A DNA stretch of 64,000 nt, taken from the NCBI GenBank assembly GCA_965238075.1, contig OZ250173.1:683145-747144 (forward strand), given 5' to 3'. The stretch comes from Candidatus Entotheonellaceae bacterium. GTDB taxonomy: Bacteria; Tectomicrobia; Entotheonellia; Entotheonellales; Entotheonellaceae. The notes beneath the pieces are model-generated. The model did not search any database. It was not told where the DNA came from and worked only from the letters and a program-made list of their open reading frames with translations. The position numbers and the translations under genes were made by a program. How positions within the stretch are numbered: the first letter of the stretch is position 1; each line of letters begins with the position of its first letter. Of this stretch, positions 1 through 64,000 are shown one piece after another.

Positions 1-1
1 T

Positions 2-403
2 CGGCGCGCCATGGGGCGGCATTGGCGCGACCTGAGCGCAGACCAGCGGCAGGAATTCGTCGCCCTGTTCAGCGACCTGCTGGAACGTTCATACGTCGGC
101 AAAATCGAGGGCACCGGGGCCGGCAGTCAGGTCGCCTACCCCAAGGAAACGATTGATGACGAGGGCTTTGCCTCGGTCCTGACCGTGATTACCAATCGCC
201 TGGGGTCACAGGTGGAGGTCGAATACCGCCTGCTGCAGCGCGGCGGCAACACGCCCTGGGTGGTGTACGATATGGTCATCGAAGGCGTCAGCCTGATCAA
301 CAACTACCGCACCCAGTTCAACAACATCATCCATCGAACGTCCTACGACGGCCTCGTCAAACAGCTGCGCCTCAAACAGGAGCAGGAAGAAGCGACGGAT
401 TGA
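2..403 (+). CDS. mlaC: MlaC/Ttg2D-family periplasmic lipid-binding protein, C-terminal part (gene starts upstream of window)
   Basis: Frame is open to the window edge. FVALFSDLLERSYV...WVVYDMVIEGVSLINNYRTQF is the conserved core of toluene-tolerance Ttg2D/MlaC proteins. Confidence 0.7.
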   Translation, partial: RRAMGRHWRDLSADQRQEFVALFSDLLERSYVGKIEGTGAGSQVAYPKETIDDEGFASVLTVITNRLGSQVEVEYRLLQRGGNTPWVVYDMVIEGVSLINNYRTQFNNIIHRTSYDGLVKQLRLKQEQEEATD

Positions 404-408
404 CAAGC

Positions 409-1095
409 ATGACGGCGCCACGATTCAAACCGGCATTCTTTGACTTCCTGCGTGAGTTGAAGGCCAACAACGAGCGGTCGTGGTTCGAGGCCAACAAGGC
501 ACGTTACCACGCTGACGTGCGCGATCCGATGCTCGATTTCATCGCCGCCTTCGCCGAGCCGCTCGCCGACATCAGTCCGCACTTCGTTGCCGACCCGCGA
601 GCCAACGGCGGCTCCCTCTTCAGAATCTACCGCGACACCCGCTTCTCCCCGGACAAAACACCCTACAAGACCAACGCCGGGGCTCATTTCCGCCACGTCG
701 CAGGCAAGGACGCGCACGCCCCCGGCTTCTATCTCCACCTGGAGCCAGACTCGTGTTTTGCCGCCTGCGGCATCTGGCATCCGGACGGTGAGGCATTGGC
801 CAGTATCCGCAATGCCATCGTTGAGAACCCCGCCGACTGGACGCGTATCACCCAGGCGAAAGCCTTCCGCGAAACATTCAAGCTGATGGGTCAGTCCCTG
901 AAGCGCCCACCGCGGGGTTACGACGCCGCCCATCCCTTGATCGACGACTTGAAGCGCAAGGACTTCATCGCGGGAGCGGTGTTCCGCGAAGCCGACGCCA
1001 TCCGACCCGATTTCCTCCAGCGCTTTGCCCAAATCGCGCGGCGCGGCGGCGCGTTCGTCGGCTTCCTGTCGCGGACGGTTGGGGTGCCGTTTTAG
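409..1095 (+). CDS. DUF2461 / TIGR02453-family protein
   Basis: FFDFLRELKANNERSWFEANKARY...FRIYRDTRFSPDKTPYKT is the family signature. The ATG at 409 follows the mlaC stop; an alternative TTG lies at 400. Confidence 0.85.
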   Translation: MTAPRFKPAFFDFLRELKANNERSWFEANKARYHADVRDPMLDFIAAFAEPLADISPHFVADPRANGGSLFRIYRDTRFSPDKTPYKTNAGAHFRHVAGKDAHAPGFYLHLEPDSCFAACGIWHPDGEALASIRNAIVENPADWTRITQAKAFRETFKLMGQSLKRPPRGYDAAHPLIDDLKRKDFIAGAVFREADAIRPDFLQRFAQIARRGGAFVGFLSRTVGVPF

Positions 1096-1157
1096 GGGGG
1101 AGTGCCAGAAAGTGTGGGGCAATTGCAGATCTACGCGGGTGATGGCATAAAGTCCGT

Positions 1158-1715
1158 ATGGCCAGCCTGGAAGAATCCACCAGCCTTGTCCAACTGAAGG
1201 TCCGGCTGCTGGGCATCAGCCCCATGATATGGCGACGGTTGCTTGTACCCGCATCCGTGTCGCTGCGGGAGTTGCACGGCATCTTGCAGGTGAGCATGGG
1301 CTGCGAGGGCATTCACCTCTGCTACTTCGACATTCATGCCGTGCACGACGGCTCCTTCGAGTTGTCTACCCAAAGCCCGGACATTGCCCTTTCCCGGTTC
1401 CAGTATCGCGAGAGTGACCGTTTCGCCTACCTCGACGACATGGGCGACTACTGGGAGCACGAGGTCATCGTGCTCGGCAAGGGACGTGATCGGCACGACG
1501 CGACCGGCCTGTCAATCGCCGAGGCCCAAGCTGAAGCGTTCTGCGCCTCCAGATCCGTCTGCCCCGGTTGTAGACGCCGGTTGTGCCGCAAGGGCAGCCG
1601 CTCCATCCGCTACCGCACGGTCTTCGTGATATCCCGGTCACCAGCCCGCGGTATTACCAAGGTGCCTGCCACGGCCATCGTCCCAAGACCTTCAGCCCCC
1701 TGCACGATGTCCTGA
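1158..1715 (+). CDS. pRiA4b ORF-3-like (PF07929-type) domain protein; the C-terminal tail is probably non-native
   Basis: LVQLKVRLLGISPMIWRRLLVPASVSLRELHGILQVSMGCEG...YLDDMGDYWEHEVIV matches the plasmid pRiA4b ORF-3 / IS-passenger domain. The sequence after ~aa 115 is low-complexity and overlaps the transposase fragment. Confidence 0.55.
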   Translation: MASLEESTSLVQLKVRLLGISPMIWRRLLVPASVSLRELHGILQVSMGCEGIHLCYFDIHAVHDGSFELSTQSPDIALSRFQYRESDRFAYLDDMGDYWEHEVIVLGKGRDRHDATGLSIAEAQAEAFCASRSVCPGCRRRLCRKGSRSIRYRTVFVISRSPARGITKVPATAIVPRPSAPCTMS

Positions 1716-2347
1716 AGGAGCAGGGAAGGCAGGAAAACCAGCCCGTCACCTTCCTGACCGACGGTGGCGATACGCTGAGGACCATGGCGCAATACATGGC
1801 CCCAGCGTCCGAGCACCTGCTGGACTGCTTCCACATCACCATGCGCATCACCGTCATGCGCCAGTATATCAAGGGACTCAGCCATGCAAATCCCGGTGGC
1901 GGGGAAGCCGTGGACCGTCTCCTGCGCCAGATCAAAGGCTACCTGTGGAACGGCAACCTCCATGACGGCCGGCGTGCGATCGAGGGACTTGTCATGGAAT
2001 TGGAAGGCATCGAGACGGACTATGCGGGCATTAAGGCGCAGCGAAAAGCTGCTGGCGAGTTCGATACCTACATCCGCAACAACGCGGGCATGATCCCCAA
2101 TTACGCCGAGCGGAGACGCTGCGGTGAGCGGGTCTCCACCGGGTTTGTGGAGAGTGCCATCAACACGGTTGTCGGCAAACGGTTTGACAAGCGTCAGCAG
2201 ATGCGTTGCTCGAAAGCCGGCGAGCATCTCATGCTGCAGGCCCGGACGCGAACCCTTGACGGCATGCTGCGGGGGAAATTCGAGCAGTGGTACCCAGGAC
2301 TGAAGGCCGGAGACAGGGCAGCTGAAGCTGAACCATGCGCTGTCTGA
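1583..2347 (+). pseudogene. ISKra4-family DDE transposase, C-terminal fragment (5'-truncated)
   Basis: FLTDGGDTL...LLDCFHITMRI...YIRNNAGMIPNYAERRRCGERVSTGFVESAINTVVGKRFDKRQQMRCSKAGEHLMLQARTRTLDG is the C-terminal half of ISKra4-type transposases. The N-terminal half is absent and I identified no inverted repeats. Confidence 0.6.
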
Positions 2348-2394
2348 TTGCCCCACAGTTTTGGTACTCCCGCTTGAACGGGGGCCATGAGGGA

Positions 2395-2562
2395 TTCCCA
2401 TTCCGCGACTGTCCGCTGTTGCATCTCCCTGATCCTCCCAAGCCCCCCGGTTCAACGTCAGATGACGCCGCCGCTGGTGTCCTTGATCAGACCTTGCCTC
2501 TATAATCCACGGCCTCTAATTCGTACGATCAACACAACCACGACAGTGTGAAGGAGCTGAGC
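2395..2562 (+). repeat. Duplicated leader/promoter unit, copy 0 (upstream of paralog 1)
   Basis: ttcccattccgcgactgtccgctgttgcatctccctgatcctccc...ggtgtccttgatcagacctt.cc.ctataat...gtgaaggag.tgagcATG recurs nearly unchanged upstream of all three paralogs. Confidence 0.85.
2501..2506 (+). promoter_or_regulatory. Candidate -10 box (TATAAT) of paralog 1
   Basis: Perfect TATAAT ~57 nt upstream of the ATG, conserved in all three units. There is no convincing -35, and the RBS GAAGGAG lies 6-7 nt before the ATG. Confidence 0.3.
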
Positions 2563-3477
2563 ATGACACGACTCATGAAGGCCCTGGTATTGACGGTGCT
2601 GTGCGGTGGTCTCGTCCTCAAGGCGGCCCTGCCAGCTACGGCGCAAACCCCGAGCCAGCTGCAAGCCCAGATTAACGCGCTGCAAGCCCAGAATAATACG
2701 CTGCAAGCCGATATTACGGCGCTACAGTCCAAGATTGCTACCCTGCAAAGCCTGATTAACGGCGTGGCAGCGGGCATTCCCGACTGCATGACCACGGCGT
2801 CGGGAGCGGGGTCGGTCGACGATGTCGTCTTTACAGGCTGCAACGTGCATGTGCAAAACGGCCAAGGAGGCACCGATATCAGCAATGGCGTCGGCAATCT
2901 GATCATTGGCTACAATGAGACTGGTGGCTCCCTCGCCCGCAGCGGCTCGCATAATGTGGTGATTGGTCCTGAGCACAGCTATTCGGGTTATGGCGGTTTG
3001 GTGGCGGGCTTTGACAACACGGTGAGCGGGGCGTTTGCCAGCGTCAGCGGCGGTAACGGCAACACGGCCAGCGGCGATTATGCCAGCGTCAGCGGCGGCG
3101 CTTTTAGTGAGGCCAGCGGCTTTGCTGCCAGCATCAGCGGCGGTTGGGACAACGAGGCCAGCGGCGATTATGCCAGCGTCAGCGGCGGTAGCACCAACAA
3201 GGCCAGCGCCCCCTATGCCAGCGTCAGCGGCGGCAAAAACAATGAGGCCAGCGGCGAGTATACCAGCGTCAGCGGCGGTGGCAGCAACACGGCCAGCGGC
3301 TCTCGGGCCAGCGTCAGCGGCGGTAAGGACAACGAGGCCAGAGGCTCTCGGTCCAGCGTCAGCGGCGGTAACGGCAACAGGGCCAGCGGCATTGCTGCCA
3401 GCGTCAGCGGCGGCAGTTATCGGAGGGTTACCGGGATGTATCACTGGAAGGCCGGTGGGCTCTTCCAGGCCCATTAA
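2563..3477 (+). CDS. Secreted repeat protein, paralog 1 (signal peptide, Q/L/A coiled coil, one Cys-containing head module, 15-residue ASVSGGxxNxASGxx repeats)
   Basis: MTRLMKALVLTVLCGGLVLKAALPATAQ is a signal peptide with an AxA site. QLQAQINALQAQNNTLQADITALQSKIATLQ gives heptads. The head is PDCMTTASGAGSVDDVVFTGCNVHVQNGQG...GNLIIGYNE...GSHNVVIGPEHSYSGYGGLVAG. About 9 x 45-bp coding repeats (gccagcgtcagcggcgg...) follow. The C-terminus is YHWKAGGLFQAH. Confidence 0.8.
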   Translation: MTRLMKALVLTVLCGGLVLKAALPATAQTPSQLQAQINALQAQNNTLQADITALQSKIATLQSLINGVAAGIPDCMTTASGAGSVDDVVFTGCNVHVQNGQGGTDISNGVGNLIIGYNETGGSLARSGSHNVVIGPEHSYSGYGGLVAGFDNTVSGAFASVSGGNGNTASGDYASVSGGAFSEASGFAASISGGWDNEASGDYASVSGGSTNKASAPYASVSGGKNNEASGEYTSVSGGGSNTASGSRASVSGGKDNEARGSRSSVSGGNGNRASGIAASVSGGSYRRVTGMYHWKAGGLFQAH

Positions 3478-3987
3478 CATGGGCCGGCGGGGGTTTTCGG
3501 CGCCTGCAGGGCCCCCGTGCGCGGCGCCGGGCCAAGCGTTTCCCGCCGGACTCCCCAACGATGCCCTGCTTGAGGCGGCAGCGCCGAGCGGCTGTACCGG
3601 CACACCCCCGTCCCTGCAGCCGGCTCCGGGTGCGCTCAGAGAAACCCATTCGGTAGCGACCCCACCCGCTCGTGCAGGCGGCTTCCGAGAGGCCCACGGG
3701 GGCTAGGCTTCACGCCGCTCGCTCCACCCCTCACGAGCCGCCTGAGACCCTGGGCGGATGAGTTAGGAATCCCTACGCGGCGGCGCCGAAGGAGCTTTCG
3801 ATTGGCGCTCGCCGTCGTCTTTCCATTCCGCGACTATCCGCTGTTGCATCTCCCTGATCCTCCCAAACCTCCCGGTTCCATGTCCGATGGTAACGCCGCT
3901 GGTGTCCTTGATCAGACCTTGCCCCTATAATCCATGGCCTCCCATTCGTATGACCAACACAGACACCACAGCGTGAAGGAGTTGAGC
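3478..3987 (+). repeat. Duplicated inter-paralog unit 1 (3' flank plus leader/promoter)
   Basis: Aligns by eye along almost its whole length with 5817-6457. Its two ends also align with 7610-7835 and 2395-2562. Confidence 0.85.
3926..3931 (+). promoter_or_regulatory. Candidate -10 box (TATAAT) of paralog 2
   Basis: Same conserved context as 2501-2506. Confidence 0.3.
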
Positions 3988-5816
3988 ATGACACGACTCA
4001 TGAAGACCCTGATCTTGACGGTGGTTTGCGGTAGCCTCGCCGCCCTGCCGGCGACGGCACAGACCCCGAGCGAGTTGCAAGACCAGATTGACGCGCTACA
4101 AGCCCAGATTACCGCCCTGCAAAACGCATTCCCGGACTGCATGACCACGGCGTCGGGAGCGGGCTCGGTCGACGATGTCATCTTTACGGGCTGCAACGTG
4201 CACGTGCAAAACGGGCAGGGAGAAACCGATAGCAGCAACGGCGTGGGCAATTTGATCATTGGCTACAATGAGGATGATGTCCTCGTTGGCTCCGGCGCTC
4301 CTGCCCGCGGCGGCTCGCATAATATGGTGATTGGCCCTCGGCACAGCTATTCGAGTTATGGCGGTTTGGTGGCGGGCTTTAACAACACGGTGAGCGGGCC
4401 GCATGCCAGCGTCAGCGGCGGTGGGTACACGAGGCCAGCGGCTGGGTCGCCAGCGTCAGCGGCGGTAGCACCAACAAGGCCAGCGAATGGCATGCCAGCG
4501 TCAGCGGCGGTTATGGAAACGAAGCCAGCGGCGCTTATGCCAGCGTCAGCGGCGGTCAGTACAATGAGGCCAGCGGCGATTATGCCAGCGTCATCGGCGG
4601 CAAAAACAATGAGGCCAGCGGCGAGACTGCCAGCGGCGGCGGCAGCAACACGGCCAGCGGCTCTCGGGCCAGTGTCGGCAGCGGTCAATACAATGAGGCC
4701 AGCGGCACTTTTGCCAGCGTCGGCGGCGGTGGCAGCAACACGGCCAGCGGCCATCGGGCCAGGGTCAGTGGCGATACGCTCAACGCGAGCAACATTGCGA
4801 CCAACGCCAGCAACGTTGCCACCAACACCAGCAATGTTGCGACCAATACGGGCAGCATTGCCACCAACGCGAGCAACATTACGACCAACACGGGCAACAT
4901 TACGGCCAATACGGGCACTATTGCCACCAACGCGAGCGACATTGCCACCAACGCGAGCGACATTGCCACCAACACGGGCAACATTACGACCAACACGAGC
5001 GACATTGCCACCAACACGAGCGACATTGCCACCAACACGAGCAACATTGCCACCAACACGAGCAACATTGCTACCAACACGAGCGACATTGCCACCAACA
5101 CGAGCGACATTGCGGATTCATTTGTGCTTCCGGCCTGTATCAATACCGTTGCTGTTTCGGGGCAAGGCGTCGATGATGTGGTCTTTAGCGGCTGCAACGT
5201 GCATGTGCAAAACGGCAGTGGAAGCACCAACAACAGCAATGGCGTCGGCAATCTGATTATTGGCTACAATGAGGATGACGTCCTCATTGGCTCCAATCAT
5301 CCCACCTACGGCGACAATGACCGCGGCGGTTCGCATAATGTGGTGATCGGTCCTGAGCACAGCTATTCGAGTTACGGTGGTTTGGTAGCGGGCTTTTCCA
5401 ACACGGTGAGCGAGAAGTATGCCAGCGTCAGCGGCGGCCATAACAACACGGCCAGCGGGGATTGGGCCAGCGTCAGCGGCGGCCATAACAACACGGCCAA
5501 CGGCAATTCTGCCAGCGTCAGCGGTGGTTTCACCAACACGGCCAGCGGCGCTGCTGCCAGCGTCAGCGGCGGTCATACCAATGAGGCCAGCGGCGATTTT
5601 GCCAGCGTCAACGGCGGCAGAGACAACGAGGCCAGCGACACTGCTGCCAGCGTCAACGGCGGTTATGGCAACGATGCCAGCGAGCAGTATGCCAGCATCA
5701 ACGGCGGCTTATACAACGAGGCCAGCGGCCTTTATGCCAGCGTTAGCGGCGGCTATAACCGGACGGCTTCCGGGCAGTACGACTGGAGGGCCGGTGGGCT
5801 CTTCGAGGACGATTAA
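3988..5816 (+). pseudogene. Secreted repeat protein, paralog 2 (two head modules plus heptad stalk), interrupted by a 1-nt frameshift near 4429-4431
   Basis: The N-terminus MTRLMKTLILTVVCGSLAALPATAQ... is in frame 1 up to ...ASVSGGGY. Expected tac-aac-gag-gcc-agc-ggc reads tac-ac-gag-gcc-agc-ggc. The ASVSGG repeat frame then continues without stops in frame 3 through the heptad block and a second head (PACINTVAVSGQGVDDVVFSGCNVHVQNGSG...) to the stop at 5816. The length is 3n-1, consistent with one missing base. Confidence 0.7.
4782..5117 (+). repeat. 16 x 21-bp in-frame tandem repeat encoding heptads N(A/T)(S/G)(N/D)I(A/T)T (register IATNTSD)
   Basis: aacattgccaccaacacgagc-type units were read directly. 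The block occurs only in paralog 2. The out-of-frame ORF 3934..5256 reads it as TRATLPP repeats. Confidence 0.9.
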
Positions 5817-6457
5817 CGCGGGCCAGCGGGGGGCTTCCGGCGCCTGTAGGGCCCCATGCGCGGCGGCGGGGCAAGCGATTCCCGCCGGCCTCTCTAACGA
5901 TGCCTTGCTTGAGGCGGCAGAGCCGAGCCGGCTGCAGCGGCACACCCCCGTCCCCTGCAGCCGGCTCCGGGTGCGCTCGGAGAAGCCCATGCAGTGACGA
6001 CTCCGCCCGCTCGAGCAGGCGGCTTCCGAGAGGCCCGCGGGGCTGGGCTTCACGCCGCTCGCTTCACCCCTCACGAGCCGCCTGAGACCTTGGACGGATG
6101 AGTTAGGAAGCCCTACGCGATGACGCCGAAGGAGCTTTCGATTGGCGCTCGACGAGAAGCATGACGGCGAGGTCACTGGGCGTCCACCCACGCCCCGCTC
6201 GGCGATAGGGCATCCGGGCGCTGCCGCGGCATGAGCCATTCCATTGTCTGCAACTTCCGGCGGCGGGTGCGGCGTTTCTTGCCGTCGTCTTCCCATTCCG
6301 CGACTGTCCACTGTTGCATCTCCCTGATCCTCCCAAACCCCCCGGTTCAACGTCAGATGGTGACGCCGCTGGTGTCCTTGATCAGACCTTACCTCTATAA
6401 TGCACGGCCTCCCATTCATATGACCAACACAAACACGACAGTGTGAAGGAGTTGAGC
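5817..6457 (+). repeat. Duplicated inter-paralog unit 2 (3' flank plus leader/promoter, with a ~130-nt insertion relative to unit 1)
   Basis: Collinear with 3478-3987 except for extra sequence at about 6150-6285. Confidence 0.85.
6396..6401 (+). promoter_or_regulatory. Candidate -10 box (TATAAT) of paralog 3
   Basis: Same conserved context as 2501-2506. Confidence 0.3.
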
Positions 6458-7609
6458 ATGACCCGACTCATGAAGACCCTGGTATTGACGATGTTGTGCG
6501 GTGGTCTCGCCGCCCTGCCAGCGACGGCGCAGCCCCCGGGCGGCCCGTTGCAGGCCCAGATTAACGCGTTGCAAGCTCAGATGGCCGCCCTACAAGCCCA
6601 GATTGCCGCCCTGCAAAACGCCATCCCGGACTGCATGACCACGGCTTCGGGAGCGGGCTCGGTCGACGATGTCATCTTTATGGGCTGCAACGTGCATGTG
6701 CAAAACGGCCAGGGAAGCACCGCCAGCAGCAACAGCGTCGGCAATCTGATCATTGGCTACAATGAGAGTACTGGCTCCCCCGCCCGCAGCGGCTCGCATA
6801 ATGTGGTGATTGGTCCTCATCACAGCTATTCGAGTTATGGCGGTTTGGTGGCGGGCTACAACAATATAGTGAGCGGGGCGTATGCCAGCGTCAGTGGCGG
6901 CAGAGACAACACGGCCAGCGACTTTTCTGCCAGCGTCGGCGGTGGCAGAGGCAATAAGGCCAGCGGCTGGTATGCCAGTGTCAGCGGCGGTCAGTACAAT
7001 ACGGCCAGCGGCTATTCTGCCAGCGTCATCGGCGGCAAAAACAATGAGGCCAGCGGCGATCATGCCAGCGTCAGCGGCGGCGGCAGCAACACGGCCAGCG
7101 GCTCTCGGGCCAGCATCGGCGGCGGTCAGTACAATGAGGCGAGCGGCACTTTTGCCAGGGTCAGCGGCGGTCACACCAACACAGCCATCGGCCATCGTGC
7201 CATTTCACCTGGGCTTCCGGCCTGTATGGATACCGTTGTTGTTGCGGGGCAGGGCGTCGATGATGTGGTCTTTAGCGGCTGCAACGTGCACGTGCAAAAC
7301 GGCCAGGGAAACACTGATAGCAGCAATGGCGCCGGCAATCTGATCATTGGCTACAATGAGAGTAACAGTGGTGGCTCCCCTGACCGCGATGGCTCGCATA
7401 ATGTGGTGATTGGTTCGCTGCACAGCTATTCGAGTTATGGCGGTTTGGTGGCGGGCTACAACAATACGGTGAGCGGGGCGTATGCCAGCGTCACCGGCGG
7501 TTTCAACAACGAGGCCAGCGGCGATTATGCCAGCGTCAGCGGCGGCCTTAACCGGACGGCTTCCGGGTCTCACAACTGGCGGGCCGGTGGGCTCTCCCAG
7601 TCCGATTAA
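6458..7609 (+). CDS. Secreted repeat protein, paralog 3 (two head modules, no heptad stalk)
   Basis: MTRLMKTLVLTMLCGGLAALPATAQ signal peptide and LQAQINALQAQMAALQAQIAALQ coiled coil. Head 1 is PDCMTTASGAGSVDDVIFMGCNVHVQNGQG and head 2 is PACMDTVVVAGQGVDDVVFSGCNVHVQNGQG. ASVSGG-type 15-mers are present. The C-terminus is HNWRAGGLSQSD. Confidence 0.8.
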   Translation: MTRLMKTLVLTMLCGGLAALPATAQPPGGPLQAQINALQAQMAALQAQIAALQNAIPDCMTTASGAGSVDDVIFMGCNVHVQNGQGSTASSNSVGNLIIGYNESTGSPARSGSHNVVIGPHHSYSSYGGLVAGYNNIVSGAYASVSGGRDNTASDFSASVGGGRGNKASGWYASVSGGQYNTASGYSASVIGGKNNEASGDHASVSGGGSNTASGSRASIGGGQYNEASGTFARVSGGHTNTAIGHRAISPGLPACMDTVVVAGQGVDDVVFSGCNVHVQNGQGNTDSSNGAGNLIIGYNESNSGGSPDRDGSHNVVIGSLHSYSSYGGLVAGYNNTVSGAYASVTGGFNNEASGDYASVSGGLNRTASGSHNWRAGGLSQSD

Positions 7610-7835
7610 CGTGGGCAAGCGGGGGGCTTCCGGGCGCCTGCTTGGCCCCGTGCGCGGCACCGGGCCAAGCGGTTCCCGCCGGTCTCCCCAACGATACCCT
7701 GCTTGAGGCGGCAGCGCCGAGCGGCTGCAGCGGCACACCCTCGTCCCTGCAGCCGGCTGCGGGTGCGGTGTTTCTTACCGTCGTCTTCCCATTCCGCGAC
7801 TATCCGCTGTTGCATCTCCTTGAGCCTTCCGACCC
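7610..7835 (+). repeat. Partial fourth copy of the inter-paralog unit (3' flank joined directly to the leader start, then diverges)
   Basis: Matches the first ~150 nt of the 3' flank and the ttcccattccgcgactatccgctgttgcatctcc segment. It has no TATAAT and no following paralog. Confidence 0.75.
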
Positions 7836-7983
7836 ACCCGATTCTATGAGGACTTCTAAAGAGTCGCCTAAGCTGGAGGCTAGGAACTTGGCTCGCCTTG
7901 CGCAACCCTCTAGGCGGAGGCGATGACGGCGCGCCTCTCGTACGGACCGGCACGGGGGTCACCCACGGCTCGCGGGCAACGCC

Positions 7984-8580
7984 TCAGAAGGGAAGCGACA
8001 GTCGCGCCAAAACCCCTAGATCGACCGGACCCGTTTGGGCCTCCCGCCTTATTGTCTCCAATGCCAACAAAATGCCAACAACAATGGCAGTGCCTGTCGC
8101 GAGCTCGTCGGCAGGGTCCAAGCGGTGCCCAGGGCCAACTCCCGACCCCGCCCGTCCCAGCGCAACCGGCTGCACGGCGGCAGCAGACCCGGTAAACCCA
8201 GCGCCTGCAGGCCACCTCACTCTCCATCCGGCACTGGGAGCCCATCCCCATCGCCTACATCCCCGCCGGGCGCATGACGGTATCCGCGTTGTCCCACAGC
8301 GTCATGCGACCACCGCCGTCCTGGTCCAGCGAGGACGTCACCGACGCCCTGAACCCGCGCTGCTTCTCACCCGGGTCCCAGCTCGCCTGCACGCCCACTC
8401 CCCATTCCCGGTAGTTGCTCTCATGTGCACCACCAGCACCCGGCCGTGCAGCGCCACGTCTAGTCCACTGTTCGCATCCAGGTACCCAGACGGAAACCGG
8501 GTCTCCACCCCAGCGCCCCCGTCGAAACGCCCGCCGGCCTCCGCACGCGCAGGGATGACCGCGACTTGTGTCAGCCTTTC
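7984..8580 (-). pseudogene. Decayed autotransporter-like outer-membrane beta-barrel C-terminal domain (at least 2 frameshifts, no passenger region)
   Basis: Protein-like pieces lie in three frames: VETRFPSGYLDANSGLDVALHGR; YREWGVGVQASWDPGEKQRGFRASVTSSLDQDGGGRMTLWDNADTV; LATGTAIVVGILLALETIRREAQTGPVDLGVLARLSLPF-stop. The last piece ends in Phe and resembles the L.LE..RRE...G..LR....F/W ending of such barrels as I recall them. Confidence 0.3.
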
Positions 8581-8581
8581 C

Positions 8582-9445
8582 CTAGCGCAGATACGAATCC
8601 TGCCAGCCGGAATAGGCATCCTGCCGGAGCGCCGTCGCCAGCACGTCGCCCGCGGCGACCGGGGTTTTAAGATCGGCGGGGGCGCCGCCGGCCTTGAGGT
8701 GCTTGAGCACGTCGTACACGGCTTGCGCGGCGGCGTAGAACGGGGCGTGGCCTTGCAGGGCGATGCGCACGCGGCGGGGGTTCAGGAAAGGCAGGTCGGA
8801 CCACAGCGCCGCCGGGCTGCCGCCCAGCATTAGCGGCAGGGACGTGGCGGCGTGAATGGCCTCGATTTCCGCGCGTTCGCGGGCGCCGACGATGAAAAAG
8901 GCGTCGACGCCAGTGGCCTGATAGGCTTGCAAGCGGCGGACGGCTTCGTCGATGCCGCCGTGACGCAGGGCGCTGGTGCGGCCGATGATGACCAGCGACG
9001 GATCCTGGCGCGCCGCCACCGCCGCCCGCAGCTTACCAAGCATCTCGGGGATGCTGATCAGCCCCTCCCCCTCGCCGCCAAACGCGGTCGGTAGCAAGGT
9101 GTCCTCGATGGTCAGGGCTGCCACCCCGGCCGTTTCCAACTCCTCGACTGTACGCATGACGTTCAGGGCGTTTCCGTAGCCGTGATCGGCGTCGACCATC
9201 AGGCTGAGCGAGCTGGCGCGCGTGATGCGGCGGATTTGCTCGGCGAACTCGGTCAGGGTGAGCACAACGAGGTCCGGCGCCCCCAGCACCGTGGCCGAGG
9301 CGATGGAGCCCGCCAGCATGCCCACGTCGTAGCCGAGCGATTCGGCCAGACGGGCCGACATGGGATCGAATACCGAAGCCGGGTAGACACAGGCGTCCCC
9401 CGCCAATACCCGCCGATAACGTGCGCGGCGTTCGGACAGCAACAT
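8582..9445 (-). CDS. Isocitrate lyase/PEP mutase superfamily enzyme (oxaloacetate decarboxylase / methylisocitrate-lyase-like)
   Basis: VFDPMSARLAESLGYDVGMLAGS...LMVDADHGYGNALNVMRTVEELETAGVAALTIED... is typical of the ICL/PEPM fold. Confidence 0.85.
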   Translation of the reverse strand: MLLSERRARYRRVLAGDACVYPASVFDPMSARLAESLGYDVGMLAGSIASATVLGAPDLVVLTLTEFAEQIRRITRASSLSLMVDADHGYGNALNVMRTVEELETAGVAALTIEDTLLPTAFGGEGEGLISIPEMLGKLRAAVAARQDPSLVIIGRTSALRHGGIDEAVRRLQAYQATGVDAFFIVGARERAEIEAIHAATSLPLMLGGSPAALWSDLPFLNPRRVRIALQGHAPFYAAAQAVYDVLKHLKAGGAPADLKTPVAAGDVLATALRQDAYSGWQDSYLR

Positions 9446-9466
9446 GGATGGTTTCCTTTCCGGCCG

Positions 9467-9730
9467 CTAGCTTTGGGCCTGCTTCAGTACCTGTTTCGCC
9501 TGTTCTTCCGTCAGGCGGCTCATCTTGGTGGTCAATCGCTCCAACTCTTCCGGCTCGACCTCGGCGTCCAGCCAGGCATCCAGCACCGACTTGCGGATGC
9601 GCCAGAGTCCGTCGGTCTGCTCCCCGGCAACCTCCCCCGATTCGAGCATTTCGTAGATCGCCTCAAGCTTCAACCCGGCATAATCGGCGGCTTGCCAGGG
9701 GGCCAGAAATGCTTCCCGTGATACGCGCAT
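9467..9730 (-). CDS. Excisionase/MerR-type helix-turn-helix DNA-binding protein
   Basis: MRVSREAFLAPWQAADYAGLKLEAIYEMLESGEVAGEQTDGLWRIRKSVLDAWLD fits the HTH_17-type pattern. The start was moved to the internal ATG at 9730, because the longer ORF overlaps the rlmD-like 3' end. Confidence 0.55.
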   Translation of the reverse strand: MRVSREAFLAPWQAADYAGLKLEAIYEMLESGEVAGEQTDGLWRIRKSVLDAWLDAEVEPEELERLTTKMSRLTEEQAKQVLKQAQS

Positions 9731-9810
9731 GCGGTATTCCTTATGAGGTTGTGGGTATGATCCGACGCCGCAACGCAGCCGCTGCGACGCGGCGGGATTG
9801 TAGCACAGCG

Positions 9811-11232
9811 TCACGCCTCGTTCGGCCCGGGCGGTGCGGTGTGGCTGAGGGTGGCCAGGCATTCAACGTGGTAGGTCTGCGGAAACATGTCCAGCGGCTG
9901 CACGCTCTCGGTACGGTAGCCGAGGCCGGCCAGCAAGCGCAGGTCGCGGGCGAGCGTCGGGGGGCTGCACGAGACGTAGGCGAGCCGCGGAACGCGCATC
10001 TTGGCGAGGGCTTCGAGAGCTTGCGGTCGGCAGCCGGCGCGCGGCGGGTCAAGCACGGCGACGCGGGCGCGGATGCCTTGGGCCAGATACCGGTACAGAA
10101 TGCGCTCCACCTTGCCGGTGCGAAATTCGCAATTGGCGATGCCAAGCGTGGCCGCCTGCCGGGCGGCGAGAAGCGTTGCTTGGCGGTTGATCTCGACGGC
10201 GTGTACCACCGCACAGTGCGGCGCCAGGGTCAACGCGATAGAGCCGCCGCCGCTGTAGAGGTCGAGGACGATGTCATCAGGCTGCAGTCGCGCGGCGGTG
10301 CGCACCAAGCCATATAACCGTTCGGTCTGCGCGCTGTTGACCTGGAAAAAGGCTTCCGGTTCGATATGAAACCGTAGGTCGCCGATGCGTTCGTGAATGA
10401 CGGCGCTACCGGCAAGGCGGGTTGTGATGCCGTCGAACACGGCCGGCGTCGTTGTCGCTTTGCGGTGCATCAGTAAGCCGGCAGCCAGGTCGCGCAGGCT
10501 TTCCCAAAGTTGGTGCTGCACCTGCGCCGGTATCTCACGTCGCACGATAACCGTTACCAGCACCTCCCCAGTGCGCTGGCCGACCTGCACCTGGACTTGA
10601 TGCAACACACGCCGCAACGCCGGCTCCCGACCCGCCAAACCGCGCACCCGCGCCATCACCGCGTCGATTCGTGCGTCGCTGATGCGGCACTGCGGCACGT
10701 CGAGCACGGCAGATTTGCCGCGTTCGATCAGTCCGAGGGCGTTGCTGGCCGCGTCGAAATGGTAAAGGGCCTTGTTGCGGTACCCAAACGGTTGCGGACT
10801 CGCCAACGTCGGCAAAACGGGAACTTCGGGCAACTTGCCAATGCGCGTCAGGCAATCGCGCACCTGCTGGGTCTTGTTGTCCAGCTGATCGTCGTACCCG
10901 AGATGCTGCAGGTGGCAGCCGCCACAGCGTTCGTATAGGGGACACGGCGCCGGCACCCGCAGCGGCGACGCCTTCCGCAGTGCCAGAAGTTCCGCAAAGG
11001 CGTGGCGCTTGCGCCGCTCGGTGAGGCGAACGTCAACCACGTCGCCCGGCAGGGTGCGCGGCACGAACACGGCGAGCCCGTCGAGGTGTCCAATCCCTTG
11101 TCCGCCGTGCGCCAAGCGGGTAATCTCCAGGGTGCCCTCGATTGGCTCAGCAGGCGGCAGGTCAGTCGTCGTGCGTGATCGTTGGCGGCGGCGCGGCATG
11201 ACAGACCTCAATGAAGGAAGGATGATCGGCAA
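9811..11232 (-). CDS. rlmD: 23S rRNA (uracil-C5)-methyltransferase, RumA/RlmD family (TRAM plus Fe-S plus SAM MTase)
   Basis: TRAM-like LEITRLAHGGQGIGHLDGLAVFVPRTLPGDVVDV, Cys cluster CPLYERCGGCHLQH, and SAM motif VLDLYSGGGSIAL. The exact start is uncertain. Confidence 0.85.
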   Translation of the reverse strand: MPIILPSLRSVMPRRRQRSRTTTDLPPAEPIEGTLEITRLAHGGQGIGHLDGLAVFVPRTLPGDVVDVRLTERRKRHAFAELLALRKASPLRVPAPCPLYERCGGCHLQHLGYDDQLDNKTQQVRDCLTRIGKLPEVPVLPTLASPQPFGYRNKALYHFDAASNALGLIERGKSAVLDVPQCRISDARIDAVMARVRGLAGREPALRRVLHQVQVQVGQRTGEVLVTVIVRREIPAQVQHQLWESLRDLAAGLLMHRKATTTPAVFDGITTRLAGSAVIHERIGDLRFHIEPEAFFQVNSAQTERLYGLVRTAARLQPDDIVLDLYSGGGSIALTLAPHCAVVHAVEINRQATLLAARQAATLGIANCEFRTGKVERILYRYLAQGIRARVAVLDPPRAGCRPQALEALAKMRVPRLAYVSCSPPTLARDLRLLAGLGYRTESVQPLDMFPQTYHVECLATLSHTAPPGPNEA

Positions 11233-11891
11233 TGTGGCCAGCGGTTCTCACCGTGTCGACGTTTGCCATTGCAATGGCGCACGTCGAAACCATGATCGTT
11301 GTCTACCTGCGGCGCCTGTATTACCCGGAGGGCTTCAGCTTTCCGCTGGTCATCATCGACACGCCGACCCTGCTACTGGAACTCGAACGCGAAGCCGCCA
11401 CCCTCGTCATGCTGGCCGCCTACGGCTTCGCCGCGGGGCGAACCAAAGCGGGCAAACTGGCCAATTTCATCATCGCGTTCGGCGTCTGGGACATCTTCTA
11501 CTACGTGTGGCTTAAGGTGGTGCTCAACTGGCCGGCCTCGCTGCTCACCTGGGACGTGCTCTTCCTCATCCCGGTGCCGTGGGCGGGGCCGGTCATCGCC
11601 CCGATCAGCGTCGCCTGCACCATGATCGGCATGGGGCTGGTGCTGCTGCATCTGGAACAACGCGGCGCCGTGCCAGCAGCGGGGAAGCGCGTCTGGACAG
11701 CCCAGATGGCCGCGTGTCTCATCATCATCGCCTCATTTACGCTCGACGTGCTGCCGCGACTGCCGGACCACGGCGCCCTGCTGAGCGAATGGATTCCCAC
11801 GACTTATCGCTGGTGGATGCTGGCGCTCGGTCAGGCGTTGGCCATTGCGACGTTTGCGGCGTGGGCGCGACGGGCGTATACGACGCTGTAG
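11232..11891 (+). CDS. Integral membrane protein, function unknown
   Basis: About 6 hydrophobic segments and no recognised family. Confidence 0.55.
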   Translation: MWPAVLTVSTFAIAMAHVETMIVVYLRRLYYPEGFSFPLVIIDTPTLLLELEREAATLVMLAAYGFAAGRTKAGKLANFIIAFGVWDIFYYVWLKVVLNWPASLLTWDVLFLIPVPWAGPVIAPISVACTMIGMGLVLLHLEQRGAVPAAGKRVWTAQMAACLIIIASFTLDVLPRLPDHGALLSEWIPTTYRWWMLALGQALAIATFAAWARRAYTTL

Positions 11892-11899
11892 GTTGACGC

Positions 11900-12012
11900 C
11901 GCCAAGGACGAGGGGCGCCCACGAGGGGCGCCCCTACGACGGTGGATGCTGGCGCTCGGCCAGGCGTTGAATGAAGGCGGCCTGTAGGGGCGGGCCTGGT
12001 GCCCGCCCTGCG
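11900..12012. repeat. GC-rich hairpin elements (aggggcgcccacgaggggcgcccct; aggggcgggcctggtgcccgccct) flanked by a 29-bp duplication of the upstream gene's 3' end
   Basis: The palindromic stems were read directly. ggtggatgctggcgctcgg(t/c)caggcgttg occurs at 11822-11850 and at 11941-11969. Confidence 0.7.
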
Positions 12013-12034
12013 GGTGTCCGGCGCACGCGGCGGG

Positions 12035-13879
<1,845 letters not shown>

Positions 13880-13889
13880 GGGGCGTCTC

Positions 13890-15896
<2,007 letters not shown>

Positions 15897-15924
15897 GGCG
15901 GTCTCGGGGCAACGGATGGGAACG

Positions 15925-16020
15925 CCGGAATCGGCGGGCGGGTTTGAGACCCGCCCCTACTGGCCCGGTCTCAGCCCAGGAGAGAGGGTAGGTCGGATTA
16001 GCGCAGCGTCATCCGACAAT
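15925..16020. repeat. Two GC-rich hairpin elements (ggcgggtttgagacccgcc; gtcggattagcgcagcgtcatccgac)
   Basis: Palindromes read directly in the uvrB / transketolase-like convergent gap. Confidence 0.6.
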
Positions 16021-16027
16021 TCGGCTG

Positions 16028-16072
16028 GATCCGGGGTCCCTGGATTCCGGGTCAAGCCCGGAATGACGATTT
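16028..16072 (-). repeat. Repeat family B, short copy B3 (cgtcattccgg...ccggaatccag core, reverse orientation)
   Basis: The reverse complement aatcgtcattccgggcttgacccggaatccagggaccccgg matches the cores at 22668-22752 and 54664-54772. Confidence 0.65.
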
Positions 16073-16149
16073 GGGGGCTCTGAACAGTCTGTTTTCGGCA
16101 TCCCCCATGGCCCCCGTTCAAGCCGGAGGCAGGCCGTGCAGGCTATATA

Positions 16150-16270
16150 GTGGCGATGAAAAAGCGTCCCGGCACGGCCGCCCCCCTGACAAGGGGGGTT
16201 GGGGGGTTCCCGCCTGCACGGGACAATGGGCACCCACAAAGGGCGCCGCTGCGACGGTCGGGGGCGTTGC
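16150..16270 (-). repeat. Repeat family A, copy A1 (reverse orientation, internal hairpin deleted)
   Basis: The reverse complement gcaacgcccccgaccgtcgcagcggcgccctttgtgggtgcccattgtcccgtgcaggcggg..ccccccaaccccccttgtcaggggggc...tttttcatc aligns with A2-A4. Confidence 0.8.
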
Positions 16271-18790
16271 TCAGCCCAGTGCCGCCAGCAATTCGCGCTG
16301 GCCGCCCAGACGCTGCTCGCGCTCGGCGGCGAAGCGCTGGATACCGGCAAAAATGGACTCCGAATCCAGGTGCGCCTCGGCGATGACGTCCGCCTCGGTG
16401 CCGCCGGTCAGCCACTGGTTGTCCCAGTCGGAGGTCAGCGAATACGCATCGGTCATCGGGCCGGCGTCGCGGACGGACCACATGCGCCGGGTGCCGGTGC
16501 TCACCATCATGAGGTCGTAACGCGCCTCGGGCGGCAGCACCGATCGGCGGTAGGCTTCCGGCTGGCGGTCGAACAGATCCTCGCTCACCGCCGCGATGAT
16601 CTTGACGTTGACGCCCGCCGCTTCCAGGCGCGGGATGATCTTGACGAGGTTGACGGTGGAATTGGACCCCTGCGCCACCACATAGCCGTGCCGCGGCTGC
16701 CCCGGCGCGAAATCACGGATGACGTACAGGCCCTTAGCCGCCGCCTTGAGGTCGGTGTCGGCAAACTGGCTGCGGTCGGCGACGGGAAAATCGGGGCGCG
16801 CCACTTCAAGAATGATGACGCCGACTTTCGGGTCGCGGGCGGCGATTTCCGCAGCGGCGAAATAACCCGGCGCCACGTCGTTGTAATCCCAGAAGCTCAG
16901 GTGGATGGCCTGGCCGCGTGGGAACAGCTTCCATACCTGGGGCGCAAAGATACCGAAGTGAGTGCGCGCGTCGGCTGCCGTCTCCGGCCCGGAATGGCCG
17001 GCGAGAATATGCAGCACGCCCATGCGGAAGCGGCTGTCCTGGCTCTGCTGGCTCCATACCCGAGCGGGCAGATACATGAGCGGTGTGAAGGCGCCGTACG
17101 TGCCGCTCAGCGCCCAAAGACCGGCGAATTGGTGCGGGTCCAGACTCGCACTCTGGCTCACCAGCCCGATGGCCGACGAGGCGTTGCCGGCCTCCTGGAT
17201 CGGTGCCTTGAAGCGGGTGCCCAACGGGTTGTCGGCGGCGTGGTAATGGCCCCACAGACTGCCGTGCTCGACGTTGATCGACTCCGACAAGTCGGCGGCC
17301 AGGGTGATGAAGCGGTTGTCAGTCACGTAGTTGACCCACTTGATGATCTCCGAAATCCCCCGCCGCGTGCCGGCCACCTCGCCCGCCTCGCGGAACAGCC
17401 GGATGCCCACTTCTTTCTCGGCCTTGGACAGCGGGTTGTGCACCGTGACGGTCTGCGGCTCGACCGGCAGGTTGCGGACCTGCAGGCGGTCGTCCAGGAA
17501 GGGGTCGCGTTTCGTGTCGATGCGCGTCGGCGTGTCGTCGCGCACCGAATCGCCGATTTCCGCCAGGCGGTCGGCGAGCCAGCCGCCCAGGCCGTTGCGC
17601 TCCAGTACCGACATCACCACGTCGATATTGGTCTTGAACTGGATCAGCCGCTCCCGCGTGTCGCTCACCGCACCGTCCCGGATGCCCTGGAACTCGACGC
17701 CGTAGTACTTCTCGAAGGTCTCGGCAAGGGCGACAAAGTACTCACTGTTCATCTTCATGGCGTAGGGATGGCTGGCGTAGCTGACCAACTGATCGCCGTA
17801 GCCGGGAATCTTGCCCTGCACCGCCGCCGGCCAGTAGCCCTTGACCGTTCTGCCGAGCACGATCATCGGGCGGCGGTCGCTGGCGTCCCAGTCCTCCATG
17901 GTCTTCAGGGCGGCGAGAACCTGGTCGTAGTCGTTACCGTCGTCCAGCGCGAAGACGTTCCAGCCGTAGGACGTCCACTGACCCTCGATTTCGTAGCGGT
18001 CGAACTTGGCGTCGATGACGCCGCCGATCAGGGTGTCGTCGATGCCGGCGTTGTTCAGCGACAGCAGGACGCGCAGGCGCTTGCCGACCTGCATGGCCAC
18101 GGCCTGGGTTTTGAGTTCCTGGGCGTGCCCCTCGGTCATGGCGAATTCGCCCTCGAGGCTCAGAATCTTCAAGCTGTCCGGCGCGCCGATGAAGTTCCAG
18201 AAGGCCGCCTTGCCCGCCGCGGTGGCGATGCCGATACCGGACGGGCCGCCGTTGACGTCGTTGGTCACGTCGGTGGTTTCGGCGTGTCCGGCCAGGGCGC
18301 GAATACCGCGCAGGTTGGCTTGCGCGAAGAGCGGGTGGCTGTCGAGGTCATTGTCCTTCAGGAGGGTCGCCAGGGCGCCGGCGCCGCGCCGAAACCCGAG
18401 GGCGTCAATCGGCAGGATGGCGTCGTTCGGGTCCACGCGGTAGCGGGCGTCGCCGGTGGCGGCGTGCTTGCGGCTGAGCGCCTCGCCCATGATCATCCAC
18501 AAGGCGTAGGAGGTGGGGACGTTGTGCCCGCCGGCCAGCATGAATTTGTCGCAGAATGGGTGCTTGGGGCGGCGGTAATCGTACCGCAAGCCGCCCAGGT
18601 CCGCCCCGGCAAGGTGCAGCGCGACGTTGTACGGCGTGTAGGCCAGCGGCCCGCCAAAATGCCCCGTCTGGGCGTAGTTGCCCATCATCACCAGGGTCAT
18701 GCAGGTCATGAAACCGACATCGTCAAAACGCTCGCGGTCGTACGCCGCGGCCAGTGGCTTGACGGGTGACAGTAAGGTTGTCGTACTCAT
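16271..18790 (-). CDS. Transketolase-family thiamine-diphosphate enzyme (single chain, 839 aa)
   Basis: GHFGGPLAYTPYNVALHL...AGGHNVPTSYAL at the N-terminus gives TPP-binding-type motifs, with pyrimidine-binding and C-terminal domains along the length. It is longer than canonical Tkt. Confidence 0.75.
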   Translation of the reverse strand: MSTTTLLSPVKPLAAAYDRERFDDVGFMTCMTLVMMGNYAQTGHFGGPLAYTPYNVALHLAGADLGGLRYDYRRPKHPFCDKFMLAGGHNVPTSYALWMIMGEALSRKHAATGDARYRVDPNDAILPIDALGFRRGAGALATLLKDNDLDSHPLFAQANLRGIRALAGHAETTDVTNDVNGGPSGIGIATAAGKAAFWNFIGAPDSLKILSLEGEFAMTEGHAQELKTQAVAMQVGKRLRVLLSLNNAGIDDTLIGGVIDAKFDRYEIEGQWTSYGWNVFALDDGNDYDQVLAALKTMEDWDASDRRPMIVLGRTVKGYWPAAVQGKIPGYGDQLVSYASHPYAMKMNSEYFVALAETFEKYYGVEFQGIRDGAVSDTRERLIQFKTNIDVVMSVLERNGLGGWLADRLAEIGDSVRDDTPTRIDTKRDPFLDDRLQVRNLPVEPQTVTVHNPLSKAEKEVGIRLFREAGEVAGTRRGISEIIKWVNYVTDNRFITLAADLSESINVEHGSLWGHYHAADNPLGTRFKAPIQEAGNASSAIGLVSQSASLDPHQFAGLWALSGTYGAFTPLMYLPARVWSQQSQDSRFRMGVLHILAGHSGPETAADARTHFGIFAPQVWKLFPRGQAIHLSFWDYNDVAPGYFAAAEIAARDPKVGVIILEVARPDFPVADRSQFADTDLKAAAKGLYVIRDFAPGQPRHGYVVAQGSNSTVNLVKIIPRLEAAGVNVKIIAAVSEDLFDRQPEAYRRSVLPPEARYDLMMVSTGTRRMWSVRDAGPMTDAYSLTSDWDNQWLTGGTEADVIAEAHLDSESIFAGIQRFAAEREQRLGGQRELLAALG

Positions 18791-18955
18791 AGCTGATCCC
18801 TACCCCTCCTGAATTTGGTGTGTCTCATCCTGCACCCCTGCGGGCCTCGCCGGCGGCCTTGCGCGGATGATAGAAACCGGAAGTGCTTACCATAACATAG
18901 GCCATTGGGCTTGGGTAGTCGCCCGGCCAAGGCCCCGCGCGCCGACGCATGCCGG

Positions 18956-20035
18956 CTACAAAACCGGTTCGCGCAGTTCCGGGATAACCCACATGGGCTG
19001 CCGGCCGGCGGCGACCCGCTGGATGTTGTCGAAGCCGTTACGGAACGCCTTGGTCCAGTTTTCCAGGGTCGGGCCGGCGGTGTGCGGCGTGAAGGTGACG
19101 TTGTCCAAGGCGAACAGTGGGTGATTGGTGGGCGGCGGCTCTTCCACCAATACGTCGAGGCCGGCGGCGGCAATCTGGCCGCTGGTCAGGGCGTGGTGCA
19201 GCGCCTCCTCGTCCACCACGGGGCCGCGGCAGGTATTGATGAAAATGGCGTCGTTCTTCATGGTGGCGAATTCGCGGGCGCCCATCATGTTGCGGGTCTC
19301 CTCGTTCAGCGGCATGTGCAGGCTGACCACGTCCGAGGTGCGCAGCAGTTCGGGGAAGAGCACGTAGCGCACACCAAGGGCGTCTGCCTGGTCCTCGCTG
19401 AGACGGAAGGCATCATAGTACTGCACCCGCATGTCGAAAGCCTGGGCGCGGCGCGCCACCTTCTTGCCGATGGTGCCCAAGCCGACGATGCCAAGCGTCT
19501 TGCCGGCCAACTCGTAGATGCGCAGGTCGGCGAAATCCCCCACCCGCCACTTGCCGTTGACGACGTTGTTGTGGTCGCGGACGACCTGTTTGTACACCGC
19601 GAGGATAAGCATCAGGGTGTGCTCGGCAACGGCCACCGAATTTGAGCCGCCGTTATTGGCCACCGGCACGCGCGCCTGCCGGGCAGCATCCACGTCGAGG
19701 CGGTCGTAACCGGCGCTGATGAGCTGCACGAGCTTCAGATTGGGCGCCGTGTCGTAAAACGTCTGTCCCATGTGCTCGCGCGGAAGTCCCATGAAATAGT
19801 CGGCGTCCTGAATGGCCTGTGCAAAGTTGGGGTCGTCCTGGGCGACGACCTGGAAGTCGAAATCGGCTGGCGCCATGGCGTGCGCGACATCCATGATCGA
19901 GGGCGGGAATGGGGGAGAAAAGACGATTTTGTTTGCCACGGTAATCTCCATACTAGCGGGGGCAATGAACGAGGCGCGGCGAAGTTGGTGTTGGGCCGTG
20001 CGTTTTGCGGTCTCAAATTCCTGTGCGGTGGCCAT
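18956..20035 (-). CDS. D-isomer-specific 2-hydroxyacid dehydrogenase family, NAD-binding
   Basis: GIVGLGTIGKKVARRAQAFDMRVQYYD Rossmann motif, the catalytic region ...INTCRGPVVDEEAL..., and a HTAG-type ending. Confidence 0.85.
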   Translation of the reverse strand: MATAQEFETAKRTAQHQLRRASFIAPASMEITVANKIVFSPPFPPSIMDVAHAMAPADFDFQVVAQDDPNFAQAIQDADYFMGLPREHMGQTFYDTAPNLKLVQLISAGYDRLDVDAARQARVPVANNGGSNSVAVAEHTLMLILAVYKQVVRDHNNVVNGKWRVGDFADLRIYELAGKTLGIVGLGTIGKKVARRAQAFDMRVQYYDAFRLSEDQADALGVRYVLFPELLRTSDVVSLHMPLNEETRNMMGAREFATMKNDAIFINTCRGPVVDEEALHHALTSGQIAAAGLDVLVEEPPPTNHPLFALDNVTFTPHTAGPTLENWTKAFRNGFDNIQRVAAGRQPMWVIPELREPVL

Positions 20036-20133
20036 TATAGCTTCACTCCGATGGCCCGTGCTATAGTCGCCGCACGCCCTGGGACGCCCCGCCGCGGCGC
20101 CCGCAAACGCACCCCATCAAAAGGAGATTTCGC

Positions 20134-21504
20134 ATGCCCACGCCCCCGCAACTCTACGCTGATCTGGACCGCGCCATTCCTGCCGTGCGCGAGGAATATG
20201 AGAGTTGGCTGCGCGATTTGGTGGAGATTCCGACGGTGAGCATGGACCCGGCGCACGCTGACGACGTTCGACGCGGGGCAGAGCGGGCGGCTGAGATTCT
20301 GCGGGCGTGCGGGGCTGAGGCTGAGATCGTCGAAACGCCGGGCAATCCCGTTGTTTTCGGAAACATCACCGCCAATTCGGACTACCCCACGGTGGCCATT
20401 TATAACCACATGGACGTGCAGCCCGCCAACGAGCCGCAGTGGGAGAGCGAGCCGTTCGTGTTCCAGCGTCAGGGCGACTGCTACCTGGGTCGCGGCACCA
20501 CGGACGACAAAGGCCCGGCGCTCACCGCGCTGATGGCGGCCCGCTTTGCGTCGCAACAAGGATTGCCGGTGAATTTCCAATTCATCTGGGAGTTGGAGGA
20601 AGAGATCGGCAGCCCGAATTTCGAGCATTTCGTGCAGCAGAAACGGGAAGCCTTGACCTGCCAGTCCGTGCTGGTGTCCGACACCATCTGGCTGTCGCCG
20701 GAAAAGCCCGCGGTGCCCTACGGCCTGCGCGGCATGCTGACCATGCAATGGCGCCTGGAGACCGGCAGCAAAGACAGCCACTCCGGCCTCACCGGCGGCG
20801 CCGCGCGCAACCCCATCGGCGAGTTGGCCGAGCTGATCGCCTGCTGCTACGAGGCGCGCACCGGACGCGTCAGCATTCCCGGCTTTTACGAGGACGTGCA
20901 GCGTCTCAGCAGCGACGAACTGACCCACTTCCTGGGCAGCGGCTTTGATCTGGATGGCTTCCGGCTGGCCCACGGCCTGCATGACTTACGCAGCGACGAC
21001 GTGCGGCAGATCGTGCAAGCCATCTGGAGCGAGCCGACCTTCGAGGTACACGGCATCAGCGGCGGCTACCAGGGCCCGGGCATCAAGACCATCGTGCCCC
21101 ATGAGGCGGAAGCCAAGATCAGCATGCGGCTGGTGCCCAACCAGAACCCCGACCGCATTCTGGAATTGACGCGCGATTTCGTCGCCCGCCTCAATCCCGA
21201 CGTACGCATCACCCCCGGCGGCACCCTGCTTCCCTACCTCGGCGAGTTCAGCGGCTTCTATGGCGACGCGGTGCGCCAAGCGGTGGAATTCGGCTTCGGC
21301 ATGTCCCCCAGCTTCATCCGCGAGGGCGGCTCCATCGGCGCCGTGGTCACCCTCGACACGCTACTGAAGGTCCCCATCGTCTTCCTCGGTCTCAGCCTCC
21401 CGGAACACGGCTACCACGCCCCCAACGAGAACTTCGATTGGGGCCAGGCCAGCGGCGGCATGCGGGCGTTCGTCAAGTATTTTGAAACGCTGTCGGCGGC
21501 GTGA
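20134..21504 (+). CDS. M20-family metallopeptidase/dipeptidase
   Basis: YNHMDVQPANEPQWESEPFVFQRQGDCYLGRGTTDDKGP and WELEEEIGS are metal-binding signatures. Confidence 0.85.
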   Translation: MPTPPQLYADLDRAIPAVREEYESWLRDLVEIPTVSMDPAHADDVRRGAERAAEILRACGAEAEIVETPGNPVVFGNITANSDYPTVAIYNHMDVQPANEPQWESEPFVFQRQGDCYLGRGTTDDKGPALTALMAARFASQQGLPVNFQFIWELEEEIGSPNFEHFVQQKREALTCQSVLVSDTIWLSPEKPAVPYGLRGMLTMQWRLETGSKDSHSGLTGGAARNPIGELAELIACCYEARTGRVSIPGFYEDVQRLSSDELTHFLGSGFDLDGFRLAHGLHDLRSDDVRQIVQAIWSEPTFEVHGISGGYQGPGIKTIVPHEAEAKISMRLVPNQNPDRILELTRDFVARLNPDVRITPGGTLLPYLGEFSGFYGDAVRQAVEFGFGMSPSFIREGGSIGAVVTLDTLLKVPIVFLGLSLPEHGYHAPNENFDWGQASGGMRAFVKYFETLSAA

Positions 21505-21555
21505 GGATACTCAGGCGGGGAGAATCAGTATTGCGCATGACCAAAAGGAATCGAT

Positions 21556-21954
21556 ATGTCAGCTTGGCTGAAAGAAAAAGCAGGCACCATAGCCGCTGTT
21601 GCCGGAACAATCGCCGCGTTCGTCGCCGTCCTGCAATTGTTCGTTGTTGGCCCAATGAACCAGCGATTCGACGCCATGGAAAGGCACATTGACCAGCGCA
21701 CCAACGATTTGACGGTACTGACGAACCAGCGCTTTGACGCTCAGGACCAGCGCCTTGACCGCCTTGCCGACGAGGTTGTAGAACTCCGCAAGCTGACGAT
21801 CAGCATCGGTGAACGGGTATCGCGCAGCGAGGGCCAGATCGAGATTATCCGGGAGCAGATCAAGACCGTGGATGCACCGCAAATCCGGGTCGCAGGTCTG
21901 CGCCAGCACGGACGCCAGACAGCGATTGCCTTTGAGAGCCTGCCCCGTACTTGA
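21556..21954 (+). CDS. Membrane-anchored coiled-coil protein, function unknown
   Basis: One N-terminal hydrophobic helix, then RFDAMERHIDQRTNDL...RFDAQDQRLDRLADEVVELRK repeats. Confidence 0.4.
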   Translation: MSAWLKEKAGTIAAVAGTIAAFVAVLQLFVVGPMNQRFDAMERHIDQRTNDLTVLTNQRFDAQDQRLDRLADEVVELRKLTISIGERVSRSEGQIEIIREQIKTVDAPQIRVAGLRQHGRQTAIAFESLPRT

Positions 21955-22262
21955 TACGGGGTCCGGGGCAGGATTCCCGAGCGGGGAGACGAACACCTCC
22001 TCCTTGTCCCTTGGTATCAGCCGACGCTTCTGATCCTTCCTTCACCTGGAGTCCTGAAAAGGAAACGAGCCTGCAATGAAATCGCGTTTCCTGTCATAAT
22101 GTCCGCGTAGATATTGAACATTGATGGAAATGAAACGGAAATGACCCGCGAAACGACCAGCCTCTATGCCCTGCCTGAGCGGGGGGCGTTCTACGAGACG
22201 ACGGCCATCCTTGACCAGTTGGTAGAAGCCAGAAGCGCCGCCGGGTCCTGGCCGAGCGCCAG

Positions 22263-22568
22263 TTGCACATCCTGGAATCTCTGCTTGATTCGCCTACGCC
22301 GGAAACCACGGATTTGCTTCTTCGTACTGTGAGTGAATACCGCCATCTCAAATACCCCGGCCGCGCGTGGGTCAGAGACGTCATCAATTTGCGGGACATC
22401 GGCGCTATCAGAATCGACGAAAACGGCATCATCACCCTTAATCTTGACTGGCCCCAACAGCTATCGGAGTCGGAATTGCTGGACGGATACGAGAACCTGC
22501 CGTCAGCGGTTTCGGCCAGTCATCCCGCCATGGCCGCTGTGTCCCAACTGCTCAATCGCCGCCGTTGA
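22263..22568 (+). CDS. Hypothetical protein (possibly the 3' part of a frameshifted gene starting near 22141)
   Basis: The ORF has a TTG start. The upstream ORF 22114..22332 (MTRETTSLYALPERGAFYETTAILDQL) runs into it in another frame. No family recognised. Confidence 0.25.
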   Translation: MHILESLLDSPTPETTDLLLRTVSEYRHLKYPGRAWVRDVINLRDIGAIRIDENGIITLNLDWPQQLSESELLDGYENLPSAVSASHPAMAAVSQLLNRRR

Positions 22569-22667
22569 GGAAGGTCTGAACAGGTCGCTACAACACGAAC
22601 AGATACCGCGTTCATCGCCGCGGCACGCCGCTGCTCATTGCCGTGAAAATAGCCCGTTCCAGGTCCC

Positions 22668-22752
22668 ATATCGTCATTCCGGCGCAGGCCGAAATCCAGG
22701 ACCGTTGTACCGCAGAAATCTTCCTGGACCCCGGCTTTCGCCAGGGTGACGA
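22668..22752 (+). repeat. Repeat family B, copy B1
   Basis: atcgtcattccggcgcaggccgaaatccaggaccgttgtaccgcagaaa...ggaccccggc... Confidence 0.7.
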
Positions 22753-22817
22753 GATCCATTTCCATGGCTCTTGATGCGGCCTTGGCGAGGACATGGGATC
22801 CCTATGAAAATAGCCTG

Positions 22818-23006
22818 CGCAACGCCCCGGGCCGTCGTAGGGGCATCCCTTGTGGGTGCCCCTTGTCCCGTGCAGGCACGAACTCACAGGGCGGGCACGA
22901 GACCCGCCCGGGGGAAGCATAACCCCCCAACCCCCCTTGTCAGGGGGGCGGCGGCCACTCCGGGACCGATTTTTATTGACCTTCGCGTGGCCTTGCAAAA
23001 GGCATG
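22818..23006 (+). repeat. Repeat family A, copy A2
   Basis: gcaacgccccgggccgtcgtaggggcatcccttgtgggtgccccttgtcccgtgcaggc...gggcgggcacgagacccgccc...ccccccaaccccccttgtcaggggggc...ggccttgcaaaaggc. Confidence 0.8.
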
Positions 23007-23034
23007 GTGGTTCCGACGGCGTGACGAAACGCTG

Positions 23035-23850
23035 TCAGCTTCGTGAGGGGCGGCGGAACGGCATCGCCAGCAGGCCAAAGAGCGGCCAGCGGTCGGGTTG
23101 GCGGACGTCATCGAGGCCGATAGCCATTGCGGTATGGCCGGCTGCTGGCTGGGCGCGGTAGGTGCCGAAGAGACGGTCCCACCAGGGCAGGTTGAATCCG
23201 AAATTGCTATTGGTTTCTACAGGCAGGGGCGAGTGATGCACGCGGTGCATGTCAGGCGTCACCAGGAACCATCTCAGCACCCGGTCCACCCCGACGGGCA
23301 GGAACACGTTGCCGTGGTTGAACAGGCTGGTGGCGTTGAGGATGACCTCGAACACGAGGACGGCTATCGCCGGCAGTCCAAGGGCAGCCACGACGCCCAT
23401 CTTGTAAATCAGGGAAAGCAGGATTTCGACCGGATGAAATCGCACCCCGGTGGTCACATCGAAATCGCGGTCGCTGTGGTGCACCCGATGGAAACGCCAC
23501 AGCAGCGGCACGGCGTGGAACAGGACGTGCTGCAGGTAAATGGCGAAATCCAGCAACACCACCGCAGCCAGACCCTCTAGCCAAGGGGGCGTCCGGAGCA
23601 GGTGGTTGAACATCCCCCAACCCTGCGCCTCGACGGCCAAGGCCGTACCCACGGCTGAAGCCGCGGACAACAGGCGCAGCACCAGGCTGTCCACCACCAC
23701 CAGCCCCAGATTAGCGATCCATCGCGGCGCGGTCGCCGTGCCTGCCTGGCGCCGCGGCGCCCAGCGCTCAACCAGCGCTACCGCCAGGAAGACGACTCCA
23801 AAGCCGCTCAGGCGTATCCACTGCTCGAATTGCAGAATGACGTCTGGCAC
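23035..23850 (-). CDS. Fatty acid hydroxylase / sterol desaturase family membrane protein
   Basis: His boxes HVLFH, HRVHHSDRDFDV and HRVHHS, with multiple TM segments. Confidence 0.85.
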   Translation of the reverse strand: MPDVILQFEQWIRLSGFGVVFLAVALVERWAPRRQAGTATAPRWIANLGLVVVDSLVLRLLSAASAVGTALAVEAQGWGMFNHLLRTPPWLEGLAAVVLLDFAIYLQHVLFHAVPLLWRFHRVHHSDRDFDVTTGVRFHPVEILLSLIYKMGVVAALGLPAIAVLVFEVILNATSLFNHGNVFLPVGVDRVLRWFLVTPDMHRVHHSPLPVETNSNFGFNLPWWDRLFGTYRAQPAAGHTAMAIGLDDVRQPDRWPLFGLLAMPFRRPSRS

Positions 23851-24019
23851 GGCGAACCTTTTCGTAAATCAGGGGAATCCAAACGAGACACGACCTGTTA
23901 GGCGAGGCAGGTACGATGTGGCTCTTGACAGCAAGCCTTGGCACTTGCCAGGATGGCTAGGGGCGCATGCCTTGCCGGAAACACATCACGACACACCATA
24001 CCACAAGGCGGGAGAACCT

Positions 24020-25828
24020 ATGCTCACCGTTGCAAGGCGTTTCAAGAGAGGGCTTTCGTTACTGACGTTCGGGCTACTGATAATCGGCTGCAGCGGGATG
24101 GCGTTCAGCCAGGGGGACAGCGGCGACGCGCTGCTTGAGCGGTTGAATCAGAACGCCACCGAGTTTCGCTACGAAGTCGGCAAGCCGGGCGGCTCGCTGA
24201 CGCACTCCACAATCAGCGGGCCGAAGACCTTCAATCTGGCGATCTCGACGGAAACGTCGTCCACCGAGATCCTGGGGTACCTGTTCGAGGGGCTGACCGA
24301 GTCCTCGTGGCTGACCGCCCAGATGGAGGGCAACCTGGCCGAGCGCTGGGAGCACTCTGAGGATGGCCTGGTGTGGACGTTTTACCTGCGCAAGGGCGCC
24401 CAGTGGTCCGATGGCGCGCCGTTCACGGCCGACGACGTTCTTTTCACCTTTCAACGCATCGTCTACAACGACGACATCCCCGCCTCGGCGCGGCCGGGCC
24501 TGACGATCCGCTACCTAGACGAAACCACGCAGGAATGGCAGCGCGGGCAGATCGCCGTCGCCAAAATCGACGACCACACCGTCCAATTCACCCTGCCCGT
24601 CCCCTTCGCACCGTTCCTGCGTACGATAGGGACCCCCATTTATCCCAAGCATATTCTGGAAAAACACGTCGACGACGGCAGTTTCACCTCGACCTGGGAC
24701 GTGGGCACCGACCCCGGCGAGATCATCGGCACCGGGCCGTTCACCATCGCACGGTACGACGTCGGCGAACGCATCGTGCTGCGCAAGAACCCGCTTTACT
24801 GGAAGAAAGACGCGGCGGGCGACGCCCTGCCCTATCTGGATCAGGTCGTGTATCTGGTGGTGCAGGACACGGCCGCCGCGGTGCTCAAATTTCAGGCGGG
24901 CGAGACCGATACCCTCGGCGTCACGGGCGACCAATATCCGGTGCTGAAGCCGGAAGAGGCCGCCAAAAATTTCACCCTGCACCGGCAGGGGCCGAATTTC
25001 GGCACCACCTTCCTGGCTTTCAACCAGAACCGCGGCAAGAACCCCGACAACGACCGGGCGTTCGTCGAGCCGGCCAAGCTGAAGTGGTTCACGAATCGGG
25101 ATTTCCGCAAGGCCGTGGCACACAGCGTCGACAAGGACAGCATTATCGACAACGTCATGAACGGCCTGGGATACCCGCAATGGGCCGCCATCAGCCCGGC
25201 GGCGGGGCCGTTCCACAACCCGGACGTCAGCAAGTACGCCTACGATCTGAAACAGGCCAACGCCCTGCTGGACGGCCTCGGCTGGTTCGACCTGGACGGC
25301 GACGGCTTGCGCGAGGACGACGAGGGCAACACCCTGTCCTTCACGCTGGCGACGAATTCCGGCAACGACGTCCGGGAGAAGGTCTGCACGTTGCTGAAAC
25401 AGGACCTCGCCAAGGTCGGCATCCAGGCCAACACCCGCTTCATGGAATTCAACTCGCTGGTGTCGCAACTCGTTAGCACATACGACTGGGACGCCATCGT
25501 CATCGGCTTCACCGGCGGCGTGGAGCCGCACGGCGCCATCAACCTGTGGCACTCGTCGGAGCGCCTGCACCTCTGGTATCCCCTTCAGGAGACGCCGGCC
25601 ACGCCGTGGGAGGCGAAGATTAACGAGCTGTTCGTGCGCGGCAGCCGCGAGATGGATGAGACGAAACGCTATGCCATCTACCACGAGTTCCAGCAGATCG
25701 CGTCGGACAACGTGCCGGTGATCTACACCGCCCTCGCCGAGCGCATCACCGCAATGCGCAATATCTACGGCAACATGACGCCGACGCTGTACGGCCTGTT
25801 CGATGTACGCTACCTTTACGTGCGGTAG
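24020..25828 (+). CDS. ABC transporter substrate-binding protein, family 5 (peptide/nickel type)
   Basis: The start was moved to the ATG at 24020, which has a GGAGA RBS and the signal sequence MLTVARRFKRGLSLLTFGLLIIGCSGMAFS. GGSLTHSTISGPKTFN...YLFEGLTE... is typical of SBP_bac_5. Confidence 0.9.
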   Translation: MLTVARRFKRGLSLLTFGLLIIGCSGMAFSQGDSGDALLERLNQNATEFRYEVGKPGGSLTHSTISGPKTFNLAISTETSSTEILGYLFEGLTESSWLTAQMEGNLAERWEHSEDGLVWTFYLRKGAQWSDGAPFTADDVLFTFQRIVYNDDIPASARPGLTIRYLDETTQEWQRGQIAVAKIDDHTVQFTLPVPFAPFLRTIGTPIYPKHILEKHVDDGSFTSTWDVGTDPGEIIGTGPFTIARYDVGERIVLRKNPLYWKKDAAGDALPYLDQVVYLVVQDTAAAVLKFQAGETDTLGVTGDQYPVLKPEEAAKNFTLHRQGPNFGTTFLAFNQNRGKNPDNDRAFVEPAKLKWFTNRDFRKAVAHSVDKDSIIDNVMNGLGYPQWAAISPAAGPFHNPDVSKYAYDLKQANALLDGLGWFDLDGDGLREDDEGNTLSFTLATNSGNDVREKVCTLLKQDLAKVGIQANTRFMEFNSLVSQLVSTYDWDAIVIGFTGGVEPHGAINLWHSSERLHLWYPLQETPATPWEAKINELFVRGSREMDETKRYAIYHEFQQIASDNVPVIYTALAERITAMRNIYGNMTPTLYGLFDVRYLYVR

Positions 25829-25922
25829 CCATCGGGCTTCGTGCCCGCCCGGCGTCGTGCTCCCCGGACAGGCGGGCGGGTTTGGAGCCTTGCCCGCATC
25901 TCCATAACGAAGAGCCCCGCCC

Positions 25923-27791
25923 ATGTACACCTACATCGTCCAACGCCTGCTGATCACCATCCCGCTGCTCCTCGGCCTCACCTTCGTGATTTTCATGATC
26001 ATTCAAATTGCGCCCGGCGATTTTTTCGACCAGTGGGCCTTGCAGCCCGACCTCGACCAGCGGCAACTGCGGCAGTGGAAGCGCGAGTTCGGAGCGGATA
26101 AAGGCTGGGTGACCCAGTATGTCCGCTGGCTGCGGGGCGTCCTGTTCGACGTGCGCTTCGCCAACGAACGGGTCCGTATCGGCGATTTCGAGTACGACAC
26201 GCTGGCCGACAACCGCGACACCTACGACATTCGGGGCGACGCCACCCCCATCCACGTCCGGCTGCGGGACGAGGGCTCCTTCGCCCTGGCCTTCAACTTC
26301 GACGCCCCCGGCGCGAGGGGCGTGCTGGGCAAGACGGACAACCCCAACGCGGCCAGCGAGCACCCAAGCAGCCACTGGGCCACCGCGGATTTCCAGGCCT
26401 TGGAAATGGAGATGCGCAACGACACGGCTGCCGGCGCGGACGTCTTTCTACGGGTGCAGGACGAGGACGGCCAGGCGTTGGTCGAACGGCGCTTCATCGC
26501 CACCGATGCACCCACCTCGATCACCCTGTCGGACGCCGACTACGCCCGCTTCAGCGTCGCCCGGCAACGCCTCAAAGGATTCATGCTGTTCGCGCAGCAA
26601 CACGGTGGCATGCCGGCAGAATTGCAGGCTGCCTGGCTCGCCGGCGACACCCTGCTCGCCACCAGCCGCCACATCCTCGATCCGAGCAAGCGTCAGGTCC
26701 TGCTGCGCAATCAGTTCCCCGACGGCCTACTCGACCCTGGCCGCTGCGACCGCGTCGAGTTCACGGTACTGCCGCCACCAGCAGTGGACATGACCGTCCA
26801 CATCGGCCTGTATGATGCCGCCGACGGCGCCTACGAAACGTCCATCGCCATGCCCGCCAACACTACCCGGACCGTCTATGTGCCCCTCGCCGATCTGCAG
26901 GCCGCCGGCGTCGATACCACCCGCATGGGTCCGATCAGCTTTCGCAGCGACGCGCCCGGCTCCCTGCTGGTGGACGAAATCCGCCTCGTCAAGGCCGGCA
27001 GCGGCTTCAGCATTGGCGCACCCAATTTCGGCAGGTCCATCGAAAACCGCCAGCCGGTGTGGTCCACCATGTGGCCGTTCTTGAAAAACACCGTGCTGCT
27101 CAACGTTTTCGCCATCCTGTTCACCTGGGTGCTGGCGCTGCCGATCGGCATCTACTCGGCCACCCACCCGTACTCGTTGAGCGACAAGGTCTTCGGCTTC
27201 ATGGCCTACATGGGCATGGCCATCCCGTCGTTCTTCTTCGCACTGCTGCTGCTCTACGCCACCACCTTGACCTACGACTTCAGCCCCAACCACCTGCTGT
27301 ACGAATCGTTCCCCATCGGCGGGCTGACCTCGGCCAGCTACTACGAGATGAGCCGCTGGGAGCGCATGATGGACCTCGCCCGCCATCTGGTGCTGCCGGT
27401 GGTGGTGCTGGGCACCGGCGCCATGGCCGGCCTGGTGCGCGTGCTGCGGGCGGAGTTTCTGGACAAGGGCAACATGCCGTTCGTGGTCACCGCGCGGGCC
27501 AAGGGACTGTCCAATACAGTGGTCAACTACAAGCACATTCTGCGCAACGCCATGACGCCGTTCGTGGCCGGGTTCGGCTCCCTTCTACCGGCCATGATCG
27601 GCGGCTCGGCGCTGGTCGAGATCATCTTCAGCTACCCCGGTATCGGCCAGCTCATGCTCAAGGCCGTGCGCTCCTACGACATCTACCTGGTAATGGCGAG
27701 CTCGCTGGTAAGCGGGATGCTGCTGGTCATCGGCAACCTGATCGCCGACATCCTGCTGGCCTGGGTCGATCCCCGCATCAGCTACGGTTGA
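25923..27791 (+). CDS. ABC transporter permease (OppB/DppB type) with a ~290-aa insertion in the first periplasmic loop
   Basis: The N-terminus YIVQRLLITIPLLLGLTFVIFMIIQIAPGDF and the C-terminal BPD_transp_1 core are canonical. Residues ~76-364 (nt ~26148-27014) have no counterpart in ~310-aa OppB proteins. Confidence 0.85.
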   Translation: MYTYIVQRLLITIPLLLGLTFVIFMIIQIAPGDFFDQWALQPDLDQRQLRQWKREFGADKGWVTQYVRWLRGVLFDVRFANERVRIGDFEYDTLADNRDTYDIRGDATPIHVRLRDEGSFALAFNFDAPGARGVLGKTDNPNAASEHPSSHWATADFQALEMEMRNDTAAGADVFLRVQDEDGQALVERRFIATDAPTSITLSDADYARFSVARQRLKGFMLFAQQHGGMPAELQAAWLAGDTLLATSRHILDPSKRQVLLRNQFPDGLLDPGRCDRVEFTVLPPPAVDMTVHIGLYDAADGAYETSIAMPANTTRTVYVPLADLQAAGVDTTRMGPISFRSDAPGSLLVDEIRLVKAGSGFSIGAPNFGRSIENRQPVWSTMWPFLKNTVLLNVFAILFTWVLALPIGIYSATHPYSLSDKVFGFMAYMGMAIPSFFFALLLLYATTLTYDFSPNHLLYESFPIGGLTSASYYEMSRWERMMDLARHLVLPVVVLGTGAMAGLVRVLRAEFLDKGNMPFVVTARAKGLSNTVVNYKHILRNAMTPFVAGFGSLLPAMIGGSALVEIIFSYPGIGQLMLKAVRSYDIYLVMASSLVSGMLLVIGNLIADILLAWVDPRISYG

Positions 27792-27796
27792 AAGCC

Positions 27797-28984
27797 ATGC
27801 AACAGATCAAGTCCCACAGCCAACCGCGCCCGGCAGAGGCCCCGTCCCGGAGGGCCTCCGGCGATCCGCCTCTGTCGCGCTCGCCATTGCGCCGCGCCCT
27901 GTTCCGGCTGCGCCGCAACCGCCTGGCCATGCTCGGCTTCTGGCTCCTGGTGTTTTTATACGGCAGCGCCGTCTTCGCCGACTTTCTGGCCCCGTATCAC
28001 TACGCCAGCAGCGCCCGCAAGAAGGCGTATCACCCACCGATGATCACCTGGCTGCGCATCTCCGACGCCAACGGCCTGCGTTGGCCCTACCTCACCAACA
28101 GCACGTATGAATTCGACATGAACCAGCGCAAGGTGTACCGCCCGACGCCCGGCGCTGCCTACCCGGTCGGCTTCTTCGTCAAGGGCGATCCCTACCGCCT
28201 GCTGGGGCTGTTCGAGACCCGCGTGCACCTGTTCGGCCTGCGCGGCCTGGAACACGTCGACCCGGACGACCCGAACCGGCCCATGCTCTTCCTGCTCGGT
28301 GCCGACAACTTCGGGCGCGACGTGCTGTCGCGGCTCCTCTACGGCGGGCGCATCTCGCTGTCCGTAGGGCTGATCGGCGTTGCCATCACCTTCGTGCTCG
28401 GCATGCTGGTGGGCGGTGCCTCCGGCTACTTCGGCGGGCGCACCGACATCGCCATCCAGCGCCTGTGCGAAATGCTCATGCTGATCCCGGGCTTCTACCT
28501 GCTGCTGTCGCTGCGCGCCGCCATCCCCGCCAATTGGTCGTCGTTTCAGACTTACGTGGCCATCATCGCCATCCTCAGCTTCATCGGCTGGGCCGGGCTG
28601 GCCCGCACCATCCGTGGCCTGGTGCTGTCCATCGCCGCGATGGATTACGTGGCCAGCGCGCGTGCCATGGGCGTTCCGGACCGCCTCGTCATCGTGCGCC
28701 ACGTGCTGCCCAACACGCTCTCCTACGCCATCGTTTCAGCCACCATGTCCATCCCCGGCTACATCCTGGGCGAGTCCGGCCTCAGCCTGCTCGGCCTCGG
28801 CATCCAGGACCCGGAAGCCTCCTGGGGCAACATGCTGGCGCTATCGATGGACATTGCGCAGATCAAGTTCCATCCGTGGATTCTCATCCCCGGCGCGCTG
28901 ATTTTCGTCACCGTCATGGCATTCAACTACCTCGGCGACGGCCTGCGCGACGCCTTTGACCCACGCGGCGTGCAGGGTAAGTAG
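27797..28984 (+). CDS. ABC transporter permease (OppC/DppC/YejE type)
   Basis: Start at the ATG at 27797. LGADNFGRDVLSRLLYGGRISL and the EAA-loop region ASARAMGVPDRLVIVRHVLPN are present. Confidence 0.9.
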   Translation: MQQIKSHSQPRPAEAPSRRASGDPPLSRSPLRRALFRLRRNRLAMLGFWLLVFLYGSAVFADFLAPYHYASSARKKAYHPPMITWLRISDANGLRWPYLTNSTYEFDMNQRKVYRPTPGAAYPVGFFVKGDPYRLLGLFETRVHLFGLRGLEHVDPDDPNRPMLFLLGADNFGRDVLSRLLYGGRISLSVGLIGVAITFVLGMLVGGASGYFGGRTDIAIQRLCEMLMLIPGFYLLLSLRAAIPANWSSFQTYVAIIAILSFIGWAGLARTIRGLVLSIAAMDYVASARAMGVPDRLVIVRHVLPNTLSYAIVSATMSIPGYILGESGLSLLGLGIQDPEASWGNMLALSMDIAQIKFHPWILIPGALIFVTVMAFNYLGDGLRDAFDPRGVQGK

Positions 28985-29048
28985 AGGAGTGTGCGATAAT
29001 GCACGCCCTGGACTGGCGTAAGCCAACCGGAGCCCAAGAGGGAAAATC

Positions 29049-29189
29049 ATGGCCGACGAGTATGTCAGCAAGGAGCAGTTTGGAGAGTTCGGCAAGCGTA
29101 TGGAGCAGGCGTTTGCCCACGTGCATCAGTGCCTCGACGAGCAGCACCAGAATTTTTGCGATCCACGGCGATATACGCTAAGCGCGTAG
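29049..29189 (+). CDS. Small hypothetical protein (46 aa)
   Basis: MADEYVSKEQFGEFGKRMEQAFAHVHQCLDEQHQNF..., with AGAGGGA 6 nt upstream. Below the ORF-track length cutoff and not verified. Confidence 0.2.
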   Translation: MADEYVSKEQFGEFGKRMEQAFAHVHQCLDEQHQNFCDPRRYTLSA

Positions 29190-29213
29190 CTGGTTGCTCC
29201 AGCTCTACATGCT

Positions 29214-29258
29214 GGTGGTTTTTGGCTTGGTGATTTTTGGCTTGGTGATTTTTGGCTT
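29214..29258. repeat. 3 x 15-bp tandem repeat (ggtg(g/a)tttttggctt)
   Basis: Read directly; intergenic. Confidence 0.85.
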
Positions 29259-29447
29259 CATGGGCAGGGTTGCGCTGATGCCTTTCAAAGAACTGCTTTT
29301 TCAGGTAGGCCCGATACGGGCAGGAGCGCTGATGAGGCACCTCGCTCTGCGTCGGGTGTCGAATTGCGCTATGTTTGGCCGTTTCTCAAAAACGCAACCG
29401 GCAGCGCCCCCAGGGCGCGTCCGCCCGACCCGCAGGAGGATAGCCAC

Positions 29448-29903
29448 ATGAAAGTGTTTTCCGGCATCGAAGAGGCCAAGGAGTACGTCGGCAAGGAAAT
29501 CGGCGTCAGCCCGTGGTACGACATGACGCAGGAGCGCATCAACGCCTTCGCCGACGCCACCGGGGATCACCAGTGGATTCACGTCGACGTTGAACGCGCC
29601 AAGAACGAATCGCCCTTCGGCGGTCCGGTGGCGCACGGGTATTTTACGCTGTCTCTGGCGCCGAAAATGATGTGGGAAGTGTACAAAATGGAAGGCGTCA
29701 CGATGGGCGTCAACTACGGCGTCAACAAGGTGCGCTTTCCCGCCCCGGTGCCCGCCGGCAGCCGTATCCGCATGCACCTGGAACTCAAGGAGTTGCAAGA
29801 CATCGAAGGCGGCGCGCAGGCCGTCATGCTGCTGACCTTCGAGCGCGAGGGGCAGGAGAAACCGGTGTGCGTGGCCGAATCCGTATCGCGCTGGTACGTG
29901 TGA
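29448..29903 (+). CDS. MaoC-like (R)-hydratase/dehydratase hot-dog protein
   Basis: Start at the ATG at 29448, after AGGAGGA. INAFADATGDHQWIHVDVERAKNESPFGGPVAHGYF is the MaoC signature. Confidence 0.85.
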   Translation: MKVFSGIEEAKEYVGKEIGVSPWYDMTQERINAFADATGDHQWIHVDVERAKNESPFGGPVAHGYFTLSLAPKMMWEVYKMEGVTMGVNYGVNKVRFPAPVPAGSRIRMHLELKELQDIEGGAQAVMLLTFEREGQEKPVCVAESVSRWYV

Positions 29904-29904
29904 G

Positions 29905-32223
29905 ATGACCCCGCCTGGCGTTCCCTCCCCGGCGCCCCCGCTGCCCGGTAGCGGCTCGGCAGAGCGCGGTTCGCATGGCCCCGAGGCGGCGCTGATCAAC
30001 AAAATTCGTGCCGCCGCCTCCCTCGACGACCTGTTTCTCAAGCTGAAAGAAGACTTGGTCGATCTGTTCGAGGTCGAGCAACTGACGCTCTACGCCATCG
30101 ACCGCGAGAACCGCGAACTGTACTCGCGTTTTCTGCTCGATTCCCTGCAAGGCATTCAGGAAATCCGCGTGCCCATCGACGCCACCAGTGTGTCAGGGTA
30201 CTGCGCCCGGTACGGCAAGACCCTCAACATTGGCGACGTGTATGACGCCGACGAACTGGCGGCCATCGGCCCGCATCTGACCTTCAACTGCTCGTGGGAC
30301 GAGCGCAGCGGTTTTCGCACCCGGCAGATGCTCGCCGTGCCCATCCTGGTGGACGGCAAATACCTGATGGGCGTGCTGCTGCTCATCAACAAGCGCAATA
30401 ACGGGCGATTCACCGCTGAAGAGGAGAGCTTCGCGGGCACCATCGCCGAGGCCATCGGCATCGCCATTCGCCAGCACAACACCGCCACCCGGCAGCAGAC
30501 GGCCAGCCAGTTCGATCATTTGCTGGAACAGGCGACCCTCTCGCGTGCCGAACTGGAAAGCGCCATGGCCGAAGCGCGCCGCCGCAACTGCGACACGGAA
30601 TCGGTGTTGCTGGACACCTACCAAATTCCCAAGACGGACATCGGGCGAGCGCTGAGCCTGCACTACGGCTGCCCATTCGTGGCCTACGACGAGCGGGTGT
30701 CGGTGGATGCCGGGTTGCTGAGAGGGCTTAACGTCGACTACTTGCGGATGAATGACTGGATGCCGCTGCGCCGCACCGGGAACCACATCGACGTGCTGGT
30801 CGACAACCCCAACGACGCGGCGAAGACCGAGCACATCCGCGCGCTGCTGCCCGGCGCCAGCCTGCGTTGGCTGGTGGCGCTGCGGCAGGACATCGCGCGC
30901 TTTCTGCAGCGCGCCAGTAGCCAACAGAACGAGTTCGGCGGCATCGAGGACATCCTGGGCGAGTTGCACGACAGCACGCCGTTGCCGCAGGACGATGAGC
31001 CGACCGCCAGCCTGCGCGAGGACGACAGCGTCATCGTGCGGCTGGGTAACCAGATCATTCTGGATGCGCACGCCCAAGGGGCCTCGGACATTCACATCGA
31101 GCCGTACGCGGCTCGGCACGACACTGTGGTGCGGCTACGTGTCGACGGACACTGCCGGGAGTACCAACGCATCCCGCCGAGCTACCGGCGCGCCTTGGTA
31201 TCCCGGCTGAAAATCATGGCGCGACTCGACATCGCCGAGCGCCGCAAGCCGCAGGACGGCAAAATCAAGTTCCGCCTGCCTACCGGACGGGACATCGAGT
31301 TGCGGATCGCCACGGTACCGGTGGCCAGCGGCGATGAGGACGCGGTGCTGCGAATTTTCACCGCCAGCGAGCCGCTGCCGCTGTCGGCCCTGAACATGAC
31401 GCCCCGCAATTTGGCGGCGTTCGAGGCGGCCATCCGCAAGCCCTACGGCCTCGTCCTGGCTGTCGGGCCCACCGGCTCGGGCAAGACCACCACGCTGCAC
31501 GCCGCGCTCGGCGCCATCAACGAGCCGTCGCGCAAGATCTGGACGGCGGAGGACCCGGTCGAAATCACCCAGTACGGCCTGCGGCAGGTGCAGGTGCAGC
31601 CACGCATCGGCTTCACCTTCGCGGCTGCCATGCGGTCGTTTCTGCGCGCCGACCCGGACGTCATCATGGTCGGCGAGATGCGTGACGCCGAAACCGCTCA
31701 CGTCGGCATCGAGGCGTCGCTGACCGGGCACCTGGTGTTTTCGACCCTGCACACCAACAGCGCCCCGGAGACGGTGACGCGGCTGCTGGACATCGGGCTT
31801 GATCCGTTCAATTTCGCCGACGCGCTGGTGGCGGTTCTGGCGCAGCGGCTGGTGCGCACCCTGTGCCCGGCGTGCAAAGAGACGTATCAGCCGGACGAGA
31901 CGGCGTGGGCAGCGCTGCGGCAGGCGTACGGCGAGGACGCCTTTGCCGACCTGGACGCGCCGGGGCCGGCGGACGCCACCCTTTACCGCGCCAAAGGCTG
32001 CGAGCTGTGCCAAGGACTGGGCTACAAAGGCCGCGTTGCAGTGCACGAGTTGCTGGTGGCAAGTGATGACATCCGGCACGTTATTCAGTCGCGCGCCCGG
32101 GTGACCGACATTGCGGCCCTGGCCCGGCAGCAGGGCATGACCACCCTGTTGCAGGACGGCGTGCTAAAGGTGTTGGGCGGACTGACGGACCTGAGCCAAG
32201 TCAAAGCCGTCGCGGACCGGTAG
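29905..32223 (+). CDS. GspE/PulE-family secretion ATPase with N-terminal GAF and T2SSE_N (MshEN-like) domains
   Basis: GAF-like region DLFEVEQLTLYAIDRENRELYSRF...MLAVPILVDGKYLMGVLLLINK, Walker A VGPTGSGKTT, GEMRD, TGHLVFSTLHTN, and a tetra-Cys motif CPACK...CELCQGLGYKGR. Confidence 0.9.
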   Translation: MTPPGVPSPAPPLPGSGSAERGSHGPEAALINKIRAAASLDDLFLKLKEDLVDLFEVEQLTLYAIDRENRELYSRFLLDSLQGIQEIRVPIDATSVSGYCARYGKTLNIGDVYDADELAAIGPHLTFNCSWDERSGFRTRQMLAVPILVDGKYLMGVLLLINKRNNGRFTAEEESFAGTIAEAIGIAIRQHNTATRQQTASQFDHLLEQATLSRAELESAMAEARRRNCDTESVLLDTYQIPKTDIGRALSLHYGCPFVAYDERVSVDAGLLRGLNVDYLRMNDWMPLRRTGNHIDVLVDNPNDAAKTEHIRALLPGASLRWLVALRQDIARFLQRASSQQNEFGGIEDILGELHDSTPLPQDDEPTASLREDDSVIVRLGNQIILDAHAQGASDIHIEPYAARHDTVVRLRVDGHCREYQRIPPSYRRALVSRLKIMARLDIAERRKPQDGKIKFRLPTGRDIELRIATVPVASGDEDAVLRIFTASEPLPLSALNMTPRNLAAFEAAIRKPYGLVLAVGPTGSGKTTTLHAALGAINEPSRKIWTAEDPVEITQYGLRQVQVQPRIGFTFAAAMRSFLRADPDVIMVGEMRDAETAHVGIEASLTGHLVFSTLHTNSAPETVTRLLDIGLDPFNFADALVAVLAQRLVRTLCPACKETYQPDETAWAALRQAYGEDAFADLDAPGPADATLYRAKGCELCQGLGYKGRVAVHELLVASDDIRHVIQSRARVTDIAALARQQGMTTLLQDGVLKVLGGLTDLSQVKAVADR

Positions 32224-32235
32224 ACGAGAACCCCT

Positions 32236-32850
32236 ATGCCACACCTGAAGCTCCCGGATGGCGCTCTGATTTCCTATGAATCCGCCGGCGACGGCTTCCC
32301 CCTTCTCCTGCTTCCCGGCCCCGAGGGCATCGCCGCCTGGTTGCCCCACATGCCCCTCTTCGGCGAGCTTTGCCACGTCATTGCTTACGAGTTTTGCCAG
32401 CCGCAACCGACCACCGAATACCTATCCGCCCTTCTCGACGCCCTGCATCTGGAGCGCGTCTACCTGGCCAGCCCTGTTCCCGCCTGGATGCCAGCCTTGC
32501 AGGTCGCCCGCCGTCGTCCCGAAGCTCTCGAAGCCCTCCTCCTCGTGGACCTTCCCGGCTCGGCGGCCAAGGCTCCACCGCTTGATTCCACCCTCGCCAC
32601 ACATCTGTCCAGCCTGACCCTGCCGACCTTCATCCTGCTCGCCCACGAGGCCAGCCCCGCGCGTGCCGCTGCCGACCTCCTCTCAACCCATCTCCCCCAT
32701 TGCCGAACCCTCACCATGGGTCGGCTTGGCCAGGGCCAACCCGATCTTCCCAAGGCACCCCACCGCCAGTTCCCGCACCTCATGATGCGCTTCCTCCTCG
32801 ACCGCGAACGGCATCGCAACCTTGTTCGCGGCGCCTCCTTCTTGTTGTAA
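32236..32850 (+). CDS. Alpha/beta-hydrolase-like protein with a degenerate nucleophile elbow
   Basis: LPDGALISYESAGDGFPLLLLPG...LLDALHLERVYLASPVPAW follows the alpha/beta-fold layout, but GxSxG is replaced by ASPVP. Confidence 0.45.
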   Translation: MPHLKLPDGALISYESAGDGFPLLLLPGPEGIAAWLPHMPLFGELCHVIAYEFCQPQPTTEYLSALLDALHLERVYLASPVPAWMPALQVARRRPEALEALLLVDLPGSAAKAPPLDSTLATHLSSLTLPTFILLAHEASPARAAADLLSTHLPHCRTLTMGRLGQGQPDLPKAPHRQFPHLMMRFLLDRERHRNLVRGASFLL

Positions 32851-32960
32851 CAGCAGGTTTGCAAGCGGCCGCCGCAATCACAAGACTGAAATTCCGGGAG
32901 GCGGAGCGCCGGGCTCGTTTGTAAACGATGTTCGGTTTGCGCACTGCCCCGCACCCCGGA

Positions 32961-33245
32961 TCAGGTCCGGGGCAGGCTTTGATCCAGGGGTCGGGGTGAA
33001 GGGGAAATACGCGATTCGTTGATGACGTCCAGGTGTTCGTCCCATTCCAATTCCACCTTTGGACCTTCCAACGCGTCGCAGCCGCGGCAGAACCTTTCGA
33101 GGTCCTCTGATGACTTGAAGGGGTCGGTTCGCTGTTGTTCTTCGAGCCGCTGACGGGCAGCGCTCCTCAGCCACGCGCTCAGCGTCATGCCTTCTCTTCG
33201 CGCCTGGTGGACAAAGCGGTCGCGGTCCTCATCGGTGCTGCGCCG
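32961..33245 (-). pseudogene. Ribbon-helix-helix antitoxin-like remnant (no usable start for the RHH part, no cognate toxin)
   Basis: The in-frame translation ...RRRSTDEDRDRFVHQARREGMTLSAWLRSAARQRLEEQQ resembles CopG/VapB-type RHH antitoxins. The first ATG/GTG/TTG (33188) falls inside helix 2. The 3' end reads into a palindromic repeat. Confidence 0.35.
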
Positions 33246-33375
33246 CCTGCAAGTTGGTATGAACCGCTGGAGTGTCTCTCGACACCAGTACCGGACAAAA
33301 ACAAGTCGGTCAGCTTTTGGGTGGACGGAAATCCGGCCGGCAACGACGAACCGGCGCCCTACAGGATCGCGGTTT

Positions 33376-33777
33376 TCATGGGTGGGGTCTCGGTCTTGCC
33401 GCCTCGTCGTCCGTCGTGCGCGGGTCGGTCTTGATGAGCGATTCCGCCGGGATGCCCAGCCCCTGGTGCAGCCGCCAGATCATCTTCAGGCTCAGCGGGC
33501 GCTTGCGGTTGAGAACCTCGTAGACCCGACTGCGGCTGCCGATGTAAGGCACCAAGTCCTTGGGCGCCAGCGCGTTCTGTTCCATGTGATAACGGACCGC
33601 GGCGACCGGATCGGGAAGATCGAGCGGGTAGTGCTTGGCTTCCCAGGCCTCGACGAGCGTCACCAGGACATCAAGACGGTCGCCCTCCGGCGTGTTGCGC
33701 TTCGCCGTCATCAGGCCCTCGATCTCCTTCAGCGTCCGCTGGTAGTCCCGCTTGGTCTTGATCGGTGCGATATCCAT
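33376..33777 (-). CDS. higA: Type II antitoxin HigA (HTH, XRE-like)
   Basis: MDIAPIKTKRDYQRTLKEIEGLM...GDRLDVLVTLVEAWEAKHYP...SRVYEVLNRKRPLSLKMIWRLHQGLGIPAESLI, located 10 nt downstream of higB. Confidence 0.85.
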   Translation of the reverse strand: MDIAPIKTKRDYQRTLKEIEGLMTAKRNTPEGDRLDVLVTLVEAWEAKHYPLDLPDPVAAVRYHMEQNALAPKDLVPYIGSRSRVYEVLNRKRPLSLKMIWRLHQGLGIPAESLIKTDPRTTDDEAARPRPHP

Positions 33778-33787
33778 GGCTCGGCCC

Positions 33788-34090
33788 TCAAATCGTCTGG
33801 GCATCGATGGCGTCGTAGTCCCGGTGGCTGCCGATGAACCGGATGTAGACGACGCGGTAGGGAAAATTGATCCACACTACGATGCGGTACTTGCTGCCGG
33901 CGACGTTGAACATCGCCCGGCCGTCCTTGAGGATGCTGACGCTGCGGATGCCCCGCTTGACCTGGGCGGGGCTGCCCCAGTCGGCGGCCTTGACCTGGCG
34001 GTACCACGCCATTACCGGCTCGCGGGCGTCGGCATGGGCGGGATCCGCGTCGCTGAAGGGCTTCAGCGTTGCCAGCGCGATGAGCCTCAT
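33788..34090 (-). CDS. higB: Type II toxin HigB (mRNA interferase)
   Basis: MRLIALATLKPF...WYRQVKAADWGSPAQVKRGIRSVSILKDGRAMFNVAGSKYRIVVWINFPYRVVYIRFIGSHRDYD is the HigB_toxin family pattern. Confidence 0.85.
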   Translation of the reverse strand: MRLIALATLKPFSDADPAHADAREPVMAWYRQVKAADWGSPAQVKRGIRSVSILKDGRAMFNVAGSKYRIVVWINFPYRVVYIRFIGSHRDYDAIDAQTI

Positions 34091-34375
34091 GACGAGTACG
34101 ATAGCATGATCCCATATGGGCACCAAAGCCGAGTGTCCCGATACGGGAACTGCAGAATTTCCCTATTTGGGACGTGAAATCAATCAGACCCTTTCACAGC
34201 GGGAGGAGTCAGTTCCGGCGGCCTTACCCGCCCCAGGCGCTCGCGGCCATACGTGCGGGTTCGTCCTTGGCATAGCAGCCGTCCCGATCGTAATAGCCGG
34301 TATCTCGCGCCAGCGAGGCGACCATCGCCCGAGGCCCCCGTCAGATTGCGGTCGCGAATCCCTGGCAGCGTTCCG

Positions 34376-34564
34376 TTATCGACGCCCGCGGATGTGGTAC
34401 AGGTAGTACGCCTGCAGAGCGGCGGCGAGCAGCGGGACGCCGATTCGCAACACCATTCCCAGCCAGCTGGCGTGCTCGCCGCGCCAGCCGAGACGAATGG
34501 CCAGCAGCAGGCAAACGACAATACCGCTGCTGATGAGAATGCGGTGAATTCTCAAGAGTGTCAT
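34376..34564 (-). CDS. Small membrane protein (62 aa), hypothetical
   Basis: Two hydrophobic helices. Weak evidence. Confidence 0.25.
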   Translation of the reverse strand: MTLLRIHRILISSGIVVCLLLAIRLGWRGEHASWLGMVLRIGVPLLAAALQAYYLYHIRGRR

Positions 34565-34684
34565 GTGGTGGAACCTCGTGTCAGGGGGTCGGTGGGCCGT
34601 GCGCCGTGCAGGGCGAGGGCCGGGTGACGCCGCGTGCACCCGACCTGCGTGGGAATGACGGTGGCCTCGGAGAAGAAAAACAGG

Positions 34685-35830
34685 TCAATAGGTGCGGGTA
34701 ACACGGTACGGGGTGATTTCGGCGTGGGTGAAGCCGGCCTGGGGCGAGTGGAATTCGACCTGGAGAACGTAGCCCTCGGCGTCGCGGATATAGTTGACGA
34801 ACCGAAAGCCGGCCGCGGATTCGCTGTCCGGGATTTGGCGGCGCTTTCTGCCGTGTTGCGAGACAAGCTGGCGCAGGCTTTGCCAGTCACGGATCAAGGT
34901 CTCATCCGGCGGGACGTTGTTGTTATCGACCGTGTAGCGGCTGATCGCCTCGCGGATGTTCTGGAAATACCTTTCCAAGTCCGCGTCGACGACCTGGACC
35001 GCTTGTTTCTTTAGCTTCAGACGCTGCGCCAGGCGTTTCCAGAAGCGCTGCTTTTTGGGCTCCGACTCGGCGGCCGCAGCGTTGACCTGAGAAGGGGCGC
35101 GGAAGGTATCGTTGAATCCCTGCAAGGTAGCGTGAAATTGGGCGTCGGACAGGAGCCGACCGACATCCGTCGAGGTTGTCGTGACGAGGGGTTCCTGAGG
35201 CGGCGGTTGCGGCGCGCCGGTCCCCGGCTGCGGAGCCGTGGCGCCCGCTTGACCAGCCGGTGCGCGCGCCACCTGACTGCCGGGAACCTGCCGCAAACGG
35301 GCGAATCTGGCGTCCATGATCGCGCTGATCAACCATATGTCGACCTCGCGGATGAGCGTAAACCGCAACCGCGACTCCTCCATGGGAAAATTCACCGTGG
35401 TCAGATAGGTATCGATTGCCGTAATGATCTCATACGGCTCCGCGCCTTGCTTCGGCAGCACCGCCCATTCGTACAGGTGCGCCACGTCGGGCGAGGACCG
35501 AATCGCCGTCACGTATACCTGATTCTCGCCAACCGGCGTCGTACCGGTGATGGTGTAGCGGAACGTCTGCACGAACTTCTGGCTGAGGAACAAATCCGCC
35601 GTCGCCGTGGGGAGCCCGGCACCGCGCGCGCCAAATAGCCAGTTGCCAAAAATCGACCCATCCATGTTGGCGCTTTCCAGCGTCAGGGTGCGGGCGTCGG
35701 CAAACCGACCCCGCGACAACGCCGCGATGTACTGCTCCACCACTCTGTCCGGCTCGCTCTGGGCGTATGCCAAGCCGCTCGCCTGCAGCAACATTGCCGC
35801 GCCCACCAGCATCCAACCGCTTCGCAACAT
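34685..35830 (-). CDS. Secreted protein, function unknown
   Basis: Start moved to MLRSGWMLVGAAMLLQASGLAYAQ (signal peptide). Pro/Ala/Gly-rich linker in the middle. No family recognised. Confidence 0.55.
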   Translation of the reverse strand: MLRSGWMLVGAAMLLQASGLAYAQSEPDRVVEQYIAALSRGRFADARTLTLESANMDGSIFGNWLFGARGAGLPTATADLFLSQKFVQTFRYTITGTTPVGENQVYVTAIRSSPDVAHLYEWAVLPKQGAEPYEIITAIDTYLTTVNFPMEESRLRFTLIREVDIWLISAIMDARFARLRQVPGSQVARAPAGQAGATAPQPGTGAPQPPPQEPLVTTTSTDVGRLLSDAQFHATLQGFNDTFRAPSQVNAAAAESEPKKQRFWKRLAQRLKLKKQAVQVVDADLERYFQNIREAISRYTVDNNNVPPDETLIRDWQSLRQLVSQHGRKRRQIPDSESAAGFRFVNYIRDAEGYVLQVEFHSPQAGFTHAEITPYRVTRTY

Positions 35831-35924
35831 CCGTTTCCGCCTCCCGAACTGTGCATGTGTCAACGATGTAGAACCCTGAATTCTTACCATAACACGACGG
35901 CCGAATGCACGTGCTTTGATAGCG

Positions 35925-35990
35925 TCTCACTGCGGATTTCCCCCTCACCCCAACCCTCTCCTACTGAGGGGAGAGGGAGCCGCAACTGTC
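35925..35990. repeat. GC-rich hairpin element (ccctctcctactgaggggagaggg)
   Basis: Palindrome read directly; intergenic. Confidence 0.5.
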
Positions 35991-36176
35991 CTTTCAGCCC
36001 CTTGCGGCAAGAAAGCGGAGTCGCGGGCGAACCCACGCGGCTATTTGAATTCGCCATCCGGTGTGCTACACTTCGCAAATTCCCGGCGGCATGCGCTGTT
36101 CACGCCGCACACGTGGTTTCAGGGCGACCCAACAAACCCCCTTTTCACACTGTCCGCGTCATTAAGGAGAAGTCAG

Positions 36177-36488
36177 ATGATCACCATCACGGAAGCCGCC
36201 GCCGAAAAGATCAAGGAGTTGGCCCCCGATTCTCAACACGCGCTGCGCATGCGGGTTGTTGGGGGCGGCTGCTCGGGCCTGCAATATCAGATGGGCCTCG
36301 AAGACGAGCAGAATCCCGGCGACAAGGTGTTGACCAGCAACGGCATCAAAGTCCTCGTCGACATGAAAAGCGCCTTGTACCTCGCCGGCGCCGAAGTCGA
36401 TTACATCAACGGCTTGATGGAATCTGGCTTCAAAATCACCAATCCCAACGCCAAGACGACGTGCGGCTGCGGACAGTCGTTCCACTAA
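36177..36488 (+). CDS. erpA: Iron-sulfur cluster insertion protein, HesB/IscA/ErpA family
   Basis: ITITEAAAEKIKEL...LRMRVVGGGCSGLQYQMGL...NPNAKTTCGCGQSF. AAGGAGA RBS before the ATG at 36177. Confidence 0.9.
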   Translation: MITITEAAAEKIKELAPDSQHALRMRVVGGGCSGLQYQMGLEDEQNPGDKVLTSNGIKVLVDMKSALYLAGAEVDYINGLMESGFKITNPNAKTTCGCGQSFH

Positions 36489-36502
36489 CCCGCGCCTGAC
36501 AC

Positions 36503-36537
36503 CAGCCCCCACGAACGCCCCGGCGCTCTGGGGGCTT
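36503..36537 (+). terminator. Possible stem-loop after erpA (cagccccc...gggggct)
   Basis: 8-bp GC stem with a long loop and only a weak T-tract. Confidence 0.2.
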
Positions 36538-36607
36538 CAGCGTTCTTGCCCACTCATCCGACGTTGCCCCTCCTCCGCTTTCGGTATCCGTATGGAGAGC
36601 ACCGCCC

Positions 36608-36982
36608 ATGTTTGACGGTTTCTACAACGCCTTCTGGTTCCTGATCGTCGGCTGCCTGTTCGTCCTCGTGAACCTCTTCGTCAGCAGTCTCATTCGCCCG
36701 GCCGACCCGCATGAAGAAAAGCTCCTGCCCTACGAATGCGGCGAGGAATCCAGCGGTACCGGTTTCGTGCGCTTCAACCCCCGCTTTTACGTCATCGGCC
36801 TCATCTTCCTCATTTTCGACATCGAAACCGTGTTTATCTTCCCCTGGGCCGTCATCCTCAAAGGCGCCGGCCCCTTCGTGCTTATCGAGATGCTCATTTT
36901 CCTGGCCATTCTGGTGGTCGGGTTGGTCTACGCCTGGGGCAAAGGCGACTTGGAATGGATCAAACAGCCAACCCAGTGGTAA
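36608..36982 (+). CDS. nuoA: NADH-quinone oxidoreductase subunit A
   Basis: LLPYECGEES...RFNPRFYVIGLIFLIFDIETVFIFPWAV; three TM helices. Confidence 0.9.
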   Translation: MFDGFYNAFWFLIVGCLFVLVNLFVSSLIRPADPHEEKLLPYECGEESSGTGFVRFNPRFYVIGLIFLIFDIETVFIFPWAVILKGAGPFVLIEMLIFLAILVVGLVYAWGKGDLEWIKQPTQW

Positions 36983-37032
36983 GGCCGCGCGGCCTGGTGC
37001 CGGTGACAACGGCGTGACGTAAGGAGAGGTGT

Positions 37033-38115
37033 GTGCTGATCGAATGGGTGGCGTGGCTGATGCGCGCGGTTGCCGAGTTTGTCCTGCCTTTCACGGCTTC
37101 CTGGACCTGGATTCCCTGGTACACCATTGCCCTGCTACACGTTGCCGCGATCCTATTAGTGGTTATTTCCATCCTCACCATGTTTCTCGTCTGGCTGGAG
37201 CGCAAGGTGTCGGCTCACATGCAGGACCGCCTGGGCCCAATGCGGGTGGGCGGCTGGCACGGCTGGGCGCAGTCCATTGCCGACGGGCTCAAGCTGTTGC
37301 TCAAGGAAGACATCATCCCGGCAATGGCCGACAAGCCGGTGTTCAAAATCGCCCCGCTGCTGATTTTCGGGGCGACCTTCATGTCCTTCGTCGTGTTGCC
37401 GTTCAGCCAGGTCATCATCGTTTCCAACCTGAACATTGGGGTCTTGTTCATCTACGGCATCTCGACGGTAGTGGTCATCGGCATCATCATGGCGGGCTGG
37501 GCGTCCAACAACAAATGGTCGCTGCTCGGTGCCATGCGGTCGGCAGCGCAGTTGGTGAGTTACGAAATTCCAGTCGGCCTGTCCTTGCTCGCCGGTGTGG
37601 TGATGGCAGGGTCGCTGAGCACGGTGGAAATCAGTCTGGCCCAGAGCGGCGGCGTCTGGAACTGGTTCATCTGGCGCTGCTTCCCGTTCGGCTTCCTTGC
37701 TGCCATCGCACTTTACATCGGCGCACTGGCGGAAACCAACCGCACACCGTTCGACTTGGCAGAGGCCGAGTCGGAGCTGGTATCCGGCTACCACACCGAG
37801 TACAGCGGCTTTCGCTGGGCCCTCTTCTTCCTTGCCGAATACGCCAACATGTTCGTGGCCAGCGCCCTCGTCGTGGTGCTCTTCCTCGGCGGTTTCTCCG
37901 GCATCATCCCCATCGACTTCGTCCCCGACGTGATCTCCGGACCGTTCTGGTTCCTCTCGAAAACGTTGTTCCTCGTCTTCGTGATGATGTGGATTCGCTG
38001 GACGCTGCCGCGCCTGCGTGTCGACCAGCTCATGGGCATGTGCTGGAAGTACCTGATCCCCATCGCCCTGGTCAATCTGGGAGCGATTGGCCTGTGGACC
38101 TCCATGAGCGGCTAA
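37033..38115 (+). CDS. nuoH: NADH-quinone oxidoreductase subunit H
   Basis: [43 protein letters not shown]...[26 protein letters not shown]. Confidence 0.92.
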
Positions 38116-38147
38116 CATCCGTACCCGACCTACCCTAGGATTTAACC

Positions 38148-39725
38148 ATGGCGAAAAAGCTGACGATTGACGGCAAGGAAATTACCGCGCGGGACGACGC
38201 CACCATTATCCAGGCGGCGCACGAGGCGGGGATCGTCATTCCCCACTACTGCTACCACCCCAAGCTCAGCGTCGCCGGCAATTGCCGTATGTGCCTGATC
38301 GAGCTCGAAGGCCGCCCCAAGCTCGAAATCAGCTGCAACACCCCGGTGGCCGACGACATGGTCGTGTACACCAACTCGCCGAAAGTCGTCGAGGGCCGCC
38401 GCGGGGTGCTGGAATTCCTGCTCATCAACCACCCGCTCGACTGCCCCATCTGCGACCAAGCCGGCGAGTGCGGCTTGCAGGATTACTACATGTCGTACGG
38501 CCTGTACCAGAGCCGCTTCCAGGAAGAAAAGGTCCACGGCCGCAAGGTGGTCGATTTCGGTCCCGACGTCGTCTTCGACTCCGAACGCTGCATCCTGTGC
38601 ACCCGCTGCGTGCGCTTCTGCGACGAGGTGACGCACACCAACGAACTCGGCATTTTCGAGCGCGGCGACAGCGCCCAGATCGCCATGTTTCCCGGCAAGC
38701 AACTGGACAATCCCTACGCCGGCAACACCGTGGACATATGCCCCGTCGGCGCCCTGACGAGCAAGGATTTCCGCTTCAAGATTCGCGTGTGGTTCCTGCA
38801 GGAGACGCCGTCGGTGTGCCCGGGCTGCGCACGCGGTTGCAACACCAGCGTGCACCACCACGACGGGCGGGTGTATCGCCTGAAACCGCGCCGCAACGAT
38901 GAAGTCAACGACACTTGGATGTGCGACGCCGGGCGCTTCGGATACAAATCGCTGCACGACAACAGGCTATCGCAGCCTGCCGTGCAGGACGAAACGGGCG
39001 AACTTGCGCCGGCCGCAATGCAAGAGGCTCTGGCGCGTGCCGCTGACCTGCTGCGAGAGCGCGACCCTGCCACCATTGCGGTGCTGGCCGCCCCGCAGGG
39101 CACCAATGAGGACTGCTATCTGTTGGCCAGACTGACCGCCGAGATGCTGCCCGGATGCCGGGTAGCCATGACTGTCGGCGAGCTTGGCGATGAGGATGGA
39201 TTTCTGCTGCGTGCCGACAAGAACCCCAACACGCGCGGCGCCCAGGACATGGGCCTGGCGGGGCCCGCTTCCCCGGATGATCTGACGCAACTGGTCGCTG
39301 CCATCGAAGCCGGCACAATTGAGATGTTGGTCGCCATCGACGTTGATCTCAAGGCCGTCTTTGGCGCCGAAACCTTCGCGCGCCTGGCGGCAAAACTGCA
39401 GGGCCTGATCGTACAAGGCTCAACGATGCGTCCGGGCCACGAGGCAGCGCAAGTGCTGTTACCGTCAGCCGCGTACGTCGAGCGCGACGGCACCTTCACC
39501 AATTTTCAGGGTCGGATTCAGCGCATCAACGCCGCCTTCGCACCGCCGGGCGCCTCGCAGCCGGCTTGGCGCATCTACAGGCGGCTTGCCAATCTGCTCG
39601 GGGCCGACTGGAATTACCCGAATCACGAAGCGGTCTGGGCGGACATCGCCGACACCATTCCCGGCTACGGCGTCGATAATGCCGTCATCGGCGATCAGGG
39701 TTGCCTTATTTCCAGCGAGAGTTGA
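38148..39725 (+). CDS. nuoG: NADH-quinone oxidoreductase subunit G-like (short, 525 aa)
   Basis: 2Fe-2S motif CYHPKLSVAGNCRMCLIE; HPLDCPICDQAGECGLQD; CILCTRCVRFC; CPVGALTSKDFRF. Confidence 0.85.
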   Translation: MAKKLTIDGKEITARDDATIIQAAHEAGIVIPHYCYHPKLSVAGNCRMCLIELEGRPKLEISCNTPVADDMVVYTNSPKVVEGRRGVLEFLLINHPLDCPICDQAGECGLQDYYMSYGLYQSRFQEEKVHGRKVVDFGPDVVFDSERCILCTRCVRFCDEVTHTNELGIFERGDSAQIAMFPGKQLDNPYAGNTVDICPVGALTSKDFRFKIRVWFLQETPSVCPGCARGCNTSVHHHDGRVYRLKPRRNDEVNDTWMCDAGRFGYKSLHDNRLSQPAVQDETGELAPAAMQEALARAADLLRERDPATIAVLAAPQGTNEDCYLLARLTAEMLPGCRVAMTVGELGDEDGFLLRADKNPNTRGAQDMGLAGPASPDDLTQLVAAIEAGTIEMLVAIDVDLKAVFGAETFARLAAKLQGLIVQGSTMRPGHEAAQVLLPSAAYVERDGTFTNFQGRIQRINAAFAPPGASQPAWRIYRRLANLLGADWNYPNHEAVWADIADTIPGYGVDNAVIGDQGCLISSES

Positions 39726-39731
39726 CACACT

Positions 39732-40229
39732 ATGCGCAAGCTTACGTTCTGGCAGCGGCTTTACCTTCCTGAAATTCTTCGCGGCATGCTGGTCACAACG
39801 CGCCACTTCTGGATCAACGTGCTGCGGCAGCGCCACACGGTCACGCAGCAATACCCGGAAAAACCCACCTACGTGTCGGAGCGCTACCGTGGGCGCCACC
39901 GTCTGACGCGCAAGGAAGACGGCTCGCCCCGCTGCACCGCCTGTATGCTGTGCGCCACTTCGTGTCCGGCCCTGTGCATCCATATCGTCGCCGCCGAGCA
40001 CAGCGACCCGACGGTGGAAAAACACCCGGCTTCCTTCACTATCGACGAACTACGCTGCGTGTTTTGCGGCCTGTGCGTCGAGGCCTGTCCGTGTGACGCC
40101 ATCCGCATGGATACCGGCATCTTCGCCCTGGCCGCCGAGAAGCGCGAGCATTTCATCTATTCGCGCGAGTTGCTGCTGGGCGACGGCGTGCCCGAAAACA
40201 TCGCCGAGGGCAAGGCACCCGCACATTAG
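39732..40229 (+). CDS. nuoI: NADH-quinone oxidoreductase subunit I (2x[4Fe-4S])
   Basis: CTACMLCATSCPALCI and CVFCGLCVEACPCDAI. Confidence 0.9.
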   Translation: MRKLTFWQRLYLPEILRGMLVTTRHFWINVLRQRHTVTQQYPEKPTYVSERYRGRHRLTRKEDGSPRCTACMLCATSCPALCIHIVAAEHSDPTVEKHPASFTIDELRCVFCGLCVEACPCDAIRMDTGIFALAAEKREHFIYSRELLLGDGVPENIAEGKAPAH

Positions 40230-40256
40230 GCGGCTGCCCGCCGAGAGGAAAACCGC

Positions 40257-42308
40257 ATGGTGCCGACACGCGAGATATACGGCAACATCGTTGGCGGCGA
40301 ATGGGTCTACGCTTTCATGGCGGTGTCCTTCGGCATTCTCGGCTGGGCCCTTTACCGACGCTATCGGCTGTGGATGCAGGGCCGTGCGGAAGACCGCCTG
40401 ACGGACGTGTGGCGGCGCTGCAAGGCCATGCTGGTCTACGGCCTCGGGCAGAAAAAGACGCTGCGCGAATGGCCGGGGGTGCTGCATTTCTGCATGTACA
40501 TCGGCTTCGTGGTGCTGTTCATCGGCACTCTCATGGTGGCGGTGCACGAAGACCTGGGCATCGAATTCCTGCACGGCCCCTTCTACCTCGTTTTTTCCCT
40601 CACCCTGGACCTGTTCGGCCTCCTGTGCCTGGTTGGCGTGGCCGGCCTCACCTGGCGGCGCTACGTCATCCAGCCCAGCGGCCTGGACAACCGCCGCGAA
40701 GACCTCATCGTGCTCGTGTGGTTCATCGCCGTGCTGCTCAGCGGTTTCGTGGTCGAGGGCGCCCGCATCGGCGGTACCGAGTTGCAACAGCACCCCGGCT
40801 GGGCGGTGTGGTCGCCGGTGGGTGCACTGATTGCCCTGGTGTTCACCGCTTTGGGTGTCAGCGAAAACCTCTTCCTCTTCTGGCACCGCGTATGGTGGTG
40901 GGCGCACATGGTCATCACCTTCGGGTTCCTGACCTACATCGGCTTTTCCAAGCTCAGCCACCTCGTCTTCTCCCCTGCCAACCTGTTTCTGCACAAATTC
41001 CGCGCCAACGGCGAATTGGCGCCCATCGCCAATCTGGACAAGGCGCTCGAAGGCGACGAAGAAGCCATGGCGAGTGTGCGCTTCGGCGCCGCCAACCTGG
41101 CCGATTTCACCTGGAAGCAGCTCCTCGACCTGGACGCCTGCACCCGCTGCGGGCGCTGCCAGGACAACTGTCCGGCGTGGCTGAGCGGCAAGCCGTTGTC
41201 GCCGAAGTTCGTCATTCTGGACCTGCAGCGGCACATGAACGCCACGGCCGCCGCCGTCTTGCGCGGTGACGAACCCAACGGCGTGTCGATGATCGGTGAC
41301 GTCATTTCGGAGGACGTATTGTGGTCCTGCACCACCTGCGGTGCCTGCGAGGAGAACTGCCCGGTTGGCATTGAGCACGTGGACACCATCGTTGACATGC
41401 GCCGCAACCTGGTCCTCGAGCAGGGCCGCATGCCGGAGACCGCCGAGGCGGCGCTGCGCAGCCTGGAGCAGCGCGGGCACCCGTGGCGCGGCACCCAGGA
41501 AACCCGCACCAGTTGGACCGAGGGTCTCGACATTCCGTTCATCGCCGATCATCCCGACGCCGAATACCTCTTCTGGGTCGGTTGCACCGGCGCCTTGGTC
41601 GAACGCAACGTCCAGGTCACCCAGGCACTGGCGACCATTCTCAAACGCGCCGAAGTCAGCTTCGCCATCCTCGGGCAGGACGAAACCTGCACGGGCGATC
41701 CGGCACGCCGCCTGGGCAACGAATACCTCTTTCAACTGCTGGCCCAGCAGAATATCGCCACCCTGCAAGCCCACAACGTGCGCAAGATCGTCACCCACTG
41801 TCCGCACTGCTTCAACACGTTGAAGAACGAGTACCCGCAGTTCGGCGGCCACTTCGAGGTCATGCACCACAGCCAGCTTATCGATCAGCTGCTCGCCGCC
41901 GGGCGCATCACCCCCACCCAGGCCAGCCGCGACAAGGTGACCTACCACGACGCCTGCTACCTCGGCAGGCACAATGGCGTGTTCGCCGCGCCGCGTCAGG
42001 CTCTGGACGCGATTCCCGGCTTGCAGACGCGGGAGATGGAGTGGAACCAACGGCGCGGGCTGTGCTGCGGCGCCGGCGGCGGTCACGCCTTCATGGAGGT
42101 CAACATCGGTCAGCGGGTGAACCACATCCGCACCGAGCAGGCCATCGAAACCGGCGCCGACGTGGTGGCCACCGGCTGCCCGTTCTGCATGCAGATGTTC
42201 GCCGACGGCGTCAAGGCCAAGGGCGTGGAGGACAGCCTGCGGGTGCAGGACATCGCCGAGATCGTCGCCGCATCGCTGCCGCCCGAGGCGGAGGAGACAT
42301 CGTCATGA
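40257..42308 (+). CDS. Membrane-bound Fe-S oxidoreductase: NarI/DsrM-like polytopic N-domain fused to an HdrD/DsrK-like (2x4Fe-4S plus two CCG) domain
   Basis: About 5-6 TM helices with conserved His residues (LHFCMY, AVHED, WWWAHMV). CTRCGRCQDNCP and CTTCGACEENCP. CCG-type motifs VGCTG, THCPHCFNTL, CCGAGGG and TGCPFCMQM. Confidence 0.8.
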   Translation: MVPTREIYGNIVGGEWVYAFMAVSFGILGWALYRRYRLWMQGRAEDRLTDVWRRCKAMLVYGLGQKKTLREWPGVLHFCMYIGFVVLFIGTLMVAVHEDLGIEFLHGPFYLVFSLTLDLFGLLCLVGVAGLTWRRYVIQPSGLDNRREDLIVLVWFIAVLLSGFVVEGARIGGTELQQHPGWAVWSPVGALIALVFTALGVSENLFLFWHRVWWWAHMVITFGFLTYIGFSKLSHLVFSPANLFLHKFRANGELAPIANLDKALEGDEEAMASVRFGAANLADFTWKQLLDLDACTRCGRCQDNCPAWLSGKPLSPKFVILDLQRHMNATAAAVLRGDEPNGVSMIGDVISEDVLWSCTTCGACEENCPVGIEHVDTIVDMRRNLVLEQGRMPETAEAALRSLEQRGHPWRGTQETRTSWTEGLDIPFIADHPDAEYLFWVGCTGALVERNVQVTQALATILKRAEVSFAILGQDETCTGDPARRLGNEYLFQLLAQQNIATLQAHNVRKIVTHCPHCFNTLKNEYPQFGGHFEVMHHSQLIDQLLAAGRITPTQASRDKVTYHDACYLGRHNGVFAAPRQALDAIPGLQTREMEWNQRRGLCCGAGGGHAFMEVNIGQRVNHIRTEQAIETGADVVATGCPFCMQMFADGVKAKGVEDSLRVQDIAEIVAASLPPEAEETSS

Positions 42309-43516
42309 CACCGCGCCCCATCTACCTCGACCACCACGCCACCACGCCGCTCGACGACGCCGTGCTCGAGGCCATGATGCCGTACCTGACCGACAAGTTC
42401 GGCAACGCCTCCAGCCGCACCCACGCCTACGGCTGGGAGGCCGAGGAAGCCGTGCACCAGGCGCGCGAGCAGGTGGCCTCTCTGATCAACGCCAGGCCGG
42501 AGGAAATCGTCTTCACCAGCGGCGCCACCGAGTCGGACAACCTGGCCCTGAAGGGCATCGCCCGCGCCTACCAGGATCGGGGCAATCACATCATCACCAC
42601 CACCACCGAGCACCGCGCCATCCTGGACGCCTGCCAGGCGCTCGAAGCCGAGGGTTTCGACGTGACCTACGTGCCGGTGGACCGCGGCGGCCTCGTGGAT
42701 CCCGAGGACGTGCGCCGAGCCATCACGCCGCGCACCATCCTGATTTCGGTGATGTACGTCAACGCCGAGATCGGCACCATCGCCCCCCTTGCCGACATCG
42801 GCGCCGTGGCGAGAGAGCACGGCGTGCTGTTTCACAGCGACGCGGTGCAGGGCGTCGGCAAAATCGCCTGCAACGTGGATGACCTGCGTGTCGATCTGAT
42901 GTCCATTTCCGCCCATAAGATATACGGCCCGAAGGGCGTCGGTGCACTGTACGTGCGCAAGACGCACCCAGAGCGGATCCGCCTGCACCCGATGATTGAC
43001 GGCGGCGGACAAGAACGCGGGTTGCGCTCCGGCACCGCCAACGTCCCCGGCATCGTCGGTTTCGGCAAGGCGTGCGAGGTGTGCCAGGCGCAATGGGAGC
43101 CCGAGGCCATCCGCCTGCGCGGCCTGCGGCATCGGCTGCACGAAGGACTGACGGCGCGCATCGACGACATTTATCTCAACGGCCACGCCGAACCCAGGCT
43201 GCCCGGCAACCTGAACGTCAGCTTCGCCTCCGTCCAGGGCGAATCGCTGCTGCTCAGCCTGCAGCACGTCGCGGCGCTGTCGGCGGGCTCGGCGTGCTCG
43301 TCCGGCTCGGACGAACCGTCTTACGTTCTGCGGGCCATCGGCATGGACGACATTCTCGCCAACGCCTCCATCCGCTTCGGCCTCGGGCGCTCCACGACGG
43401 CCGAGGAAATCGACATCGTAGTCGATGCATTGGTGGGAAAAGTGGCGCGGTTGCGCGCGCTGTCACCCATGAGCAAGGGGCAGCCATTCGGATCCGCGCC
43501 GGCTGCTAACCGCTGA
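42305..43516 (+). CDS. iscS: Cysteine desulfurase (IscS/NifS class V aminotransferase)
   Basis: IYLDHHATTPLD...FTSGATESDNLALKG...SISAHKIYGPKG (PLP Lys)...SAGSACSS active-site Cys loop. The ATG overlaps the upstream stop (ATGA). Confidence 0.9.
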   Translation: MTPRPIYLDHHATTPLDDAVLEAMMPYLTDKFGNASSRTHAYGWEAEEAVHQAREQVASLINARPEEIVFTSGATESDNLALKGIARAYQDRGNHIITTTTEHRAILDACQALEAEGFDVTYVPVDRGGLVDPEDVRRAITPRTILISVMYVNAEIGTIAPLADIGAVAREHGVLFHSDAVQGVGKIACNVDDLRVDLMSISAHKIYGPKGVGALYVRKTHPERIRLHPMIDGGGQERGLRSGTANVPGIVGFGKACEVCQAQWEPEAIRLRGLRHRLHEGLTARIDDIYLNGHAEPRLPGNLNVSFASVQGESLLLSLQHVAALSAGSACSSGSDEPSYVLRAIGMDDILANASIRFGLGRSTTAEEIDIVVDALVGKVARLRALSPMSKGQPFGSAPAANR

Positions 43517-43544
43517 TCATTTCATAAATTAGACGCCCGCGGTC

Positions 43545-44459
43545 ATGGCCGACATTTACCAACCTCACGACAGGCTTTTCCGAGCCGTTTTCTCCGACGC
43601 CGGCGAGGCCGCCAGCCTGTTGCAGGCAGCACTGCCCGACACCGTCCGCAACAGCTTCGATTGGAGGACCCTGACCTTGGTCGAGGGCACCTTCATCGAC
43701 GAGGACCTACGCGAAAGCCAGTCCGACCTGCTCTACGAGGTACAGCACACCAGCACCGGACAACCCGTGTCGATGTATATGCTCTTCGAGCACCAGTCGT
43801 CACCCGACCCGTGGATTCGCCTGCGGCTGCTGCGGTATTGCTGCCGCATCTGGGAAGGCGATCTGCGTGGCGGTCCAGACCGGCACGAGTTGCGGCCTAT
43901 CGTGCCGGTGGTATTCTATCAGGGCGAGCGCGGTTGGAATTATTCGACGGAGTTTGCCGATCTGTTTCCCGAAGCCGCACGCTCCTGGCCGTGGGTACCG
44001 CGGTTCACCCACGAACTGATGGACCAGACGACCCTGGAACCCGAGACAGTCACCGGCGGCATCAAGGGCCGCATCGCCCAGTTGCTGATGATGGTCGCGT
44101 TCGGCCGCAACGTGGAAGCGGCACTGGACTGGGCGGCGCGCTGGGCTTTGTCACTGAGCCAGGCCGGCAGCGGGGTCGATGAACTCCGCCGATTCTTCGT
44201 GTACCTGATGGCGACACAGGAGTACGAGGTGATCGAGACGTTCAGGGAGGCGCTCAGACGCCATGGACTCGAGCGAGAAGGAGAGAGCATGACGTATGCG
44301 GAAGAACTCTTGGCGAAAGGGCGGACGGAAGCCCAAGTCGAAGTCGTGGAGGGTTTTTTGCGGGTCGGCGTGACGTGGGAGGTCATCGAGGCCGCCACCG
44401 GGCTGACCGAAGCCGGCTTCCAGGCGCTCAAGGCACAGTTATCAGAGTCTGATTCGTAG
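43545..44459 (+). CDS. Rpn-family recombination-promoting nuclease / putative transposase (YhgA-like PD-(D/E)xK)
   Basis: PHDRLFRAVFSD...ESQSDLLYEVQ...MYMLFEHQSSPDPWIRLRLLRY...PVVFYQGERGW is the PDDEXK_1/Rpn signature. Confidence 0.85.
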   Translation: MADIYQPHDRLFRAVFSDAGEAASLLQAALPDTVRNSFDWRTLTLVEGTFIDEDLRESQSDLLYEVQHTSTGQPVSMYMLFEHQSSPDPWIRLRLLRYCCRIWEGDLRGGPDRHELRPIVPVVFYQGERGWNYSTEFADLFPEAARSWPWVPRFTHELMDQTTLEPETVTGGIKGRIAQLLMMVAFGRNVEAALDWAARWALSLSQAGSGVDELRRFFVYLMATQEYEVIETFREALRRHGLEREGESMTYAEELLAKGRTEAQVEVVEGFLRVGVTWEVIEAATGLTEAGFQALKAQLSESDS

Positions 44460-44729
44460 GCTCTTCAGGATTTAGGCGTCGTCGTAAGGTTTGTACCTGA
44501 AATTACTCTAACGGCATTCATGCTACAGCGGCTTCCGGTTGCGGGCCGCGGCGACGCAGAATCCCTCACCCATGCTCCACTCAGGACCTGACGGCAGCCC
44601 TTTCAGACGGGATTCGCCCTACCGTTTTGAGGCAAGGTCTATGTCGTCATTAGGGGCGAGAATTGTGCGGTGGAGCGCCTACCGCCACCGCGCCAGTCGC
44701 CGACTCTACAAGTCGGGGAGAATGGGGGA

Positions 44730-45140
44730 GTGGAAACGGTTATTGTTTCGCTGCTATCGGGTTTGGTCGGCGCAGTCCTTGCTTCGATCGGCACGCTCCT
44801 TGCGGTGTATCTCAATTCGCGGCTTGAGAAAAAACGCTACCGGCTACAGTGGAAGCGAGACGTTCTCGCCCGATCTGTCGGCTATCGGTACCTCCTTGTG
44901 CCTCCTTGGATATGGAGAAACAGCGGTGAGCCGTACATCGCTCTCAATGAAGCGTTTGTCGCATTTGACGATTCTCCACCCGTGATTGATGCCTTAGAAA
45001 AGTATCGTGTGGATCGAAACAACAACAATCTCGTGACCCTTTTCAAAGCGATGTTCAAATCGTCAGGTGTGCATTTCGATCACTTGAATGACGATTTTAT
45101 CATCCATCCGCTCGGTCCCCCGACCCCGAAGGATGAATGA
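44730..45140 (+). CDS. Small N-terminally membrane-anchored protein, function unknown
   Basis: A GTG start at 44730 gives (M)ETVIVSLLSGLVGAVLASIGTLLAVYL, a TM helix, followed by a ~105-aa soluble part. The stop overlaps the next ATG (ATGA). The longer ORF from 44670 is an alternative. Confidence 0.45.
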   Translation: METVIVSLLSGLVGAVLASIGTLLAVYLNSRLEKKRYRLQWKRDVLARSVGYRYLLVPPWIWRNSGEPYIALNEAFVAFDDSPPVIDALEKYRVDRNNNNLVTLFKAMFKSSGVHFDHLNDDFIIHPLGPPTPKDE

Positions 45141-45796
45141 GGCGACAAAGGGGCTTGGCGGAAGTTGGGAGATTAGGAAGAGTGACGAAGTTCGTCCTGC
45201 TGATGCTTGCTGTTGGGATTGGATCCATACTGTCGATACTGCCGCTATTCGTAGCAGTCATGCCGTCACCTTGGAGAGAAGTGGTCATCCTCGGGATAGT
45301 TGGGATAGCCCTCTCACTAGCGGCGGCCGTGATATCGAGGTGGGGAGAGAAGCGAAGAAAGGCAAAGGAGCTAAAACAACTTCAGATGGAGGCGGAGCGG
45401 CAGGCAGAAGAAGAAAGGAGATTGGAAGAGGCAAAGGTAGTGTGGTGGCAGGATGAAAAGACGAGACGGGAAGGGGAAGAGCGGGAACGAGGGAAGCTGA
45501 AGGAGATAACGGGGCAAAAGCAGGAGGAAAGGGGACCATGGTTATTCGACATCCAACGCCCACGCCCCATCGACGAAAAGCACACTCTGTACGGCTGGCA
45601 AGAAGGCCGGTGCAACGGCTGTGGCGTGCTGTTTCACTTCCGCAACCTGACCCTAGACCACATCACGCCGAGAACCAACGACGGCCCGGACCATATCGAC
45701 AATTTGCAGTTGCTGTGTGGCACCTGCAATTCGCTCAAAGGCGCGGGAACGCATGAAGAATTGCTTGAGAAGCTACGTTCCCAGGGGGTTACCTAA
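45137..45796 (+). CDS. Membrane-anchored HNH endonuclease (2 TM, K/E-rich coiled coil, HNH)
   Basis: TM helices FVLLMLAVGIGSILSILPLFVAV and VVILGIVGIALSLAAAVI. Charged coiled coil KRRKAKELKQLQMEAERQAEEERRLEEAK. HNH motif CNGCG...LTLDHITPRTNDGPDHIDNLQLLCGTCNSLKG. Confidence 0.75.
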   Translation: MRRQRGLAEVGRLGRVTKFVLLMLAVGIGSILSILPLFVAVMPSPWREVVILGIVGIALSLAAAVISRWGEKRRKAKELKQLQMEAERQAEEERRLEEAKVVWWQDEKTRREGEERERGKLKEITGQKQEERGPWLFDIQRPRPIDEKHTLYGWQEGRCNGCGVLFHFRNLTLDHITPRTNDGPDHIDNLQLLCGTCNSLKGAGTHEELLEKLRSQGVT

Positions 45797-45928
45797 TAGT
45801 CCAAATAGGACTTGTTAGAACGCCCCGGATTGGCCACAGACTGCCAGGCTGCCGGATTGCCCCACACAGCCAACGTCGCGCCGCCGACAAGGCCGGGAGG
45901 TAGGGGTCTATTGTGGGAGGGAGGAATC

Positions 45929-46789
45929 ATGACTCAGGAAAACGACAGGCCTTTTTCAGAACGATGCGGATATGTGCGCAAAGCGATGCAAATTGAATCC
46001 ATGGACGCAGCGCTTAAGAACGGCCTGTGGAATGCGTTTCTTCAGCATGTATGGGATCGGTATCCGCTCGGCCGGAACACCCAATATATGGCGAGTTTCT
46101 GTGAGAATCTTTGGCAAGGGCACTTCAAAGAAAGGAGAGACGATTTCAACAAGTTCAAGAACCCCTACAGTCCCGAGCCTGGTTATAACTGGTATTTATG
46201 GCTGAATGCGTTTAGAAGCCGATTTGATGGAAGCGATTGGTATGAAGTTTATGACTTTCTCGAATTTGTAGGGATTCAGTGTCCCCGCATGAGTTCAGGC
46301 CCCTTCATGGAAGCGTGCAACGTAACGCTCGAACGCGAACGAGCCGCATACAGGTTTGTGGGTGGGCGCATTGCGCCCATTACAAACGACCTGGAGATTG
46401 AAACAATTGACTCTGCCATAGAGGAGAGAGAGGGGCCTGCTGTCCATATACGCAATGCCTTGGAAAAGCTTTCCGACCGAAAGACACCTGATTACAGAAA
46501 CTCAATCAAAGAGTCCATTTCTGCTGTTGAAAGTCAGGCTCGGATAACTATGAGGGATGAAACAGCAACTTTAGGGGTACTTCTCACCAGCTTGCAAAGG
46601 GAGCGTGGGTTGCCTGCGCCACTTAAAAAAGCCTTTTCCACGCTCTATGGATATACGTCAGGTCCAAGCGGAATACGGCACGGCCTTGTGTCTGAAGGAA
46701 CGGAGGTGGGTTTCGACTTGGCCAAATTCATGCTGGTTGCTTGTTCTGCCTTCGTGAACTTTATTGCAGCCAGTGCAGAGGAAACCTGA
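45929..46789 (+). CDS. AbiJ-NTD4 / HEPN-like abortive-infection-type protein
   Basis: Start at the ATG at 45929, after GGGAGGGAGGA. The N-terminus PFSERCGYVRKAMQIESMDAALKNGLWNAF matches my recollection of AbiJ N-terminal domain 4. The C-terminus NSIKESISAVESQAR...LYGYTSGPSGIRHGL...AKFMLVACSAFVNFI matches the AbiJ-type HEPN region. Confidence 0.7.
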   Translation: MTQENDRPFSERCGYVRKAMQIESMDAALKNGLWNAFLQHVWDRYPLGRNTQYMASFCENLWQGHFKERRDDFNKFKNPYSPEPGYNWYLWLNAFRSRFDGSDWYEVYDFLEFVGIQCPRMSSGPFMEACNVTLERERAAYRFVGGRIAPITNDLEIETIDSAIEEREGPAVHIRNALEKLSDRKTPDYRNSIKESISAVESQARITMRDETATLGVLLTSLQRERGLPAPLKKAFSTLYGYTSGPSGIRHGLVSEGTEVGFDLAKFMLVACSAFVNFIAASAEET

Positions 46790-47162
46790 TGCAACCCAAC
46801 TGGCAGAACCGCACGATGTGGACAGGCGACAACCTGGACATCATGCGCGGCATGAACGCCGAGTCCATTGATCTAATCTACCTCGCCCCGCCCTTCAACT
46901 CGAACCGCAACTACGCCGCGCCCATCGGCTCGGAAGCGGCCGGCGGCGCCTTCAAGGACACCTGCACGCTGAGCGACGTGGACGAAGCGTGGCACGGCAG
47001 GGGCATGAGGTCCTACCTCATCAGGATGTCCATGCGCCTCCTGGAGATGCGCCGCCTGCTTCAAGCCCATCGGCTCCCTCTACCTGCATTGAGACCCCAC
47101 CGCCAGCCATTACCTCAAGATGCTAATGGATGCGGTGTTCGGGAAGGAAGGATCATAGCACC
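46789..47162 (+). pseudogene. N6/N4 DNA methyltransferase (PF01555-type) remnant: motif IV mutated, internal deletion, in-frame stop, 3'-truncated
   Basis: MWTGDNLDIMRGMNAESIDLIYLAPPFNSNRNY has APPF where DPPF/Y is expected. AWHG joins directly to GMRSYLIRMSMRLLEMRRLL. In the next frame, KPIGSLYLH-stop-DPTASHYLKMLMDAVFGKE has TGA where Cys is expected. The remnant ends at thiD. Its ATG overlaps the abiJ-like stop (TGATG). Confidence 0.7.
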
Positions 47163-47960
47163 ATGGTAGCCACGGCCCTCACCATCGCCGGCTCGGATTC
47201 CGGCGGCGGCGCCGGTATCCAGGCCGACCTGAAGACCTTTGCGGCCCTCGGCGTGTACGGCACCAGTGCCATCACGGCCATTACGGCGCAGAATACCTGC
47301 GGCGTTGACGCCGTGCAGGCCATTGATGCCGACGTCGTGGCGGCCCAGATTCGCACCGTGGCGTCCGACATTCCCATCGGCGCCGCCAAGACCGGCATGC
47401 TGTTTTCAACCGATATAATTCGAGCAGTGGCTGCCGCCGTTCGGGCCGCCAACCTGCCGTTTCTGGTGGTGGACCCCGTGATGGTTGCCACCAGCGGCGA
47501 CCGCCTGCTGCAGCCCGACGCCGAGGCCAGCTTGCAAAACGAGGTCATCCCCTTGGCCACCGTCGTGACCCCCAACTTGGCGGAGGCGGGGGTATTGACC
47601 GGTACCAAGGTGCATACGCTCGACGATATGCGCGCCGCCGCCGAGCATCTGGTTGCGCACGGCGCCGCCGCCGTGGTGGTGAAGGGCGGACACGCCATCA
47701 CCAAGGCGACGGACGTGTTTTACGACGGCAACCGCATGGACTTGCTGGAGAGCGTGGTCGTTGACACCACGAGCACCCACGGCACCGGCTGCACCTTTTC
47801 CGCCGCCATTTGCGCCTATCTGGCGCGCGGCGCCACACTTCTGGAGGCCGTGCGCCGCGCCAAGGCCTATCTCACCGGCGCCCTGCAAAACGCCGATCCG
47901 ATCGGGCAGGGCAACGGGCCGGTCGGGCATTTCTGGAACGTCACCCATGCCGCGGATTAG
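47163..47960 (+). CDS. thiD: Hydroxymethylpyrimidine/phosphomethylpyrimidine kinase
   Basis: ALTIAGSDSGGGAGIQADLKTF...VVDPVMVATSGDRLL...THGTGCTFSAAI. Confidence 0.9.
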   Translation: MVATALTIAGSDSGGGAGIQADLKTFAALGVYGTSAITAITAQNTCGVDAVQAIDADVVAAQIRTVASDIPIGAAKTGMLFSTDIIRAVAAAVRAANLPFLVVDPVMVATSGDRLLQPDAEASLQNEVIPLATVVTPNLAEAGVLTGTKVHTLDDMRAAAEHLVAHGAAAVVVKGGHAITKATDVFYDGNRMDLLESVVVDTTSTHGTGCTFSAAICAYLARGATLLEAVRRAKAYLTGALQNADPIGQGNGPVGHFWNVTHAAD

Positions 47961-48687
47961 GACGCTCCGGGACGCCTTCCATATGACGCCGCATCCGCAG
48001 ACACCGGGGCAGCCCCGCGTTACCCTCAGCAAGAAAGCCTCGGCACCGGCGCCCACTCGCTTGGGCGTCCTGGGCGGCGCTTACAATCCCATCACCCTGG
48101 CGCACCTGGCTGTTGCCGAGGCCGCCATGACGCGTTTCAGCATCGACGAGGTGCTGTTTCTGCTGCCGCAGGTACCGCCGCACAAAACGATCTTCGGCGC
48201 CTCCCTGGAGCAGCGTCTGGAGATGATGCGATTGGCGGTCGAGGACGCCCCGTATGCCGCCGTGGGGCTCAGTTCCCACGGCCTGTTCGTTGACATGTAC
48301 GAGGGTCTGCTGGCGGTCTACCCACAGCGCCCGCAGGTGTATTTTCTCACCGGTCGCGACGCCGCTGAACGCATCCTTGCCTGGCACTACGACGACGCCG
48401 AAGCAGCTCTGAAACGTATGTTCGAATCCTTTCAATTCATCGTCTGCTCGCGTCAAGGGGCTTTCAGCCTGCCGGACGACCCGCTTCTGACGCCGTACCG
48501 CGACCGCATCCACAGCTGCGAATTGCCGCCGCAGGCCGACGCGATTTCCGCCACCGAAGTGCGTGAGCGGTGCGAACGGGGTCTGCGCATCGACGACCTC
48601 GTGCCCGCCCCGGTGGCCGATTACATCGCGGCGCACAAGCTATATGCAGCCTCATCTTCCATGCAAGGTATCGACCCATGCACATAG
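47947..48687 (+). CDS. nadD: Nicotinate/nicotinamide-nucleotide adenylyltransferase-like cytidylyltransferase
   Basis: LGVLGGAYNPITLAHL corresponds to the (H/T)xGH region, but reads TLAH rather than HxGH. The C-terminal ISATEVRE matches the ISSTxIR motif. The start is uncertain (47947 or 47983). Confidence 0.65.
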   Translation: MPRIRTLRDAFHMTPHPQTPGQPRVTLSKKASAPAPTRLGVLGGAYNPITLAHLAVAEAAMTRFSIDEVLFLLPQVPPHKTIFGASLEQRLEMMRLAVEDAPYAAVGLSSHGLFVDMYEGLLAVYPQRPQVYFLTGRDAAERILAWHYDDAEAALKRMFESFQFIVCSRQGAFSLPDDPLLTPYRDRIHSCELPPQADAISATEVRERCERGLRIDDLVPAPVADYIAAHKLYAASSSMQGIDPCT

Positions 48688-49727
48688 GCATCATCGGACT
48701 CCCTTCCTGTGGCAAGACCACCGTTTTTCGCGCTCTGACCAACGCCGACGGGCAGACTTCGCGCGCCGGCGGTAAGGGCGATACCCGCGTGGTCGAAGTC
48801 CCGGACGCCCGCCTGCAAACGCTGGCGGGCCTGTACAATCCCCGCAAGGCCACGCCCGCCGTGATGTCGTTTGTCGATCCCGTCCTGACCGGCCAGGCGG
48901 GCGCGCATTTCGCCGAAAGCCTGATGACCCTGATGCGCGACGCCGACGCCCTGGCCCACGTGTTGGGTGTGTTCGGCGACGACGTTGACCCGTTGGGCGA
49001 TTTCAATGACCTCAACAACGAGATCTTGCTAGCCGATCTCGCCGTGGTGGAAAAGCGCCTGGAACGGGTTACCAAGGACCTCGGCAAAATGAAGCGGGCG
49101 GACCTGCAACGGGAGCAACAGTTGCTGCGTCGCTGCCAGGAAGCTCTGGAAACGGAATGCCCGCTGCGTCGTCTGCCGTTCAGCGAAGACGAGCAAAAAG
49201 TTCTGCGCGGCTTTGGCTTGCTGAGCAGCAAGGCCCAACTCGTAGTGCTCAATCTCGACGAGACCCGCCGCCCGGTCGCCGGGGAACTGGCCAGAGATTT
49301 CAGTGAAAAGCTGGCGGATGACGACGTGCAGATCATCACCGTATACGGGCAGATCGAGAGCGAAATGGCCCAGCTCGACCCCGAAGAAGCGGAGCTCTTT
49401 CAGCAGGATCTCGGTCTGCAGGAATCGGGGCTCCACCGTTTCATCCGGGCCTCCTACGCACTTCTCGGCCTGTGTTCATTTTTTACGGCCGGCGAAAAAG
49501 AAGTGCGCGCCTGGACCATCCCGCATGGCGCTGTGGCGCAGCAGGCCGCCGGCGTCATTCACTCCGACCTGGCCCGCGGCTTCATTCGCGCCGAGGTCAT
49601 CCATTACGACGACCTGGTGGCCAGCGGCTCCATGGCCAAGGTCCGCGAGGCCGGCAAATTACGCATCGAAGGCAAGATGTATCCGGTTCAGGACGGCGAC
49701 GTCCTGACCATCCGTTTCAACGTTTAG
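48678..49727 (+). CDS. ychF: YchF-type ribosome-binding ATPase/GTPase
   Basis: IGIIGLPSCGKTTVFRALT P-loop and a C-terminal TGS-like region AWTIPHGAVAQQAAGVIHSDLARGFIRAEVIHYDDL. Confidence 0.85.
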   Translation: MHIGIIGLPSCGKTTVFRALTNADGQTSRAGGKGDTRVVEVPDARLQTLAGLYNPRKATPAVMSFVDPVLTGQAGAHFAESLMTLMRDADALAHVLGVFGDDVDPLGDFNDLNNEILLADLAVVEKRLERVTKDLGKMKRADLQREQQLLRRCQEALETECPLRRLPFSEDEQKVLRGFGLLSSKAQLVVLNLDETRRPVAGELARDFSEKLADDDVQIITVYGQIESEMAQLDPEEAELFQQDLGLQESGLHRFIRASYALLGLCSFFTAGEKEVRAWTIPHGAVAQQAAGVIHSDLARGFIRAEVIHYDDLVASGSMAKVREAGKLRIEGKMYPVQDGDVLTIRFNV

Positions 49728-49751
49728 CAATTTGAAAGCAAGGAGCAAGAC

Positions 49752-50990
49752 ATGGCAGACAAGGCCCTGGAGGGCGTGCGCATTCTAGACATGACCCACG
49801 TGCAATCGGGTCCGTCCTGCACCCAGATTCTCGGATTTCTCGGCGCCGACGTGGTGAAGCTGGAGCCCCCCGGACGCGGCGACATCACCCGCGGACAACT
49901 GCGCGACATGCCGGACGTCGACAGCCTCTACTTCACCATGCTCAACTGCAACAAACGCAGCATCACCCTGAACCTCAAGAACGAGCAGGGAAAGACGATC
50001 TTCACCGAGCTGCTCAAGACCTCCGACGTGGTCGTCGAGAACTTCGGGCCGGGCGTGCTGGACCGTCTGGGCTTCCCGTGGGAGACGATCCAGACCGTCA
50101 ATCCGCGCGCCATCTACGCCTCGATCAAAGGCTTCGGCTCTTACGGCCCCAATAAGGACTTCAAGGCTTACGAGCCCATCGCCCAGGCCATGGGCGGCTC
50201 GATGAGCACCACCGGCCTGGCGGACGGGCCGCCGTTGTGCACGGGCTCGCAGATCGGCGACTCGGGCTCCGGCATCCACATGGTGGCGGCCATCCTGGCA
50301 GCGCTCTTCCAACGCACCCACAGCGGCCAGGGCCAGCGCGTCGAGGTGGCCATGCAGGACAGTGTCCTCAACCTGATCCGTGTGAAAATGCGCGACCACC
50401 AGCGGCTGCAGCGCGGCACCCTGCCCGAGTACCCGAACACCCACTTCGACGACGCGGTGCCGCGCTCCGGCAATGCCTCGGGCGGTGGGCATCCCGGCAC
50501 CGCCCTACGCTGCAAGCCCGGCGGCCCAAACGACTACATTTACGTGGTCTTCCAGCCGCAAATCTGGGACGCCCTGCTGCGCACCATGGAGCGCGAGGAC
50601 CTCGTCGACGACGAGCGCTATGCCACCCCGGCGGCACGCCTTCAGCGCCTCGACGAGGTGTACGGTTTGGTGGAATCGTGGAGCCTGAACTACACCAAGT
50701 TCGAGGTGATGGAGAAATTGAACGCCATCAACGTGCCCTGCGGTCCGGTGCTCGACAGCGCCGACCTGTTTGAGGACGATCACTTGCGGGCGCGCGACAT
50801 GATCGTTGAAGTGCCGCATCCGCAGCGCGGCTCCTTCAAGACCGTTGGCAGCCCGTTGAAGCTGTCGGATTCAGCGATCGAGATTACCTCGTCGCCGCTG
50901 CTGGGCGAGCATACCGCCGAGGTTCTGGGACAGGTGATGGGTTACTGCGCGGACGAAATCGACCAGCTGCGTCAGGACGGGGTGATTTAA
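49752..50990 (+). CDS. frc: Formyl-CoA:oxalate CoA-transferase (family III CoA transferase)
   Basis: Collinear with my recollection of Oxalobacter Frc: LEGVRILDMTHVQSGPSCTQILGFLGADVVKLE...DVDSLYFTMLNCNKRSITLNLK...VVENFGPGVLDRLGF...AMQDSVLNLIRVKMRDHQRL. Confidence 0.8.
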   Translation: MADKALEGVRILDMTHVQSGPSCTQILGFLGADVVKLEPPGRGDITRGQLRDMPDVDSLYFTMLNCNKRSITLNLKNEQGKTIFTELLKTSDVVVENFGPGVLDRLGFPWETIQTVNPRAIYASIKGFGSYGPNKDFKAYEPIAQAMGGSMSTTGLADGPPLCTGSQIGDSGSGIHMVAAILAALFQRTHSGQGQRVEVAMQDSVLNLIRVKMRDHQRLQRGTLPEYPNTHFDDAVPRSGNASGGGHPGTALRCKPGGPNDYIYVVFQPQIWDALLRTMEREDLVDDERYATPAARLQRLDEVYGLVESWSLNYTKFEVMEKLNAINVPCGPVLDSADLFEDDHLRARDMIVEVPHPQRGSFKTVGSPLKLSDSAIEITSSPLLGEHTAEVLGQVMGYCADEIDQLRQDGVI

Positions 50991-51011
50991 AGAAGGTCCC
51001 AACCAGTCACT

Positions 51012-51205
51012 GCAACACCCCCGACCGTCATAGGGGCGCCCCTTGTGGGTGCCCATTGTCCCGTGCAGGCGGGAACTCGCGGGGCGTGCACGAGGCCCGC
51101 CTGGGAGCAAACATGTACCCCCCAACCCCCCTTGTCAGGGGGGGCAGCGGTCACTCCGGGAGCCATTTTCATCACCCTTATGTGGCCTGCAAGGCCTGCC
51201 CTCGG
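51012..51205 (+). repeat. Repeat family A, copy A3
   Basis: gcaacacccccgaccgtcataggggcgccccttgtgggtgcccattgtcccgtgcaggcggg...cccgcctg...ccccccaaccccccttgtcaggggggg...ggcctgcaaggcc. Confidence 0.8.
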
Positions 51206-52268
51206 CTTCCGCCGGGGTGACGTTCTTTCGCCGGAGGCGAAGCGTCGCGGTATACTCTCTCCTCACAAATTGGCCGATTTGCAAGCGGGTGTGGCCCAAG
51301 CAGGAGGGTACAAAGTCCGACGTGCCGCGTAACAGGGTGTTCAGCATCCTGATGACCGTCTTGATCGGTAAGTTGTTCAGGTCCAGCGGCCCCGGCAGCG
51401 CGGGTTGTATGACGCAGGCCCGCTCACTGCGCGGCCCCCACATCTGTGGATCGGTGGGTCCGAACAACGCCAGGGTGCGGGTGCCGACGGCGGCCGCGAG
51501 ATGCGTGACGCCGGAATCGTGACCCGCGAAAACCGCACAGCGCGCCAATATCGCCCCCAACTCCGGCAAGGAAGCGGTTCGCAACACCTTCCACGACGGG
51601 CTGAGGGTAGTCAGTAACCTACCGACGCATCGTTCCTCCTCGGCCGGTCCGCATATCACCACGCCGGGAATCCCTTCCTCGGCGGCCCACGCCATCACCT
51701 GCCGCCAGCCTTCCAAGGGCCACAGCTTATGCCGCCCGCCGCTGCCGGGATGCACCGCCAACACGCCCTGTTCCGGTAAACCCGCCGATCGCCAGAAACG
51801 GTTAGCGGCTTGCTGGTGCGCCGCACTGGGATAGAAGCGGGGCTGGGCAGGCGGGGTGCGGCCCACAAATCGCAGCACAGGTTGCAGAAGGTGGTCCGTT
51901 GCGTGCACCCCGGTGCGCGGCTGTGGCGGCCAGGCAATGACCTCGCCGGGGCAGTACCGCTTGAGGTTGTCCGTGAATGTTGCGTCGGGCGCCGGAAGGT
52001 AGGACAGAATCAGGTCGAACCCGCTCAGGTAGGTCGCCAGTCGCTGCGGCAGCCGGGGTTCATGGCCGAACAACCGGTACAGCTCCCATTGCTCGGCGTC
52101 GGCGATGGCGTCGGCATAGGTAGGGTGACGCGCCAGACAGGCCCGCTTGGCGTCGCCCATGACGTCGATCCGGGCGCTCGGAAAGGCCAGCCGCAGGGCG
52201 CCAACCGCCGGCAGGGTGAGAATCAGATCGCCGATTGCCCCGCCGCGTATGACCAACACCCGCCGCAT
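51135..52268 (-). CDS. Glycosyltransferase family 9 (heptosyltransferase-like)
   Basis: MRRVLVIRGGAIGDLILTLPAVGALR...FAGHDSGVTHLAAAVGTRTLALFGPT. The last ~25-50 codons read into repeat A3, so the C-terminus is probably non-native. Confidence 0.8.
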   Translation of the reverse strand: MRRVLVIRGGAIGDLILTLPAVGALRLAFPSARIDVMGDAKRACLARHPTYADAIADAEQWELYRLFGHEPRLPQRLATYLSGFDLILSYLPAPDATFTDNLKRYCPGEVIAWPPQPRTGVHATDHLLQPVLRFVGRTPPAQPRFYPSAAHQQAANRFWRSAGLPEQGVLAVHPGSGGRHKLWPLEGWRQVMAWAAEEGIPGVVICGPAEEERCVGRLLTTLSPSWKVLRTASLPELGAILARCAVFAGHDSGVTHLAAAVGTRTLALFGPTDPQMWGPRSERACVIQPALPGPLDLNNLPIKTVIRMLNTLLRGTSDFVPSCLGHTRLQIGQFVRREYTATLRLRRKNVTPAEAEGRPCRPHKGDENGSRSDRCPP

Positions 52269-52286
52269 GCCGTCTCCCGCAGGCCA

Positions 52287-54158
52287 TCAGCCGCCATCGC
52301 CCGCAACCCTCGCTGCCGCGGGGGTTACCGGCAGGCCGGCCAGGCGCATGATCTTCAAGGCGTTCGTGGTCGGGCAAGGTCCCGGCCGCAGCCGGTAGTC
52401 GAAGACCATACGGCCGTCGCGAATCTCCTCCCGGAAATGGAAGTTGTGAATCCCCGGCACGGCCGCGGCCGTGCCGACGAGTTCCAGGTCGTGGGTGGAA
52501 ATCATGCCGACACCGCGGCCACTGGCGAGGGCCTCGATGTAAGCGCGGCTCCCGACCAGGCGCTCGTGGTTGTTGGTGCCGCGGAAAATTTCGTCGATCA
52601 GATACAGCAAGGGCGCTTCGTCCTCGGCGTTCAGGGCGGCCAGCAAGGCCTTGAGGCGCCGCACCTCGGCGTAAAAATACGAGATGCCATCGGTCACCGA
52701 ATCGGTGACCTGGATGCAGGTAAACAGCCGCAGCGGCACGGTGCGCAGTTTTTCGGCATGCACCGCGGCGCCGGCGTATGCCAGGCACAGGTTGACCCCG
52801 AGAGTACGTAGAAAGGTGCTCTTGCCGGACATGTTGGAACCGGTGATCAGGGCGATGTCGCCCGGCGCTTCGAAGCTGAAATCATTGTGCACGCGCTCGG
52901 CGTCCGGCAGCAGAGGATGTCCCAGGGCACGCGCCTGCAGCAGGGGTCGGGTCTGCGGCACGATCTCCGGAAAGGCATTGTCGGGGTGCAGGTAGCTGTA
53001 GGTGGCCAGAGCGTTCAGGGCCTCCAGGTCGTACCAGGTGTGAATCCACACCGGCAGCGTGGCTTTGGCCGACGCCTTATAGCGGTTCAGCCGATTGGCG
53101 AAGAACAGGTCCCACGGCACCAGAGCGTTCACCAGAAAGCCGAGCAGATGGCTCTGCTGCACACCGGCAGCGCCCGCGATGCGCACGATCTGACGCACCG
53201 ACGCCGACGGCCGGCTGGCGGCGCGCCAATACGGTTCGCAGAGCTTGGCAAGGTGCGGTGTCCTGCCGTAGGGGAAGCCCTCCAGGTAGATCAGTACGGC
53301 GCGCAAATGCCGCAGCACCCGTTCAAGCTGGTAGGCATCGGCGAACAGGCTGCGGGCCTCGCGGTGTTTGTAGGTATACAAGCCCAGATAGGCCAGCCAG
53401 GTTGCAGGCCACACGGGCGGCAGGTGACCCAGGGCGTACAGAACCGCGAGCAGGAGGTTGGCAAGCGCCAGCAAACCGAGGCCCCACACCCACGGCGTCA
53501 GCCGCGGCGACGACGCCTGCAGAAGCCAGTCGACGATCTTGTCGGCGGACCACCTCTCCTGCGGCCGACTGCCGAGCAGGACGCCGTGCAGGTTGAGTCG
53601 ATCACGGAAACGCGCCAGCGGCGCCAGCTCACGGATGATCTGCTGCCGCTCGCGCACCGCGTCGGCAGTGTTCAGGGGCTTCAAGAGCCAAGTGCGCAAC
53701 CGTGCGCAGCCGCCATACGAGGTGCTGGTGTCGAGGAGGTGGTGTACGGAACGCGGGCCGGTCAGACTGAGGTCGGCGGCGAACGGGTGTTCCGGGTCGT
53801 TCGGTATGTCGGGCGGTTGGGGAATGTTTGCCCAGTCATGGGTCAAGCGCGCGACGTGGGTGGACTTGATGTGTTTCCAGACGGCGTGCCGGACGGCACT
53901 GTGACGCACCCGGCGATGGCCAAACGCGGTCGCCACGAATGCGGCCCCAAATAGCCCGAGGGTGAGCCAGGCGATGCTGTTGCCGAGGAAACGCTCGGCG
54001 ACCAGCGCAGCGCAAATCCCTCCCAGCACCAGCGCGGTCCGCAGCCGCGAGAACTTCCGGCTCAGCCGGTCCAGGCGCAGCAAGCGGCCGTCCAGCCGCT
54101 TGATTTGACGTCGCAGCGCATCCAGTCTGCGCTGGCTGGCGTATGAGATCATAGGCAA
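52287..54158 (-). CDS. MutS-related protein (N-terminal TM region plus MutS domain V ATPase)
   Basis: ITGSNMSGKSTFLRTLGVN Walker A, LYLIDEIFRGTN, and STHDLEL, with several hydrophobic helices in the N-terminal half. Confidence 0.8.
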   Translation of the reverse strand: MPMISYASQRRLDALRRQIKRLDGRLLRLDRLSRKFSRLRTALVLGGICAALVAERFLGNSIAWLTLGLFGAAFVATAFGHRRVRHSAVRHAVWKHIKSTHVARLTHDWANIPQPPDIPNDPEHPFAADLSLTGPRSVHHLLDTSTSYGGCARLRTWLLKPLNTADAVRERQQIIRELAPLARFRDRLNLHGVLLGSRPQERWSADKIVDWLLQASSPRLTPWVWGLGLLALANLLLAVLYALGHLPPVWPATWLAYLGLYTYKHREARSLFADAYQLERVLRHLRAVLIYLEGFPYGRTPHLAKLCEPYWRAASRPSASVRQIVRIAGAAGVQQSHLLGFLVNALVPWDLFFANRLNRYKASAKATLPVWIHTWYDLEALNALATYSYLHPDNAFPEIVPQTRPLLQARALGHPLLPDAERVHNDFSFEAPGDIALITGSNMSGKSTFLRTLGVNLCLAYAGAAVHAEKLRTVPLRLFTCIQVTDSVTDGISYFYAEVRRLKALLAALNAEDEAPLLYLIDEIFRGTNNHERLVGSRAYIEALASGRGVGMISTHDLELVGTAAAVPGIHNFHFREEIRDGRMVFDYRLRPGPCPTTNALKIMRLAGLPVTPAAARVAGDGG

Positions 54159-54442
54159 TTCGACTCCGATCCCCTACCGGGCGCTTGAACACCACGCCGG
54201 AGTTGGCCGCGATACGGGTCTTCGCTGCAAGACCGCAATGGATCATGGCTCAGGTTGACGACGCTTGTGCCAATGTGCAAGGGTGTTTCCGGCGCTTCGT
54301 CGTTCGCGTACCGGCTGAACTGACGGCTCGGTGCAACCTTACGTTCTTTCAGGTCGATTGCAAGCCTTGAGTGCACGAGGCCTTTCGACATATCGTCGGT
54401 GTCCTCATGCTGGTCAATCCCATGAAAACAGCCCGTCCGATA

Positions 54443-54626
54443 CCATGCCCCGACCTTCGTGGGGTGCCCCTTGTGGATGCCCACTATCCCGTGCCAGCGG
54501 GAATCCACAGGGCGGGCACGAGGCCCACCTGGGGGAAACATGTAACCCCCCAACCCCCCTTGTCAGGGGGGCGGTCGCTCCGGGAGCCATTTTCATGGTT
54601 CTTGATGTGGCCTTGGCAAGGCCATG
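54443..54626 (+). repeat. Repeat family A, copy A4
   Basis: ccatgccccgaccttcgtggggtgccccttgtggatgcccactatcccgtgccagcggg...gggcgggcacgaggcccacc...ccccccaaccccccttgtcaggggggc...ggccttggcaaggcc. Confidence 0.8.
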
Positions 54627-54663
54627 GGAAATTACCATGGGAATAGACCGTCCGGTGTTCCCC

Positions 54664-54772
54664 TATCGTCATTCCGGCGAAGGCCGGAATCCAGTGACCG
54701 TTGTACCACAAAAACCTTTCGGACCCCGGCCCAGGATCCACTTCGAGGCAGGCTCTTCGCCGGGGTGACAGG
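54664..54772 (+). repeat. Repeat family B, copy B2
   Basis: atcgtcattccggcgaaggccggaatccagtgaccgttgtaccacaaaaa...ggaccccggc... Confidence 0.7.
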
Positions 54773-54823
54773 GGCCGCAAGGCAGCAGGACAACCTCAGG
54801 ACCTTGAACATGGAGCAACAAAT

Positions 54824-56686
54824 ATGTTTCAACGGCGAGAATCAGAAGGTTACGTTGGCACCGGCAGTTCATGGTGCCGTGAGCTTGGGACGGGCGGTGC
54901 GATCCACCGGGACAGGCGATGGCTGCGGCGAGGCGGGCGGGCCAGCGCTGTTCTCGCCGTTTTTGCAGCGCTGACCTTGCTCGCCTGCTCGGACGACAGC
55001 CCGAGCACCATTACCGACGAGCTCAAAAGGAATGCCGAGACGTTCGAGTATACCATCGGGGTACCCGACGGGTCCCTGACGTTGGCAACCGTCTCCGAGC
55101 CGCTGACCCTGAACCTGGCTCTGGCGAACGACGCCGGGTCGTCGAGCATCCTGGGATACCTCTTTGAGGGCCTGACTGAGACCTCATGGCTGACCGACGA
55201 GGTCCAGCCGGCGCTGGCCGAGTCCTGGGAACGCTCGGATGACGGCCTGGAGTGGACGTTTCACCTGCGCCAGGGCGTGACGTGGCACGACGGAACGCGC
55301 TTCACGGCGCACGATGTGGACTTCACCTTCAACGACATCATCTACAATGAGGACATCGACGCAAGCGCCCGGGCGACGTTCAACTTCCGGTTCCTGGACG
55401 AGGAAGGCGCTTGGATGGAAGCAAAAATGTCCGTCGAGGCGGTGGACGACCATACGGTCAGGTTCGAACTGCCGGTGCCGTTTGCCCCCTTCCTCCGTTC
55501 CATGGGCACGCCGATCTATCCCAAGCACATTCTTGAGGAGCACGTGGAGGCTGGCACCTTCGCCGAGGTGTGGGACATCGACACGGACCCGGGCGAGATC
55601 GTCGGCACCGGCCCCTTCACCATCGAGAGCTATGACCCCGGTGAACGCGTGATTCTGAAAGGCTACTCCAACTACTGGCTTGAGGACGGCCACGGCGACC
55701 CCCTGCCGTATCTGGCCGAGGTCAGGTATCTTATCGTGTCGGATCAAGCGGCTAGGCTCGGAAAATTCTGGACGAAGGAATCGGATGTTCTTGGCGTCTT
55801 AGGTGAGTGGCACGCTGGCCTCAACGCCTTGCAGGCAATACAAAACTTCACGATCTACCGGCGCGGTCCCACATTCGGGACGACATTCCTGGGATTCAAC
55901 ATGAATCCCAATGCTGTCGCGCCGGAGAAGCTGAACTGGTTCAGTAATAAGAGCTTCCGCCAAGCCGTGGCGCACAGCGTTGACAAGGACATGATTATCA
56001 ACGACATCCAGAACGGCTTCGGTTACCCGCAGTGGGCTTCCATCAGCCCGGCCGCGGGCGACTTCCACAACCCGAACGTCCGCCGGTACGAATACGATAT
56101 AGGCGAGGCCAACGCCATTCTCGACGGCCTCGGTTGGCGGGACACCGACGGGGACGGTGTGCGCGAAGACGCGGCGGGCAACCGCATCGAATTTTCGCTC
56201 CTGATCAGCGAGAACGCTGACACACTGGCGCGGATGACCAACCTGATCCGCGATGGCCTTGCGGATATTGGCGTTCAAGCAAACGTCAATGCCGTCGAAT
56301 GGGGTGACGTTGTGTCCCGGTTAACCGATTCCTACGACTGGGAGACCACGGTCGTCGGCTTTACGGGCGGGACCGACCCCCACGGCGGCATCGAACTCTG
56401 GCACAGCAGTGAGAACCTCCACCTGTGGTATCCGAACCAGCCACAGCCGGCGACGGATTGGGAAGCGGCAATTGACGACCTTTACGTCAGGGCCAGCCAG
56501 GAACTGGAGCGTGCCACGCGCGTAGATCTCTACCACCAAGCCCAGGAAATTGCGGCCGAGAACGTGCCGGTCATTTTCACGACACTGCCCGAACGGCTGG
56601 CCGCGGTGCGCAACGTCTTCGGCAACACCACACCCACGTTGTACGGGCTTTGGGACATCCGCTACCTGTATCGAATGGATCAATAG
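54824..56686 (+). CDS. ABC transporter substrate-binding lipoprotein, family 5 (paralog of 24020..25828)
   Basis: Start at the ATG at 54824, with a lipobox LTLLAC. DGSLTLATVSEPLTLN...YLFEGLTETSWLT is collinear with the other SBP. No permease or ATPase gene is adjacent. Confidence 0.85.
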   Translation: MFQRRESEGYVGTGSSWCRELGTGGAIHRDRRWLRRGGRASAVLAVFAALTLLACSDDSPSTITDELKRNAETFEYTIGVPDGSLTLATVSEPLTLNLALANDAGSSSILGYLFEGLTETSWLTDEVQPALAESWERSDDGLEWTFHLRQGVTWHDGTRFTAHDVDFTFNDIIYNEDIDASARATFNFRFLDEEGAWMEAKMSVEAVDDHTVRFELPVPFAPFLRSMGTPIYPKHILEEHVEAGTFAEVWDIDTDPGEIVGTGPFTIESYDPGERVILKGYSNYWLEDGHGDPLPYLAEVRYLIVSDQAARLGKFWTKESDVLGVLGEWHAGLNALQAIQNFTIYRRGPTFGTTFLGFNMNPNAVAPEKLNWFSNKSFRQAVAHSVDKDMIINDIQNGFGYPQWASISPAAGDFHNPNVRRYEYDIGEANAILDGLGWRDTDGDGVREDAAGNRIEFSLLISENADTLARMTNLIRDGLADIGVQANVNAVEWGDVVSRLTDSYDWETTVVGFTGGTDPHGGIELWHSSENLHLWYPNQPQPATDWEAAIDDLYVRASQELERATRVDLYHQAQEIAAENVPVIFTTLPERLAAVRNVFGNTTPTLYGLWDIRYLYRMDQ

Positions 56687-56705
56687 GCCCCAGCGGCAAT
56701 CCGGC

Positions 56706-58364
56706 CTAGCCTCGGGTCAGCCAGGCGAATTGCTGCGGCCGGCGTTTGGCCTCGGGATTGATTGTCACGTTAATCAGCGTCGTCTCCCCACTGTCGAAGG
56801 ACGCCTGCAACGCCGCCCGCAATTCCTGCGGGGTTTCGACGTGGTAGCCCTTGCCTCCGAAGGCTTCCATCACCTTGTCGTAGCGCGCATTGGGCACGAA
56901 GGCGTTGGGCGGATACGCGGCGCCCTCGGGCAGGCTGCTGGGGCCGCCGCCGATGCCGTTGTTGTTGAACACGATCCAGGTGATGGGCAGCTTGTGGCGC
57001 ACCGCCACCTCGACCTCCAGGCCGTCGAAGCCAAACGCCGCGTCGCCTTCCAGGGCGATGACGCGCTTGTCCGGGTTGGCCACCTGCGCGGCGATGGCAA
57101 AGCCCGGCCCTACGCCCATGGTGCCCCAAGTGCCGGCGTCGAGGCGTTTGCGCGGCTCGTAGTTGTCCAGCACCTGACGGCTGATATCCATCGTGCTGGC
57201 GCCCTCAGTCACAATGATGGCGTCGCGCGGCAGCATCTGTTGGATTTCCTGTAGCGGCCGGTAATAGTTCATCGGCACCTCGTCCGACTCCAGCATCGCC
57301 GTGGTGGCCTCCTGCTTGGCCTTTCTCTCCTTGTCGAGCGCCTGGCGCCAGGGATTATCGGCGGCGATCTGCCAGGGGTCTTCTTCCAAAGCGGCAACCA
57401 TCTGTGCCATGACCACCTTGGCATCGCCCACCAGGGCGGCTTCGGCGGGGACGGTGGCGCCGATTTCCTCAGCGGCCACGTCGAGCTGCACCACGCGCAA
57501 GTCCTCGCGGAAGCGCGGCGGCAGGCCGAAGTGCATAATCCAGTTGAGCCGGGCGCCGATGGTGAAAACGAGGTCGGCGTTCTGCAGGGCGTAGCTTCGC
57601 GCCGCCGCCACGCTGAGCGGATGGCCGTCGGGCATGACGCCCTTGCCCATCGGCGACGGCAGGAAAGGCATCTGCGCCTCTTCGATAAAACGCCGCACCT
57701 GTTCCTCCGCACCGGCCCAGGCGGCCCCCTTGCCGATAATCGCCAGCGGCTGGCGCGCCGACTTCAGGGACGCCAGGGCCGCCTTGATGGCCGTCGGGTC
57801 CACCGGCGGCGCGGGCGGAGCTTCGACACGCGGCGGGTAGGTCAGGTCGTCTTCGTCCAGGCTGCTGGCGATGACGTCGCCCGGCAGGTCGAGATAAACC
57901 GGGCCGGGCCGTCCGGAGATCGAATGGCGCACGGCGGTGGCGATGTAGCGCGGGATCAGGTCGATACGCTCCGCCTGTCCTACCCATTTGCAGAACGGCT
58001 TGGCGAGGTCCAGCTGCGGAGCGGCCTGAAAGTCCCCCATGTGGTTCAGGGCCTGATTGGACGACCCGCCGATCAGCAGCATGGGCCAGCAGTTCGCCCA
58101 GGCGTTGCCGAGGGCGGAGATGGCATTCGTCATGCCGGGACCGGACACCACCAGGCAGGCGCCGATGCGGCCCTTGAGATACGAGATGGCCTGCGCCGCG
58201 TAGCCTGACGCCTGCTCGTGCCGCGTGCCGATGTAGCGGATGCCCTCGCTCGCCGCCGCTGCCGCAATGCCGGTGACCGGAATGCCGACCACGCCGAACA
58301 GTTCATCCACGCCCTGCTGCTTCAAGCAGCGGGCCACCAGTCTCGCGCCATCGATTTCAGCCAT
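56706..58364 (-). CDS. oxc: Oxalyl-CoA decarboxylase (ThDP-dependent; 2-hydroxyacyl-CoA lyase family)
   Basis: Start at the ATG at 58364, after AGGAG. GVVGIPVTGIAAAAASEGIRYIGTRHEQASGYAAQA...VSGPGMTN...GTMGVGPGFAIAAQ...ALEGDAAFGF ThDP motif. The oxc assignment is supported by frc lying ~6 kb away. Confidence 0.75.
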   Translation of the reverse strand: MAEIDGARLVARCLKQQGVDELFGVVGIPVTGIAAAAASEGIRYIGTRHEQASGYAAQAISYLKGRIGACLVVSGPGMTNAISALGNAWANCWPMLLIGGSSNQALNHMGDFQAAPQLDLAKPFCKWVGQAERIDLIPRYIATAVRHSISGRPGPVYLDLPGDVIASSLDEDDLTYPPRVEAPPAPPVDPTAIKAALASLKSARQPLAIIGKGAAWAGAEEQVRRFIEEAQMPFLPSPMGKGVMPDGHPLSVAAARSYALQNADLVFTIGARLNWIMHFGLPPRFREDLRVVQLDVAAEEIGATVPAEAALVGDAKVVMAQMVAALEEDPWQIAADNPWRQALDKERKAKQEATTAMLESDEVPMNYYRPLQEIQQMLPRDAIIVTEGASTMDISRQVLDNYEPRKRLDAGTWGTMGVGPGFAIAAQVANPDKRVIALEGDAAFGFDGLEVEVAVRHKLPITWIVFNNNGIGGGPSSLPEGAAYPPNAFVPNARYDKVMEAFGGKGYHVETPQELRAALQASFDSGETTLINVTINPEAKRRPQQFAWLTRG

Positions 58365-58503
58365 GATGTACTCCTGTCGGAAGATGGAAGATGCACGTTC
58401 CAAATCTGTGTACCGGGCGTTCGCCGTGGTACAATCGCGCCCTTGTTGGCAAGCGTTTCTGCGTGTCTGGGGAGTGCATGAACCTATTGAAGGGTATCGT
58501 GTG

Positions 58504-59151
58504 ATGGGCGAGCATCATACGTCAGCACCGGGGTGGATGCAAACGCGCGCTGGACGCCTCAAACGCTGCCCGACCGGCGAGACGGGCGCCGTGTTGATCC
58601 TCAGCCTGCTGCTCCTGATGGTGCTGACCCTGCTCGGCGTCGCCGCCTTGACCCACAGCCGCATCGAGTTGCAACTCGCCGCCAATGACCGAGCCCATAA
58701 GCAGGCCCTGGCCGCCGCTGACTTTGCCCTGGCAATCGGCGAAACAGTCATCGAGTCGTGGACCGACGCCGCTGAACTTGATGAGGCCGCCAGCGTTGAG
58801 GATGGCCGTTATGGCATCGGTGAACAACCGGCCTGGGGACACTTGAAATGGGGTGCCGCCTGTGCCGGGCCGCCCGGCACCTGCCGCGGCGGCTCGGAGG
58901 CAGTGTCCGCCAACGACTTGCCCGCCGGCATCCAAAACGTTCTGCACAGCCCGCAAACCCTGCTCCCGCGCTACACCATCGAACGCCTGCCCACCGTGCC
59001 GGACAGCTACGTGACCGGCGTGCAGTACCACGGGCCGCGGGAAACCACCTATTTCCGCATCTCCGCGCGCGGCGTCGGACCGACGGGCGTCCTCGGCGCC
59101 CAGCCCTCGCGGGTCATCCTTCAGAGTATCTACGCCAGGCGGTTCAATTGA
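58504..59151 (+). CDS. pilX: Type IV pilus minor component PilX-like (PilX_N domain)
   Basis: GAVLILSLLLLMVLTLLGVAALTHSRIELQLAANDRAHKQALAAADFALAIGE. The start is uncertain (58504 or the internal Met). Confidence 0.65.
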   Translation: MGEHHTSAPGWMQTRAGRLKRCPTGETGAVLILSLLLLMVLTLLGVAALTHSRIELQLAANDRAHKQALAAADFALAIGETVIESWTDAAELDEAASVEDGRYGIGEQPAWGHLKWGAACAGPPGTCRGGSEAVSANDLPAGIQNVLHSPQTLLPRYTIERLPTVPDSYVTGVQYHGPRETTYFRISARGVGPTGVLGAQPSRVILQSIYARRFN

Positions 59152-59165
59152 CGATCGGATCGCGT

Positions 59166-61214
59166 ATGACGCGGAACGTCTACCTTAACCTGTATATCGT
59201 GAGTGCGGTGGCCGCGGGTGCGTTGAGCGGTGTTGGGATGGCGTTCGCCGCCGCGTTGAACCTGAGCCAGGCGCCGGTTGTCAGCCAAGCCGGTTACCGT
59301 TCGGCGGCTGGCGTGGCGGCCAGCAGCCGCACTGTGGATACCAGCACACGGCTGTATCAGACACGGTTTGACGCCAGCGCTTGGCACGGAGACGTGGTGG
59401 CCTATGGCATGGACGGAACCGGCGGGCTTACCTTGGCCTGGGAGGCTGGCGCGCTGCTGCGACAGACCCTGCTGGCGAACGGTCATCAACGGCGGCAAAT
59501 TCTGACGTATCACGGGACGGCCAGACGGGGCATCCCGTTGGCGTGGAACGAGTTGTCCAACGCACAGCAGGACGCGCTGCGAGAGCCGCACGATATAGAT
59601 GACCAGGTGGCCATAGACCGCCTCGCCTATCTGCGCGGCGATCCGTCGAGGGAAGGTCGGCCCGACGGTTTTCGGCAACGCGGCGGCCCTTTGGGCGACT
59701 TGGTCCACTCGCGGCCGGTGTTCGTTGGCGCGCCGGGGCTTCCGGGCGTGATCGACCCGCACACCTACCCGGCGTTTCGCAACGCTCAAGCGGGTCGTGC
59801 ACCGATGCTCGTAGTCGGCGGCAACGATGGCTTTGTCCACGTTTTCAGTGCCGCCACCGGTCAGGAACTCATGGCCTACGCGCCGCACGCCGTCTTTCCG
59901 CACCTTATCGAATTGACCAAACCGGGGTACGCGCACCGTTACTACGTGGACGGCTCCCCCACCGCCGCGGACGTGCAGACGGCCAGCGGCTGGCGCACCT
60001 GGGTCGTCGGCGGATTGGGTGCCGGCGGGCGCGGCGCCTATGCGCTGGACGTGACCGACCCGGCCCGGCTCGCCAATGCCGCGGCGTCCGGCAATCCGGC
60101 GCTCATCGTTCAGTGGGAATTTACCGCCGCCGATGACCCTGACCTGGGTTTCACCTTCAGCCAACCATCCATTGTCCGCATGCAGAATGGCCGCTGGGCG
60201 GCGCTGTTCGGCAACGGCTACAACAGCCCCAACGACCATGCCGTGCTGTATGTCATCTTTCTCGACGGCGGCCAGGACGGCACCTGGACGCGGGGTGTCG
60301 ATTATGTCCGCATTCCGGCCAGTGGCGGCCTGCCGGCTCAGGCCGGCGCGGCGAACGGCCTGTCGACGCCCGCCGCCGTGGACCTCGACGGCGACTTTTT
60401 CACCGATCTGATCTACGCCGGTGATTTGCAGGGCAACCTGTGGAAGTTCGACGTGAGCAGCCCATTTCCAGGCGATTGGGGCAGCGCCTACCGCGGTGGC
60501 GCGACGCCGGCGCCGATGTTCGTGTGTACCGACGCCGGCGGCCAGCGCCAACCCATTACGACGCGTCCCGAGGTGGGGCCGCATCCGATCGCCGGGGCCA
60601 TGGTCTACGTCGGTACGGGCAAGAACCTGGAGCCGGGAGACCGCAGTTCCACCGCAACGCAGACCCTGTATGGCCTGTGGGACCGGCAGGCGCCCACGAC
60701 GACGCCATACAACCGCCTCGACGGATCACTGTTGCAACAAACGATGCAGCAGCGGGGGGACGTGCGGATCATGGATAACCATGCGGTGGATTGGAACCGG
60801 CACGTCGGCTGGTTTGTCGATCTGCCCGCTGCCGGGGAGCGGCTCGTCAGCGATCCCATCCTGCGTCACCGGCGCCTTGTTTTCACCTCCTTCGTTCCAA
60901 GCCTTGGCGGCGGCTGGCTGAGCGAGTTGCACGCACCGAGCGGCGGGCGCCTGCCGTTCACGCTGCTGGACCTGGATAACGACGGGTTTTACACCGTCGA
61001 GGACCATACGCCCCTAGGCCCCGACAACACTGCCCCGGCGTGCTGTATCCTGCCGGGAACGGGCGGCTATGTCGACGCACCAGCGGTTTTGGTGGACGGC
61101 GCGACGGAGGTGCAATTCATCAGCGAGAGGGCGGGAACGGTGGCCCAGTGGGTGAAAAGCCCCGGCCCGCGGGTTGTCGGCCGTCAGTCTTGGGAGCACG
61201 TGTTATTGCCGTAA
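59166..61214 (+). CDS. pilY1: Type IV pilus tip-associated adhesin PilY1-like (beta-propeller C-terminal domain)
   Basis: GDLVHSRPVFVG...VVGGNDGFVHVF...YVDGSPTAADV...VVGGLGAGGRGAYALDVTDP...FGNGYNS...VDLDGDFFTDLIYAGDLQGNLWKFD (Ca-binding-type loop). Confidence 0.85.
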   Translation: MTRNVYLNLYIVSAVAAGALSGVGMAFAAALNLSQAPVVSQAGYRSAAGVAASSRTVDTSTRLYQTRFDASAWHGDVVAYGMDGTGGLTLAWEAGALLRQTLLANGHQRRQILTYHGTARRGIPLAWNELSNAQQDALREPHDIDDQVAIDRLAYLRGDPSREGRPDGFRQRGGPLGDLVHSRPVFVGAPGLPGVIDPHTYPAFRNAQAGRAPMLVVGGNDGFVHVFSAATGQELMAYAPHAVFPHLIELTKPGYAHRYYVDGSPTAADVQTASGWRTWVVGGLGAGGRGAYALDVTDPARLANAAASGNPALIVQWEFTAADDPDLGFTFSQPSIVRMQNGRWAALFGNGYNSPNDHAVLYVIFLDGGQDGTWTRGVDYVRIPASGGLPAQAGAANGLSTPAAVDLDGDFFTDLIYAGDLQGNLWKFDVSSPFPGDWGSAYRGGATPAPMFVCTDAGGQRQPITTRPEVGPHPIAGAMVYVGTGKNLEPGDRSSTATQTLYGLWDRQAPTTTPYNRLDGSLLQQTMQQRGDVRIMDNHAVDWNRHVGWFVDLPAAGERLVSDPILRHRRLVFTSFVPSLGGGWLSELHAPSGGRLPFTLLDLDNDGFYTVEDHTPLGPDNTAPACCILPGTGGYVDAPAVLVDGATEVQFISERAGTVAQWVKSPGPRVVGRQSWEHVLLP

Positions 61215-61254
61215 TGCCGCTGGCTCCGGTGGTCCCTAAAGGAGACTGGTTATC

Positions 61255-61920
61255 ATGTGGCCGCGACGTAACTGCAGCCGGGCAAACGACGAGCGGACCG
61301 TTCGCCTGGACATGGTGCGGAACCAGATCGAACGGCGCGGCATCATGGACGAGCGCGTTTTGCAAGCCATGCGCGAGGTGCCCCGGCACGTCTTTGCGCC
61401 GGCCAAACGGCGTCACGAGGCGTATGGCGACCACCCTATCTCCATCGGCGAGATGCAGACGATTTCGCAGCCCTACATGGTCGCCGTGATGATCGAGCAT
61501 CTTCGGTTGCGGGGCGGCGAGCGTGTCCTCGAAATCGGCACCGGTTCGGGTTATCAAGCCGCCGTGCTCGGGCGACTGGCAGCCGAGGTGTACACGGTGG
61601 AATGCTTCCCTTCCCTGGCCGCCGATGCCCGTCTCGTTTTGCAACAGCTCGGCTATGAGAACGTGCAGGTCGTACAGGCCAATGGATGTCAAGGGTTTGC
61701 CCAGGGCTCGCCGTACAGCGGCATCGTCGTGGCGGCAGCGGCTCCGTTCATCCCGGCGCCGTTGCGGCTCCAGTTGGCGGATGGCGGACGGTTGGTCATA
61801 CCAGTCGGCGGCCCCGAAGGACAACGGCTGGTCATCGTGACCCGGCAAGGGGATACGTTTACCGAGGAAAAGACGGTGACGTGCCGGTTCGTGCCTTTAC
61901 TGGGTACAGACGTTGCATAA
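61255..61920 (+). CDS. pcm: Protein-L-isoaspartate O-methyltransferase
   Basis: AMREVPRHVF...ISQPYMVAVMIEHL...VLEIGTGSGYQAAVL. AAGGAG RBS upstream of 61255. Confidence 0.9.
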   Translation: MWPRRNCSRANDERTVRLDMVRNQIERRGIMDERVLQAMREVPRHVFAPAKRRHEAYGDHPISIGEMQTISQPYMVAVMIEHLRLRGGERVLEIGTGSGYQAAVLGRLAAEVYTVECFPSLAADARLVLQQLGYENVQVVQANGCQGFAQGSPYSGIVVAAAAPFIPAPLRLQLADGGRLVIPVGGPEGQRLVIVTRQGDTFTEEKTVTCRFVPLLGTDVA

Positions 61921-61989
61921 GGGGCACGGGCGCCTTCTGCCAATGGCGTTCTTCAGAAAAATGTGCGACTCTGACCGCTCGGCCAGGAA

Positions 61990-62148
61990 ATGGGCCGTCT
62001 GCGGGAGGACATGACGCGGTTGGGTGAGCGTTTTTCGCGGCTGGAGCACGGCCAAGCCTGGCTCGAAGGGTTGCTGGATGGGCTGCACGAGGCCATCACC
62101 GGACGGACCGCGAGCAGCTGGACATTTGTATCCGAAGGATCCGCTTGA
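61990..62148 (+). CDS. Small hypothetical coiled-coil protein (52 aa)
   Basis: MGRLREDMTRLGERFSRLEHGQAWLEGLLDGLHEAITGR... The stop overlaps the lysS start region (TTGATGA). Unverified. Confidence 0.2.
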   Translation: MGRLREDMTRLGERFSRLEHGQAWLEGLLDGLHEAITGRTASSWTFVSEGSA

Positions 62149-63689
62149 TGAACGAAGTTGAGGCACAGCACTGGGCCGACCAGGTAGCCTGCGAGCTTTT
62201 GGCGAACCAGCCACGGCACTTGCTGAGTACGGGCATTACGCCGTCGGGGGAGTATCACGTCGGGCACTTGCGGGAGGTGCTGACCGCGGAAGGAGTGCGC
62301 TGCGCCTTGCGGGAGCAGGGGACGGACTGCCAGTTGAACTACGTGGCCGACACCATGGACCCGCTGCGGCGGGTTTATGATTTTCTCGACCCTGAACGCT
62401 ACAAGCCGCACGTGGGCAAGCCGTTGTGCGACATTCCGTGCCCGTGTGATGAGCACGCCAGTTACGCCGAGCATTTCCTGCAGCCCTTCCTGCAGGCGAT
62501 GCAGACGCTAGGGGTCGAGCTGGAGGTGCATCAGGCGCACGAGTTGTACCGCGGCGGCCATCTCGACGACCAGATCATCACGGCCCTGGAAAGCACCGAG
62601 GCGATCAAGGCCATCCTGCACGAGGTAACCGGCAAAGCGATGGCGGACGATTGGTCTCCATACAATCCGGTTTGCGAGGCGTGCGGCCGCTTGGCGGGCA
62701 CGCGGGTGACGGGTTTTGACGTCGCCGCCCGAACCGTATCGTACGCCTGCGACTGCGGTCACGAAACCACGGCGCCCGTCTCCCAGGCGGGTAAGCTCAC
62801 CTGGCGGGTGGACTGGCCGGCACGCTGGCAGGCTTTGGGGGTGACGGCGGAGCCCTTCGGCAAAGACCACGCCTCGCGCGGCGGTTCGTATGACACCGGC
62901 AAACGCATTATGCGCGAGGTGTTCGACGGTGAACCACCACACCCCATTCCGTACGAATGGATTGGCTTGAAGGGCCAGGGGGACATGTCGTCCAGCAAGG
63001 GCAACCTCGTCAGCATCGTCAACGTGACGCAAGCCATCCCGCCGGACGTGGTGCGCTACCTGATATTTCGCGTCAAGCCGATGCGGCGCATTGCCTTCGA
63101 CCCCGGCCTGCCGCTGCTCAACCTGATGGACGAGTACGACAACCTCTCCAGCAACAACCGCGACGCCCGCGCCGCCGACCTAGCCAGAATCACCGAGATG
63201 GATTCCATCGGCGTGCCCTTCCGGCACTTGGTCAATCTCGTGCAGATCACCGATGGCGACGTGGCCAAAATTCAGGCCATCCTGAAACGCCACAACCTGC
63301 CGGTGACTGACGCGGCAACCCTGCAAAAGCGAGTGGATTTCGCCGCCTACTGGGTAGAACGTTTCAGTCCGCCGGACAGTCGTTTACGCTTGCAACCAAC
63401 CTTGCCCGAGCGCGCCGTCGACTTGACCCCGCCGCAACGTCATGTCCTGGCGCTTCTGGATCAGCGGCTGCAGCCCGACATGGACGGCGACGCCATTCAC
63501 ACCCTGGTCTACGCCCTCGCCGAGGAGTCGGGATTGGCCGCCAAGGACGTTTTCGAGGCGGTCTACGTCGCGTTTCTGGACCGCACCCGCGGCCCGCGGG
63601 CAGGCTGGTTCCTGCGCTCTCTGGAGCCCGATTTTGTGCACGCCCGATTGCGGGAGGCCGCCGGCCAGGGCGAGGGAGCGCGGTGTTGA
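62148..63689 (+). CDS. lysS: Lysine--tRNA ligase, class I
   Basis: GITPSGEYHVGHLREV (HIGH-type motif), CDCGHE zinc-type region, and GDMSSSKGN (KMSKS-type). The length fits class I LysRS. Confidence 0.88.
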   Translation: MNEVEAQHWADQVACELLANQPRHLLSTGITPSGEYHVGHLREVLTAEGVRCALREQGTDCQLNYVADTMDPLRRVYDFLDPERYKPHVGKPLCDIPCPCDEHASYAEHFLQPFLQAMQTLGVELEVHQAHELYRGGHLDDQIITALESTEAIKAILHEVTGKAMADDWSPYNPVCEACGRLAGTRVTGFDVAARTVSYACDCGHETTAPVSQAGKLTWRVDWPARWQALGVTAEPFGKDHASRGGSYDTGKRIMREVFDGEPPHPIPYEWIGLKGQGDMSSSKGNLVSIVNVTQAIPPDVVRYLIFRVKPMRRIAFDPGLPLLNLMDEYDNLSSNNRDARAADLARITEMDSIGVPFRHLVNLVQITDGDVAKIQAILKRHNLPVTDAATLQKRVDFAAYWVERFSPPDSRLRLQPTLPERAVDLTPPQRHVLALLDQRLQPDMDGDAIHTLVYALAEESGLAAKDVFEAVYVAFLDRTRGPRAGWFLRSLEPDFVHARLREAAGQGEGARC

Positions 63690-64000
63690 CCTACGAGCAG
63701 GCCCTGGCCTATCTGGCGCGGTTCATCAATTACGAATCCGGCCAGCGCGTCCCGTACACCCCCGAGCATTTCAACCTGGACGCCTTTGCCGCCTTCCTGC
63801 ACGAACTTGGCGACCCGCACCGGGCCTTCCCTTCGGTGCTGATCGCGGGCTCCAAGGGCAAGGGTTCCACCGCCGCCATGATCGCGGCCATTCTGTCGCA
63901 AGCGGGCTTGCGCACGGGACTGTTCACCAATCCGCATCTGGTCACCCTGCGCGAACGAACCCAGATTGACCGCCAGCTCATCAGCGAACCGGCGTTTGCC
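63683..64000 (+). CDS. folC: Folylpolyglutamate synthase/dihydrofolate synthase, N-terminal part (runs off the window)
   Basis: (V)LTYEQALAYLARFINYE...FPSVLIAGSKGKGSTAAMIAAILSQAGLRTGLFTNPHL is the Mur-ligase P-loop in FolC context. The GTG at 63683 overlaps the lysS stop. Confidence 0.8.
   Translation, partial: MLTYEQALAYLARFINYESGQRVPYTPEHFNLDAFAAFLHELGDPHRAFPSVLIAGSKGKGSTAAMIAAILSQAGLRTGLFTNPHLVTLRERTQIDRQLISEPAFA

Follow-up and report, generated by a model that had tools for sequence, protein, structure and literature searches.

Which kind of protein is encoded by three closely related genes that stand in tandem on the chromosome of a sponge-associated, Entotheonella-like bacterium, and how does such an array come to differ between strains? 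The window analysed here is a stretch of 64,000 nucleotides, and the genes lie close to its beginning. The explanation that appears probable is that they form a chromosomal, strain-variable tandem array for Sec-exported, probably trimeric, adhesin-like fibres that would be exposed at the surface or secreted.

Organization of the array and its edges

The three co-oriented paralogs follow one another on the + strand: P1 at 2563–3477, P2 at 3988–5816 and P3 at 6458–7609. The first-pass annotation had listed all three as genes; P1 (304 aa) and P3 (383 aa) are indeed intact open reading frames, whereas the middle gene is frameshifted and 3988–5816 is not a single reading frame. The features that the copies were said to share are all present, namely a signal peptide that starts with MTRLMK and has a predicted AxA cleavage site (between ATA and Q), a Cys-containing cap, 15-residue repeats with a 45-bp period in the DNA (3013–3413, 4403–4773, 5418–5759 and 6881–7170) and a W(K/R)AGGL end. 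The five cap modules, which start at nt 2779, 4132, 5130, 6626 and 7217, are divided 1 + 2 + 2 over P1, P2 and P3, in agreement with the one, two and two heads assigned previously.

P1 consists of the signal peptide (residues 1–27), a coiled coil (approximately 30–69), one cap (nt 2779–3042) and some 8–9 15-residue beta-roll repeats (3013–3413), followed by WKAGGLFQAH. The part of P2 that is in frame with its start codon (3988–4428, + strand) contains the signal peptide, a short coiled coil, cap 2a (4132 to approximately 4400) and the first repeat; the part in the family frame (4431–5816, + strand) continues with repeats to 4773, 16 IxxN(T/A)xx heptads (a 21-nt array at 4781–5113) and a second head on the same strand, made of cap 2b (5130 to approximately 5400), repeats at 5398–5759 and the end WRAGGLFEDD. 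P3 has the signal peptide, a coiled coil, cap 3a (from 6626) with approximately seven repeats (6872–7192) and then cap 3b (from 7217), two repeats and the end WRAGGLSQSD.

The lesion that separates the two parts of P2 is a 1-nt deletion at 4429/4430 (+ strand), where one A is missing: the frame opened at 3988 is right only to 4428, and the family frame is picked up at 4431 and ends at 5816. The window reads TACACGAG at this point, the intact orthologs (P0001 and gene 4 of the related locus L007) read GGGYNEASGW, and the change (TAC A-C GAG versus TAC AAC GAG) lies outside any homopolymer or simple repeat. As sequenced, the predicted product from the ATG at 3988 has 422 aa, approximately 275 of them out of frame, and a 5'-less fragment accompanies it; once repaired, P2 would have 609 aa, and an intact ortholog of 611 aa exists elsewhere. 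The 5' part is 96–97% identical in nucleotides to the intact ortholog at L007 5602–7437. P2 has been either inactivated or mis-sequenced through this deletion.

The genes are repeated together with their flanks. The upstream module of unit 1 (2395–2562, + strand), delimited by alignments, is made of a distal block, a TATAAT at 2501–2506, a leader and a GAAGGAG at 2550–2556. Approximately 165 nt of it are found in three copies, with the other TATAAT hexamers at 3926–3931 and 6396–6401 and a GAAGGAG 7 nt before each ATG, and its distal part has a fourth copy at 7789–7819; pattern searches returned four copies of this distal part and three copies otherwise, against none expected in shuffled sequences. 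Across five loci the module is kept in 16 of 18 units and the TATAAT in 15. The duplication of the upstream region claimed in the first-pass annotation therefore stands, with its TATAAT and GAAGGAG in triplicate, but an acceptable -35 hexamer is lacking in front of the TATAAT, and these sites were not called by a consensus promoter scan. The duplication of the 3' flanks was also recovered, approximately 175 nt being common to the three units and approximately 330 nt to units 1 and 2. Repeat families and alignments divide spacer 1 (3478–3987, + strand) into a 3' module (3478 to approximately 3807) and the upstream module of unit 2 (3808–3987), while spacer 2 (5817–6457, + strand) holds a 3' module, an extra block of approximately 130 nt and the upstream module of unit 3 (6278–6457). 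Every gene belongs to a repeat unit that bears its own conserved promoter/leader module and 3' module, and each unit may be transcribed separately from its own putative promoter.

At the right edge, the gene-less fourth partial unit noted earlier runs from 7610 to approximately 7844 (+ strand); it joins a 3' module (7610 to approximately 7752) to the distal upstream module (7753–7844) and has no TATAAT-proximal half. The same locus in the Candidatus Entotheonella genome OX639990.1 stops at the corresponding place in the module, where its position 14635, just before the flank, aligns to window 6362. The following ~700 bp (7845–8544, no strand assigned), which separate the array from a PEP_mutase-family gene (8582–9445, minus strand), are specific to the window and absent from both OX639990.1 and locus L010; a decayed outer-membrane barrel gene had been placed here, a proposal that found no support, as the segment has no family match (Pfam, NCBIfam) and no relative in the fetched loci. 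The IS remnant described at the left was recognized as an insertion at 1111–2306 (+ strand) that is missing in the syntenic relatives, where blastn finds window positions 1110 and 2307 contiguous (L010 and OX639990.1). An open reading frame with a PRiA4_ORF3 domain (1158–1715; PF07929) lies inside it, together with that of a truncated ISKra4-family transposase (1583–2347), which covers the C-terminal part of NF033572 (profile positions 245–421 of 422; 165 bits, under the 205-bit cut-off). This insertion is outside the array and marks its left edge.

Beta-roll heads, coiled coils and structural matches

The AF2 model of P1 has a helix (30–69) followed by a solenoid with two strands per coil (pLDDT 85–94 over residues 150–300), and the model of the cap with three coils has a pLDDT of 83.8. 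The repeats match the head of UspA1 (PDB 3pr7, E 7e-17, with P3; 3ntn, E 8.5e-4), as well as the profile PF18792, UspA1_rep (33.5 bits versus a cut-off of 27). The likeness to YadA heads or phage fibres that had been suggested is thus borne out by 3pr7, PF18792 and PF21300, and by the phage fibres that come first in BFVD. Trimeric autotransporter adhesins (TAAs, type Vc; UspA1, YadA, BoaA and BpaC heads) share the 15-residue Gly/Ser/Asn coils, and their heads are the nearest solved folds, at a non-significant level: the top rows of Foldseek against the PDB are 3ult and the TAA heads 3pr7, 3wp8, 3s6l, 3ntn, 7o23, 2xqh, 9gh4, 2yo1 and 9u93, none of them significant.

The entry 3ult is the ice-binding protein of Lolium perenne (LpIBP), a flattened left-handed beta-roll with coils of 14–15 residues, and it is the first, non-significant, row for the model of the cap with repeats. 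PF21300 (LbR_Ice_bind) gives 43.9 bits with P3 (cut-off 30) and matches 36 of 70 diverse relatives, and AF2 folds the monomer alone, confidently in the roll, which is a counterpoint to trimers. These data would suit monomeric secreted rolls in which one face binds a surface that is flat or periodic, for example ice, mineral or polysaccharide, a reading that we consider rather doubtful: P1 (28.8 bits) and the P2 fragment (23.9) stay below the cut-off, the sequence match to 3ult (E 0.025) is weak next to that of the UspA1 head, and LpIBP is a small monomer without coiled coil or cap, whereas the coiled coil, the heptads with N at d and the relatives with a single SLH motif or collagen point to oligomers. 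Moreover, the taxa of the family have no link to cold habitats, and the array gives no indication of ice binding.

The stalk of P2 resembles those of TAAs with polar cores. Its 16 IxxNTxx heptads, situated between two heads, have I at a, N at d and T/A at e, and N at d followed by T at e is the commonest polar-core motif in TAA stalks (PMC13580157); the modular head-stalk-head build with a variable stalk length is likewise shared. In the N-terminal coiled coil, I occupies a and L occupies d, with one N at a, a pattern that is not specifically trimeric.

Unlike in TAAs, every roll here begins with a family-specific cap, which has no PDB counterpart by sequence (nothing at E ≤ 10). The head module had been presented as one of unknown function, and this description holds, since it matches no characterised family: Pfam gives only weak beta-roll matches, and NCBIfam and PHROGs give nothing. 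The head is best described as a cap, stapled in this clade by a pair of cysteines, from which a left-handed beta-roll starts; the roll is built of 15-residue coils (ASVSGGxxNxASGxx) and is of the type seen in UspA1 and YadA. P2 has in addition a TAA-type polar-core stalk. Positions 7, 8, 14 and 15 of the 15-mer have entropies of 3.1–3.9 bits, against less than 1 bit at 9 of the 11 remaining positions. The proteins would act as adhesive or recognition fibres, with a specificity that may be set by these four hypervariable positions per coil and by the number and order of modules.

Rolls of the same kind occur in phage tail fibres (LbR_YadA-like), and here the fold matches are significant: uncultured Caudovirales supply the best ones in BFVD (E 5.6e-7 to 1.7e-4), among them proteins named Mtd N-terminal domain, LbR_YadA-like, tail fiber and Peptidase_S74. 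The cap is also encoded on four IMG/VR contigs, and an IS remnant adjoins the array. That the genes derive from phage tail fibres, or are the remains of a prophage, and were duplicated in the chromosome is nevertheless highly improbable, given that those four contigs are among 2.9 million, that tblastn against 50,697 phage genomes found no match, and that PHROGs has nothing for the heads and the S74 chaperone is absent. Every copy carries a Sec signal peptide, there is no phage gene nearby, and conserved housekeeping genes flank the locus in three strains.

Relatives, anchoring and polarity

A profile of the cap finds 6,123 protein clusters at E ≤ 1e-3, and the stricter threshold of E ≤ 1e-10 leaves 5,164; the number of caps per protein ranges from 1 to 6. 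Wherever a source names a member, the name is "hypothetical protein"; the members constitute a large uncharacterised family that extends over Desulfobacteraceae, Planctomycetota, Binatia and sponge symbionts. Among the 233 relatives with Met as first residue, 212 have a hydrophobic N-terminus. In a tally that ignores phylogeny, 68 caps have both cysteines, 199 lack the pair altogether and 9 have a single one. Both observations speak for a place outside the cytoplasm, as do the extracellular types of domain that accompany the cap in relatives.

A search of the window proteins and of 70 relatives did not find the C-terminal YadA beta-barrel anchor of TAAs, and the window proteins have no matches to Hep_Hag, YadA_stalk or ESPR. 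The earlier statement that anchor, chaperone and partner are lacking was extended to the 70 diverse relatives and five genomic contexts, which, like the window proteins, show no YadA anchor, S74 chaperone or conserved neighbour. The order of elements in the array proteins (signal peptide, coiled coil, head) also differs from that of TAAs, and their polarity appears inverted because relatives anchor through an N-terminal SLH motif or a lipobox. Exactly one N-terminal SLH motif precedes the coiled coil in four relatives, and three contain collagen triple-helix repeats. In trimers of the OmpM/SlpA type each chain has an N-terminal SLH domain, a trimeric coiled coil and a C-terminal domain, and in OmpM three chains contribute one SLH domain each to the binding unit (PMC10628300). 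The likeness of the distant family members to this arrangement implies trimerisation and attachment to the wall at the N-terminus, although the C-terminal domain is here a beta-roll head instead of an outer-membrane barrel. The relatives with SLH or collagen thus suggest trimers with a cell-proximal N-terminus, and the array proteins would most likely assemble as parallel trimers in this reverse of the TAA polarity, with no beta-barrel anchor.

The host looks diderm because the window encodes MlaC, beside which L010 has MlaD/E and an OEP gene. The Sec signal peptide is the sole export signal, and neither a domain nor a partner for outer-membrane translocation was found; therefore the proteins could be periplasmic, that is, structural trimers of the envelope acting as spacers or cell-wall tethers, much as the periplasmic stalks of OmpM and SlpA, which the SLH-bearing relatives resemble. 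We hold this to be unlikely, though worth keeping in mind. In the window proteins themselves, neither an SLH nor any other domain that binds the wall is present, and the domains that accompany the cap in relatives (TSP3, EGF, SRCR, FG-GAP, collagen, SLH) are, the last aside, at odds with it as extracellular types. The extreme changes in content and copy number between strains whose flanks are 95–99% identical are typical of exposed proteins and not of scaffolds, and the concentration of variability in the turn residues of the roll likewise speaks against this reading.

Variation of the locus between strains

The window, OX639990.1 (locus L001, the same chromosomal locus) and L010 share the order MlaC-DUF2461-[array]-PEP_mutase-RlmD-UvrC-UvrB. 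Their flanks are 95–99% identical (95–97% between OX639990.1 and the window), whereas the arrays are mosaic, just 72–83% identical, with three genes in the window, three in OX639990.1 and two in L010. Window 3036–6151 is colinear with L007 at 91%, P2 is 96–97% identical to gene 4 of L007, and the 5' part of P1 and P3 itself are mosaics of other units. L007 has six tandem genes and L008 five. The dN/dS of P2 is 0.53, versus 0.12–0.21 for the flanking genes. The rapid, recombination-prone evolution that the first-pass annotation had surmised is now seen directly in the comparison of strains. Homologous recombination between units, caps, 45-bp repeats and 21-bp heptads could make the repertoire grow, shrink and reshuffle.

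Part of this variation might be attributed to a decaying or mis-assembled repeat region without present function: P2 is frameshifted, L008 (2x coverage) also has one frameshifted copy, repeats are prone to collapse, and L010, which was assembled from short reads, is one unit shorter than OX639990.1, to which it is 99% identical. We judge this improbable. P1 and P3 remain intact and have kept a conserved start codon, RBS and TATAAT; the dN/dS remains below 1; tandem arrays recur across independent assemblies, including a 3.6-Mb chromosome record (contig ptg000630c); and the motifs are conserved in more than 5,000 family clusters.

A close parallel for such an array of adhesin-like fibres is the vomp locus of Bartonella quintana, in which four tandem, closely related TAA genes recombine and suffer deletion (PMC2695021). 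Both loci have co-oriented related genes with internal repeats, whose number and content vary by strain in a way consistent with recombination between units. The Vomps are anchored TAAs of a pathogen, whereas the proteins described here are anchorless and belong to a sponge-associated member of the Tectimicrobiota, and the variation of this array consists of differences between assemblies only, as opposed to phase variation observed in vivo.

Three features had gone unnoticed in the first-pass annotation: the frameshift in P2, the TAA-type heptad stalk with N at d and the size of the family.

The array, its reading frames and its flanks

Between 2395 and 7844 the plus strand carries three repeat units, followed by a partial fourth. 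Paralog 1 (2563-3477, plus strand, 304 aa) and paralog 3 (6458-7609, plus strand, 383 aa) have intact ORFs, and the gene between them, paralog 2, is not a single ORF, its family frame running from 3988 only to 4428 and then from 4431 to 5816. At 4420-4433 the window has GGT GGG TAC AC GAG, where two intact orthologs, the database homolog P0001 and the 611-aa fourth gene of the family locus L007, read GGGYNEASGW; AC stands in the place of one codon and one A is therefore missing, the repaired protein having 609 aa. The out-of-frame tail stays open for about 275 codons. The missing A is not within a homopolymer, and slipped-strand phase variation was rejected as the cause because the site lies outside any homopolymer or short repeat; the deletion may be a real pseudogene or a consensus error.

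All three proteins begin with MTRLMK(A/T)L(V/I)LT..., and cleavage is predicted between ATA and Q or at a similar site. A lipoprotein, which would use the conserved Cys14 of the signal peptide, is unlikely: residues -3 to -1 (T/A-V/M-L/V) are not those of a lipobox, and an AxA-Q site follows. The Cys-containing head module that opens each beta-roll, here called the cap (P(D/A)C...GCNVHVQNG...GNLIIGYNE...GSHNVVIG..HSYS.YGGLVAG), is present in five copies, one in paralog 1 and two in each of the others, and the C-termini lie 10 residues past the last of the 15-residue coils of the roll. Tandem Repeats Finder placed 45-bp arrays at 3013-3413, 4403-4773, 5418-5759 and 6881-7170, and a 21-bp array of 15.9 copies at 4781-5113, the heptad tract of paralog 2.

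The GC-rich 45-bp and 21-bp repeats also give rise to long stop-free shadow ORFs in wrong frames or on the opposite strand, with PASAAV..., AADAG... and TRATLPP... peptides, at 2722-3603 (minus), 3035-3706 (plus), 4356-4754 (minus), 5419-5997 (plus), 5709-6419 (minus) and 6590-7195 (minus); these are not genes, and gene callers could report them as such. The homolog P0010 (10001-10924 of the family locus L009) begins 30 codons 5' of the conserved MTRLMK start (MADVVSRCF...KELSMTRLMK), probably through a gene call over-extended into the RBS region, and the ORF listing of the window likewise offers GTG starts at 2548 and 6443. GC-rich repeat genes of this sort, with their shadow ORFs, frameshifted calls and collapse in short-read assemblies, are a warning for annotation.

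The genes that flank the array encode MlaC, DUF2461, a PEP_mutase-family protein, RlmD, UvrC and UvrB. Two relatives share this gene order and have family genes at the same site: the 187-kb metagenome contig L010 and L001, the 3.6-Mb chromosome OX639990.1, which is labelled uncultured Candidatus Entotheonella sp. and has been treated as a sponge-associated Entotheonella taxon in a sponge microbiome paper (PMC12357920). Positions 1111-2306, for which neither relative has a counterpart, are a clean insertion of 1,196 bp that carries the C-terminal half of a truncated ISKra4-family transposase and an ORF with a PRiA4_ORF3 domain (1158-1715); it is an IS remnant abutting the left edge of the array. 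Also absent from both are the approximately 700 bp at 7845-8544, between the fourth, partial unit and the PEP_mutase-family gene. The decayed outer-membrane barrel gene that the first-pass annotation had placed there was not borne out, as this stretch has no family match in any frame and no relative among the fetched loci.

The cap and beta-roll family, adhesin modules and phage fibres

The family of proteins with a cap and a beta-roll was defined by a profile built from 28 caps (A4), and a search of 1.84 billion representatives with this profile returned 6,123 clusters, 5,164 of those at E<=1e-10. The cap motif reads V.F.G(C/A/V)N(V/L)H(V/I)..G.G.T....NG.GNLI(I/V)GYNE...GSHN(L/V)(V/I).G..H.YSSYGG(L/F)VAG, followed by SVSGGxxNxASG coils, and the five caps in the window fit it; the number of caps per family protein ranges from one to six, and the longest protein has 2,225 aa. 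The only name given to them by the sources is "hypothetical protein", no paper on the family was found in the literature, and by sequence the cap has no solved relative in the PDB at E<=10. A family with neither name, Pfam cap model nor solved structure is a target for structural work.

The AF2 prediction has a long helix at residues 30-69 followed by a solenoid in which each 15-residue coil contributes two strands, confident over 150-300; a second model, of a cap and three coils with a deeper alignment, reached a pLDDT of 83.8. Foldseek found no significant match in the PDB for the full model of paralog 1 or for the cap model, the non-significant list being led by 3ult, a grass ice-binding protein, and by the heads of the trimeric autotransporter adhesins (TAAs; type Vc secretion) UspA1, AtaA, BoaA, BpaC, EibD, CbpF and SadA. 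When the repeats were compared with PDB sequences by phmmer, the UspA1 head 3pr7 was matched at E 7e-17, 3ntn at E 8.5e-4 and 3ult only weakly (E 0.025), E-values of repeat proteins being inflated by composition. The C-terminal fragment of paralog 2 (5124-5816) scores 33.5 bits with UspA1_rep (PF18792; cut-off 27). With LbR_Ice_bind, the grass antifreeze beta roll (PF21300; gathering cut-off 30 bits for the whole protein), paralog 3 lies above the cut-off (43.9) and paralog 1 (28.8), the C-terminal fragment of paralog 2 (23.9) and repaired paralog 2 (26.6) lie below it; this model matches 36 of 70 diverse cap-bearing relatives at E<=1e-4, and its score is a label of fold, not of function. Hep_Hag, YadA_stalk, ESPR and Peptidase_S74 have no Pfam match in the window proteins, and for the heads neither NCBIfam nor PHROGs has a match, their output being coiled-coil noise.

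Phage tail fibres and tailspikes are encoded in a phage or prophage structural module, have no Sec signal and often end in a C-terminal S74 chaperone. The roll has a significant match among predicted viral structures, to fibre proteins of uncultured phages, among them one with the name LbR_YadA-like; the reading of the array as phage fibre genes was rejected, on a conserved chromosomal context (MlaC, DUF2461, PEP_mutase, RlmD, UvrC and UvrB as neighbours), a signal peptide on every copy, the lack of Peptidase_S74 and of a PHROGs head match, and a cap found in only 4 of 2.9 million viral contigs. A tblastn search of 50,697 phage genomes gave no match, and one of plasmids gave two weak matches to repeats only. 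At 7196-8684 of a 170-kb contig classed as viral (L012, IMGVR_UViG_3300032272_000002), two adjacent family genes with signal peptides and an HDWVSGSLFE(N/D)N end adjoin what by eye is a putative ThyX-like gene; this is either a large phage carrying the family or a cellular contig.

TAAs are ordered head, stalk and anchor, with the C-terminus at the membrane, and their stalks are trimeric coiled coils, often with N@d/T@e polar layers; most discussions treat such heads and N@d stalks as type Vc autotransport passengers. The proteins of the array differ in their order, which is signal peptide, coiled coil and head or heads. The YadA-like anchor (PF03895) had no Pfam match at E<=1 in paralogs 1 and 3, in the paralog 2 fragment or in repaired paralog 2, and none was found in 70 diverse cap-bearing relatives or in the precomputed Pfam annotation of 120 homologs. 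The likeness to TAAs lies in the roll, by its UspA1 matches and its predicted solenoid of two strands per coil. Paralog 2 has 16 I-x-x-N-(T/A)-x-x heptads, the N@d/T@e motif as defined in PMC13580157, which read I-A-T-N-T-S-D with Ile, Asn and Thr at positions a, d and e; among the polar-core motifs of TAA stalks, N@d followed by T@e is described as the most frequent by a wide margin (PMC13580157). In four distant members of the family a single N-terminal SLH motif precedes the coiled coil (in OmpM, three such domains from three chains form one wall-binding unit; PMC10628300), and three members have collagen triple-helix repeats. The N@d/T@e heptads and the single-SLH and collagen relatives suggest that the proteins are trimers. 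The anchoring elements of relatives, SLH or a lipobox (homolog P0044), are N-terminal, and therefore the roll would be the distal end, with a polarity opposite to that of TAAs. The proteins would work like TAA passengers yet are not TAAs: the anchor is absent on test and the polarity differs. The presence of TAA head and stalk modules in an anchorless family of more than 5,000 clusters raises the questions of how these proteins are exported, how they are retained and whether the modules predate autotransport.

As for location, the Sec signal peptides, the pairing of the cap cysteines and the domains typical of extracellular proteins that relatives carry point to an extracytoplasmic site. Both cysteines are present in 68 caps, neither in 199 and one in 9, a statistic that ignores phylogeny, and this co-occurrence fits a disulfide. 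The window proteins are without an anchor and no conserved neighbour gene was found across five genomic contexts, so that residence in the periplasm is a live rival to attachment at the surface.

Variation of the array between strains

The array is 72-83% identical to those of L001 and L010, and not gene for gene, against flanks that are 95-97% identical. The genes encode 304, 609 (frameshifted) and 383 aa in the window, 354, 228 and 445 aa in L001, and 354 and 460 aa in L010. L001 and L010 are 98-99% identical, yet one whole unit apart; the unit missing from L010 may have been lost by collapse, which is possible there because the assembly is from short reads, and differences between assemblies may include assembly error.

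Positions 3036-6151 are colinear, at 91% identity, with L007, a 10.5-kb contig of six tandem family genes (the locus L008 has five). Inside this block paralog 2 shares 96-97% identity with L007 gene 4, against only 78% for the 3' part of paralog 1; the colinearity stops past 6151, and paralog 3 matches pieces of different units. The heptad tract goes from one or two heptads in L007 gene 1 to 16 or more in paralog 2 and its ortholog, L007 gene 4. Some paralogs, in L007 (7950-8981 and 9489-10295) and L008 (3881-4867), have 11-residue repeats (LQGQIAQINNV...) that extend the N-terminal coiled coil, and therefore stalk length varies in this coil as well as in the heptad tract.

The dN/dS of paralog 2 and its ortholog is 0.53, and that of three flanking genes 0.12-0.21. 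Within the coil (178 coils of this lineage, phylogeny ignored), positions 7, 8, 14 and 15 have an entropy of 3.1-3.9 bits, position 10 has 1.75 bits and position 13 has 1.34, and the other nine lie below 1 bit. A diversity-generating retroelement, considered because of a fold match to "Mtd", was set aside: the repeats yielded no template-repeat-like copy of a variable region, and the variability is spread across all coils. Recombination between copies of the unit, the cap, the 45-bp coil or the 21-bp heptad would alter the repertoire. The documented locus nearest to the array in gene organisation is vomp of Bartonella quintana, with four tandem TAA genes that recombine and undergo deletion (PMC2695021).

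Among near-identical strains of this uncultured Entotheonella-like lineage, few loci vary as much as the array, and its variability makes it a candidate determinant of host or partner specificity and a candidate symbiosis factor. The proteins would function in adhesion or recognition by means of the variable residues in the turns of the roll. What is novel is the combination of known structural modules and a known strategy, that of tandem variable adhesin genes, in an anchorless and very large family with its own cap. A broader proposal, which we put forward tentatively and consider rather doubtful as a whole, is that the family is an unrecognised, widespread class of surface fibres in which the head and stalk modules of TAAs are reused without type V secretion. 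They would be Sec-exported, trimerised by an N-terminal coil and attached N-terminally if at all, with a family-specific, disulfide-stapled cap opening each head; in this sponge-symbiont lineage, a tandem cassette array with one promoter per unit would recombine into strain-specific recognition repertoires for interactions with the host, with partner cells or as phage decoys.

Spacers and upstream modules

An upstream module of about 165 nt occurs three times, each copy with TATAAT and GAAGGAG (shuffled sequence gave zero comparable matches), and its distal half makes a fourth copy at 7753-7844. The 3' module is common to all three units over about 175 nt, and to units 1 and 2 over about 330 nt. 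Across units, loci and genomes (window 3478-3987 and 5817-6457; L001, L007, L008 and a further family locus, L002), the spacers are at least as conserved as the coding repeats; they fall into two length classes, of approximately 457-532 nt and 619-647 nt, and among 18 units taken from five loci, two of which are further sites in the OX639990.1 genome, the upstream module can be recognised in 16.

Neither an ORF nor an Rfam family nor a covarying RNA structure accounts for this conservation. An Rfam scan of 1-12000 at E<=1 gave no match, and a structured RNA in the 3' module is not supported: RNAalifold places GC-rich hairpins just past the stop codon, with compensatory change in only 2 of 56 pairs and an unfavourable covariation term. 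A conserved small ORF was rejected, the longest frames varying in strand and phase among units. The TATAAT sites were not called by a sigma-70 scan because no -35 element is present, and a sigma-54 promoter is unlikely, the conserved upstream TTGCAT having no GG-containing -24 partner (by eye, in the alignment of upstream modules, A7). Between the PEP_mutase-family gene and RlmD, L010 has a small HTH_17-family gene (14484-14747), which is matched by a minus-strand ORF of the window at approximately 9467-9862.

Follow-up and report, generated by a model that had tools for sequence, protein, structure and literature searches.

Several multi-gene defence systems contain membrane proteins or an HNH nuclease, among them Rst_2TM_1TM_TIR, Zorya type II (HNH protein ZorE) and Septu (HNH protein PtuB), and Zorya has a long membrane-anchored coiled-coil tail. 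SNIPE (PD-lambda-1) of E. coli is a membrane-bound GIY-YIG nuclease that cuts phage DNA during injection and is toxic once untethered by deletion of its TM anchor (PMC13190303). Its DUF4041 region is a DNA- and tape-measure-binding module; among SNIPE homologues the number of TM helices is one or two, and the N-terminal region varies greatly (PMC13190303). The 64,000-nucleotide stretch of DNA analysed here (the window) carries a pair of genes for which a preliminary description had stated that the layout could not be assigned to a named system. This held to the extent that PADLOC gave no match to a named system beyond weak HNH-motif hits; the concept of a tethered nuclease is known from SNIPE (PMC13190303), in which it is built from unrelated domains.

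Gene 1 (44730..45140, + strand; GTG start at 44730, TGA stop at 45140) encodes a small single-pass membrane protein of 136 aa. Gene 2 (45137..45796, + strand; ATG start at 45137, TAA stop) encodes a protein of 219 aa with two TM helices, a charged helix and a C-terminal HNH domain, and its ATG overlaps the gene 1 stop as ATGA (45137-45140). The overlapping pair, the single N-terminal TM helix and soluble domain of the first product and the layout of the second, with its HNH motif intact, agree with what had been described previously. Alternative in-frame starts for gene 2 are TTG 45155 and GTG 45182, the GTG having been chosen by public gene callers (P0001). Two gene 2 homologues (P0004 and P0177) begin upstream of the GTG 45182 position (MGTF[L/I]GRV[A/T]KF), which makes the ATG, or a position close to it, the likely start; with the worst-case start the gap between the genes is no more than 42 nt.

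Both genes were judged to be real because homologues were found at E values of 1e-40 to 1e-73, dN/dS is below 1 and metatranscriptome contigs extend across both. dN/dS over the HNH domain, calculated between the window and P0003, was 0.25, indicating purifying selection; the TM and stalk parts of gene 2 (0.58-0.72) and the gene 1 product (0.34-0.72) evolve fast. Gene 2 was identical in four strains or samples. The metatranscriptome contigs, which are unstranded and may include DNA carry-over, cover 44684-45671/45720 and 44684-46925. Genes 1 and 2 are co-transcribed on these contigs and are probably translationally coupled.

In the gene 2 product, a K/R-rich N-tail (45137-45190) precedes a TM hairpin (45191-45340; hydrophobic segments at residues 19-37 and 49-67), an E/R/K-rich helix (45341-45535), a linker (45536-45571) and the HNH domain (45572-45793), all on the + strand. 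The last 15 residues of the N-tail include 4 K/R, the segment following TM2 is SRWGEKRRKAKELK and the loop outside is short and neutral. By the positive-inside rule the protein is predicted to be N-in/C-in, and the HNH domain, whose side and integrity had been raised as points to check, is placed in the cytoplasm with its active-site residues all present. The helix had been called a coiled coil of ~70 residues. An E/R/K-rich helix was found, of ~64 residues (70-133) and 56% E/R/K, but the coiled-coil label is doubtful: hydrophobic residues occupy only 39% of a/d positions in the best register. The helix contains 12 i/i+4 opposite-charge pairs and is no less suggestive of an ER/K single alpha-helix than of a coiled coil.

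The HNH domain matched Pfam PF01844 at E=8e-12 and 45.5 bits (cut-off 21.4), and HNH_5 at E=3e-8 and 33.9 bits (cut-off 27.5). Its active site (D174-H175, N189, N198) and CCCC zinc site (C159, C162, C194, C197) are complete, and it aligns with the Cas9 HNH domain 8d2k and with 4h9d. An intact beta-beta-alpha-metal fold is inferred, with metal-dependent DNase activity as the predicted function.

SNIPE is the likeliest working analogue of the gene 2 product. In SNIPE the membrane anchor is N-terminal, the middle part is elongated and cytoplasmic, and the DNA nuclease is C-terminal and faces the cytoplasm; the gene 2 product is predicted to have this order and orientation. SNIPE is a single-protein effector of defence islands, and the gene 2 product, also encoded in such an island, would be one too. 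The likeness is one of layout and not of sequence, the nuclease being HNH here and GIY-YIG (T5orf172) in SNIPE; searches of gene 2 against Pfam and PADLOC gave no SNIPE/PD-lambda-1 family match, only HNH families in Pfam. DUF4041 is absent from gene 2 (no Pfam match) and the low-complexity helix described above stands in its place. The N-terminal scaffold is conserved and the nuclease variable here, the reverse of SNIPE, and a small membrane partner is co-transcribed.

PADLOC returned only weak HNH-motif matches for gene 2 and none for the gene 1 product. The PtuB matches of gene 2 were marginal (E 9e-4 to 7e-2) and limited to the HNH motif, with no PtuA ATPase gene adjacent. Zorya type II gave no PADLOC match and no ZorAB/MotAB-like genes lie nearby; neither window protein matched the Rst_2TM_1TM_TIR models, and no TIR domain is present. 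Methyltransferase-HNH fusions (PF01555 + PF01844; P0006, P0018) have C-termini that resemble the gene 2 linker and HNH domain (residues ~135-219), with 45-60% identity over ~75-83 residues and up to ~70% over shorter stretches. In contrast to these fusions gene 2 has no PF01555 match and begins with the 2TM-stalk module, the homology being limited to the C-terminal ~80 residues.

The gene 1 product has a single hydrophobic segment (residues 8-26; TM helix at ~44739-44810, + strand), with 0 K/R in the N-tail and a K/R-rich stretch directly past the helix. By these counts and the positive-inside rule it is predicted to be N-out/C-in, with the soluble domain (44811-45137, + strand) in the cytoplasm. 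An AF2 model computed on a 79-sequence alignment of the family (pLDDT 94.3), which superseded an earlier model of the gene 1 product from 6 sequences (pLDDT 61), predicts a four-helix soluble domain. Foldseek searches of the 79-sequence model against PDB and BFVD gave no match below E=0.6.

This protein had been described as belonging to no recognisable family, a statement that the profile searches overturned. A profile of the gene 1 product and its close relatives (62-88% identity) retrieved 366 cluster representatives at E<=1e-3, and 30 of the 79 retrieved sequences that were tested matched PF20385, with a best E=1.5e-9. The gene 1 product itself, searched directly against Pfam, gave no match at E<=0.1, including to the PF20385 model; its assignment as a divergent DUF6680 (PF20385) member is transitive, by way of the profile. 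It has in common with DUF6680 a length of ~135 aa, an N-terminal TM helix and the motifs KRDVLxR, GEP[FY][IV]ALNE, V[VA]F, LxxLxKAM and PFxP. DUF6680 proteins are single-pass membrane proteins and are widespread, with hundreds of sequence clusters in many phyla; a literature search found no paper mentioning the family.

Scans with patterns from the close small-protein alignment recovered zero relatives in GTDB genomes or in JGI metagenomes, and the wider DUF6680 loci (n=23) were obtained with patterns designed from a broader alignment (A4). Most of the wider DUF6680 genes are low in GC3 and stand alone, lacking a nuclease partner, and many lie amid housekeeping genes. At one locus (L034) the DUF6680 stop overlaps a downstream uncharacterised gene, the second such case. 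PDB sequence searches with neighbour proteins of three loci (L005, L034, L018) gave nothing useful, and NCBIfam searches of neighbour proteins gave no match.

The 2TM-stalk scaffold of gene 2 is rare, with ~8 matches in 5.8 billion proteins from ~8 independent metagenomic loci, and it seems restricted to a single group of uncultured bacteria that probably live in association with sponges. A full-length homologue of gene 2 (P0003) has 53% identity and lies in an unrelated genomic context; homologues of the N-terminal module were found in P0004, P0177, P0180 and a 432-aa protein of L005. Across loci the module is joined to three types of C-terminus: HNH type A (window, P0003), a zinc ribbon with HNH type B (P0004, L006, L007, L035) and a PDC-S11-like region with a weak PD-(D/E)XK signal (L005; PADLOC PDC-S11 E=8e-29). 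The module is a scaffold on which nuclease-type effectors have been swapped, a pattern of evolution that usually marks conflict systems.

A DUF6680 gene lies directly upstream of the scaffold gene in 4 of 8 loci (window, L005, L006 and L007), tightly spaced or overlapping in three of these and separated by a 437-nt gap in L006. Of the scaffold loci without DUF6680, L002 and L003 contain intact nuclease genes and two are degraded (L035 split, L036 interrupted by an IS). A disruption of the HNH gene in L009 and L011 was considered and rejected; the shorter call differs only in its start, and the DNA is identical or nearly so. DNA conservation between the window and L005 ends, in essence, with the DUF6680 stop codon, beyond which the next gene is replaced in its entirety. 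Conservation of the two genes as neighbours, on which the preliminary description had set weight, was seen in half of the scaffold loci, and the 2TM-scaffold nuclease was present in 0 of the 23 wider DUF6680 loci. The pairing is not obligate and only facultative.

The pair sits in a low-GC island (50-55% versus 65%) between housekeeping genes (iscS-like and thiD), and what adjoins it supports a defence-type setting. Upstream (43545..44459, + strand) is an Rpn/YhgA-like recombination-promoting nuclease (PF04754 E=7e-45; NCBIfam Rpn family), found at the equivalent position in L005, L008-L011 and L036. The Rpn family has been shown to work as an anti-phage toxin whose antitoxin is intragenic (PMC10327210). 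Downstream (45929..46789, + strand) is an AbiJ_NTD4-domain protein (PF18863 E=4e-28; PADLOC candidate PDC-S32 E=3e-88), the window allele of which has 79% identity to the allele in strains that are near-identical elsewhere; this gene is missing from L005, L006 and L007 and lies outside the pair. A frameshifted methyltransferase relic (46852..47149, + strand), located by tblastn of P0018 and P0006, abuts thiD and preserves ~117 residues from the N-terminus of a gene for an N6/N4 DNA methyltransferase-HNH fusion; the ORF at 46741-47169 gave PADLOC MTase_II and NCBIfam matches. L036 carries an equivalent relic beside thiD, and the syntenic locus in the relatives L005 and L036 holds other cargo.

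PDC-S11 and PDC-S32 are computational PADLOC candidates. They are matched by the L005 sister protein and the window neighbour, respectively, and by neither protein of the window pair; these matches put both scaffold and island among defence candidates. A phage origin was rejected, since 2.9 million viral contigs yielded 0 HNH-protein relatives and a single DUF6680 relative. A holin was also rejected, its sole support being a sub-threshold Phage_holin_3_6 match (E=0.07), with no phage genes nearby.

We tentatively favour, at somewhat below even chances, a reading in which the gene 2 product is a cytoplasmic nuclease, tethered to the membrane, that attacks DNA entering the cell, analogous to SNIPE, with the DUF6680 protein as a lineage-specific accessory. 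The two-helix hairpin (N-in, C-in) would anchor the protein in the inner membrane and bear a helical stalk, the ~64-residue E/R/K-rich segment, that would measure ~9-10 nm if fully helical and carry the putative HNH DNase at its end on the cytoplasmic side. The tether would hold the nuclease at the membrane and off the nucleoid, and the nuclease would therefore prefer DNA entering through the envelope, from phage or another mobile element, a spatial self/non-self logic like that demonstrated by experiment for SNIPE. Gene 2 has no counterpart of the SNIPE DUF4041, so a targeting or auto-inhibition module is not evident. The DUF6680 protein most likely plays a facultative accessory role, in which it would regulate or inhibit the nuclease or else serve as a membrane sensor or adaptor, and is not an obligate subunit; the two proteins may interact physically.

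The adjacency of the two genes could also be incidental. Two unrelated single-gene modules may adjoin in a recombination hot spot, the DUF6680 protein having its own membrane function and the overlap reflecting packing. The absence of the nuclease from all 23 wider DUF6680 loci, with their mostly low-GC3 singletons, points this way, as do the 4 of 8 scaffold loci that lack DUF6680, the 437-nt gap in L006 and the break in window-L005 DNA conservation, which falls essentially where DUF6680 ends. We nevertheless regard this as rather unlikely. Adjacency has been kept in four loci despite divergence of the small protein (62-77% identity) and differing effectors, which chance does not predict; at three of these loci (window, L005 and L007) the genes are close together or overlap, and they are co-transcribed.

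The pair may instead be a toxin-antitoxin or abortive-infection module, in which a membrane-sequestered HNH toxin is coupled to a DUF6680 antitoxin or regulator and infection frees or activates the nuclease, with destruction of host and phage DNA. The gene order, with the small gene first and an overlap of 4 nt, is classic for an antitoxin followed by its toxin. The soluble domains of the two proteins are both predicted to face the cytoplasm, and the small protein is fast-evolving (dN/dS 0.34-0.72). Rpn and the AbiJ-domain protein are neighbours of Abi or TA type, and L034 provides a second DUF6680 stop that overlaps a downstream gene. Set against these, the intact nuclease genes of L002 and L003 lack DUF6680, which would be intolerable for a lethal toxin unless tethering alone protects, and the majority of DUF6680 genes occur singly and have no partner nuclease. 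The module is on balance doubtful.

Decay was considered as an explanation of the fusion itself, its HNH end being a captured fragment of a restriction-modification-like methyltransferase-HNH protein and the ORF a functionless by-product. At 50-70% identity, the HNH domain is closest to the C-termini of N6/N4 methyltransferase-HNH fusions, a frameshifted relic of that methyltransferase family (N-terminal 117 residues) lies 1 kb downstream and the related loci L035 and L036 are broken. The ORF is, however, intact with a complete active site, and the gene is transcribed and identical in four strains or samples. An equivalent fusion occurs in P0003 at 53% identity in an unrelated context; this and the HNH dN/dS of 0.25 argue that the 2TM-HNH fusion is old and maintained, and a decaying chimera is very unlikely. 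A polymorphic toxin for inter-bacterial competition, with exchangeable nuclease toxins on a fixed module, would likewise combine a constant N-terminus with differing C-terminal nuclease domains, but this reading is highly improbable given the lack of a secretion or delivery domain in the protein or its neighbours, the predicted cytoplasmic C-terminus and the lack of a consistent downstream immunity gene (AbiJ-like in the window, an unrelated 128-aa ORF in L002, thiD directly in L005).

The tethered-nuclease reading can be extended, speculatively and with a low probability, to the whole scaffold. The 2TM-plus-ER/K-stalk proteins might form a hitherto undescribed family of nucleases that are tethered to the membrane and whose effector domains (HNH, zinc-ribbon HNH and PDC-S11-type) can be exchanged. 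They would have an origin independent of SNIPE and destroy incoming DNA at the cytoplasmic membrane face, with DUF6680 as a plug-in membrane sensor or regulator; this would be the first functional assignment for DUF6680. If functional, the pair would represent a second, independently evolved spatial self/non-self discrimination by a membrane-confined nuclease, from parts wholly unlike those of SNIPE and with a minimal charged-helix stalk, and would give a first functional handle on DUF6680, whose fold is confidently predicted but has no structural match. The scaffold is small (~135 residues) and could suit tests of tether length and anchoring against nuclease autoimmunity. If non-functional, the pair would be ordinary defence-island debris in an uncultured symbiont.

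Rfam and tRNA searches of the island and leader gave no match, and a sigma-70 promoter scan of 43400-47300 returned 0 promoters. A terminator scan of the same interval gave 2 terminator-like sites, both inside Rpn and fewer than the shuffle expectation. Upstream of gene 1 a 5' leader piece (44677..44717, + strand) contains the hairpin CCGACT-CTACA-AGTCGG. The piece is single copy within the window. In 4 metatranscriptome runs it shows contig breaks and an anomalously high word depth of 540-940x, compared with 11-20x for the flanks.

Two open reading frames were found on the forward strand exactly where the preliminary description had placed them. Gene 1 runs from a GTG at 44730 to a TGA at 45140 (136 aa) and gene 2, on the same strand, from an ATG at 45137 to a TAA at 45796 (219 aa), the stop codon of the first overlapping the ATG of the second as ATGA (45137-45140). 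The pair was confirmed as a whole with the layout described. Alternative in-frame starts of gene 2 lie at TTG 45155 and GTG 45182, the GTG being chosen in public gene calls (P0001). A start at or near ATG 45137 is favoured because the N-termini of two homologues, P0004 and P0177 (MGTF[L/I]GRV[A/T]KF), align upstream of the GTG. The intergenic gap is ≤42 nt for any candidate start.

Gene 1 encodes a single hydrophobic segment (residues 8-26), preceded by a seven-residue N-tail with zero K/R and followed by a K/R-rich stretch; across 75 family members the mean K/R count was 0.3 before the TM helix versus 3.9 after it. The two TM helices, charged stretch and C-terminal HNH domain described for gene 2 are all present: a K/R-rich N-tail is followed by two hydrophobic segments (residues 19-37 and 49-67) with a short neutral loop, MPSPWRE, between them, the segment SRWGEKRRKAKELK immediately C-terminal to the second helix, the charged stretch (residues 70-133; 64 residues, 56% E/R/K), a short linker and the HNH domain. 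The positive-inside rule predicts gene 1 to be N-out/C-in and gene 2 N-in/C-in. Both soluble domains would thus lie in the cytoplasm, which gives a predicted answer to the earlier question of which side the HNH domain faces. The ~70-residue K/E/R-rich coiled coil proposed earlier stands as a charged stretch, with the coiled-coil label in doubt: hydrophobic residues occupy just 39% of a/d positions in the best register. With 12 i/i+4 opposite-charge pairs, the stretch may be an ER/K-type single alpha-helix instead of a classical coiled coil.

The C-terminal domain of gene 2 matched Pfam PF01844 (E=8e-12), retains C159, C162, C194, C197, D174-H175, N189 and N198, and could be aligned to HNH domains from a Cas9 (8d2k) and from 4h9d; its identification as HNH is well supported.

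The small protein had been described as belonging to no recognised family. A word-indexed search returned six close relatives only (62-100% identity); an exhaustive profile search of 1.84 billion cluster representatives returned 366 matches at E≤1e-3, 140 of them at E≤1e-10, nearly all of 125-145 aa and of the same architecture. DUF6680 (PF20385) was matched by 30 of 79 of these relatives, and directly by the window protein not at all; on this basis the protein is assigned to DUF6680, which overturns the earlier statement and is a useful by-product of the analysis. The family conserves the motifs KRDVLRR, GEP[FY][IV]ALNE, VVF, LxxLIKAM and PFxP. An AlphaFold2 model from the 79-sequence alignment was confident (pLDDT 94.3, pTM 0.81) and comprised a long TM-plus-juxtamembrane helix (residues 2-51) and a compact bundle of short helices; Foldseek against the PDB and BFVD gave nothing better than E=0.6. 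No paper in the literature library searched named DUF6680. Its relatives occur in typical sponge- or sediment-associated lineages (Poribacteria, SAR202/Dehalococcoidia, Binatia, Nitrospinota and Vicinamibacteria).

The N-terminal 2TM-plus-charged-helix module of gene 2 (the scaffold) was found again with several different C-termini: an HNH domain as in gene 2 (P0003, with 53% full-length identity), a zinc-ribbon combined with another kind of HNH (P0004 and loci L006, L007 and L035), and a ~300-residue domain matching PADLOC candidate PDC-S11 (E=8e-29) with a weak PD-(D/E)XK signal (L005). A fixed anchor with exchanged nuclease-type effectors is a typical signature of conflict systems. Between gene 2 and P0003, dN/dS was 0.25 for the HNH domain, 0.58 for the stalk and 0.68 for the TM part. 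At L035:5001-6135 (3.3-Mb contig, 129x coverage) the 2TM-stalk (177 aa) and zinc-ribbon-HNH (208 aa) parts are separate overlapping ORFs, through a genuine frameshift (pseudogene) or else as a split gene. Three loci (L002:935-1309, L007:2117-2257, L035:4092-4277) encode a third small membrane protein, of ~124 aa with a single TM helix plus a coiled coil, upstream of the 2TM-nuclease gene; L002 and L035 are among the loci that lack DUF6680.

Co-occurrence was surveyed in eight independent scaffold loci and in 23 wider DUF6680 loci from GTDB genomes. DUF6680 lies immediately upstream of the scaffold gene in four of the eight (the window type, L005, L006 and L007), with small proteins diverged to 62-77% identity and different effectors; it is missing from the other four (L002, L003, L035 and L036), two of which are degraded. 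None of the 23 wider loci carries a scaffold nuclease. The association thus exists, though as a facultative and lineage-specific one; conservation as neighbours was borne out in part, and an obligate two-gene unit was weakened. A TA/Abi pair and two independent neighbours are the rival readings on which these counts bear, adjacency in four independent loci standing on one side and the loci with one partner on the other. The wider DUF6680 genes are mostly low-GC3 singletons, some adjoining tRNA-like sequence, among housekeeping genes mixed with some defence genes (a type II R-M system, AbiEi, methyltransferases and PDC candidates). In a Bdellovibrionales genome (L030:3980-6378) an Rpn/YhgA-like gene lies between two DUF6680 genes, echoing the Rpn-DUF6680 adjacency of the window clade. 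In a Gemmatimonadota genome (L034:3983-5385) the DUF6680 gene ends in a stop codon that overlaps the beginning of a 331-aa gene without Pfam, PADLOC, NCBIfam or PDB matches. The small protein evolved much faster (dN 0.136, dN/dS 0.72) than the neighbouring iscS-like and thiD genes (dN ~0.03, dN/dS 0.09-0.15) when the window is compared with L005.

The pair lies within a low-GC island (50-55% versus ~65%) flanked by an iscS-like gene for a cysteine desulfurase and by thiD. In order, it contains an Rpn/YhgA gene (43545-44459; PF04754, E=7e-45), the pair, an AbiJ_NTD4 protein (45929-46789; PADLOC PDC-S32, E=3e-88) and a frameshifted methyltransferase-HNH relic of the first ~117 residues (46852-47149), which abuts thiD. 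Anti-phage toxins with intragenic antitoxins have been demonstrated in the Rpn/YhgA family (PMC10327210). Relatives hold different cargo at this chromosomal site: Rpn, DUF6680 and a 2TM-PDC-S11-like gene in L005; a NERD/UvrD helicase, Rpn, an IS-interrupted 2TM-HNH gene and the methyltransferase relic in L036. Nucleotide similarity between the window and L005 breaks off practically at the stop codon of DUF6680 and restarts at thiD. The Rpn gene differs from its counterpart (L005:4962-5873) by a dS of 0.057, versus 0.25-0.29 for the flanking iscS-like and thiD genes, which suggests recent exchange between lineages. Strains L008-L011 carry virtually the same small and HNH genes as the window but a divergent AbiJ_NTD4/PDC-S32 allele (just ~79% protein identity, dN/dS 0.56), suggesting that this gene alone underwent allele replacement or diversifying selection.

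The sequences most similar to the HNH end of gene 2 (residues ~135-219) are the C-terminal parts of N6/N4 methyltransferase-HNH fusion proteins (50-70% identity). Both ends of a gene of this type are present but permuted: the last ~80 residues make up the HNH end of the 2TM gene (45542-45790) and the first ~117 the frameshifted relic 1 kb downstream, the catalytic methyltransferase core being absent. A decaying chimera is a rival reading of gene 2, to be weighed with the complete set of HNH residues.

The best-supported reading is that gene 2 would encode a membrane-tethered cytoplasmic DNase against incoming DNA, with DUF6680 as a putative co-expressed accessory. The pair as a defence module is plausible, and both the effector swapping and the island context strengthen this view; its obligate-pair part is weakened. 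A polymorphic toxin is the remaining rival for gene 2, to be set beside the same exchanged C-termini. Functionally, the nearest precedent is SNIPE (PD-lambda-1): this GIY-YIG nuclease with a TM anchor cuts phage DNA as it is being injected, and is toxic and nucleoid-bound once the anchor is removed (PMC13190303). The likeness is in design only; membership was rejected because gene 2 lacks DUF4041, a GIY-YIG domain and a SNIPE model match. Membrane-tethered defence nucleases are already a known kind, of which gene 2 would be a variant.

Single contigs spanned both genes (44684-45671/45720) in four metatranscriptome assemblies and in two reached 44684-46925, taking in the AbiJ-like gene as well and running into the first part of the methyltransferase relic; this fits one transcript, the contigs being unstranded and DNA carry-over possible. 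In the 5' leader of the small gene, a stretch of ~37 nt (44677-44717) with the hairpin CCGACT-CTACA-AGTCGG matched no tRNA or Rfam family. It occurs once in the window, has a word depth of 540-940x versus 11-20x in its flanks (four metatranscriptome contig sets), and many metatranscriptome contigs break there. Sequencing-run labels indicate a sponge metagenome origin.
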